Shown here: in pieces, positions 1 to 32,000 of the stretch | Layout of the letters: every line of letters begins with the position of its first letter | How positions within the stretch are numbered: position 1 is the first letter of the stretch | Assembly (NCBI RefSeq): GCF_018336915.1 | Contig: NZ_CP064923.1 | Span: forward strand, 5,280,001-5,312,000 | Source of the DNA: Acaryochloris marina S15 | GTDB taxonomy: Bacteria; Cyanobacteriota; Cyanobacteriia; Thermosynechococcales; Thermosynechococcaceae | Length of the DNA stretch: 32,000 bases | Reading direction: 5' to 3' | The notes under the pieces: generated by a model | The model's database searches: none | The model's input: the letters and a program-made list of their open reading frames with translations, nothing else | Told to the model about the DNA's origin: nothing | Translations under genes and position numbers: made by a program

Positions 1-253
1 TTTTCAAGGAGAGTCGTGCTAGGGCGCGGCAGTAATAGGCTTTGGCTGATTTAGAGTCAATCTCTAGAGCCTTACCATAGTCTTCAATCGCGGCATAGAC
101 ATTGCCAGAATCGTAGTGGGCCAACCCTCGTTGGCAGTAGGCATCTACGGAAAATGGCTCAGATTCCAGGACTTGGGTAAAGGTTGCGATCGCATCTGCG
201 TATTGCTTTTGCCGAAGTTGCGCTTGTCCTTGTTGAAATAACGGGGCACTCAT
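1..253 (-). CDS. TPR repeat protein, N-terminal part (gene runs off the left edge of the window)
   Basis: The reverse strand is open from ATG (complement of 251-253) to position 1: MSAPLFQQGQAQLRQKQYADAIATFTQVLESEPFSVDAYCQRGLAHYDSGNVYAAIEDYGKALEIDSKSAKAYYCRALARLSLK. It shows consecutive 34-residue TPR-like units. It is absent from the ORF track because there is no stop codon in the window. Confidence 0.7.
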   Translation of the reverse strand, partial: MSAPLFQQGQAQLRQKQYADAIATFTQVLESEPFSVDAYCQRGLAHYDSGNVYAAIEDYGKALEIDSKSAKAYYCRALARLSLK

Positions 254-644
254 GGGCACTCTGATGATGATGCAATGTAGACCTCAAAACAACGGGTTAC
301 ACCGCTGGACGGGATTAATATCCTAACTAATAACCTCAACCCCTACCGTTGTCTTGAGTGATTTCATTTATGTTGGCAGATTTTGGGTAGCAGAAAATCT
401 CCAATCCTTTTACGAAAATTTTCTTAACTCAACCTGAGTTCGGTTTTTACTTCTAGAGATCCTTACAACTTCGCGTCAAGATACTTTACAATCAGCAATA
501 TTGCCCTGGGCATAATTAACAAAGACTTTAGAAGTTTAATACAAAGTTTTTTGGTCGCCCGCCCTTGCTACACGGGCAATCTAACAGTCATCCATCCCCT
601 GATGGTTTGTCAAAGCTTGTAGCACTATCCCTTAGAGAAGAAAG

Positions 645-2729
<2,085 letters not shown>

Positions 2730-2753
2730 TTACAAACTAAAGTAATCCAACAA

Positions 2754-2788
2754 ACGGCACTTTCTACTTTTGGAAGGTGCCGTTTTTG
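2754..2788 (+). terminator. Rho-independent terminator downstream of the EF-G gene
   Basis: ACGGCAC (2754-2760) pairs with GTGCCGT (2777-2783), followed by a T-run (TTTTTGTT). It lies about 25 nt after the stop codon. Confidence 0.7.
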
Positions 2789-2845
2789 TTGGCTCTTGTT
2801 CGCGAGGTTTGCTTTGATATCCTCAATAATCTCAACGCAGATGAC

Positions 2846-3352
2846 TCATTCCATTGACCATTTTCCGTTAGCCGCAAAACGAACTTGAACGGTTCTCCGC
2901 TGAGTTTTGAGAAAGGTTTGGCGAGACCAAGTGAGTAAGAAAGAACGTTGCTCAATGGCGGCTTGAGACGTACCGATATTGATGGGGTTACTGGCACTAT
3001 CCAACTGCAGACTAACACCTGGCGCAGCTTCCAACACTTCAACCGCAGCAGAAGCAAGAAATAGATGATTGTCCTTCTCAAGATTTGTCCACGTTAAGCG
3101 CAGCTTTGCTGCCGGATCACCCAGACTAAAGGTAGCTTGATGGCGTTGTGACGAATCAACAACAGGGACCGAAGGAGAATCATTGTGCTGATCTAAACCC
3201 TCAGACAACTCCAGAGGAGTTCCTAAAGGTCCTACAGGGGTAGTCGGTCCACCGCAACCCGCAAGCAGCAATGAGCCTATCAGCGCCATACTCCCCAGCC
3301 TGAGATAAGCACTGGATTGGGACTGTTGTGAGGCTCGAGCGCCAGAAGTCAT
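2846..3352 (-). CDS. Hypothetical lipoprotein
   Basis: 168 aa ORF with a signal peptide and lipobox (MALIGSLLLAGC|GG). The true start may be the internal Met22. It lies 13 nt downstream of the preceding minus-strand gene, which looks like an operon arrangement. Confidence 0.6.
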   Translation of the reverse strand: MTSGARASQQSQSSAYLRLGSMALIGSLLLAGCGGPTTPVGPLGTPLELSEGLDQHNDSPSVPVVDSSQRHQATFSLGDPAAKLRLTWTNLEKDNHLFLASAAVEVLEAAPGVSLQLDSASNPINIGTSQAAIEQRSFLLTWSRQTFLKTQRRTVQVRFAANGKWSME

Positions 3353-3365
3353 AACAATTCAGCCA

Positions 3366-4709
3366 CTATTTAGGATTGATCGTTCTGATCGTCAAGACTT
3401 GGGGTGGCGTAGAATCAGCGGGATAGAGAAATTCAACATTCACCAATTGCTTTTTCTTGGGCGGAATCGGTAAGGTCAGTAACGCTTTGCCCCGCTCTCC
3501 CCGGCGCTGCACTAAGTGGAAAAAGCGTCTTTGGGACTTGCCTGCACCATCGGTATAACTCAGCTTCAGCGTCCCTCGAAAAAAAGCAGGGCCACCAGGA
3601 GATTTTAAAAAGCGCAAGCCCTTGTCAGACAGCTTATCTTCCTTGATCGGTGTTTGCAGGGACAGGGTCACCTTTTGTGGATCATCGGTGTTGTTCTTGA
3701 GGGGTAAGTCCAGCTTGTACCGCAACCCATAATTGCCGTGGGATTTGTAAGCAGTATCTTCATACCGAACCAACATGGGGGCACTTTGGATTTGATCCGT
3801 GCCTAAGGTGCCGCGATCTAGGGTATTGATCGCATAGGAAAATGCTTCACCCGGCTTAGGAATATCTAAGCTATCTGCTCCAGGCTTATTGGCAATCGTT
3901 GCCTTCCATTCCGAGCCTTTGGATACCCCGGCAACCCGCCCATAAAAGAATTTTTCCGAATCAGAGTCGGGAGGAGTCGGAGCTTTATCCCTTGGACTGA
4001 CCAAGTTTCCCTTAGCCAAGGTTTGCTTCCAGTCTTCTAAAAGCGGGGCCTGAAATTTCCATTTCGATGGAGATCGAGCATAACGGGTCATGCTGGCAGC
4101 ATAGAGCTTGCCGTTGGTCCATAACCGTAGCCAAGTGGTGCGGCTATTGCTGGGGGGAAGTTGCAAATTCACCAGCATCTTGCTTTGACCCGGCGGAATA
4201 ACCAGATTGGTGGCCCAACCAGCCTGTCGTTTGCGACGGAGAACTTCCCCCGCCGTTCGACTACCGGGACCCGAATAGATGTTGCCGCCTTGATCTGCAG
4301 AGTGGGCAGGAAGATCCACAAACGGGGCCTGGGACTGACTGAGATAGCTATTAGCTTGCAAAACCAGCACCTTTACAGGCTTGCTGGAGGGATTATGTAG
4401 CAATACTCCCAAATACAAGGGCCGCTTTCCCTTTTTAGAGTCAATCCGGGTGACATGATGGGCAAATACATCAAACCGACCGGTCAAGGCATAGTTCAAA
4501 TGGGCTTCGGGGAACTGTTTACCAGACTCAGGAAACGTAGAGAGAAGAATCCCTTCAGATTTAACAATTTCTGGGCTGTTGCTATTAAAAACAGGAAATT
4601 GATCCAGTTTTCCCGGCAATGCCCTCACTTCCTGGGGAACAAGCACTTCGGGTGCGGCGGCAATCGTACTTGCTTGAGCGAGAAGTAGGGTAGACAGGAA
4701 AAATGACAT
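3366..4709 (-). CDS. Conserved cyanobacterial secreted protein (DUF3370-like, family name from memory)
   Basis: The long ORF is 3366..4802. I place the start at Met32 (complement ATG 4707-4709) because it begins a typical signal peptide, MSFFLSTLLLAQASTIAAAP. The size of about 450 aa fits my recollection of the DUF3370 family. Confidence 0.7.
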   Translation of the reverse strand: MSFFLSTLLLAQASTIAAAPEVLVPQEVRALPGKLDQFPVFNSNSPEIVKSEGILLSTFPESGKQFPEAHLNYALTGRFDVFAHHVTRIDSKKGKRPLYLGVLLHNPSSKPVKVLVLQANSYLSQSQAPFVDLPAHSADQGGNIYSGPGSRTAGEVLRRKRQAGWATNLVIPPGQSKMLVNLQLPPSNSRTTWLRLWTNGKLYAASMTRYARSPSKWKFQAPLLEDWKQTLAKGNLVSPRDKAPTPPDSDSEKFFYGRVAGVSKGSEWKATIANKPGADSLDIPKPGEAFSYAINTLDRGTLGTDQIQSAPMLVRYEDTAYKSHGNYGLRYKLDLPLKNNTDDPQKVTLSLQTPIKEDKLSDKGLRFLKSPGGPAFFRGTLKLSYTDGAGKSQRRFFHLVQRRGERGKALLTLPIPPKKKQLVNVEFLYPADSTPPQVLTIRTINPK

Positions 4710-4804
4710 GAATGAATCAATCAATACAATTGAGCGAATAAATTCTACCAGCCCATGATCCCCACATTGAAGACCAATGGGCCGCTTTGATAGATGACCC
4801 ATCC

Positions 4805-6808
4805 TTAGGGAATAGCTTGCGATAGTAAGTTTTCAAAGGCCCGCCGTTCATGGGGACTGCCCACTAAAAGTAACCGATCGCCAGTTTCTAAGAGCGTAAA
4901 AGCATGGGGATAGCGAAAGATGCGCTGGCCCCGCCGCACAGCCATAATGGTTGCCCCCGTACGGCTACGAATCTGAGTCTGGGAAATCGTTTGATTGATG
5001 AAGGGAGAGTTGGGCTTCAGGGTGTACCAACGGCCTTCGAGTCCTTCGACAACTTTGCCTAATTCAGGGGGAACACGATCCCCCAACTGCTTGGGCACAA
5101 TTTCACGGTAGTGGCCTGCCCGATAGGTATTGGCAATGGTCTGGACTTGCTGAATGGGGTCACCTAAATTGAGCAATACATGGGCTCCCATTTCTAGGGA
5201 TGCTTCAAATTCGGGCTGCACCACCTCTTTAGCGCCAAGTTGGTAGAGTACATCAATTTCTTGGATGGCGTGGGCGCGAACAGTGACATCTAATCCGGGA
5301 ACCATGCTTAAAGCCCGCTTTAGGGTCAGCCGGGTCGCCAAGGGGTCAGGAAGGGCGATGGCAAGGACGCGGGCTCGGTCTAATTTGGATTTACGCAATA
5401 CCAACTCACTAGAAGCATCGCCAAATAGATAGGGGATTTTCTGGTCTCGCAAGGTCTGTAAGGTTGCTTCATTATTTTCGATCACTAGGACAGGATGTTC
5501 TTGCGATCGCAACATCCGTACCAAGGTTTGTCCAACTCGACCATAGCCAGCAACAACACAATGTCCCGCTAAGCCATCCGGAATCGCCACTTCTTTCGGA
5601 CGTTGAGTATAAATAAACCACCGCCCAATACCCGGTATGCGCTCAAGATAATTCGGGAGACGCGTCGAAAGCTTAAAGACAAAGGGGGTAATCAGTAAGG
5701 TAATGGCCGTCGTTCCCACCATCAAGCCATATAACCGAGGAGAGAACAGATCCAGATCCACGGCGACACCCGCGAGCACAAAGGAAAACTCACCGATTTG
5801 ATTAATCCCTAGACCCACTTTGAGGGCAGTGCTAAAGCCATAGCCAAAGATCACAACTAAGGTCGTGACGATCAGGGCCTTACCCACCATCACAATCGCC
5901 ACCAAACTGAGCAGAGTCCCCAAATTTTCAACCAAAAACACGGGGTCAATCAGCATACCAATGGAGGCGAAAAACAAGGTGGCGAAGACATCCCGCATGG
6001 GCAAAATACTTTGCAAGGCATGGTCTGCATATTCCACCTGAGACACCATCAAACCTGCCACAAATGCCCCCATTTCAATGCCTAAGCCCATGGAGGCTGT
6101 GGCCAAGGCAACCCCCATGCAGAGGGCAACCACGCTCAGTACAAACAGTTCTTGCGACCCCGTCTGGGCCACCTTTTTCATCAGAGTCGGGACAATTTTC
6201 AGTCCGGCAACAACCGCTAATAGAAAAAACAAGGCGGTTTTGAGTACAGCGACCAGCAAGGCTTGGCCAATAGTGGCGGCTGGTTGGGTCAATATCGGCA
6301 ACACCGCCAGCATCAGTCCCAAACTCAGATCCTGAATAATCAGAATTCCCAGCATGACTTGGCCATGCATCGTCTGCATTTCATTGCGCTCAATTAGGCT
6401 TTTGAGCACAACAGCCGTTGATGATAGGGAAAGCACCGCTCCCAGAAAAATCGCTTGGGGCAAGGTGTCTACCCAGTGGGTAAAGTAGGCCAATCCACCC
6501 CCCAAAAGGGTAGTGAGTAGGACTTGCAGGGTGCCGCCTCCCAAGGCAATTTTGCGGACTTTTAAAAGATTGCTAAAGGAAAACTCTACTCCCAGAGCAA
6601 AGAGCAGCAGCACCACTCCCATCTCTGCGAAAAAGTTAATAGCGCCTTCAGCTTTAACGATTTCTAAGCCAGATGGACCTACGGCTAGCCCCGCTAGTAA
6701 ATAGCCTAATAAGGCCGGTTGTCCAAGTCGAGTGGTGAGATAGCCACCAACAGCAGCAGTGCCTAAAACCGCTACCATATCGACAATAAGAGAAAGTTCT
6801 GCAGCCAT
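4805..6808 (-). CDS. CPA2-family monovalent cation:proton antiporter with C-terminal RCK (TrkA-N and TrkA-C) domains, KefB/KefC-like
   Basis: 667 aa. About 390 aa of repeated hydrophobic helices have a Na+/H+-exchanger-type N-terminus (GQPALLGYLLAGLAVGPSGL). A Rossmann motif follows (HCVVAGYGRVGQTL), then a TrkA-C-like tail. Confidence 0.88.
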   Translation of the reverse strand: MAAELSLIVDMVAVLGTAAVGGYLTTRLGQPALLGYLLAGLAVGPSGLEIVKAEGAINFFAEMGVVLLLFALGVEFSFSNLLKVRKIALGGGTLQVLLTTLLGGGLAYFTHWVDTLPQAIFLGAVLSLSSTAVVLKSLIERNEMQTMHGQVMLGILIIQDLSLGLMLAVLPILTQPAATIGQALLVAVLKTALFFLLAVVAGLKIVPTLMKKVAQTGSQELFVLSVVALCMGVALATASMGLGIEMGAFVAGLMVSQVEYADHALQSILPMRDVFATLFFASIGMLIDPVFLVENLGTLLSLVAIVMVGKALIVTTLVVIFGYGFSTALKVGLGINQIGEFSFVLAGVAVDLDLFSPRLYGLMVGTTAITLLITPFVFKLSTRLPNYLERIPGIGRWFIYTQRPKEVAIPDGLAGHCVVAGYGRVGQTLVRMLRSQEHPVLVIENNEATLQTLRDQKIPYLFGDASSELVLRKSKLDRARVLAIALPDPLATRLTLKRALSMVPGLDVTVRAHAIQEIDVLYQLGAKEVVQPEFEASLEMGAHVLLNLGDPIQQVQTIANTYRAGHYREIVPKQLGDRVPPELGKVVEGLEGRWYTLKPNSPFINQTISQTQIRSRTGATIMAVRRGQRIFRYPHAFTLLETGDRLLLVGSPHERRAFENLLSQAIP

Positions 6809-6939
6809 AGGTCACTCTCTGAAGACAGGCTACTCTAACATCAATCCAGCAGTCTGCAATGTCTGTAAGATGCAAGCAACACCGTTAATATACAATTCTG
6901 CACACGCAATCGAGCTGTCTTTGCCTTGATCGGAGGTCC

Positions 6940-7731
6940 ATGAAAATCTTAGTCGGCAATGATGATGGTATTTTTGCCCCTGGCGTGCGGGCCTTAGCCA
7001 ATACTCTAGCCCTGGACCATGAGGTCACCGTCGTTTGCCCAGATCGAGAACGCTCAGCCACCGGGCATGGGCTAACGATTCATCAGCCCATTCGCGCAGA
7101 AAAAGTCCAATCCATGTTTGTGGATCAGGTGACCGCCTGGGCCTGTTCCGGCACCCCTGCTGACTGTATCAAGTTGGCTCTGGGAGCACTCCTAGAGAGT
7201 CCACCGGATTTTGTATTGTCGGGGATTAATCAAGGTCCCAACTTGGGCACAGACGTGCTGTACTCGGGTACTGTCTCAGCAGCAATGGAAGGGGTCATTG
7301 AAGGGATTACGAGTATTGCCTTTAGCTATGGCAGCTTTACTGAACAGCAGTTTCAGCCAGCAGCAAACTTCGGTAAGCAGCTATTAGATCACCTGATTCA
7401 GCATCCTTTATCTGAGCCGATGTTGCTGAATGTGAATGTCCCCGCTTTGCCTGCGAACCAGATTCAGGGGGTGGCGCTCACTCGGCAGGGCATTCGTCGT
7501 TACCATGACCTATTCGAGAAACGCATTGATCCGAGAGGGAAAACGTATTATTGGCTGGCGGGAGAAGTGATGGAAGATTTGGAAGGTGGAAGTGCCGATC
7601 TAGATATCCTCACTGATGTTCAGGCGATCCGTCAACGACTGATTGCCATCACACCTTTGCAATATAATCTCACTGCAACCCATAGCCTCAACCCCCTACT
7701 GAACTGGCTTACACCTCTTCAGAGACGATAA
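6940..7731 (+). CDS. surE: 5'/3'-nucleotidase SurE
   Basis: 263 aa. The N-terminus [19 protein letters not shown], together with [25 protein letters not shown], is diagnostic of SurE. Confidence 0.92.
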
Positions 7732-7856
7732 TTCGTGATTTGATCACACGAATTGTTCTTATTTGGGCTAAAATTCACAGAAACCCGCAGAAGTTTCACT
7801 GCTTCGATATGATTGGACTAACGGCCGATTCGGTCCAGGCCATCCGCAAGCCATTT

Positions 7857-8759
7857 ATGCAAGAAAAGCTTACCGTTCGCTTTTGGGGCGTCAGGGGCAG
7901 TATTGCTTGTCCAGGGCTACACACCGTTCGTTACGGTGGCAATACTCCCTGTGTGGAAGTGCAAGCCGGACACCATAAGTTCATTTTTGACGGCGGTACA
8001 GGACTTAGAGTCCTCGGACAAGAGCTGCTCAAACATCTGCCCATCGAAGCCCATCTCTTGTTTTCCCATACCCATTGGGATCATATTCAAGGGTTTCCAT
8101 TTTTTTCTCCAGCCTTTATGCCGGGCAATCGTTTCCATATTTACGGCACCAAAGCATCTGATGGTAAGAACATCGAAAAACGCTTAACGGATCAGATGCT
8201 GCATCCCAATTTCCCCGTACCGCTGCAAATTATGGGGGGAAGTCTAAATTTTCATGATTTAGAAGTGGGCCAGACGATAGACGTCGAAGATATTACCATC
8301 CGCAATGCCATCCTCAATCACCCCGGTGGGTCGGTGGGCTATCGGCTAGAGTGGCAGGGGTTGACGGTGAGCTATGTCACCGATACTGAGCATTTTCCCG
8401 AGGCCTTAGATCCCAATGTATTGGCCTTAGCCGATCAAGCCCATGTATTGATTTACGACGCCACCTATACCGATGCTGAGTATCATGAATCGGGGAATAG
8501 CAAGGTGGGTTGGGGACATTCCACCTGGCAAGAAGCAATTAAAATTGCGCAAGCGGCGAAGGTTGATCAGCTCGTGCTATTCCACCATGATCCGCTCCAC
8601 CATGATGTTTTCTTGGATGATATCGGGCGTCAAGCGGGCCATCGATTTAATAATGCCATTATTGCCCAAGAAGGCTTAAGCATCACCCTGACACCGAATG
8701 GTCAATCATCTTTGCAGTATGCCGAACTGGGTCGTGCCATTTCTTCCGTGCATGATTAA
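7857..8759 (+). CDS. MBL-fold metallo-hydrolase
   Basis: The HxHxDH motif (SHTHWDHIQGF) is present, with later His and Asp ligands. The ORF track starts at TTG 7740. ATG 7857 (MQEKLTVRFWGVRGS) is the more likely start, and ATG 7809 is also possible. Confidence 0.82.
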   Translation: MQEKLTVRFWGVRGSIACPGLHTVRYGGNTPCVEVQAGHHKFIFDGGTGLRVLGQELLKHLPIEAHLLFSHTHWDHIQGFPFFSPAFMPGNRFHIYGTKASDGKNIEKRLTDQMLHPNFPVPLQIMGGSLNFHDLEVGQTIDVEDITIRNAILNHPGGSVGYRLEWQGLTVSYVTDTEHFPEALDPNVLALADQAHVLIYDATYTDAEYHESGNSKVGWGHSTWQEAIKIAQAAKVDQLVLFHHDPLHHDVFLDDIGRQAGHRFNNAIIAQEGLSITLTPNGQSSLQYAELGRAISSVHD

Positions 8760-8793
8760 GTGGACGGTCCTAAACTGTGTCAAAATTTGACTT

Positions 8794-9726
8794 GTGTGGG
8801 TTACTTCATCATTAGAGACAGTTCGAACGCCAACGGTAGTCGCCCTTGGTAACTTTGATGGCATTCATCAAGGACATTGCCAGGTCATTCAATCTTTGCT
8901 GTCTGCCCGTTCAGGCCAAGCACACCCCGCTGAAGTAACGGTGGTTGCTTTTAACCCTCACCCCCAAGCTTTCTTCTCGGGTCAAGATCAGCCTCTGCTC
9001 ACGCCACTGCCTGAGAAAGTAAAGTTGCTAGAGGATTTAGGGGTTGATCAGTTGGTGCTGATTCCCTTTGACCAAGCGTTAGCCAATCTCAGCCCCCAAG
9101 CCTTTGTAGAAGGTATTTTAGTCGCCAAGCTCCAGGCGCAATATATCAGCGTCGGGTTTAATTTCTTTTTTGGCTATAAGCGAGCAGGGACAGCCCAAGA
9201 TTTGGTTGCGATCGCAGGTCAGCATCAAATCCCCGTCTCCATCACTGAACCCCAAACGAACGGTTCAGAGCCGATTAGCAGCTCTGCCATCCGCGAAGCA
9301 TTACTCCAAGGAAACTTGGACAAAGCCCACCAAATGTTGGGACGGGCCTATGACCTGGCTGGGCCAGTGGTCACGGGCCAGCAGTTAGGACGGACCTTAG
9401 GCTTTCCCACAGCGAATTTGCAAGTGCCCATGGATAAATTTTGTCCACGCACCGGGGTGTATAGCGTTAGCGTCACCAGCGAACTCTGGTCTCAACCCCA
9501 ACGCGGGGTGATGAACTGGGGCTGCCGACCCACGGTAGACGGTCAGCAACCGAGCTTAGAAGTGCATCTGCTCGATTGGTCAGGGGATCTATATGGGCAT
9601 ACTTTGACTGTGCATTTGCAGCAATTTCTGCGATCGGAACAAAAATTCGCCTCTTTAGAGACTCTCAAAGCCCAAATTCAGGCCGATTGTGAGATAGCTC
9701 GGGCGTCCCTCGCAGCGGTTGTCTAA
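8794..9726 (+). CDS. ribF: Bifunctional riboflavin kinase / FMN adenylyltransferase
   Basis: 310 aa. The N-terminal FAD synthetase motif is ALGNFDGIHQGHCQVI, and the C-terminal riboflavin kinase region is GRTLGFPTANL...EVHLLDW. The start codon is GTG. Confidence 0.9.
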   Translation: MWVTSSLETVRTPTVVALGNFDGIHQGHCQVIQSLLSARSGQAHPAEVTVVAFNPHPQAFFSGQDQPLLTPLPEKVKLLEDLGVDQLVLIPFDQALANLSPQAFVEGILVAKLQAQYISVGFNFFFGYKRAGTAQDLVAIAGQHQIPVSITEPQTNGSEPISSSAIREALLQGNLDKAHQMLGRAYDLAGPVVTGQQLGRTLGFPTANLQVPMDKFCPRTGVYSVSVTSELWSQPQRGVMNWGCRPTVDGQQPSLEVHLLDWSGDLYGHTLTVHLQQFLRSEQKFASLETLKAQIQADCEIARASLAAVV

Positions 9727-9745
9727 CCCATCCAGTTAGGTAGCT

Positions 9746-10675
9746 ATGGTGAATACCCTTACCAGTGTCAGGCCCCAAGTTAAGCGACTGCAAGATAACC
9801 TCGGGACCACCATTGTTGGTAAACATGAGGCCATTCAGTTGGTGCTAGTGGCACTACTGGCCGGAGGACATGCTCTGTTAGAAGATGTGCCTGGAGTAGG
9901 TAAAACCTTGCTGGCTAAGTCTTTAGCCCGCTCCATTGATGGTCAGTTTCATCGAATTCAATGCACGCCAGATTTGCTGCCGAGTGATTTAACCGGGACC
10001 AATATTTGGAATCCCCAAGAAGGAAAATTTGAGTTTCTAGCCGGTCCAATTTTTGCCAATGTGCTGCTCACGGATGAAATTAACCGGGCCACTCCCCGGA
10101 CTCAGTCTGCTCTGCTAGAAGTGATGGAAGAGGCCCAAGTCACCATTGATGGGGTGTCTCATCCCGTCCTCGATCCGTTTTTTGTGATTGCGACCCAAAA
10201 CCCTGTTGAATATCAAGGCACGTTTCCTTTACCCGAAGCCCAGCTGGATCGGTTTGCCTTGGCTTTGAGTTTGGGCTATCCCTCAGAAGCAGAAGAACTG
10301 CAAATGCTAGAGCGTTTGAAGTCTGGCAAATCTTTTCAGAAATTACAGCCCTGCATTACCTTGGCTGAGGTCAAACAGCTCCAGCAAGACTGTCTAGCCA
10401 TTCAAGTAGAATCTTCAGTCCAGCGCTATATCTTGGCGTTGGTGCGCGCCACGCGGGAGCATGATGATATTACTCTAGGTATCAGTCCTAGAGGGACGGT
10501 GACTCTCCAGCGAGCTAGTCAAGCCCTAGCGCTAATAAACGGACGAGATTACGTGCTGCCAGATGATGTAAAGTTCCTGGCTCCCCACGTACTTCGCCAT
10601 CGCCTCATCCCTGCTGCCGGACATTCTGCCCAAGGGATTGTCGAGCAGTTACTGAATGCGATCGCAATTCCCTAA
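9746..10675 (+). CDS. MoxR-family AAA+ ATPase
   Basis: 309 aa. Walker A is EDVPGVGKT and Walker B is LLTDEINRA. Also present are VIATQNPVEYQGTFPLPEAQLDRF and a C-terminal lid (SPRG...). This is the classic MoxR/RavA-subfamily layout. Confidence 0.9.
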   Translation: MVNTLTSVRPQVKRLQDNLGTTIVGKHEAIQLVLVALLAGGHALLEDVPGVGKTLLAKSLARSIDGQFHRIQCTPDLLPSDLTGTNIWNPQEGKFEFLAGPIFANVLLTDEINRATPRTQSALLEVMEEAQVTIDGVSHPVLDPFFVIATQNPVEYQGTFPLPEAQLDRFALALSLGYPSEAEELQMLERLKSGKSFQKLQPCITLAEVKQLQQDCLAIQVESSVQRYILALVRATREHDDITLGISPRGTVTLQRASQALALINGRDYVLPDDVKFLAPHVLRHRLIPAAGHSAQGIVEQLLNAIAIP

Positions 10676-10961
10676 CCGTCTCTCTTTATTTCAACTTCAA
10701 TCCATCGGGCACCCTTCTTGGAACCGCCCAGAATAAGTCTGCGTCAGAGAGAATAGCATCTCGATATGTGCAGTCCGATGATTCTCGCGGGTTTACCAAG
10801 CTTGATTCATCCTTAAGTCAGCGCACAATCGATCCCCCAGCATTCTATAAGTGGGGATAGATGCCTTTGCCAAAAGCTATCCATCCCATCGATTTCAGGA
10901 TTGGTGGTTCGTGATTTGGTGAAATTTGGACGTTATTTTTCCTCCCTCCTCTGCTGCCCCT

Positions 10962-12494
10962 ATGACAAAGAAATTTTCTTGGTTGCATCTTGCGCTCTGT
11001 TCCCTGGCCCTACCCCTTAGCCTCAGTGCCTCGCCTGCGCAAGCACAAGTGCCGGGGTTCTGCCATTCCCCGCCGGGTGAGGCCAAAGCCAAACTCAAAC
11101 TCCTGCGGGCATCCATTGCAGGAGATGCGGCTGCTCAGCAAGCCTACAACCAACAAGTTGCTGCAGATGCTCGCCAACTCCAACAATGCCGATCCCGCAA
11201 TTGGCCTCAGAATCAGGCAATTTGGCTGCGGTTGCATGAGTGTGACCTAGAACCTGGTGTCCTCGACACCCTCCTGGACCGGATTGTCAGTCGAGGCTAT
11301 AACCAAGTCTATGTGGAGGTGTTTTATAACGGTCGGGTACTTCTACCGTCTGCCAATAACCCGACCACTTGGGCTTCAGAGATTCGCAACCCCAAGTATG
11401 CCAAGCGTGATCTGCTGGCAGAGGCGATTAAAAAAGGGCGGGCCAGGGGGCTGAAGGTCTATGCCTGGATGTTTAGCCTCAATTACGGCCATCAATATGG
11501 ACAACGGAGCGATCGCAACTCTGTATTGGCCCGTAACGGCAAAGGCAAAACCAGTCTGACCCTGTTGGACTATGCTGACCCCAATATCAATCTCGACAAT
11601 GGCGATATTGATCGGGCCTTTGTCGATCCCTATAGCGCCCAGGCCCGCCAAGACTATGCCCGCATGCTGCAAGCGATATTACAGCGCAAACCCGATGGCG
11701 TCCTGTTTGACTATATTCGCTATCCTCGGCAAACCGGAGGGGCTTCAGTCAGCAGTAAACTCAGCGATCTATGGATTTTTGGTAATTCGTCCCGTCAATC
11801 CTTGATTAATCGGGCCACTAACAAAAAGGGACAGGCTGTGATTCAACATTATCTGCAACAGGGTTCGATTTCTGCAGGCACGTTAAAAAGTTTTGATACG
11901 CAATATCCCAAGGAGAAAGCAGCTCTTTGGCAAGGGCGCAGTATTCCTAAAGGCAAACTTCCCTCAGTCGGTATCCGGACTACTCGCTTGAATCGGGATT
12001 TGTGGTTGTTGAGTGTCGCCCATGCATACCAAGGGGTTGTGGATTACCTCTCGATTTTTGCCACCACCTCTATGCGTCAAGGCGTTCCTGCCGGGGCCGC
12101 CTTTTTCCCAGATGCGAACCGTAAGGTAGGTAAAGGCTATGACTCTAGAATGCAGCCCTGGCATCGGTTTCCTAAAAATATTGAATGGCATGCCATGTCC
12201 TACGGCACCTGTGGTGATACGAGCTGTATTGTTCAACAGGTGCAGCGGGTCTTACAGCGATCATCAGGAGCTCAGGTGAAGCCTGTGATTGCAGGGCGAT
12301 GGGGCCAAATCTACCGCAACCGTCCTTCCTTAGAGGCCCAAATGTCGGCTATTCGCCGGGTTGCCCCCCAAGTTCGGACCGTCAGCCACTTTGATTTTTC
12401 ATGGCAAGATCCACAGTTTGCCAATGCCCGCCGTTCTTGTCGGGTGACCTTGCTGCCAGAAGAGGATAGTTTACAGTCCTCTAGGGTTCCCTAG
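10962..12494 (+). CDS. Secreted protein, glycoside-hydrolase-like family 10 (GHL10/DUF187, YngK-like) candidate
   Basis: The ORF is 10926..12494 (TTG). ATG 10962 starts a signal peptide, MTKKFSWLHLALCSLALPLSLSASPAQA. The core segment GYNQVYVEVFYNGRVLLPS...ARGLKVYAWMF resembles the TIM-barrel GHL10 family as I remember it. Confidence 0.6.
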   Translation: MTKKFSWLHLALCSLALPLSLSASPAQAQVPGFCHSPPGEAKAKLKLLRASIAGDAAAQQAYNQQVAADARQLQQCRSRNWPQNQAIWLRLHECDLEPGVLDTLLDRIVSRGYNQVYVEVFYNGRVLLPSANNPTTWASEIRNPKYAKRDLLAEAIKKGRARGLKVYAWMFSLNYGHQYGQRSDRNSVLARNGKGKTSLTLLDYADPNINLDNGDIDRAFVDPYSAQARQDYARMLQAILQRKPDGVLFDYIRYPRQTGGASVSSKLSDLWIFGNSSRQSLINRATNKKGQAVIQHYLQQGSISAGTLKSFDTQYPKEKAALWQGRSIPKGKLPSVGIRTTRLNRDLWLLSVAHAYQGVVDYLSIFATTSMRQGVPAGAAFFPDANRKVGKGYDSRMQPWHRFPKNIEWHAMSYGTCGDTSCIVQQVQRVLQRSSGAQVKPVIAGRWGQIYRNRPSLEAQMSAIRRVAPQVRTVSHFDFSWQDPQFANARRSCRVTLLPEEDSLQSSRVP

Positions 12495-12564
12495 CCAGAG
12501 GTAGAACCAAAGAAGAGAGTTGGCCAGATGTAAGGATAAGTATATCCACATTTCAGGACCAGCA

Positions 12565-12748
12565 ATGTCGGCATTGACCTGCCCTAGCGGTCGTACTCAA
12601 AACATTATCAATCCATCATGGCAAGCAAAGCCACCCATGTAAAACCTGTGGCCGTCAGTTTGTGGAAGCCCCTCAGCAACAGCGACTTGACTCATCCACT
12701 AAAAACCTGATCGATCAGCTATTGAGTAGGAGCGTAAAAATCTGTTAG
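12565..12748 (+). pseudogene. Degraded N-terminal fragment of an IS-type transposase (IS1-like Zn-finger/HTH region), frameshifted and truncated
   Basis: Frame A reads MSALTCPSGRTQNIINPSWQAKPPM*. Shifting frame gives KTCGRQFVEAPQQQRLDSSTKNLIDQLLSRSVKIC*. Together they mimic the CPxC...(K)CxxCGRQFVE...STKxLIDxLLLE N-terminus of cyanobacterial IS1-like transposases. There is no catalytic domain and I saw no terminal inverted repeats. Confidence 0.55.
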
Positions 12749-12811
12749 CAGCCCCTTAGACCAACCAGAGTCTTATGGGTTCTGATTGATTATCCTAGAT
12801 ATAGACAACGC

Positions 12812-14221
12812 ATGCAGATAACCAATATGGACCATCAACAACCCATTCAAGTGATTGGGGGAGGCTTAGCAGGGACTGAAGCAGCTTGGCAAATTGCCCA
12901 AGCAGGATGGCCCGTAATTTTGCATGAGATGCGCTCTGTAGAGGAAGAACGGCTGACGCCCGCTCACCATACGGATCAGCTAGCTGAGTTAGTCTGCAGT
13001 AATTCTTTTGGTGCACAATCTAGCGATCGCGCCGCCGGATTGCTCCATGCCGAACTGCGTCAGCTTGGCTCCATCATTATTAGCAAAGCCGATGAACATC
13101 AAGTTCCTGCCGGAGGAGCCTTAGCAGTCGATCGAGGCGTTTTTAGTCGCAATCTGACCGAAACGTTAGCGGAGCATCCCTGTGTCGAATTGCGTCGGGG
13201 CGAAGTGCCCGCCTTACCCGCAGACGGCATTGTGGTGTTGACTTCTGGGCCATTGACCAGTGCGGCTTTAACGGAGAGTTTGCATCAATTTACGGGGCAA
13301 GATTATCTCAGCTTTTTTGATGCCGCTAGCCCTATCATCGTGGGCGAATCCATTAATCGAGACGTGGCATTCCTGGCCTCTCGCTACGACCGAGGCGAAG
13401 CGGCCTATCTCAACTGCCCCATGAATCGGGAGCAATATTTAGCCTTTTTGCAGGCTATTTGTGCAGCAGAACAAGCTGAACTCAAGGATTTTGACAAAGA
13501 GACCGCTAAGTTTTTCGAGGGTTGTTTACCTATTGAAGAGATGGCACGCCGGGGGGAAGATACGATGCGCTATGGTCCTCTCAAGCCTGTGGGCTTATTC
13601 GATAACGACCGCTACGGCGATTTTCGTGCCCCTGAGAACCAGCAATACCGTCCTTATGCGGTAGCTCAACTCCGTCAGGAAGATAAAGCTGGAAAACTCT
13701 GGAATTTAGTGGGTTTCCAGACTAACTTGCGCTGGGGCGAACAAAAGCGAGTATTTCAAATGATTCCGGGGCTGGAGGCAGCGGAATTTGTGCGCATGGG
13801 CGTCATGCATCGCAATACGTTTATCAATGCTCCTGAGTTGCTGTATCCCACCTTGCAGTTTAAGCAACGGCCTACTTTGCTAGCAGCAGGACAGTTGATC
13901 GGTACAGAAGGCTATACAGCAGCGACGGCTGGGGGCTGGTTAGCCGGGACGAATGCAGTGCGGTTGGCCCAAGGCTTGGAACCTGTAGTGCTACCAACGA
14001 CCACCATGAGTGGTTCTCTGTTTGAGTTCATTAGCTCAGCAACACCAAAGCATTTTCAGCCGATGCCACCCAACTTTGGCATTATTCCTGATCTGCCCCA
14101 GCGGGTTCGGAATAAGCGGGAACGCTATGGGGTCTATCGCGATCGCGCGCTGGCAGATTTAACGGATTGGATCACGGAACCTGCTGTTTATCGTCAAATA
14201 ATGGCTCAGACAACCGTTTAA
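12812..14221 (+). CDS. trmFO: Methylenetetrahydrofolate--tRNA-(uracil54-C5)-methyltransferase (FADH2-oxidizing) TrmFO
   Basis: 469 aa. FAD-binding motif [16 protein letters not shown] is present, along with the TrmFO/Gid hallmarks [15 protein letters not shown] and [20 protein letters not shown]. Confidence 0.92.
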
Positions 14222-14388
14222 GTCTGAGGATCTAAGTTGTCAGAAGTAGGGGGCATTCTTTTGGGTATCTGGCTGCGGGGGTATTCCTTGCCATGTCGGA
14301 AAATCCAAGGTTGGTGTAAACGTCAAACTTATGAACACAATTTCCAGTTTTTTAGCTCAGCATCTTTAAAATAAGAAGTTCATCGTGA

Positions 14389-15555
14389 TTATTGATGCTT
14401 ACATTGTTGGATAGCTTCTATCACATGGTGAGCTGCCTGCTCAACATCTTCTAGAGTTGTGAATCGACCTAATCCAAATCTCAGTGTTGCTTTAGACAGT
14501 TGAGAAGACATCCCTAAAGCCGTCAACACATGGGAAGGAGAGGGTTTACTAGACGCACACGCAGATCCTGAAGATAGTGCTACATAGGGCTGCACTCCCA
14601 ACAACAACGTTGCACCATCCACATCAGCAAAACTCACAGATAAACACCCCGGCAATCGCTGTTGAGGATGGCCATTCAAGTGAATCCCATCTAACACCTG
14701 TAACATCTTCCAAAGATGAGTTCTAAGCTCTGTCAAACGCTCTGCCTCTGTTGCTTGCTCCGCTAATCCCAGCTCAATCGCTTTCCCTAAACCGATAATT
14801 TGAGGCGTCGGCAACGTACCCGATCTCACATTCCGTTCTTGCCCACCTCCCTGCAATTGAGCGGCAACCTGCACATGGGGATGACGGCTACGAACATATA
14901 GCGCCCCAACCCCTTTAGGGCCATAGAGCTTATGCCCCGTGATTGACAGCAAATCAATTTGCATCGCCTCCACATCCAACGGGATTTTGCCAATCGCCTG
15001 AGCCGCATCCGTATGAAACAGAACATCATGGTGACGACACATATGACCTATTTCAGCGATGGGCTGTAATACTCCGATTTCATTATTTGCCGCCATCACC
15101 GACACCAAAATCGTATCGGCCCGTATCGCCTGTTCCAAACACTCCATATCTAGCAGCCCATCCGGTTGAGGAAGCAAATACGTCACCTCAAACCCTAGCT
15201 TTTCTAGATATTTACAGGGCTCTAAAACAGCATTATGCTCCGTCTGCATCGTAATTAGATGCCGTCCCTTACTGAGATAGACTTCTGCTATCCCCTTAAT
15301 TGCGAGATTATTGGCCTCCGTCGCACCACTGGTAAACACAATCTCTTTAGGTTCCGCACCAATAGCCTGAGCAATCGTTTCACGGGCTAGGTCAACCGCT
15401 GCTTTCGCTTCCCAACCATAGAGATGATTATTGCTAGAAGGATTGCCAGGACAGTCCGTAAAGTAGGGCAGCATTGCCTCCACTACCCTCGGGTCTACTG
15501 GGGTTGTCGCTTGGCAGTCTAGATAAATTGGGCGCTCAGGCAAAGAGGGCATCAT
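14389..15555 (-). CDS. Cysteine desulfurase, class V aminotransferase, group I (IscS/NifS-like)
   Basis: 388 aa. The start IYLDCQATTPVDPRV is typical. The PLP lysine motif is SITGHKLYGPKGVGALYVR and the catalytic Cys loop is SSGSACAS. Confidence 0.9.
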   Translation of the reverse strand: MMPSLPERPIYLDCQATTPVDPRVVEAMLPYFTDCPGNPSSNNHLYGWEAKAAVDLARETIAQAIGAEPKEIVFTSGATEANNLAIKGIAEVYLSKGRHLITMQTEHNAVLEPCKYLEKLGFEVTYLLPQPDGLLDMECLEQAIRADTILVSVMAANNEIGVLQPIAEIGHMCRHHDVLFHTDAAQAIGKIPLDVEAMQIDLLSITGHKLYGPKGVGALYVRSRHPHVQVAAQLQGGGQERNVRSGTLPTPQIIGLGKAIELGLAEQATEAERLTELRTHLWKMLQVLDGIHLNGHPQQRLPGCLSVSFADVDGATLLLGVQPYVALSSGSACASSKPSPSHVLTALGMSSQLSKATLRFGLGRFTTLEDVEQAAHHVIEAIQQCKHQ

Positions 15556-15617
15556 TCAAATGTCGCCAGAGAGGACTGCAAACTCTTTCTACGGGTGTAT
15601 CAGTTTAGGTATAAACA

Positions 15618-15669
15618 GTTCGAATTAATAGGTGCAATAAGGGTAATTTATACACCTATTAATTCGAAC
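15618..15669 (-). promoter_or_regulatory. Perfect 17-bp inverted repeat (hairpin or operator) between the rhodanese and cysteine desulfurase genes
   Basis: GTTCGAATTAATAGGTG (15618-15634) and CACCTATTAATTCGAAC (15653-15669) are exact reverse complements separated by 18 nt. The element begins 4 nt after the rhodanese stop and ends 62 nt upstream of the desulfurase start. Confidence 0.6.
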
Positions 15670-15673
15670 ATCT

Positions 15674-16675
15674 TTACTCTGGCACATCACCAACAGCCTG
15701 AGACGTTTGAGCCTGGACAGTCAGCGGATACCCTGCAGGTGACCCCGCTGACCATTCCCACATGGAACCAGCATAGTTTTGCACCTGAAACCCCAAGTCA
15801 GCCAGAACAACCGTTAGCCATCCCGAGCGAATCCCCCCAGTACAGTAAGCCACCACCACAGTTTCTTGGGTAATCCCTAAATTAGCGAGTTTTGCCACAA
15901 TCTGATCTCGGGGTAAAAGCCTGCCTTGAGGCGTTAACAGATCCTGAAAATGTAGGGAAATAGCCCCCGGCACATGCCCTCGCCGCTGCTCTCCATAAGG
16001 AGTCGCTCCTGCATACTCTTTGGGAGTACGCGTATCGATTAACACTAGATTGGGTCGATCAAGAGCCGCTTTTAATTCCGCTTTCTGAATCTGCCAGGTG
16101 GGATTTCTTTGAACCTCAAAATCTCCCTGTTTCGGCATGTCGGGAGCAGTCAGGTTCAATGACACTAAGGCTGAATACCCACCGTCCACCATCACCGCCT
16201 GTGGATGCCCTAGAGTTCTCAACATCCAAACAATCCGTCCCTCCTCTCCCCAACCCTGCGGTGGATTGGCAAAAACAACCACAGGCCGCTCTTTGGAGAT
16301 TCCTAATCTCCTGAGTTTCTGGTTTAAAACTGCATCGCTCTCTAGCAGCGTTCCTTTGCGGACTTTATTAGAGGGAGAAAAATCTTGCCATCGCACCGGA
16401 ATACTCCCCGGTAGCTGATTGAAACCCAACCACTGATTCCCTCGGGCATCCAGCAGGGTAGCGCCTTGATCGACTAAAGCCTTAGCTTCTAATGCACTGA
16501 CCACCCAAGTTTGTTCAAGCTGAGGTAGCTGGGAACGCAGCGTGTAAGAAATTTGCGGCGAATTTGTGCGAGAAGTAGTGTTTGTAGTGTGAGTGAATGC
16601 GATCGCACCCAAAAACAGCACAATTCCCAGAACTGCAGCTCGTATCACCTTTGCAGGAACAGGACTACGCATCAT
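15674..16675 (-). CDS. Tandem-rhodanese sulfurtransferase (thiosulfate/3-mercaptopyruvate sulfurtransferase-like) with an N-terminal membrane anchor or signal sequence
   Basis: There are two rhodanese modules, and the active-site loop CTGGIRSG sits in the C-terminal one. The ORF track starts at 16723, but codons 1-16 overlap the tRNA-Thr on the same strand. I therefore place the start at the MM pair (complement ATG 16673-16675), giving MMRSPVPAKVIRAAVLGIVLFLGAIAF. Confidence 0.85.
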   Translation of the reverse strand: MMRSPVPAKVIRAAVLGIVLFLGAIAFTHTTNTTSRTNSPQISYTLRSQLPQLEQTWVVSALEAKALVDQGATLLDARGNQWLGFNQLPGSIPVRWQDFSPSNKVRKGTLLESDAVLNQKLRRLGISKERPVVVFANPPQGWGEEGRIVWMLRTLGHPQAVMVDGGYSALVSLNLTAPDMPKQGDFEVQRNPTWQIQKAELKAALDRPNLVLIDTRTPKEYAGATPYGEQRRGHVPGAISLHFQDLLTPQGRLLPRDQIVAKLANLGITQETVVVAYCTGGIRSGWLTVVLADLGFQVQNYAGSMWEWSAGSPAGYPLTVQAQTSQAVGDVPE

Positions 16676-16700
16676 CCTATAAGTAGGATAGAAACCAAAA

Positions 16701-16773
16701 AGCTGGTGACATGACTCGAACATGCGACCGGCTGATTACAAATCAGCTGCTCTACCAACTGAGCTACACCAGC
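16701..16773 (-). tRNA. tRNA-Thr (anticodon UGU)
   Basis: The reverse complement folds as a cloverleaf: GCTGGTG TA GCTC AGTTGGTA GAGC A GCTGA TTTGTAA TCAGC CGGTC GCATG TTCGAGT CATGT CACCAGC T. The length is 73 nt and CCA is not encoded. Confidence 0.92.
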
Positions 16774-16976
16774 GTGCTTAGACATTATATAAGCGTTATG
16801 GCCAAAACGCCCATACCCATCAAACTAGCTCATCTATGATAATTCAGATATTCCCACTTTTTCATAAATGGTGGCAAATTCTCTGTAGATTGTAGAGAAG
16901 CACCCGTTGGGCAATAGCCATTGCCCTGCTCTCATCCGGTAGCAAGGTTGCCGTAATCCCTGATTTTGCCCTGCTC

Positions 16977-18290
16977 ATGACTATGAATTGGACGGTTGAG
17001 CAAGTGATTGCTCTATCTCCGGACGATAAATCCACCAAAAACGGTAAAAGTTTGGCAAATGCCAGTAAATGGCAAACCTTATGCACAAATAACCAGGCCA
17101 TTTGGGGCGAATGTCGCGGCAGTGGCAAGAAGCCTTACCGCACCCAAATTGATCTCAGCGAACCCGCTTTTCGCTGTAGCTGCCCGAGCCGCAAGTTTCC
17201 CTGCAAGCATTCCCTGGCACTGTTTTTGCTGCTAGCTAACCAAGTCGATTTATTTACCACCGCCGATCCACCTGACTGGGTACAGGAATGGTTAGAGAAG
17301 CGCTCGAAAACCGCATCACGCAAGCAGGCCAAGGCCGCCACCGCCGATCCAGAAGCCCAAGCCAAGCGTATCGCTCAGCGAGAAACCAAAATCCTTGCAG
17401 GTCTGGCCGATTTAGACCAGTGGCTCCAGGATTTAATGCGTCAGGGCTTAGCCACTGCCCAAACTCAACCCTATAGCTTTTGGGAAAAGGCCGCCGCCCG
17501 CATGGTCGATGCCCAAGCCCCCGGACTCGCCCGTCGCCTACGAGAAATGGCCAGTATTCCTCACACAGGCGGCAATTGGCCTTCTCGCCTGTTAGCCGAA
17601 CTGGGCAAGCTTTATTTGCTCATGCAAGGCTATCAGCGACTGGCAACTTTACCAGAAGCCGTGCAAGCAGAACTGCGATCGCAAATCGGCTGGACCCAAA
17701 AACAAGAGGATCTGCTCACTAGCCCCTCCCCTCTAGCGGTCAAGGATACCTGGTCAGTCCTGGGCAAACGGATCACCACCGAAGAAAACTTAAATGTTCA
17801 ACGCGTCTGGCTTTGGGGAATCACCCATCAACGCCCTGCCCTCATTCTCAGTTTTGGGTATCAAAATCAGCCCCTCGACACCAGCTTGATACCCGGAACT
17901 CAGATCTCGGCAGAGTTGGTGTTCTATCCAGGACTCTATCCCCTACGGGCATTGGTCAAAGAGCGACAACCTGGCGTTGACCTCATCCCCCCATCTGGAG
18001 GTGCAGTCCAGCTGGCTGACGCCATCACCCATTACGGAACTGCACTAGCCACCAACCCTTGGCTAGTACAGTTTCCATTGCTGTTAACAGCAGTCATCCC
18101 TCACCAGAAGGATCAACAATGGTACATCGCAGATTCTCATGGGCATCACTTACCCCTCCAGTTAGGGTTTGATGCTTGGTCCCTGCTGGCCTTAAGTGGT
18201 GGGCATCCAATCATGCTCTTTGGTGAATGGAATGGCCACAACCTCCTCCCCCTCAGCCTATGGCCTGACAACCGCTTTGTCCCTTGCTAG
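16977..18290 (+). CDS. SWIM zinc-finger family protein
   Basis: 437 aa. The CxCx6CxH SWIM signature is FRCSCPSRKFPCKHSLALFLL (nt 17175-17210). It is preceded by W..EQV.AL.PD..S..G..LA...W......IWGECRGSGKKPY, which I recognise from the SWIM proteins of SWIM/DUF5691 clusters. Confidence 0.85.
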   Translation: MTMNWTVEQVIALSPDDKSTKNGKSLANASKWQTLCTNNQAIWGECRGSGKKPYRTQIDLSEPAFRCSCPSRKFPCKHSLALFLLLANQVDLFTTADPPDWVQEWLEKRSKTASRKQAKAATADPEAQAKRIAQRETKILAGLADLDQWLQDLMRQGLATAQTQPYSFWEKAAARMVDAQAPGLARRLREMASIPHTGGNWPSRLLAELGKLYLLMQGYQRLATLPEAVQAELRSQIGWTQKQEDLLTSPSPLAVKDTWSVLGKRITTEENLNVQRVWLWGITHQRPALILSFGYQNQPLDTSLIPGTQISAELVFYPGLYPLRALVKERQPGVDLIPPSGGAVQLADAITHYGTALATNPWLVQFPLLLTAVIPHQKDQQWYIADSHGHHLPLQLGFDAWSLLALSGGHPIMLFGEWNGHNLLPLSLWPDNRFVPC

Positions 18291-18293
18291 GAG
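18289..18293 (+). promoter_or_regulatory. Shine-Dalgarno (AGGAG) for the downstream gene, overlapping the SWIM gene stop codon
   Basis: The sequence is ...TGC TAG GAG ATC ATG ATG. AGGAG lies 3 nt before the first ATG and 6 nt before the second, which implies translational coupling of the two genes. Confidence 0.5.
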
Positions 18294-18296
18294 ATC

Positions 18297-19856
18297 ATGA
18301 TGCCAACCCCTTGGGAACAGCTAGTCGCCCATGCCTTAATCGGTACCGATCGCCAAGCTCCACAATTGCCAACGGGCGAGGGGCAACTCGAAGTATTGCT
18401 GAGCCAAGTTCCCCCAGAGCCCGAACCCATGCTCTTACAATCTGCGGGTATTTTGGCCAGTTATCAACAGGCAGGACAATGTGCATTCTCTCAGGTGGGA
18501 CCACTACCGAATCCCTGTCCAGAGGAAACCTTATCCCGCTGCAGTGATCGTACCCATCAACATCTACAAACGATTCTCAATGGCGAATACAAAGACGTTT
18601 TATATGAACTCTTGGATCTCATGGGCCAAGCTCACCAATATGTTCCAGCAGAAACCTTACCCGCCCTCTTAGATCAGGGCCGTGGGCACACCCAGGTACG
18701 ACCCCGTATCCAAAATGTTATGGGTGAACGGGGTCGCTGGTTGGCACAACAACATTCGGCTTGGGCTTATGCAGCAGGTCAACCTTTGCCTTATACCCAG
18801 GCTGGGGAAATCGACCAAGAGGCTGTGGAAAACTTGTGGAAAACTTCTGATTACGCCCTCCGAATCGATCTGTTGAAAACTTTCAGAAGTCTTAATCCTC
18901 AAGCCGCTCGAGAGATGTTGAGCACCACATGGAAACAAGAAAAGGCGAAAGATCGAGCAACGTTTCTCGCCATCCTAACCACGCATCTCAGTGTAGAAGA
19001 TGAACCCTTTCTAGAGATAGCATTACATGATCGCGCCCAGGAAGTCCGCACCTGTGCAGGTGGCCTGCTAGCCCATTTGCCCGATTCACAATATTGCCAG
19101 CGCATGACTGCCCAGGTACAAACCTATATTCAGTTTGAGGACAATACCCTCTCCATTACACTCCCCAAAGATGATGGCTCCTGGAAAACTGAGCGTTCTT
19201 ACTCCCAATCAAGTCAGTTAGGAAGGCGAGGGAGTCTGCTAATGCGAATCGTAGCAGGCGTTCCCTTAAACTTTTGGTCAGGCGATATAGATGCTCTGAT
19301 CCAAACCGCCCAGACACACCAACAGGGTGCTGCTCTATTACAAGGATGGACCATCGCAGCCCAGAGACAAGCCAATCCATCGTGGATCCAACGAATGATG
19401 GGCTATTGGCTCAGCAATCCTACCGAGAAGCAAACCTATGACCCTATTGATTTTCTGATTAAACGGTTGCCCGCTGAACAGGTTGAGCCGCTATTTCTAA
19501 AATACCTAGCCGAATCCAGCTCTCCAGCAGAAAAAGCCACGAAATATATCAGATTAGCCAAGTGGGGCCCATTATTTAGTCCTAATTTCAGTCAAGTCTG
19601 GTGGGAAACCCTCGAGCCTGACCTCAACCTATTACTTGCCAACACTTCAAATTCTTTCCAGGCACGATCACCTTTTGCAACGTTGCTATCGCTGTTCGAG
19701 ACCGTGTCTTTCAATCTGCATCCCATCATTGCAGATGATGTCATTGCTTACCTCAACCACTTGAATAGCGATTCATTCTCGACCTATCAACAAAACAGCT
19801 TGATGCTATGGCAAAACACCCTTGAATTTCGTAAATCTATCTGGGCAGAGTTTTAA
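18297..19856 (+). CDS. DUF5691-like protein (partner of the SWIM protein), containing HEAT-like repeats
   Basis: 519 aa. The N-terminus PWEQLVAHALIGTDRQ matches the W..L...AL.GT.R opening I recall for DUF5691. A HEAT-like segment is present (LHDRAQEVRTCAGGLLAHLPDS). The gene is only 6 nt from the SWIM stop. Confidence 0.7.
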   Translation: MMPTPWEQLVAHALIGTDRQAPQLPTGEGQLEVLLSQVPPEPEPMLLQSAGILASYQQAGQCAFSQVGPLPNPCPEETLSRCSDRTHQHLQTILNGEYKDVLYELLDLMGQAHQYVPAETLPALLDQGRGHTQVRPRIQNVMGERGRWLAQQHSAWAYAAGQPLPYTQAGEIDQEAVENLWKTSDYALRIDLLKTFRSLNPQAAREMLSTTWKQEKAKDRATFLAILTTHLSVEDEPFLEIALHDRAQEVRTCAGGLLAHLPDSQYCQRMTAQVQTYIQFEDNTLSITLPKDDGSWKTERSYSQSSQLGRRGSLLMRIVAGVPLNFWSGDIDALIQTAQTHQQGAALLQGWTIAAQRQANPSWIQRMMGYWLSNPTEKQTYDPIDFLIKRLPAEQVEPLFLKYLAESSSPAEKATKYIRLAKWGPLFSPNFSQVWWETLEPDLNLLLANTSNSFQARSPFATLLSLFETVSFNLHPIIADDVIAYLNHLNSDSFSTYQQNSLMLWQNTLEFRKSIWAEF

Positions 19857-20658
19857 AACTCCTTAGCTTCTAGATCAATTCAGACCAAGTGATTTTTTTC
19901 ATCACTTCTACAAAAGTCTTCAGCATACAAACCGTACTCTACATTGATGTCTAGCTTGAGCTTCATTCAGGCTATCTCAATACTAAGGAAGTTAAAGCTA
20001 TAAAATATAGCGATAAATAGAGATTACAGGAGTATAAGCAATTCTATAACAAAATTTTTTACTAATAAAGCTTAAATCAAGAGTTTTGGCTTAAAAAACT
20101 TTAGCTTGAATAAGCTATCGAAAAGGCAAATATTTATCTTCTTCCACAAGAAAATAGCAATTATTTTTATTTGTGAAATTTTTAATTTCAACCTAAAAAG
20201 CTGTTCTCAATACCTCAAAATAAATTAATAATTCATATCTATTTTGATGCTATAAAAGAGTAAATCTTGCATCACGGAATACTGATATTCTTTATGCGTT
20301 ATCAATAATATAGAAGTGCTTCACTCTATAAGGCTTGGATATTTTACCCAACTTCATAGGGATAGTTTTAGATATTTATAAATTGTTGGGGGAGGAGTAA
20401 AATTTTATCAACCATCTGGTGAGTGCTTTTGATGTCATCGCTTCAAAAACGAGTTGACAGCACAAAAAATTATCCGTAATAACACGCAAGCACCCTGATA
20501 TTTAGATAGTTAGAATAATTGCTAGTGAGGGAAAATCATTAACCAACCTTATGGTTAATGCTCAGAGTGCTTGGAAAATTTTTGATCATTTTTTGTTACT
20601 GACTAGTGATTGTTAGCCACTTTTTCATGTTTCGATAGCTTATCTCTCTCTTCAACCT

Positions 20659-22131
20659 ATGCTGGCCAAGTCTCAAACGATCCTGCCTTCTCCGCCACTT
20701 ACCATTAATCCCCGTGGGTTTGAGTTGTGGTATCAACCGGTTTATGACGTTTCTTCAGGTAACGTTCTTCAGAATGAAGTGCTCTTACGATGGCGGGATA
20801 CCCAAGGACTTATCCATCGGCCGAAAGAATTCATGCCAGCGGTTAGAAGTGCGGATGCCGAGCAATGGTTAGATCGCTATGTGACAGGGCAGGCCATTGC
20901 CCAATTGAAGCAACACGCTCACCTCAAGCTTTCCATCAACTTATCGAAGCGGATCGTTGAAGATCGCTTTATTGCCGAAGACATTTACGATCTGCTGGTC
21001 AACCATAGTGTTCAACCTCATCAGCTTCACTTCGAAGTATCTGAAGCCAGTCTGGCCAAAAATTTTCAGGATTCAGTCGCTTTAATCCGAGATCTAAAAG
21101 AACTAGGGTGCGCCGTCACCTTAGACAATTTTGCCAACCAACATCTCACCTTTCTGCAATGGGAAAAACTAGGGGTTGATGCGGTTAAAATTGACCCGTC
21201 TTTGATTCGCGACCTCAAACAAGACTCGCCCCAAACGCGACTGGCCAAAGCCATCATTGAAACCAGTAACTCATTGGCACAGCCTGCGATCGCAACTTCC
21301 GTAGACGCTTACTCTACCTCTCGTCACTTGGTCAATCTAAGCTTTCAATCTGCTCAGGGATACCACTTCCAGCCTCCTAGCGATCACCCTTGGCTCACGA
21401 GCAAAGTCGACATTTTGGGTGTCCCCATCGATAACGTGACCCAAGACGAACTGCTCCAAGAACTGAAATCGGGTATCGTCTTTACTCCCAATGTTGACCA
21501 CCTGATGAACCTGAAGCAGGATGAGGAGTTTCGGGCTGCTTACAACATTGCCGACTACAAAATTTGCGATAGCCAAATTCTCTACTTTTCCTCCCATTTC
21601 CTCGGTTCACCGATTAAAGAGAAAATCTCAGGTTCAGATTTATTTCCTGCCTTTTACACCTATCACAAAGATAATCCAGACATCACGATTTTTCTGTTAG
21701 GCGCTGCTCCAGGTGTTGCCGCTCAAGCGCAACAAAATATCAATGCTCGCGTGGGTCGTGACATCGTTGTTGGCTCTTACTCCCCTTCCTATAGCTTTGA
21801 GCAAAATCCAGAGGAATGTGCAGAGATTATCGAACGGATCCATCACTCTGGAGCAACAGTTCTCGCCATCGGGGTCGGATCTCCCAAACAAGAACGGTGG
21901 ATTTACCGTTATCGTCAGCAGCTAGCAGAGTCCGTGAATATTATTTTTGCCATTGGTGGGACCTTGGACTTTGAAGCTGGTACTCAACAACGGGCTCCAA
22001 AGCTTGTCAGCACCATTGGCATAGAGTGGCTCTTTCGTTTGATGGGCGAACCAAGACGCCTCTGGAAGCGCTATTTAATTAATGATCTGCCATTCTTGAA
22101 GTTAGTCTTGAATCAAAAGTTTCATCGCTAA
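20659..22131 (+). CDS. Fusion protein: N-terminal EAL domain (partly degenerate) plus C-terminal WecB/TagA/CpsF-family (GT26) glycosyltransferase
   Basis: 490 aa in a single ORF. EAL motifs are YQPV...EVLLRW, SINLS, FEVSE, DNFANQ (in place of DDFGTG), VKID, ATSVD (in place of EGVE) and AQGY. The GT26 part is ILGVPIDNVTQDELL...FTPNVDHLM...IFLLGAAPGVA...LAIGVGSPKQERW...IFAIGGTLDF..G...RAP......GIEWLFRL..EPRRLWKRY. Confidence 0.85.
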   Translation: MLAKSQTILPSPPLTINPRGFELWYQPVYDVSSGNVLQNEVLLRWRDTQGLIHRPKEFMPAVRSADAEQWLDRYVTGQAIAQLKQHAHLKLSINLSKRIVEDRFIAEDIYDLLVNHSVQPHQLHFEVSEASLAKNFQDSVALIRDLKELGCAVTLDNFANQHLTFLQWEKLGVDAVKIDPSLIRDLKQDSPQTRLAKAIIETSNSLAQPAIATSVDAYSTSRHLVNLSFQSAQGYHFQPPSDHPWLTSKVDILGVPIDNVTQDELLQELKSGIVFTPNVDHLMNLKQDEEFRAAYNIADYKICDSQILYFSSHFLGSPIKEKISGSDLFPAFYTYHKDNPDITIFLLGAAPGVAAQAQQNINARVGRDIVVGSYSPSYSFEQNPEECAEIIERIHHSGATVLAIGVGSPKQERWIYRYRQQLAESVNIIFAIGGTLDFEAGTQQRAPKLVSTIGIEWLFRLMGEPRRLWKRYLINDLPFLKLVLNQKFHR

Positions 22132-22255
22132 TTCTTCCGTCACCTCTTTCTAGCAGAGATCTAACCCACCCTATCCAATCTTTTAACCTGTTGAGCAGTG
22201 GGTTGTATTGTCCGGCTGCACAGGCCATGATGAAAGCAGTTGTTATGCAACCCTT

Positions 22256-22675
22256 ATGGATACAGAACATCAACGCTTAACTCTGCAAATTTTGATCGGT
22301 TCAGCCTGGGTAGACCATACCCTCAGTGAACCTGAGGTTACCTATCTCAAAAAGGTGCTAGATCGCTACCATCTCACGCAGGATACCGAGTTACAGAGCC
22401 TCCTCCAAGAGCCTGTTCTTCCTCAACAAACTGAACGCTGGATCGTTGAGTTTTTGAGACAAACAAACCAAGAGGAACGGCTTAAGCTTTTAGCAGCCAT
22501 TGGCAATTTATTAATTGCAGATGATGTAGTGTCAGAGATAGAGCATGACCTCCTAGATGAGTATCATGCCTTAATGGCTAAGATCCCTGATGATCCAAAT
22601 CACATTACCAACTTAGTCAGAAATATTGGCTCTTACGTGAACAAAGCACTGCAAACCCTTGCCAACTTACCTTAA
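22256..22675 (+). CDS. TerB-like (tellurite-resistance TerB / DjlA N-terminal fold) family protein, tentative
   Basis: The ORF track starts at TTG 22208, but ATG 22256 (MDTEHQRLTLQILIGSAWVDHTLSEPEVTYLKKVL) is more plausible. The paired helical segments ...GSAWVDH..SEPE... and ...LLIADDVVSEIEHDLLDEY resemble the TerB-type repeat. Confidence 0.55.
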   Translation: MDTEHQRLTLQILIGSAWVDHTLSEPEVTYLKKVLDRYHLTQDTELQSLLQEPVLPQQTERWIVEFLRQTNQEERLKLLAAIGNLLIADDVVSEIEHDLLDEYHALMAKIPDDPNHITNLVRNIGSYVNKALQTLANLP

Positions 22676-23562
22676 GGTGCAGAGGTAAACGCCTGGTCTC
22701 GAAGCTGCTTAGACACCATATAGGGCTTTGGATCGACTGGCTTATCATTACGATAAATCGAGTAATGCAAATGCGTCCCTGTCGATCGCCCTGTACTTCC
22801 CATAAAGCCCAACAACTGTCCTCGCTTAATGGAAGTATTGGGCTTAACCGCTAATTTGGAAAGATGGGCATACAAAGTTTGGTATCCATACCCATGCTGA
22901 ATGACAACGTGATACCCATAACCACCAGAGTATCCAGCCCGTTCAATCTTGCCATGGGCTGTTGCGTAAATGGGAGCGCCATAATCACCCAACAAATCTA
23001 TACCGTCATGGATCTCTGCACTACCCCCAAAAGGACCGGGACGCAAACCAAAATCAGAAGAAATAGGACTATTACCTTTGGTCGGCTTACCTTGAGGTAG
23101 GGCAGCGTTGCGGGCTTCTTCTGCTTGTAACGTCTTTTCTAACGCTGGCTGTACTTGCTGTTTGAGGCGTGACGCCAACGCAGGTAAGCGTGATTTCGCA
23201 AACTGGAGCTGCTGCTCCGCATCTACAACAACGGAAACTCCCCCTTTTCCGCCTTTGTCTTCTACATTGACTTGCTGGCGCTCTGCGGTTGACAATCCAG
23301 CTCGCTGACGAAGTTTTTCGACTTCTTCGTCTAATACTTCTAACTCTTCTAAAACCTCAGCGGCTGATTCTGACAACTGATCATGTCTTTGCTGCATCTG
23401 CTGCAATGCCTGGAAGGTCTTACCCGCCCAGACCGCAGGAACAGCAGCCATTGATAAGCCCAAAATGATCAGGATAGGACTAACCGAAAACTTAATGGAA
23501 CGTTGTCCTGTTAGGGTAATCAAGATCCGAAAGCGCTTCGGGATCGGAAGAAGAGAACGCAT
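22672..23562 (-). CDS. M23-family (LytM-type) metallopeptidase with N-terminal membrane anchor and coiled-coil
   Basis: The C-terminal motifs are HDGIDL...GAPIYA, GYGYHVVIQHGYGYQTLYAHL and GSTGRSTGTHLHYSIY (HxxxD / HxH). The ORF track start 23577 is TTG, so ATG 23562 (MRSLLPIP...) is preferred. Confidence 0.88.
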   Translation of the reverse strand: MRSLLPIPKRFRILITLTGQRSIKFSVSPILIILGLSMAAVPAVWAGKTFQALQQMQQRHDQLSESAAEVLEELEVLDEEVEKLRQRAGLSTAERQQVNVEDKGGKGGVSVVVDAEQQLQFAKSRLPALASRLKQQVQPALEKTLQAEEARNAALPQGKPTKGNSPISSDFGLRPGPFGGSAEIHDGIDLLGDYGAPIYATAHGKIERAGYSGGYGYHVVIQHGYGYQTLYAHLSKLAVKPNTSIKRGQLLGFMGSTGRSTGTHLHYSIYRNDKPVDPKPYMVSKQLRDQAFTSAP

Positions 23563-23941
23563 AGAGGCCCAACACAAAGGATTCGTGAAGAATCATATCA
23601 AATTATGAGACCAATCTTAAATATTTCTTAAAAAACAAGGCAAGTACTGCATTTGGGGCATAGAGAAATTTCTTGGCAGACCACCGTGTTAACCGTACTA
23701 GCAGATCTGAACGAAATTTCAGTCAATATTGAAGAATCGCTGCTCGCCAACATTTTATCCCTCAAGCAGACATTTTTACACGCTTTCACTCATACGGAAG
23801 AGGGCCAGCCGTGAATGGGTATGATGAGAATAGGGCTGATACAACAACTACCACACTCAGCTAATCCTCAGATCCACAGAATCCGTGGATTGATATATCC
23901 TAAGAACAGCTTTTCTTAGCTCAATACATCATTTTAGAATT

Positions 23942-24064
23942 ATGGACATCAAGATAATCCTAGTTGGATTAACACCCATTTTTATTGTACTGTGCCTATT
24001 TTTCGGGACCCGGAATGGGTTTTACGATTCTGATGATTATCATGGCAATGGCTCTGCCCATTAG
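23942..24064 (+). CDS. Small single-pass membrane protein (40 aa), not in the ORF track, with PetN-like ends
   Basis: ATG 23942 to TAG 24062-24064 gives MDIKIILVGLTPIFIVLCLFFGTRNGFYDSDDYHGNGSAH. It has one hydrophobic helix followed by an acidic, Gly- and His-containing tail. It lies 30 nt upstream of the next same-strand gene. I saw no clear SD sequence. Confidence 0.4.
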   Translation: MDIKIILVGLTPIFIVLCLFFGTRNGFYDSDDYHGNGSAH

Positions 24065-24094
24065 TATTCTTGATCCCTTGAGTTAGTTTCACGA

Positions 24095-24529
24095 ATGACT
24101 AAGAAGTCCCCCAAGGATGCAGCATTTGACACTGCTCATCCAGAAGAGTCTGCTTTACAAAAAACAGTGAAGGCGTTGGGTTTGGCAAAAATCCAGCGTC
24201 ACATTTTTATCTGTGCCGATCAAACAGTAGATAAATGCTGTGATAAGGCGGCCAGTATAGAAGCTTGGACGTATCTAAAACAGCGATTGAAAGAGCTGGA
24301 GTTAGATCAGCCAAACGGCAGCTGCGTTTTTCGTACCAAAGCCAATTGTCTACGCGTTTGTCAGCAAGGTCCAATTATCGTGATTTATCCGGATGGCGTT
24401 TGGTACCATTCCGCCACACCACCCGTCATTGAAAGGATTATTCAAGAACATTTGCTGAAGAACCAAATCGTTTCAGAATTTTTGTTCCTTCAGCATCCTT
24501 TACCGGCAAACTCGTTAGAGACCGAATAG
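24095..24529 (+). CDS. Thioredoxin-like [2Fe-2S] ferredoxin-domain protein
   Basis: 144 aa. The pattern is HIFICADQ...KCC (Cys pair), then NCLRVCQQGPIIVIYPDGVWY. This is characteristic of the TRX-like ferredoxin family. Confidence 0.75.
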   Translation: MTKKSPKDAAFDTAHPEESALQKTVKALGLAKIQRHIFICADQTVDKCCDKAASIEAWTYLKQRLKELELDQPNGSCVFRTKANCLRVCQQGPIIVIYPDGVWYHSATPPVIERIIQEHLLKNQIVSEFLFLQHPLPANSLETE

Positions 24530-24533
24530 CGCT

Positions 24534-25289
24534 TTATTCACTTTGAGTCGTTGATGTGGGAGAAGGTTGTTGAGCCTCTTGTTGGCTAACCCAATACCAT
24601 CCGCCTAGTCCAGCCAGAATAATCAGCACAATTGGCACACTCAGCATCCATAGCCGAGGTTGCTGGCGAACAATAAGGGTTTGTTTTTGTCGCCCATCAT
24701 CTGCTCTTTGCTGCCTAGAGCCTGCTGCAGTGGACTCGGGCATGGTGTCCAGGGCAGCAGGGCCTGAATTCGCTTGAGAAAGGATAGCAGCAGGGTCTCG
24801 GGCAAGCCGGGTTTTGGCCGTAGGCGATGCAGACAATTCTGCTTCCGAAGCAACCACGGTTGCTTTAGGATTCACAGCATCAGATTTGAGGCTCTGAAAA
24901 TCCGTGGATTCCAAATACCGGATAAATTCTGCTTCGCCCATAGATACCACAAGGTAGGACGCTTTAATTTTTCGTCCTAAGCCAAGACGATCACCATCGG
25001 CTAGCTCTTGAGAGCTACACCGCTTATCATTTACAAATACACCATTAGCACTGCGATTGCCTTCAGAGTCTCCATCAATTAATCGGTAACGATAGCTGCT
25101 TTTTCCAGGAGTAGGCAAGCGGAGGAGGATGGCATGCTTACGGGAAATCGTGGGAGAATCCAGCACGATAGCATTAGACTCATCCCGCCCAATGGAATAG
25201 GCTGCCGAGTCCAGGGCAATTGCACGACGTTTACCATCGTTAATAACCAGAACGTGCCGTTCAGCAGAATCGTATTTAGGGTCGTGCAT
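24534..25289 (-). CDS. FHA-domain protein with C-terminal transmembrane helix
   Basis: The N-terminal FHA signature is YSIGRDESNAIVLDSPTISRKHAILLR...SANGVFVNDKR. A disordered linker follows. The C-terminal TM segment is LWMLSVPIVLIILAGLGGWYWV. Confidence 0.85.
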   Translation of the reverse strand: MHDPKYDSAERHVLVINDGKRRAIALDSAAYSIGRDESNAIVLDSPTISRKHAILLRLPTPGKSSYRYRLIDGDSEGNRSANGVFVNDKRCSSQELADGDRLGLGRKIKASYLVVSMGEAEFIRYLESTDFQSLKSDAVNPKATVVASEAELSASPTAKTRLARDPAAILSQANSGPAALDTMPESTAAGSRQQRADDGRQKQTLIVRQQPRLWMLSVPIVLIILAGLGGWYWVSQQEAQQPSPTSTTQSE

Positions 25290-25633
25290 GTTAGGGGAAT
25301 TCCTGAGGAAACCGTAAAATCAGTCTACATAAGACATCAACGCTAACTTCCCTCATCTCGGATGGCCGAACAACCGTCTCACTAGTTAGTAGCAACAGTT
25401 ACTAGACTTTATGCGAATGAGGGTGCCAGGGTTAAAATCTTGCAGCAAAGAAGTTCCCGGACTTAGGAACCGCAAGTCAAGATTTTACCTGTTCTCAAAA
25501 TTGAAGTTGTCTATACCTAGGATTCCCAACCTCTACACCTTTTCAAGCGTCACTCCCTTGGTTTAGGGAAAGAATATGAAACAATAGAGGCTAATCACTC
25601 ATGAGCCAATAGAAGGTTACGGTTGCTGATTCC

Positions 25634-25954
25634 ATGTCACAGACTTATTCCGTAGAGATTCACCATCAAGACGCCGTCCATACGGTGAGCGTCCCTGAAG
25701 ACACTACAATTTTGCAAGCTGCTCAGGATGCTGGAGTTGATTTACCCAGTTCTTGCTGTGCTGGCGTATGTACCACTTGTGCTTCTCTGATCTTGGAAGG
25801 TGAAGTAGAACAAGAAGATGCAATGGGCTTAGGGCCCGATTTATTGGATCAGGGATATGCACTATTGTGTGTTTCCTACCCACGGTCCGATATCAAGCTT
25901 GAATCTAACAAAGAAGAACTGGTATACAAATTGCAGTTTGGGCAAGCTCAGTAA
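25634..25954 (+). CDS. Plant-type [2Fe-2S] ferredoxin (paralog)
   Basis: 106 aa. The Cx4Cx2C cluster motif is SCCAGVCTTC and the fourth Cys lies in ALLCVSYP. The overall beta-grasp ferredoxin layout is present. Confidence 0.88.
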   Translation: MSQTYSVEIHHQDAVHTVSVPEDTTILQAAQDAGVDLPSSCCAGVCTTCASLILEGEVEQEDAMGLGPDLLDQGYALLCVSYPRSDIKLESNKEELVYKLQFGQAQ

Positions 25955-25995
25955 ATGGGTCCGCTGCACTACCATCAACATTGGAGATAAACATC

Positions 25996-26184
25996 ATGAC
26001 CACTCATTTTATTGAAGCTGAAATTGAGCTAGATGCTTCAACCACAGAGTTGCAAGCCAATATTGAAGCCAAGCTCCGTGAACAAGGTGAGCCTCTACGT
26101 TGGGCCGTCACAGAGGTCCAGTCTGAGACTGCTACCGTTGAAGCGGTGGTTCTAAAGTCAGAGGAAACCGTCTCATCTCGCTAG
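25996..26184 (+). CDS. Small acidic hypothetical protein (62 aa)
   Basis: ATG 25996 is preceded by GGAGA (25983-25987). The ORF track begins at an upstream TTG. The product is MTTHFIEAEIELDASTTELQANIEAKLREQGEPLRWAVTEV... The gene is sandwiched between the ferredoxin and the DUF3326-like gene with short gaps. Confidence 0.5.
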   Translation: MTTHFIEAEIELDASTTELQANIEAKLREQGEPLRWAVTEVQSETATVEAVVLKSEETVSSR

Positions 26185-26210
26185 CCTCTCGACCTTTTAC
26201 CGTTGTCTTA

Positions 26211-27239
26211 TTGGTACCAACAGGCATTGGAGCAGCGATCGGTGGTTATGCAGGGGATGCCATTCCGGTCGCTCGGACCTTGTCAGTGGTTTGCGATCGC
26301 ATCATCACTCATCCCAATGTTCTCAATGGGGCCCAACTCTACTGGCCCATCCCTAATACCTGGTATGTAGAAGGCTATGGGTTAGATCAGTTTGCTGCCG
26401 GACGGTGGGGGCTACGACCTGTCCACCAAAACCGCATTGGCGTCGTTCTAGACCAAGCCATCGAACCTGATTTGCACCTGCGTCATTTGCAGGCTATTGA
26501 TGCTGCCCGCGCTACTTTAGGAGTGAGCATCACGGATGTCTGTATCACTGATACGCCTTTAGGGGTAACTCTTAAAACCGCTGATTCTGGTGCTACCTGG
26601 GGCACCCTGGATCATCCAGACAGTTTGCTAAGAGCCGTTGAACACCTGATTACTGACCGTAACGCTAGTGCGATCGCAGTCGTCGCTCGGTTCCCAGATG
26701 ACTTAGACAGCGATGCACTTCAAGCCTATCGTCAAGGTCAAGGGGTTGATGCTTTAGCCGGAGCTGAGGCTGTCATTAGCCATCTGGTCGTCCAACAGTT
26801 TCAAATTCCCTGCGCCCATGCCCCTGCCCTCTCCCCCTTACCCCTAGATCCGCACTTGAATCCCCGGGCAGCCGCCGAAGAATTAGGCTATACCTTTCTC
26901 CCTTCCGTTTTAGTTGGGTTATCGCAAGCCCCTCAATTTATTAGTGACTCCGGCCAGCCCACGGATCTCTGGCAGGATCAAGTTGATGCAGTTGTTGTCC
27001 CGGCCAGTGCCTGCGGTAGCGGTGCCATTCTGAGTTTGAATCCAACCCAAGCTCACATCATTACGGTGGCTGAAAATACCACCACCATGAATGCAACGAC
27101 TCAGAGCTTGGGCATTGACAGTATCCCTGTGCAGTCCTATGCCGCAGCCGTGGGCGTACTTGCAGCCCTTAAAGCAGGGGTTGATGAAAAAACATTACGT
27201 CCAGCTATTCCCCCCCTCGTCCCTCATAACCTGCTTTAA
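26211..27239 (+). CDS. DUF3326-like conserved protein (cyanobacteria/plastid lineage, family name from memory)
   Basis: 342 aa. The N-terminal glycine-rich motif is VPTGIGAAIGGYAGDA. The length matches my recollection of DUF3326 (about 340-390 aa). TTG is the start in the ORF track, and the exact start is uncertain. Confidence 0.7.
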   Translation: MVPTGIGAAIGGYAGDAIPVARTLSVVCDRIITHPNVLNGAQLYWPIPNTWYVEGYGLDQFAAGRWGLRPVHQNRIGVVLDQAIEPDLHLRHLQAIDAARATLGVSITDVCITDTPLGVTLKTADSGATWGTLDHPDSLLRAVEHLITDRNASAIAVVARFPDDLDSDALQAYRQGQGVDALAGAEAVISHLVVQQFQIPCAHAPALSPLPLDPHLNPRAAAEELGYTFLPSVLVGLSQAPQFISDSGQPTDLWQDQVDAVVVPASACGSGAILSLNPTQAHIITVAENTTTMNATTQSLGIDSIPVQSYAAAVGVLAALKAGVDEKTLRPAIPPLVPHNLL

Positions 27240-27318
27240 TCTGCGGCTCTACCTGCGCTATGCGGCCTTTCGCAATAACTGATAGGTTATAGAGGTATTT
27301 GAAACTTTTGATATCTTT

Positions 27319-27924
27319 GTGGTTGATCGCCCTAATCAGCAGCCTGAACTAGAGTCCCTGACTCGCACACAAGTCTTGATTGCCATGGGAGTGACAGCAT
27401 TACTGTTACTATTTTTGGCTAAGGTTATCCAATATTTTGGGTCATTTGCCACCTTACCCATGACTTGGCAACTGCAAAATGCTGTTTTGGGTATCGGCAT
27501 TGGCTTAGGGATTACAGCTGCTAGTGCTGTTATTTATCAGCTATGGCCCCAGTATCGGTTATCTGCATCCTTATATTTACAGCTTGTCATTCAGCCCCTC
27601 GTCTGGACAGACTTAATCTGGTTAGGGCTGTTACCGGGCCTGAGTGAAGAATTACTATTTCGAGGTGTAATCTTCCCGTGGGTAGGCCTGAACTGGGTGG
27701 GTCTCATCTTATCTAGCATCGTTTTTGGGGTACTGCATCTCAATAGTCCCCAACAATGGTCCTATGTGGTTTGGGTCACCGTCGTTGGCTTTGTCCTCGG
27801 TTATAGCGCTTGGAGTACAGGCAATTTGCTGGTGCCCGTTATTGCCCATCTCACCACCAATATCATCACGGGAGTGTCGTGGAAAATCACGCACCCTCCC
27901 CAGCATCCCTTGGGGAAGACCTAG
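27319..27924 (+). CDS. CPBP-family intramembrane glutamic endopeptidase (CAAX protease / Abi family)
   Basis: 201 aa polytopic protein. The motifs are SEELLFRGVIF (EExxxR), FGVLH (FxxxH) and IAHLTTN (HxxxN/D). The start codon is GTG. Confidence 0.85.
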   Translation: MVDRPNQQPELESLTRTQVLIAMGVTALLLLFLAKVIQYFGSFATLPMTWQLQNAVLGIGIGLGITAASAVIYQLWPQYRLSASLYLQLVIQPLVWTDLIWLGLLPGLSEELLFRGVIFPWVGLNWVGLILSSIVFGVLHLNSPQQWSYVVWVTVVGFVLGYSAWSTGNLLVPVIAHLTTNIITGVSWKITHPPQHPLGKT

Positions 27925-27925
27925 C

Positions 27926-28558
27926 CTAAGAAGAGAATAGAGATGTTTGTGACGACCCACTGAAGTAAATCTCTTGAATATCCTGGGGCAATGCGTTTTG
28001 CAGATCTTGATAGGCGTCTTGTCGATATTGGTTGATATCATCAGACGTGATGTCTTGCCCTTCTGCCTGCAAAACTGCCTCAATCCGAGGGTCTTGCCAA
28101 CGGAAGGTTTGGGACAAGACTAGAATCAGCCTAGGTAAGGGTGGCACATGATCCAAAGCAATTTGGATATAGCACCATAGGGGTGGGGGAGCGGTTGACA
28201 AAGTGTATTGAATCGTTTCAACCGCCGGGAGCTGATCTTCCGTAATACAGGCAGCAACCTTATTGGTCATCCATGCCTGTAATGAAAAACTCGGTCCTCC
28301 TGTCTCCATCACCAAATGATTGAGTTCATAAAAGATATTGCGCCACACTCGGGCAAAAAGATAATCGACTTGTAGGTGGGATCTTGCCATATTGCGCAGG
28401 AGAGCATAAGACATCGCGCCAAACCGACAAAAAAGAGCGATAAAGTACTTGCCTTCATCAGGGTGTTGCTGAAACCCTTGCACTAGCTCTTGGTCACTGT
28501 AATTTTGCAACGACAGCACCAAGGGATGATTGGATTCTGGGAAGTCTGGCAGTTTCAT
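27926..28558 (-). CDS. Divergent sigma-70/ECF-like protein (region 2-like and region 4-like segments), tentative
   Basis: 210 aa. The N-terminal SDQELVQGFQQHPDEGKYFIALFCRFGAMSYALL resembles ECF sigma region 2. The C-terminal LDHVPPLPRLILVLSQTFRWQDPRIEAVLQAEGQDITSDDINQYRQDAYQDLQNAL resembles a region 4 HTH. Confidence 0.5.
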   Translation of the reverse strand: MKLPDFPESNHPLVLSLQNYSDQELVQGFQQHPDEGKYFIALFCRFGAMSYALLRNMARSHLQVDYLFARVWRNIFYELNHLVMETGGPSFSLQAWMTNKVAACITEDQLPAVETIQYTLSTAPPPLWCYIQIALDHVPPLPRLILVLSQTFRWQDPRIEAVLQAEGQDITSDDINQYRQDAYQDLQNALPQDIQEIYFSGSSQTSLFSS

Positions 28559-28751
28559 AACGGATATTCCATATCTCCTCAGCCTGGCGTGAGAAATTGA
28601 TCTCGATATTGTAGAGGCTCAACTCATACCAAAGTGATTTTGATGGTGGTGGAAGTTGGCTCATTTATAAACTTCGACAAAAATATCACAATCTAGACCA
28701 GAGAACCCTGCTGTCATCAGTGAGATCTGTTATGATCAGTTTTGCTCACCC

Positions 28752-28840
28752 GGAGAGGTGGCTGAGTGGTCGAAAGCGGCAGATTGCTAATCTGTTGTAC
28801 GGTGAATTCCGTACCGAGGGTTCGAATCCCTCCCTCTCCG
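28752..28840 (+). tRNA. tRNA-Ser (anticodon GCU), class II with long variable arm
   Basis: The sequence is GGAGAGG TG GCT GAGTGGTCGAA AGC G GCAGA TTGCTAA TCTGT, then a variable arm with stem GTACGG/CCGTAC, then GAGGG TTCGAAT CCCTC CCTCTCC G. It is followed by TTTTTT. Confidence 0.93.
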
Positions 28841-28872
28841 TTTTTTGCAGCTTTTTGTTGGAGTTAAGTTTC

Positions 28873-29109
28873 ATGGGCAAAAAATGCCAATTAACGGGAA
28901 AAAAAGCAAATAATGCTTTTGCTGTTTCCCATTCCCACCGCCGAACCCACAAGTTGCAAGAAGCAAACTTGCAGTGGAAAAGAATCTGGTGGCCCCAAGA
29001 GAAACGCTGGGTCAAGCTCAGAATATCGACTAAAGCGATTAAGACCCTTGAGAAAAAAGGTCTCGCTACTTTCGCTCGCGAAGCTGGGATTAACCTTAAC
29101 CAGGTATAG
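28873..29109 (+). CDS. rpmB: 50S ribosomal protein L28
   Basis: 78 aa: [63 protein letters not shown]. This is the canonical L28 sequence pattern. The 129 aa ORF in the track is an artefactual extension through the tRNA-Ser. Confidence 0.93.
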
Positions 29110-29383
29110 CTCGCTGTAAGGTTGAGATTAGTCTTGATAGGTTTACGGTGCATAGAAGCCGTTAACACTGTTTTGTGAATCGCTACTGTTTTGAGCAGCG
29201 AACTGGGTTCACTACAATGTTTGCTTCAATTTTACGGGCAAGCACAAAACTAGCAAATATCAACTACGGTTCGTACTCAGTAAAGTGCGATAGGATTTGT
29301 GTATCTAAAATCTCTAGCTGCCCAGATTGATAAGAGAAGGCCTCAAGAATCACTATAAACCCACCCTGAATGCCTAAGCTTAC

Positions 29384-30451
29384 CTATTGGGCGGAAGAGG
29401 GGACCATCCAGATAGGCGGATTACCATCAGCAATCGCATAGGGTCCAGAGAAAAATGGATTGCGAATTCCCGGCAGGATCTGGACATCAAAAATTTCATC
29501 TACGCCGCTTTGAAACTCCAGCAGCCCTAATTGCTTACCAGCATTTAGATCTACAACCGCCATTCCGCATTTAAGGTCATCGAAATGGTCACAGATGGGT
29601 AAATTGCCGAATGTGGCTGTCTCTCTCACTTTAGATAGTCCTACAAATGCAAACTGACCTGCTATAGCCAGCCCTCTAGGGTAGCCAGGTAGCTCTAGGA
29701 CTGTCGAGCGCTCTCCAGAAGATAAATCAACCCGACAGAGTTCTCCACAACCTGAGTTCAGGACCCATAACTGATCGTCCCTCACCCGAGGAGAGTGAGG
29801 CATGGCTAATCCTTGTGTCACCACTTTGCTGGTGGGCAACTCTAGGACGCAGCCATTCGTCGCTTTATGAGGCCGCCACCCCCCCGCCGTATTAGTACGA
29901 TCAAGAACGGTGGCATATTTGGGATATCCGTTCACTAACGCCACCCCATTCAGGTGGCAACGATCCTCAGGGGCCAACTCCTGAACAAAGTCAGGTCGCC
30001 ATTGGGGCACAAAGCTATAGTTATTGTCCAATGAGCATAAGCAAGAAAACCGGGTATTGGTCACCACCAACTGCTCTGTGCCCCACGCCAATTCATGCAC
30101 AGCAATTTCGCTGGTATAGTGAGCGCCTCGAGTTAAAAAACAAGCATCATGTGTGTTGGGCTCACCGACAGAAGCCGCTAGTTCGGGCGCATTCTTCAGA
30201 AAATAGATCCAATCTTTACCTCCCACAGCGATCTGTTTGGAGCTGGCTGCGACTCCCATGGCTTGCTCAAAATTATGGAAAGAAATCTGAAGTGCCTGGT
30301 CATGAACGCCAACAACCACAAGTTTGCCAGCTTGATACGTAGATAGCAGAAGAGACGCATTCAATTGCATCAGTAATGGCACCAGATTATTAGAGTACTG
30401 ATAACGTACTTCTCGTTCGGGAAAATTCTCTGAAGCTGTATTTTTTTGCAT
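29384..30451 (-). CDS. TIGR03032 / DUF4915-family protein (uncharacterised, probable beta-propeller)
   Basis: 355 aa. The N-terminal LLLSTYQAGKLVVVG...FEQAMGVA and the later repeated hydrophobic-Gly/Asp blade-like segments match my recollection of TIGR03032. Confidence 0.65.
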   Translation of the reverse strand: MQKNTASENFPEREVRYQYSNNLVPLLMQLNASLLLSTYQAGKLVVVGVHDQALQISFHNFEQAMGVAASSKQIAVGGKDWIYFLKNAPELAASVGEPNTHDACFLTRGAHYTSEIAVHELAWGTEQLVVTNTRFSCLCSLDNNYSFVPQWRPDFVQELAPEDRCHLNGVALVNGYPKYATVLDRTNTAGGWRPHKATNGCVLELPTSKVVTQGLAMPHSPRVRDDQLWVLNSGCGELCRVDLSSGERSTVLELPGYPRGLAIAGQFAFVGLSKVRETATFGNLPICDHFDDLKCGMAVVDLNAGKQLGLLEFQSGVDEIFDVQILPGIRNPFFSGPYAIADGNPPIWMVPSSAQ

Positions 30452-31342
30452 AAAAGGTTATGACATCCCAAGAAATTTCAAGCCTGCTTTATGCCCAAAA
30501 TTACAGCTGACTCTTTGCATGCCATTGAACACTGTTGCTACTATATCTAATCAGTTGCGATATAAGTCTTGGGAACAAGTATTAGGATATTTATTTAATA
30601 CTTAAAAAGTATCAGATAACTCTGGCAAGATAATAAAAAAAATTATTAAGACTCTACAAATTCCATCAAAAATACCTACAAAAAAATATCACTTTGGTAT
30701 ATGATTTATACGGACATTAAATCTATTTTTTAAAAAAATAGGTTTAATCGATATCTTAAAAATTTCAATAGATAGACTGTCCACAGCCTTTTTAGTGCAG
30801 TGTCTCAATTGAGTGCAATTAAAAAAACGTCGCACATTATCACCCTTCATCTGTCAGGAGATCTCTGCAATACTTGAGCACTGTTTAACCTATATAAACG
30901 CAAATCCAAAGAAGCTTTGCCATAACCATATGGCTAGCTATACTTCTGCCTGAGTCTTTTCAGGTCCAGTCTAATTTTTTTGTGGACTGAAGAAATATAT
31001 AAAGCATAATGCTATCGATTCGAGATATAGACATATATTCAGAGGATATATACAATCTTCCTGAATAAAATCAGTTATAGGTCAAATAATTAGCTCAAAT
31101 CAAAACACTTTAGATCGAAAAACTTACAAGTGCAGCCTAGACTTAGAAATACATGCTTACTTAAAAGAGCTTATTTTTTTGCTTGTTTTTAGCACTTAAA
31201 TATCGAAGTACTTCATCTAGGTTAATCCAATTAACACTGGCATGCTTCAGCACTATTCATATATAAATAACTAACTTTTTTTATTCAATATCTTGCAATC
31301 TCTATTCACTTTTCTTGTTGGAAATAATGTGAGATTCTCAAA

Positions 31343-32000
31343 ATGAACTCTAACAATATTGCATTAACTACAGAAATCACAGGAGCACGCCTTCTCAAAG
31401 ATATCACCCCAGACGGTACGTCTAGATTTCCAGGTGATGACTCCGGTTCTAATCCATCGAACTTGACCGAATTCGATGGCAAGCTATTTTTTTCAGCGGA
31501 TGATGGAACCAATGGAAGCGAGCTGTGGATTAGTGACAGGACTACTAATGGCACACAGCTTTTAAAAGATATTAATCCAATCGAAAGGTACTATAACAGT
31601 CTCTATGCATCTAGATATAGATCTTCTAGTTCTAATCCATCGAACTTGACCGAATTCGATGGCAAGCTATTTTTTTCAGCGGATGATGGAACCAATGGAA
31701 GCGAGCTATGGATTAGTGACGGGACTATTAATGGCACACAACTCTTAAAAGATATTAATCCAGGAAGCTCGTATAGGGGAATCCCATCCCCAGGTGGCCG
31801 GCGGCCTAATAGCTCTCGTATAGCTAACTTCATCGAACTCGATGGTAAGTTATTTTTTACCGCGACTGATGGCACCTCCGGAGAAGAACTTTGGGTCAGT
31901 GATGGGACGGTTGACGGTACACAACTGCTAAAAGATATTTATCCTGGAAGCTCATTTGAGTCTCGCATAAACCGGGGTTTGCGGCCCAACAGCTCTGGTA
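31343..32000 (+). CDS. ELWxxDGT-repeat protein, N-terminal part (gene runs off the right edge)
   Basis: An open frame runs from ATG 31343 to the window end, with an in-frame TAA at 31325 upstream. At least three units of the form F(D/E)G/DGKLFF.A.DGT.G.ELW(I/V)SDGT..GT.LLKDI.P are present. It is absent from the ORF track because there is no stop codon in the window. Confidence 0.8.
   Translation, partial: MNSNNIALTTEITGARLLKDITPDGTSRFPGDDSGSNPSNLTEFDGKLFFSADDGTNGSELWISDRTTNGTQLLKDINPIERYYNSLYASRYRSSSSNPSNLTEFDGKLFFSADDGTNGSELWISDGTINGTQLLKDINPGSSYRGIPSPGGRRPNSSRIANFIELDGKLFFTATDGTSGEELWVSDGTVDGTQLLKDIYPGSSFESRINRGLRPNSSG
31446..31762 (+). repeat. In-frame tandem duplication (period 183 nt = 61 codons) inside the ELWxxDGT gene
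   Basis: 31446-31579 and 31629-31762 (134 nt each) differ at only 5 positions by my alignment. The third repeat unit, from about 31810, is conserved only at the protein level. Confidence 0.85.

Follow-up and report, generated by a model that had tools for sequence, protein, structure and literature searches.

A coupled SWIM zinc-finger/DUF5691 gene pair in Acaryochloris marina S15 as a probable fragment of a widespread five-gene system with a YehL-type ATPase

We characterized two adjacent genes in a 32,000-nt stretch of the Acaryochloris marina S15 chromosome (the window) as a fragmented copy of a catalogued, functionally uncharacterised system, and not as a new kind of system. In our best explanation, the gene products would be the SWIM zinc-finger and the alpha-solenoid DUF5691 subunits of a five-component system which also has a YehL-type AAA+ ATPase, a DUF5682 protein and a CoxE-type VWA protein; the pair would be co-transcribed and coupled, and the ancestral A. 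marina operon would have been broken by rearrangement. For this explanation taken as a whole, co-transcription included, we estimate the probability at about 0.65.

An earlier note, made from the sequence alone, described a 437-aa ORF with a CxCx6CxH SWIM finger, followed by a 519-aa ORF, with AGGAG lying over the stop codon between them; the ORF and sequence analysis confirmed this arrangement (Table 1). The finger, C67-S-C69-x6-C76-K-H78, is located within the N-terminal domain of the SWIM protein and is recognized by the Pfam SWIM profile PF04434 (aa 66-85, E-value 6.5e-6, 26 bits with a cutoff of 19.6), as had been expected. Residues C67, C69, C76 and H78 are invariant in a 40-sequence alignment of the SWIM family, where the window protein is 33-83% identical to the 39 other members. 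An HMM built from the system loci matches the window protein at full length, and the family has 3462 cluster representatives at E<=1e-3. The single-sequence AF2 model of this protein has pLDDT of 40, and secondary structure beyond the N-terminal domain is not reliably predicted.

Table 1. Features of the SWIM-DUF5691 pair and its flanks (window positions)
Feature	Position	Strand	Details and basis
tRNA-Thr(UGU) gene	16701..16773	(-)	ARAGORN; Rfam tRNA 70.6 bits
Upstream intergenic region	16774..16976	(.)	Alignment of window with L086
SWIM zinc-finger family protein gene, 437 aa	16977..18290	(+)	ORF, Pfam, family alignment
SWIM finger CxCx6CxH	17175..17210	(+)	C67, C69, C76, H78 read from sequence
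Coupling junction	18288..18302	(+)	TAG 18288-18290, AGGAG 18289-18293, ATG ATG 18297-18302
DUF5691 protein gene, 519 aa (518 from second ATG)	18297..19856	(+)	Pfam, AF2
AT-rich intergenic gap, 802 bp	19857..20658	(.)	No long ORF

The second protein had been assigned to DUF5691 in the earlier note, and the assignment proved correct: it matches PF18944 over the full length of the profile (positions 1-491 of 491, E-value 6.1e-116). Its sequence equals that of WP_249369572.1 from A. marina S15. Its AF2 model (pLDDT 89.5, pTM 0.80), with 27 helices and two short strands, is a confidently predicted all-alpha solenoid. The model thus gives loose support to the earlier description of this protein as HEAT-like: the best Foldseek matches in PDB (importin-alpha, SF3B1, CpcE/F and alphaRep) were weak, with none reaching E 1e-3, TM-scores with the ARM/HEAT matches were 0.2-0.3 (normalised to the query) and a Pfam scan of the protein gave no HEAT or ARM match. 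Profile searches of PDB with the SWIM, DUF5691 and DUF5682 alignments produced nothing at E<=1.

Both ORFs are real genes rather than chance ORFs, since they have thousands of homologues and dN/dS values of 0.10-0.32 against three relatives (0.10-0.19 for the SWIM gene and 0.20-0.32 for the DUF5691 gene), values that indicate purifying selection on both.

The junction between the genes reads ...TGC TAG GAG ATC ATG ATG..., with ATG codons at 18297 and 18300; the AGGAG overlaps the upstream TAG, and 3 nt separate it from the first ATG and 6 nt from the second. The 6-nt spacing reported earlier is correct for the first ATG; however, in GenBank (QUY45367.1, 518 aa) as well as in the Logan calls the DUF5691 protein begins at the second ATG, so that the true spacer may be 9 nt. 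Among annotated relatives this junction has either a 9-nt spacer or an overlap of 4-11 nt. Judging from the sequence of the junction, the pair is probably translationally coupled.

The tRNA-Thr gene flanks the pair without belonging to the system. The sister lineage (locus L086), whose contig begins within tRNA-Thr, has kept the tRNA gene linked to the pair; the tRNA gene is upstream of the pair in locus L001 as well. In the region separating the tRNA from the pair the first ∼130 nt are ∼83% identical between the window and L086 (counted from the alignment), with synonymous sites of the SWIM gene near saturation in the same comparison (dS 1.1). This region probably holds the promoter and leader of the pair, along with a divergent tRNA promoter. 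The neighbours of the pair in the window are housekeeping genes.

The conserved five-gene cluster that the earlier note described turned out to be real and widespread. In 49 of 80 loci, spread over many phyla, we observed the order SWIM, DUF5691, AAA_5 (MoxR ATPase), DUF5682, VWA_CoxE, and the orthologues are syntenic, with SWIM and DUF5691 genes adjacent wherever examined. Where at least 6 kb could be searched on both sides, 43 non-cyanobacterial loci were complete and two had the pair only (L015 and L068, from a gammaproteobacterial MAG and an Armatimonadota MAG); the respective cyanobacterial loci were complete in six cases and incomplete in four. Scattered clusters in cyanobacteria are seen at L005, L009, L016, L030 and L094. 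Cyanobacteria thus often scatter the cluster, and therefore an unlinked component is not to be equated with an absent one.

The window pair shares with the five-gene cluster the gene order and strand, the full length of the first two families and the coupled junction. An annotated compact operon is found on the Rhizobium etli plasmid pRetIE4771d (IE4771_RS26930-26950); there the five genes are contiguous, with start and stop codons overlapping throughout, whereas the window pair ends in the AT-rich gap and the ATPase gene of S15 is separate from the pair. The cluster has a patchy distribution; it is common in filamentous or complex bacteria and is carried by plasmids or megaplasmids of Rhizobium, Hymenobacter, Methylosinus, Deinococcus and Leptolyngbya Cla-17. 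A DUF5682 profile search gave at least 8000 hits (clusters). The neighbour search found no sixth gene conserved across phyla and no defence-island signature; synteny was lineage-specific, in Nonomuraea/Streptosporangium/Microtetraspora actinomycetes only, apart from a promiscuous two-component family. In agreement with the earlier note, our literature search found no paper naming DUF5691 or DUF5682, and no published function.

Two possibilities had been proposed for the pair: a system split across the genome or a reduced two-gene form. The split is supported, at least for the ATPase, because S15 carries AAA_5 elsewhere and the sister lineage keeps the pair beside the ATPase gene. The S15 protein (QUY42173.1 / WP_212663352.1) is encoded on the same 5,881,945-bp chromosome record as the DUF5691 protein, and the cognate AAA_5 is absent from the pair locus and from the window. 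In L086, where the DUF5691 protein is ∼57% (56-57%) identical to that of the window, the order is tRNA-Thr, SWIM, DUF5691, a 150-aa gene product, AAA_5, fpg, psaE, sasA; in A. thomasi SWIM, DUF5691 and AAA_5 are contiguous. In A. marina CCMEE 5410 and 'Moss Beach' the order is ndhD, a 141-aa gene product, AAA_5, fpg, psaE, sasA, without the pair. The Acaryochloris AAA_5 is 82-83% identical to the in-cluster copy of A. thomasi, i.e. its conservation equals that in genomes where the operon is complete. We would thus suppose that the pair stayed by tRNA-Thr, with the ATPase gene now at a distant locus of the same chromosome, whose layout we take from CCMEE 5410 and 'Moss Beach' rather than from the S15 copy. 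Protein accession numbers of 'Moss Beach' do not follow gene order.

DUF5691 occurs in each of the five named A. marina-group strains represented in the protein clusters (MBIC11017 with AM1_2681, CCMEE 5410, NIES-2412, S15 and 'Moss Beach'), and for S15, 'Moss Beach' and CCMEE 5410 we could confirm AAA_5 as well. Retention of the unlinked pair in all five strains, and of the ATPase in the three with a confirmed copy, argues that pair and ATPase work in trans. The MoxR AAA_3 gene of the window (9746-10675) was considered as the missing ATPase and rejected, as its product has no similarity to the AAA_5 of the system. Pseudanabaena FACHB-1998, where DUF5682 is followed by clpX with no VWA gene, is ambiguous as an example of a clean split, with AAA_5-DUF5682 situated 1.5 kb from the contig end.

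The other two components were searched for in several ways. Neither a DUF5682 nor a VWA gene occurs within 10 kb of the pair or of the ATPase in the Acaryochloris loci fetched, and tblastn of PLSDB gave no Acaryochloris plasmid with either. The best 120 of at least 8000 DUF5682 profile matches include no Acaryochloris, an uninformative result. Because no DUF5682 or VWA gene was found in any Acaryochloris neighbourhood, the engine of the system may be incomplete in this genus.

These data bear on the possibility that the pair is an autonomous reduced form, in which a SWIM-DUF5691 heterodimer would act alone, e.g. by binding DNA or protein in the role of a regulator or scaffold, without DUF5682, VWA and perhaps the ATPase. 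The pair is intact and under purifying selection in at least three genomic contexts (window/L001, L003 and L086), the pair-only loci in two other phyla would fit such a form, and no DUF5682 or VWA gene adjoins the Acaryochloris ATPase. Still, the cognate ATPase is kept, with its high similarity to the A. thomasi copy, in the Acaryochloris genomes examined for it, and scattering of the cluster is frequent in cyanobacteria. We consider the autonomous form unlikely.

The gap downstream of the pair had been described as ∼800 bp, AT-rich and free of ORFs, and this description stood: the GC content is 0.288 at 20001-20500, and across the whole gap there are no ORFs of at least 47 aa, no Rfam matches that exceed the threshold and no notable repeats. 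We rejected a non-coding RNA, a repeat and a terminator as interpretations of the gap, with no significant terminator or structure detected. The gap is not a part of the conserved unit. At its place L086 and L004 have the AAA_5 gene, and in L003 a convergent CBS gene follows DUF5691 at a distance of 57 bp; since the ATPase gene occupies this place in relatives, the gap likely marks a rearrangement breakpoint. The EAL-WecG gene probably has its upstream region here.

The components of the system evolve at different rates. Over the same 150 locus pairs the median pairwise identity was 76% for AAA_5, 65% for VWA, 53% for DUF5682, 43% for SWIM and 35% for DUF5691. Furthermore, ∼15 of the best 150 SWIM-family representatives (of 3462), about 10%, are 936-1041 aa long; all 10 of the long representatives tested were fusions of SWIM with full-length DUF5691, in gene order, and L024 is another such case. 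Given natural fusions at a level of ∼10%, the SWIM and DUF5691 products probably act as one unit. That these two evolve faster than the rest of the system (identities of 43% and 35%, compared with 76% for the ATPase) suggests a target-recognition adaptor, a role to which the fusions and the analogy with MoxR-VWA pairs also point. The coupled genes would yield the two proteins in matched amounts, giving one heterodimeric unit; this fast-evolving recognition or adaptor module would present a protein or nucleic-acid target to the conserved ATPase/VWA/DUF5682 engine, and the engine would use ATP to remodel, mature or process the target, in the manner of other MoxR-VWA pairs.

Among solved structures, Midasin and NorQ are the nearest relatives of the AAA_5 ATPase. 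The pairing of a MoxR-type AAA+ ATPase with a VWA (MIDAS) protein is shared with RavA-ViaA, CoxD-CoxE, NorQ-NorD and CbbQ-CbbO; these, however, are two-component systems with known clients, and without SWIM, DUF5691 or DUF5682. A distant relative is found in Escherichia coli. The YehL subfamily of MoxR ATPases has been named since a 2006 classification (cited in PMC3893208), and E. coli yehL-yehM-yehP encode the same AAA_5/DUF5682/VWA three-protein core as the five-gene cluster. The A. marina AAA_5 is 40% identical to YehL over the full length, the VWA protein of the system is 36% identical to YehP (VWA_CoxE), and YehM, the DUF5682 protein, shows 28% identity over 67% of the cyanobacterial DUF5682 query. 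The yeh operon also encodes a SWIM-finger protein, YehQ (667 aa), with the gene order permuted and SWIM last. Beyond the finger we detected no similarity of YehQ to the window SWIM protein (BLASTP E-value 0.24; hhalign probability of 0.3% with the family alignment). E. coli has no DUF5691; its upstream DUF4132/WGR genes show no detectable relation to that family, and DUF4132 (YehI) was rejected as its equivalent. This kinship with yehL-yehM-yehP was missed by the earlier note, as were the existence of SWIM-DUF5691 fusions and the fact that the AAA_3 MoxR gene of the window is unrelated to the system.

A bolder and more doubtful reading goes beyond the coupled pair with a rearranged operon. The heterodimer would provide diversifying target recognition for an ATP-driven machine of protein processing, pan-bacterial and so far unrecognised, which in Acaryochloris would work in trans from dispersed loci; made up of the YehL-type AAA+, CoxE-type VWA and DUF5682 proteins, this machine would be a new functional class with members in cyanobacteria and actinomycetes as well as in E. 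coli (yehLMPQ). DUF5682 has a sub-threshold TraB/PrgY match, and its N-terminal motifs GxxH / ERExxM / GxWH would, in the same reading, hint at a TraB/TIKI-like hydrolase. We offer this reading tentatively.

It was also suggested earlier that the system could serve in conflict. In such an NTP-dependent conflict or anti-phage system SWIM/DUF5691 would be a sensor of the invader and ATPase/VWA/DUF5682 a switch and effector. The vWA-MoxR ternary conflict systems (VMAP, iSTAND; Kaur et al. 2020, PMC7159879) indeed combine a MoxR ATPase and a vWA protein with extra components and are enriched in multicellular bacteria, and the system ATPase has weak Pfam bpMoxR hits. The patchy distribution, carriage by plasmids and megaplasmids, fast evolution of SWIM and DUF5691, frequent occurrence in filamentous or complex bacteria and the TraB/PrgY match of DUF5682, which could point to a hydrolase effector, are in line with this idea; besides, H-NS silences yehL/yehM in E. 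coli, and horizontal acquisition has been suggested for yehP (PMC3686432, PMC2790909). However, the five-gene system has no VMAP/iSTAND components and no effector domains fused to vWA, and the main survey of these conflict systems (PMC7159879) mentions neither SWIM nor YehL. The window proteins, the cyanobacterial AAA_5/DUF5682/VWA proteins and E. coli YehL/M/P/Q/I had no match among the 5027 models of PADLOC-DB 2.0, except for a chance-level one to IetA (E-value 0.007). No viral contig encodes a relative, and no toxin or nuclease effector is recognisable. Identities of 76% for the ATPase and 65% for VWA across phyla are far above what an arms race would lead one to expect; the housekeeping neighbours in the window and the lack of a defence-island signature or of a sixth gene across phyla also speak against conflict. 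With no direct support found, a role in conflict seems to us improbable, to about the same degree as the autonomous form.

Finally, the partner genes missing at the locus and the AT-rich scar after the pair might suggest that the pair is now functionless, the decaying relic of an operon otherwise lost, but this very improbable reading is effectively refuted by the selection analysis, with both ORFs intact in all strains examined, dN/dS of 0.10-0.32 even at dS >1, all family-invariant residues kept and the start/stop coupling signal conserved.

The window itself presents no new kind of system and reveals no function. The system to which we assign the pair is large, with 3462 SWIM-family representatives and at least 8000 DUF5682 clusters in many phyla, as well as yehLMPQ in E. 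coli K-12. Its ATPase is ∼76% identical across phyla, an unusual degree of constraint on an accessory set of genes carried by plasmids. The recurrent SWIM-DUF5691 fusions lead to a testable prediction that the two proteins would form a heterodimer, and Acaryochloris, where pair and ATPase are unlinked yet retained, represents a natural experiment.

The SWIM zinc-finger gene and the DUF5691 gene form a coupled pair, much as the earlier note had claimed on seeing a SWIM finger followed by a DUF5691-like protein. The finger reads C67-S-C69-PSRKFP-C76-K-H78 (CxCx6CxH), its protein scored 26 bits against the Pfam SWIM model (cutoff 19.6), and the downstream protein covered the whole Pfam DUF5691 model with E-value 6.1e-116. 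At the junction, TGC-TAG-GAG-ATC-ATG-ATG, the AGGAG overlaps the upstream TAG stop and lies 3 nt from the first ATG and 6 nt from the second. Because the GenBank and Logan assemblies call a 518-aa form, the second ATG is a candidate start and may be the true one, giving a 9-nt spacer. The downstream product, at 519 aa, matches WP_249369572.1 (A. marina) exactly and equals S15 QUY45367.1 plus one N-terminal Met; RefSeq already annotates both genes, the first as a SWIM zinc finger family protein, the second as DUF5691. The description of the latter as HEAT-like is loosely supported: its predicted structure (AF2) is an all-alpha solenoid (pLDDT 89.5, pTM 0.80), but Foldseek gave generic ARM/HEAT matches only, none with E<=1e-3, at TM-scores of 0.2-0.3.

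Features in and around the pair (window coordinates)
Feature	Position	Strand	Description
AAA_3 MoxR gene	9746-10675		MRP-type ATPase
Rhodanese, longest ORF	15674-16723		overlaps tRNA-Thr gene
tRNA-Thr(UGU) region	16701-16976	-	tRNA gene 203 bp upstream of SWIM gene
SWIM-finger gene	16977-18290	+	437 aa, ORF call
SWIM finger	17175-17210		
AGGAG	18289-18293		
DUF5691 gene	18297-19856	+	519 aa, ORF call; same strand as SWIM gene
AT-rich gap	19857-20658		802 bp
EAL-WecG/TagA/CpsF gene	20659-22131		490 aa; preceded by AT-rich gap
Second AT-rich stretch	30501-31500		GC 0.32-0.33; no ORF >=120 aa

When the DUF5691 alignment was scanned against one genome per species, with ORFs called and HMMs made from seed loci, 80 loci were obtained, 49 of which had the order SWIM > DUF5691 > AAA_5 (a YehL-type MoxR ATPase) > DUF5682 > VWA. 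The five-gene cluster named in the earlier note is real and occurs in many phyla, including Cyanobacteria, Chloroflexota, Actinomycetota, Planctomycetota, Acidobacteriota and Armatimonadota; Deinococcota, Gemmatimonadota, Verrucomicrobiota and a Clostridia MAG also appeared in the survey. Where the search reached 6 kb or more to either side of the locus, 43 loci were complete and 2 pair-only outside the cyanobacteria, and 6 were complete and 4 incomplete within them. No sixth gene conserved across phyla was found among the system loci. On the Rhizobium etli plasmid pRetIE4771d the annotated cluster is compact, with overlapping start and stop codons.

Complete or near-complete plasmid or megaplasmid copies were seen in several phyla: L019 (Leptolyngbya sp. 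Cla-17), H1/H2 (Hymenobacter) and L095 (R. etli). In two Streptomyces loci (L064, L084) SWIM-DUF5691 is divergent from AAA_5-DUF5682-VWA, not in one operon. In Pseudanabaena sp. ABRG5-3 (L005, 11639-15599) DUF5691 and AAA_5 are separated by a 4.3-kb insertion with genes for DUF5674, an HTH/M78 peptidase and a toxin-antitoxin-like pair of the PIN-domain kind.

When plasmid records were searched by tblastn, a DUF5682 query matched E. coli yehM, whose locus comprises yehL (MoxR AAA_5), yehM (DUF5682), yehP (VWA_CoxE) and yehQ (SWIM zinc-finger family protein). YehL is 40% identical to the A. marina ATPase over the full length, YehP 36% identical to a cyanobacterial VWA protein, and YehM 28% identical to the cyanobacterial DUF5682 query across 67% of the latter's length, whereas YehQ has the finger alone in common with the window SWIM protein and DUF5691 is absent from E. 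coli. Upstream DUF4132 proteins of E. coli were rejected as DUF5691 relatives, relatedness not being detectable. YehL gives its name to one of seven MoxR subfamilies (PMC3893208), and the function of yehP is given as unknown (PMC2790909); neither SWIM nor YehL figures in the principal survey of conflict systems built on vWA and MoxR. The solved structures nearest to the system ATPase are Midasin and NorQ. Our literature search found no papers on DUF5691, DUF5682 or the MBIC11017 locus tags. The system is catalogued yet uncharacterised, and its relative in E. coli has a name.

With the SWIM protein as phmmer query, 3462 cluster representatives across the library passed E<=1e-3. Of the 150 best, about 15 were 936-1041 aa long, and all 10 long representatives scanned were fusions of the SWIM family with full-length DUF5691, in gene order. 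L024 is another such fusion. Junctions of the pair are overlaps of 4-11 nt or spacers of 6-9 nt. The repeated occurrence of fusions, the conserved adjacency and the coupling at the junctions together argue for a single unit made of both products. Median identity, taken for all components from the same 150 locus pairs, was 76% for AAA_5, 65% for VWA, 53% for DUF5682, 43% for SWIM and 35% for DUF5691, so within a machine that is otherwise under strong constraint it is the pair that varies. The A. thomasi AAA_5 has 79-85% identity to other cyanobacteria and 79% to a Planctomycetota protein, very high for an accessory gene.

For Acaryochloris the earlier note had left a choice between a system split across the genome and a reduced two-gene form. 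S15 also encodes a system-type AAA_5 (QUY42173.1 / WP_212663352.1, from the protein cluster of that ATPase); its record matches that of the DUF5691 protein of the window in length (5,881,945 bp) and accession series. The ATPase occurs without the pair, in the context ndhF-ndhD-(141 aa)-AAA_5-fpg-psaE-sasA, in several Logan assemblies and in the A. marina strains CCMEE 5410 and 'Moss Beach'. The sister lineage L086 (DUF5691 57% identical) has tRNA-Thr, SWIM, DUF5691, a 150-aa reverse-strand gene, AAA_5, fpg, psaE and sasA. SWIM, DUF5691 and AAA_5 are contiguous in A. thomasi, and Acaryochloris bin.148 has the pair in a third genomic context. DUF5691 was found in MBIC11017 (AM1_2681), CCMEE 5410, NIES-2412, S15 and 'Moss Beach', and three of these strains, S15, 'Moss Beach' and CCMEE 5410, were confirmed to have the ATPase; pair and ATPase are thus co-retained though unlinked. 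The Acaryochloris ATPase is 82-83% identical to the A. thomasi copy, a conservation no lower than elsewhere. This evidence, new from the present analysis, favours a system split rather than reduced, at least for the ATPase, and an operon fragmented rather than truncated. The simplest history would start from an ancestral SWIM-DUF5691-AAA_5 block, into which a small gene was inserted, followed by rearrangement in the A. marina clade with a breakpoint just after DUF5691, at the site of the AT-rich gap.

An autonomous two-gene form appears unlikely; it would agree with pair-only loci elsewhere (L015, L068) and with the fact that DUF5682 and VWA were not found in the Acaryochloris loci examined (neighbourhoods of pair and ATPase). 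Since cyanobacteria generally scatter the cluster, by insertions of 1-4 kb (L005, L009, L016, L030), in three-gene forms (L004, L006, L023) or as AAA_5-DUF5682 without VWA (L094), unlinked DUF5682 and VWA partners in Acaryochloris are plausible by analogy. The solo A. marina AAA_5 (L090 13793-19992, L088, L092) lies three genes from two conflict-type proteins, a 1181-aa AAA_35 (STAND)-WD40 and an 864-aa kinase-TIR-AAA_35; with the housekeeping genes fpg, psaE and sasA in between, this proximity may be coincidence.

The gap that follows the DUF5691 stop, like the roughly 800 bp reported before, is AT-rich (GC 0.29 over 20001-20500) and contains no ORF of at least 47 aa, Rfam match, significant terminator or fold, or meaningful repeats. 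The neighbouring genes have housekeeping roles usual for cyanobacteria (EF-G, SurE, RibF, TrmFO, NifS-like desulfurase, rhodanese, M23 peptidase and others), and a 93%-identical relative shares the entire 20-kb synteny at 98.2% nucleotide identity. The rhodanese of relatives has 332 aa, and its true start here is probably downstream, since the longest ORF overlaps tRNA-Thr. Between the tRNA and SWIM genes, the initial ~130 nt of intergenic DNA are ~83% identical by manual count to a lineage with SWIM-gene dS of ~1.1, which suggests a constrained promoter or leader. The AAA_3 MoxR gene stands alone, without the usual DUF58/VWA neighbours, is followed by a GHL10-like protein, and was rejected as the system ATPase, having no similarity to the system AAA_5. 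The 490-aa protein starts with an EAL domain of the c-di-GMP phosphodiesterase type and ends with a WecG/TagA/CpsF glycosyltransferase domain, in what looks like an unusual fusion. Over 8291-28844, dS against the 93%-identical relative (L001) was 0.003 for EAL-WecG, 0.06-0.08 for MoxR and TrmFO, 0.10-0.12 for DUF5691 and rhodanese, and 0.20 for SWIM, a mosaic which suggests that Acaryochloris strains have recombined in the region of the pair.

With a probability of about 0.65, the pair serves a remodelling machine of the YehL-type MoxR/VWA/DUF5682 kind as its heterodimeric adaptor or recognition module and does so in trans in this genome. The SWIM and DUF5691 products would pair up as a heterodimer and dock on the ATPase/VWA/DUF5682 engine, with pair and ATPase working from separate loci in S15; we infer heterodimer, docking and client type alike. 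DUF5682 has a sub-threshold match to TraB_PrgY_gumN (E 0.014) and conserved motifs FGIRHHGPG, REAYM and CGAWH, which we take to be similar to the signature GxxH/ExxRxxM/GxxH found in hydrolases of the TraB/TIKI type.

A conflict or defence role of the whole system, suggested by its patchy, plasmid-borne distribution and by H-NS silencing of yehL and yehM (PMC3686432), is doubtful: no component had a PADLOC match, viral relatives were absent from the viral contig search, no effector was recognisable and the core is extremely conserved. That the pair is a decaying remnant is scarcely credible and is rejected by purifying selection on both genes, dN/dS against three relatives being 0.10-0.19 for SWIM and 0.20-0.32 for DUF5691, even with dS >1.

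The earlier observation and interpretation were essentially right; what is added are the evidence of fragmentation, the fusions supporting a SWIM-DUF5691 unit and the conservation gradient over five components. The window supplies no new kind of system, but a fragmented member of one that, taken in full, is a puzzle worth attention.

What the first reader, a model, noticed from the sequence alone, without database searches (positions are those of the whole stretch)
20659..22131. Single-polypeptide fusion of a degenerate EAL domain to a GT26 (WecB/TagA/CpsF) glycosyltransferase
The ORF is continuous, with an EAL domain at roughly aa 15-245 and a GT26 domain at roughly aa 250-485. Reading the EAL motifs against the known catalytic set (RocR, TBD1265 and YkuI literature), several are retained: E-V-L, the following Arg, the N of SINLS, E-x-x-E (EVSE), K of KID and Q of QGY. 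However, DDFGTG is DNFANQ, and the EGVE general-base glutamate position reads ATSVD. This pattern is typical of EAL domains that still bind c-di-GMP but hydrolyse it poorly or not at all, such as the LapD and FimX classes. A c-di-GMP-sensing module fused directly to a GT26 enzyme would be a direct second-messenger switch on synthesis of a cell-wall or exopolysaccharide linkage unit. That would be analogous to PilZ in BcsA or the degenerate GGDEF in PelD, but I do not recall this architecture being characterised. The gene has no N-terminal sensor or TM segment and sits behind an unusually long AT-rich upstream region.
Basis: partly seen in the sequence, partly recalled or inferred. Interest (0 to 1): 0.72.

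Follow-up and report, generated by a model that had tools for sequence, protein, structure and literature searches.

The report
Degenerate EAL domain fused to glycosyltransferase
An Acaryochloris gene joins a probably non-hydrolysing cyclic-di-GMP-binding (EAL) domain directly to an intact GT26 sugar transferase; this conserved but unstudied design could let the second messenger switch on an early lipid-linked step of surface-polysaccharide synthesis.

Summary
Window 20659-22131 (+) is one 490-aa ORF with an EAL domain (aa 19-240, E 1e-49) and a GT26 WecG/TagA/CpsF domain (aa 248-490, E 2e-53), joined by a 7-residue linker with no indels.

It is the Acaryochloris marina protein WP_249369574.1, annotated only as a glycosyltransferase. 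About 75 protein clusters (90% identity) carry the same fusion. All named ones are cyanobacteria, and the fused GT26 domains form one clade, which suggests a single origin.

In 28 aligned members every ligand of the first metal site, the catalytic Lys and the nucleotide-contact residues are invariant. The second-metal and general-base positions are replaced: D→N/G/S, and E→K in 26 of 28 (T in the window). The GT26 catalytic residues and C-terminal appendage are intact.

The same EAL signature occurs in sister cyanobacterial proteins, where the domain is fused to HlyD-type membrane-fusion proteins or to a transmembrane tail.

Best reading (about 0.5): a non-hydrolysing c-di-GMP receptor module that allosterically gates a peripheral-membrane GT26. 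Binding, direction of control and sugar specificity are untested. I found no paper describing it. This is a new variant of a known kind, of moderate interest.

The parts
20659..22131 (+). Single ORF of 490 aa plus stop codon: the EAL-GT26 fusion protein, identical to WP_249369574.1 of Acaryochloris marina
20713..21378 (+). EAL domain, aa 19-240. It has a TIM-barrel-like fold, modelled at high confidence, that superposes on EAL crystal structures at about 2 A rmsd
   Evidence: Pfam PF00563 E 1.2e-49; AF2 model pLDDT 88.6; Foldseek hits on RbdA, MucR, MorA, FimX and LapD at E 1e-15 to 1e-18
20773..20790 (+). N-E40-V-L-L-R44: the EAL-motif Glu (first-metal ligand) and the nucleotide-contact Arg. 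Both are invariant in 28 family members
21124..21141 (+). DNFANQ in place of DDFGTG. D156 (first Asp) is invariant. Position 157 (second-metal Asp) is N here and N/G/D/S/T across the family. The loop-6 Gly-Thr-Gly is lost
21292..21306 (+). ATSVD in place of A-EGVE. The general-base/second-metal Glu is T213 here and Lys in 26 of 28 family members
21379..21399 (+). Seven-residue linker SDHPWLT between the domains. No insertions or deletions occur at the junction in any of the 28 aligned homologues
21400..22128 (+). GT26 (WecG/TagA/CpsF, GT-E fold) domain, aa 248-490. The following are kept: T276, N278, D304 (catalytic base equivalent to TagA Asp65), Q411, E412. TagA Arg83 is replaced by K322
   Evidence: Pfam core aa 298-472, E 1.6e-53; alignment to TagA 7mpk, E 7e-35; residue roles from PMC6493773; residue table
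21991..22128 (+). C-terminal appendage of the GT26 domain, aa 445-490. It keeps the three Arg residues (R460, R467, R471) equivalent to TagA Arg214/221/224, and a long terminal amphipathic helix. In TagA this element completes the active site and binds the membrane
19857..20658 (+). 802-nt intergenic region upstream, 30.9% G+C. No Rfam family matches, and promoter- and terminator-like matches are not more frequent than in shuffled sequence
20475..20535 (+). 61-nt block nearly invariant in four Acaryochloris genomes, including one with a different upstream gene. It contains a TAGAAT -10-like hexamer. Candidate promoter or operator; function not shown
   Evidence: alignment A2; pattern search
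20537..20560 (+). Hairpin CATTAACC-N8-GGTTAATG in the putative 5' leader. The stem is kept through changes on both strands in L001 and L002

Best explanation
The gene encodes a soluble or peripheral-membrane two-domain enzyme.

The C-terminal GT26 (GT-E fold) domain is a functional inverting glycosyltransferase. It adds a sugar from a nucleotide-sugar to a polyprenyl-diphosphate-linked primer at the cytoplasmic face of the membrane. This is an early, committing step of a surface polysaccharide, most likely an exopolysaccharide of the Wzx/Wzy type.

The N-terminal EAL domain has lost c-di-GMP hydrolysis but keeps a complete nucleotide pocket: one metal site, the catalytic Lys and the base and phosphate contacts. 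In most family members a Lys occupies the place of the second metal and general base. It therefore acts as a built-in c-di-GMP receptor.

Binding of c-di-GMP changes the EAL domain's conformation or dimerisation. Through the short rigid linker, this shifts the GT26 domain between an inactive (self-associated or occluded) state and an active state. In the active state the domain is monomeric and membrane-bound, with the C-terminal appendage folded over the active site.

By analogy with every other c-di-GMP-controlled polysaccharide synthase, high c-di-GMP is expected to activate.

Shown: the architecture, its conservation, the residue pattern, and the intact GT26 catalytic set. Inferred: ligand binding, loss of hydrolysis, the allosteric route, the direction of control, and the identity of the glycan.
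For: 1. The two domains lie in one ORF. The 7-residue linker has no indels in 28 homologues that go down to 44% identity. The AF2 model has pTM 0.85 for the whole chain, so the domains are predicted to pack in a defined orientation.

2. Selection pattern in 28 family members. Invariant: Q26, E40, L42, R44, N94, E126, E129, D156, K177, Q233, G234. These are the first-metal ligands, the Lys and the c-di-GMP contacts. In PA3825, M1 is bound by Glu39, Asn98, Asp130 and Asp160 (PMC5301497). The three second-metal ligands of PA3825 (Asp161, Asp183, Glu217) correspond to positions that are not kept: 157 = N16/G6/D3/S2/T1; 179 = D14/R6/E4/N3/Q1; 213 = K26/T2.

3. The protein fails the seven-residue criterion for an intact catalytic site, because the RocR E352 equivalent is lost. 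It keeps 3 of the 4 extra c-di-GMP-recognition residues (PMC2952852). FimX binds c-di-GMP with far fewer conserved residues (PMC3527489; PMC5301497 Table 2).

4. The same N157/K213 signature is found in the closest EAL relatives, which carry other membrane or envelope partners: EAL-TM-HlyD, and EAL plus a transmembrane tail. Two clade members, Gloeobacter kilaueensis P0315 and P0312, keep canonical AESVE (P0315 also DDF). This argues for a derived, stable, portable module.

5. The GT26 residues T276, N278, D304, Q411, E412, R460, R467 and R471 match the TagA catalytic and appendage residues. TagA is regulated by a dimer (inactive) to membrane-bound monomer (active) switch, which offers an obvious handle for an appended regulatory domain.

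6. A. marina has a very large c-di-GMP network: 60 GGDEF/EAL proteins in MBIC11017 (PMC3747582).

7. There is precedent for a c-di-GMP-binding domain fused to a glycosyltransferase that it activates: NfrB, GT2 + MshEN (PMC8669469).
Against: - There is no biochemical evidence of any kind for this family.
- The domain keeps more of the catalytic machinery than the proven receptors FimX and LapD: the first-metal site, the Lys, and D179 in the window protein. Slow or conditional hydrolysis therefore cannot be excluded.
- The window protein and its closest relative (2 of the 28 aligned) have Thr, not Lys, at position 213, so the 'Lys replaces the metal' idea does not apply to this particular protein.
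- The gene is not in a polysaccharide gene cluster. Its neighbours are housekeeping or unrelated genes, so neither the pathway nor the glycan is identified.
- A subclade (P0061, P0064, P0067, P0068) has Asn at the GT26 catalytic-base position and His/Gln at the Arg221 equivalent. In those proteins the transferase itself may be inactive.
- Interdomain contacts could not be inspected, because only summary statistics of the model were available.
Confidence: 0.5

Rival explanations
1. The EAL domain is still a phosphodiesterase, slow, one-metal or conditionally active. The fusion would place a local c-di-GMP sink, or a 'trigger enzyme', next to a glycosyltransferase. Turnover of c-di-GMP, rather than mere binding, would then set the output.
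For: Six of the seven residues of the published catalytic-site criterion are present. The first-metal site and the catalytic Lys177 are invariant. The window protein also keeps D179, the PA3825 Asp183 equivalent. PA3825 was captured with pGpG and an empty second-metal site.
Against: - The general-base/second-metal Glu is absent in all 28 members (K or T), and the second Asp of DDFGTG is kept in only 3 of 28.
- The loop-6 G-T-G motif is gone. Its positioning is described as necessary for forming the active site (PMC5301497).
- From memory of the RocR and TBD1265 mutagenesis, which I could not retrieve here, replacing either residue abolishes or nearly abolishes activity.
- A conserved charge-reversing E→K is not what relaxed or retained catalysis would produce.
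Confidence: 0.15
2. The EAL domain no longer binds any nucleotide. It serves only as a dimerisation or protein-interaction scaffold, as YdiV does (CsrD and BluF from memory). For example, it might recruit the GT26 enzyme to a partner.
For: Degenerate EAL domains of this kind exist: YdiV has lost most c-di-GMP-coordinating residues and works by protein binding (PMC3510510). EAL domains commonly dimerise. In one subclade the GT26 catalytic base is also lost, which hints at non-enzymatic roles.
Against: YdiV-type domains have lost the nucleotide-contact residues. Here all of them (Q26, E40, L42, R44, N94, E126, E129, D156, K177, Q233) are invariant over sequences that are otherwise only 44-89% identical to the window protein. 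That is hard to explain without a ligand in the pocket.
Confidence: 0.15
3. The pocket binds a different ligand, such as pGpG or another cyclic or linear dinucleotide. It would report on that ligand rather than on c-di-GMP.
For: The FimX EAL domain crystallises with pGpG (PMC3527489). The change of about three charges in the pocket (E63→x, D157→N, E213→K/T) could alter ligand preference. This last point is my inference.
Against: The residues that recognise c-di-GMP in characterised EAL domains are unchanged. I recall no EAL domain with a primary ligand other than c-di-GMP or its product.
Confidence: 0.08
4. The fusion is an artefact: a frameshift or misassembly has joined two genes.
For: None found.
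Against: The identical 490-aa protein is in RefSeq from complete A. marina genomes. There are 29 members in its 90% cluster, about 75 clusters with both Pfam domains, and 20 independent genome loci with the same junction.
Confidence: 0.01

Closest known systems
FimX and LapD: degenerate EAL domains that act as c-di-GMP receptors
   Same: An EAL fold that lacks part of the catalytic set and, in these proteins, binds c-di-GMP without turnover and passes the signal to another module. Structural similarity to the model is high: Foldseek E about 1e-16 to 1e-17, TM about 0.8-0.86 on the target. LapD is the best EAL-side NCBIfam match (third in the whole table), though far below its cut-off.
   Different: FimX keeps only 4 of 10 conserved residues and lacks the DDFGTG metal motif. 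FimX and LapD complexes contain no metal (Table 2). The window protein keeps 7 of 10, with a complete first-metal site. In FimX and LapD the EAL domain follows a degenerate GGDEF domain, and the output is pilus assembly or periplasmic proteolysis. Here the EAL is N-terminal, has no GGDEF partner, and is fused directly to an enzyme.
YkuI (Bacillus subtilis): EAL domain that binds c-di-GMP with one metal and shows no activity
   Same: One-metal c-di-GMP complex (Ca2+ at M1, Table 2) with an otherwise well-conserved pocket. EAL at the N-terminus, followed by a different C-terminal domain.
   Different: The YkuI partner is a PAS-like putative sensor domain, not an output enzyme, and its function is unknown. 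From memory, YkuI retains the general-base Glu. I could not retrieve the paper to check this.
NfrB (E. coli): GT2 glycosyltransferase with a C-terminal MshEN c-di-GMP-binding domain
   Same: A c-di-GMP-binding domain on the same polypeptide as a glycosyltransferase, which it allosterically activates. It controls synthesis of a secreted polysaccharide (PMC8669469).
   Different: The receptor fold differs (MshEN versus EAL) and so does the transferase (processive, membrane-embedded GT2 synthase versus non-processive, peripheral GT26/GT-E acting on a lipid-linked primer). NfrB is encoded with its export partners; the window gene is not.
BcsA-PilZ, PelD and PgaCD: c-di-GMP-activated exopolysaccharide synthases
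   Same: The same logic: the second messenger acts post-translationally on the polysaccharide machinery (general knowledge; reviewed in PMC8892547, which was listed but not read in detail).
   Different: These act on processive synthases or their co-polymerases, through PilZ, degenerate GGDEF I-site or interface binding. None involves a GT26 enzyme, an EAL receptor, or the lipid-linked-primer stage of a Wzx/Wzy-type pathway.
TagA/TarA, WecG (and GumM, from memory): characterised GT26 enzymes
   Same: The same fold and catalytic residues, and the same C-terminal appendage with three Arg residues and an amphipathic membrane-binding helix.
   Different: About 35% identity at most. Scores are far below the equivalog cut-offs: TarA 93 versus 350; WecG 96 versus 323; EpsA 148 versus 500. 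The characterised enzymes have no regulatory domain. The donor sugar here is unknown.

Membership tests
EAL domain superfamily (Pfam PF00563) | Significant match to the family profile over its full length, with a TIM-barrel-like fold | tested here: met
   169 bits against a cut-off of 31.3, profile positions 11-236 of 236. The AF2 model superposes on more than 40 EAL structures at 1.6-3 A rmsd.
Catalytically competent EAL phosphodiesterase | All seven catalytic-site residues present (RocR E175, N233, E265, E268, D295, K316, E352; criterion of PMC2952852) | tested here: not met
   E40, N94, E126, E129, D156 and K177 are present. The E352 equivalent is T213 (K in 26 of 28 relatives).
Catalytically competent EAL phosphodiesterase | Intact DDFGTG / loop-6 motif supplying the second-metal Asp | tested here: not met
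   DNFANQ at aa 156-161. The second Asp is kept in only 3 of 28 relatives, and G-T-G is absent in all. The role of the motif is described in PMC5301497.
Degenerate EAL c-di-GMP receptors (FimX/LapD type) | Catalytic set incomplete while nucleotide-contact residues are retained | tested here: met
   Q26, E40, L42, R44, N94, D156, K177 and Q233 are invariant, and three of ten canonical residues are replaced.
Degenerate EAL c-di-GMP receptors (FimX/LapD type) | Specific binding of c-di-GMP without turnover | not testable with these tools
   Needs DRaCALA or ITC, plus a phosphodiesterase assay, on purified protein.
LapD (NCBIfam NF045673 equivalog) | Score at or above the curated cut-off; HAMP-GGDEF-EAL architecture | tested here: not met
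   96.5 bits against a cut-off of 1020. Only the EAL part matches, and there is no HAMP or GGDEF.
GT26 / WecG-TagA-CpsF glycosyltransferases (PF03808, GT-E fold) | Profile match, plus the catalytic Asp (TagA Asp65) and Thr37/Asn39/Gln167/Glu168 pocket residues | tested here: met
   181 bits against a cut-off of 27.4. D304, T276, N278, Q411 and E412 align to the TagA residues. Arg83 is replaced by K322.
GT26 / WecG-TagA-CpsF glycosyltransferases (PF03808, GT-E fold) | Conserved C-terminal appendage with active-site Arg residues and a membrane-binding helix | tested here: met
   R460, R467 and R471 align to TagA Arg214/221/224. Helices are predicted at aa 448-489.
TagA/TarA ManNAc-transferase, WecG, EpsA (NCBIfam equivalogs) | Score at or above the equivalog cut-off, which implies the same substrate | tested here: not met
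   TarA 93 versus 350; WecG 95.7 versus 323; EpsA 148 versus 500. The donor and acceptor sugars are therefore unassigned.
c-di-GMP-regulated glycosyltransferases (functional class: BcsA, NfrB and others) | GT activity that depends on c-di-GMP binding to a domain of the same protein or complex | not testable with these tools
   Only the architecture and the residue pattern are available. NfrB is the precedent.

The most novel reading that the evidence does not exclude
The EAL domain belongs to a previously unnoticed clade specific to cyanobacteria. In it, the second-metal/general-base site has been rebuilt (D→N, E→K) into a one-metal, non-hydrolysing c-di-GMP pocket. The module has then been plugged onto at least three envelope outputs: a GT26 glycosyltransferase, HlyD-type membrane-fusion proteins, and a transmembrane tail.

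In the GT26 fusion it would be two firsts. It would be the first second-messenger switch acting on a GT-E-fold enzyme. It would also be the first acting at the lipid-linked-primer (commitment) step of a polysaccharide pathway rather than at a processive synthase, working through the monomer/dimer membrane-association switch known for TagA.
Probability: 0.4. Interest if true: 0.7.

Novelty: new variant of a known kind. Interest (0 to 1): 0.55.

Why it matters
All characterised c-di-GMP control points on polysaccharide synthesis that I know of act on processive synthases or their partners: BcsA, PelD, Alg44, PgaCD, NfrB.

A receptor built into a GT26 enzyme would show that the messenger can also gate the early, lipid-linked commitment step of a Wzx/Wzy-type pathway. 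It would also give a simple single-polypeptide system for studying how EAL-domain ligand binding is passed to an enzyme.

It would add an effector to cyanobacterial c-di-GMP signalling. Acaryochloris alone encodes about 60 GGDEF/EAL proteins. From memory, few cyanobacterial c-di-GMP effectors have been identified.

The shared N/K signature also flags a set of related candidate receptors (EAL-HlyD and EAL-TM proteins) that could be tested in the same way.

If instead the domain proves inactive and non-binding, the family becomes another example of an EAL pseudoenzyme scaffold, which is of lesser interest.

Tried and rejected
1. Riboswitch or known RNA in the long upstream region. The Rfam gathering scan of the whole window found only two tRNAs. 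A permissive scan of 19700-20800 gave only chance-level snoRNA matches with E of 0.24 or more. Folding 20515-20665 gave z = 0.06. Rejected as a known RNA element.

2. EAL remnant in the roughly 350-aa stand-alone GT26 proteins of Nodosilinea. tblastn matches seemed to start at query aa 170. The pairwise alignments show only over-extension with no motif conservation, and tblastn with the EAL half alone finds nothing there. Rejected.

3. EAL+GT26 fusions outside this clade, or in reverse order. All 15 'two-stretch' hits among the top 150 of 1.84 billion representatives are tandem GT26-GT26 proteins. None found.

4. A conserved polysaccharide operon around the fusion gene. Neighbours are DUF5691/SWIM, TerB-like and M23 peptidase in Acaryochloris, and fumarase, MutL and a PD-(D/E)XK nuclease in Thermosynechococcaceae and Altericista. 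There is no functional linkage to exploit.

5. Small ORFs in the intergenic region. Only chance ORFs of 40 aa or fewer.

6. The primary RocR, YkuI and FimX papers are not held in the library. Residue roles were taken from PMC5301497, PMC2952852 and PMC3527489 instead.

7. A word-index search with the EAL half alone returned only 8 hits and was uninformative. The profile search replaced it.

8. Interdomain contacts in the AF2 model could not be inspected, because only summary statistics are returned.
Full report
**What is there**

Window 20659-22131 (+) is a single 490-aa ORF. Pfam places an EAL domain at aa 19-240 (E 1.2e-49) and a Glyco_tran_WecG (GT26) domain at aa 298-472 (E 1.6e-53). The full-length TagA structure 7mpk aligns from aa 249 to aa 482 (E 7e-35). 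The GT26 module therefore starts about seven residues after the EAL domain ends.

The exact protein is in RefSeq as WP_249369574.1, 'WecB/TagA/CpsF family glycosyltransferase [Acaryochloris marina]', on a 5.88-Mb replicon. The MBIC11017 orthologue is ABW27684.1 / UniProt B0C800 and is 94% identical. The original GenBank models are 468 aa, 22 residues shorter than the 490-aa RefSeq model. If that shortfall is N-terminal, which I did not check, they would start inside the first EAL strand. The fusion is real and already deposited, but it is named only for its C-terminal half.

HMMER alignments to the active phosphodiesterases MucR (5m1t), RbdA (8pps) and MorA (4rni), and a MAFFT alignment, give the table below.

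| Canonical element | In the window protein | Status |
|---|---|---|
| E-A-L Glu | E40 (E-V-L) | kept |
| Arg after the motif | R44 | kept |
| Asn of NLS | N94 | kept |
| E-x-x-E | E126, E129 | kept |
| DDFGTG, first Asp | D156 | kept |
| Lys of K-I-D | K177 | kept |
| Gln of QG | Q233 | kept |
| DDFGTG as a whole | DNFANQ | degenerate |
| A-EGVE | ATSVD | degenerate |

The published seven-residue test for an intact EAL catalytic site uses RocR E175, N233, E265, E268, D295, K316 and E352 (PMC2952852). The protein has six of the seven. It lacks the E352 equivalent, and it has three of the four extra c-di-GMP-recognition residues.

**Family and evolution**

A search of 5.8 billion proteins found about 75 clusters (at 90% identity) with both Pfam domains and 44-100% identity over the full length. 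All the named ones are cyanobacteria: Acaryochloris and Acaryochloridaceae, Thermosynechococcaceae, Altericista, Petrachloros (Synechococcales 'C'), Stenomitos and 'Lyngbya confervoides' BDU141951.

In a library of 1.84 billion 50%-identity representatives, only three clusters are full-length fusions. Every other 'two-stretch' hit in the top 150 is a tandem GT26-GT26 protein.

In a neighbour-joining tree, the GT26 halves of the fusions form one clade. It is nested among stand-alone cyanobacterial GT26 proteins that are 55-65% identical to the window's C-terminal half. This fits a single fusion event followed by vertical descent.

The junction has no insertion or deletion in any of the 28 aligned members. 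An AlphaFold2 model built on that alignment has mean pLDDT 88.6 and pTM 0.85 for the whole chain. Together these argue for a fixed interdomain geometry.

**The degeneracy is patterned, not decay**

Across the 28 members:

| Position (role) | Residues observed |
|---|---|
| Q26, E40, L42, R44, D72, N94, E126, E129, D156, K177, Q233, G234 | invariant |
| 157 (second Asp of DDFGTG) | N16 / G6 / D3 / S2 / T1 |
| 179 (Asp of K-I-D) | D14 / R6 / E4 / N3 / Q1 |
| 213 (first Glu of EGVE) | K26 / T2 (T in the window) |

In the PA3825 EAL structures the first metal is held by Glu39, Asn98, Asp130 and Asp160. The second metal is held by Asp161, Asp183 and, in the Ca2+ complex, Glu217 (PMC5301497). The family has therefore kept the entire first-metal site, the catalytic Lys and the nucleotide contacts under strict selection. 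It has discarded exactly the second-metal/general-base ligands, and in most members it has put a Lys there.

For comparison, FimX retains only 4 of the 10 canonical residues and still binds c-di-GMP, without a metal. I infer a pocket that still binds Mg2+/Ca2+-c-di-GMP but cannot hydrolyse it at a useful rate. From memory of the RocR and TBD1265 mutagenesis, which I could not retrieve, loss of either residue is enough to abolish activity.

**A portable module**

The nearest EAL relatives are 34-43% identical to the window's EAL domain, against 25-27% for the three aligned active references, MucR, MorA and RbdA. They are N-terminal EAL domains followed by one of two partners:
- a transmembrane segment and a HlyD-type membrane-fusion protein (P0192, P0251 from a Limnospira MAG, P0259);
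- a transmembrane helix and a short tail, in proteins of about 305 aa (Pseudanabaena, Tumidithrix, Neosynechococcus and others).

Most share the Asn-157 state and nearly all the Lys-213 state, down to the ...QGYHLKPPS ending in P0192. Two clade members keep canonical AESVE: P0315 of Gloeobacter kilaueensis (which also keeps DDF and the AE Glu) and P0312.

So a derived, stable EAL variant has been combined with at least three membrane or envelope partners. That is the behaviour of a regulatory input module.

**The transferase half**

The residues shown to matter in TagA are present:

| TagA residue (role where stated) | Window protein |
|---|---|
| Thr37 | T276 |
| Asn39 | N278 |
| Asp65 (proposed base) | D304 |
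| Gln167 / Glu168 | Q411 / E412 |
| Arg214 / Arg221 / Arg224 (appendage) | R460 / R467 / R471 |
| Arg83 | K322 (conservative change) |

 TagA is inactive as a cytoplasmic dimer. It is active as a membrane-bound monomer, with the C-terminal appendage folded into the active site (PMC6493773). That equilibrium is an obvious lever for an appended domain whose own dimerisation responds to ligand.

Substrate cannot be assigned. The scores are far below the TarA, WecG and EpsA equivalog cut-offs.

Gene context of the fusion is uninformative:
- In Acaryochloris: SWIM + DUF5691 upstream, and a TerB-like gene plus an M23 peptidase downstream.
- In Thermosynechococcaceae and Altericista: fumarase and MutL upstream, and a PD-(D/E)XK nuclease downstream.

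Several stand-alone orthologues in Nostocales and Oscillatoriales do sit among GT2, GT4, Wzy_C and Wzc-like genes. An exopolysaccharide repeat-unit pathway is therefore the best guess.

**Mechanism proposed**

c-di-GMP binds the EAL pocket and alters EAL conformation or dimerisation. The rigid linker passes this to the GT26 domain, shifting it towards the membrane-bound, appendage-closed active state. By analogy with BcsA, PelD, PgaCD and NfrB, high c-di-GMP should activate. NfrB is a GT2 enzyme with a fused MshEN receptor that allosterically activates it (PMC8669469).

Shown: architecture, conservation, residue pattern, intact GT26 set. Inferred: binding, lack of turnover, allostery, direction of control, glycan.

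Confidence is about 0.5. The rivals are residual phosphodiesterase or trigger-enzyme activity (0.15), a ligand-free scaffold (0.15), another ligand (0.08) and an artefact (about 0.01, refuted).

**Caveats**

- The window protein has Thr, not Lys, at position 213.
- A divergent subclade (P0061, P0064, P0067, P0068) has Asn at the GT26 catalytic base and His/Gln at the Arg221 equivalent, so both halves may be non-catalytic there.
- I could not inspect the model's interdomain interface.

**Upstream region**

The 802-nt spacer (30.9% G+C) matches no Rfam family. Spacer length is not conserved outside Acaryochloris, where it ranges from 143 to 650 nt.

The last 190 nt or so are conserved in four Acaryochloris genomes, including one with a different upstream gene. 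Two features stand out:
- a nearly invariant 61-nt block at 20475-20535 that contains TAGAAT;
- a hairpin at 20537-20560 whose stem is kept through changes on both strands.

This looks like a promoter or operator plus a structured leader. Its function is unknown, and the overall fold is no more stable than shuffled sequence.

**Novelty**

No paper in the searchable library describes an EAL-GT26 protein. The cyanobacterial c-di-GMP census counts six EAL-only proteins in A. marina without mentioning partner enzymes.

The idea of c-di-GMP acting post-translationally on polysaccharide synthesis is well established. The receptor type, the enzyme family and the pathway step would all be new. I rate it a new variant of a known kind, with interest 0.55.

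Noticed in passing
P0192, P0251, P0259, P0217 (EAL-TM-HlyD); P0230 and P0290-P0316 (about 305-aa EAL + TM tail); not in the window: A cyanobacterial EAL clade mostly shares the window domain's signature: Asn (or Ser/Asp) for the second Asp of DDFGTG, and Lys (or Thr) for the first Glu of EGVE. It occurs with HlyD-type membrane-fusion proteins or with a single transmembrane tail. Gloeobacter kilaueensis P0315 and P0312 keep canonical AESVE (P0315 also DDF). None appears to be characterised.
   Followed up: partly
P0061, P0064, P0067 (Lyngbya confervoides BDU141951; L019), P0068: A divergent subclade of the EAL-GT26 family has Asn at the GT26 catalytic-base position (CNSQ instead of CDSQ) and His/Gln at the TagA Arg221 equivalent, while keeping the EAL pocket. 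Both halves may be non-catalytic there.
   Followed up: partly
window 20475-20560: A 61-nt block (CGTAATAACACGCAAGCACCCTGATATTTAGATAGTTAGAATAATTGCTAGTGAGGGAAAA) is nearly invariant in four Acaryochloris genomes. It is followed by a hairpin whose stem is kept through changes on both strands. It matches no Rfam family. Candidate promoter or operator plus leader of the fusion gene.
   Followed up: partly
window 20160-20330: A second AT-rich stretch in the spacer (…ATTTATCTTCTTCCACAAGAAAA…AAATAAATTAATAAT…GATGCTATAAAAGAGTAAATCTTGCATCA) is conserved between the window, L003 and L001, and partly in L002. Its purpose is unknown.
   Followed up: no
window 22208-22675 (+) and 22672-23577 (-): A 155-aa TerB-like protein (weak Pfam hit, E 1.7e-4) lies 76 nt downstream on the same strand. 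A convergent M23 peptidase gene overlaps its end by 4 nt. The pair follows the fusion gene in the window and six Acaryochloris-group loci, but not in the other fusion-bearing lineages examined.
   Followed up: partly
window 16977-19856 (+) and 9746-10675 (+): A SWIM zinc-finger protein (437 aa) is immediately followed by a DUF5691 protein (519 aa). A MoxR-type AAA+ ATPase lies 6 kb upstream. I did not look into whether these form a system.
   Followed up: no
window 16701-16773 (-) and 15674-16723 (-): tRNA-Thr(UGU) overlaps the first 23 nt of the mechanically called 349-aa rhodanese-domain ORF, so the true start of that gene is probably further downstream. Likewise tRNA-Ser(GCU) at 28751-28841 (+) lies under two spurious ORFs (28720-29109 +, 28746-29168 -).
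   Followed up: no
window 30001-32000: G+C drops to 38-39% at the end of the window, next to a DUF4915 gene (29384-30451, -). This may be the edge of an island or another AT-rich spacer.
   Followed up: no
P0128, P0152, P0157 and others; P0129, P0139, P0167; P0122; P0162, P0187 (not in the window): GT26 domains elsewhere occur as tandem GT26-GT26 proteins. They are also fused to STAS domains, to the Bac_transf priming phosphotransferase, to GT4, or to VanZ. The STAS fusions suggest that GT26 enzymes have acquired regulatory domains more than once.
   Followed up: partly
ABW27684.1, QUY45368.1, UJB71950.1 versus the RefSeq WP_ records: The original GenBank models of this gene are 468 aa, 22 residues shorter than the 490-aa model that family alignments support. 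If the shortfall is N-terminal (not checked), they would start inside EAL strand beta-1. All the named Acaryochloris entries seen name the protein only for its glycosyltransferase half.
   Followed up: yes
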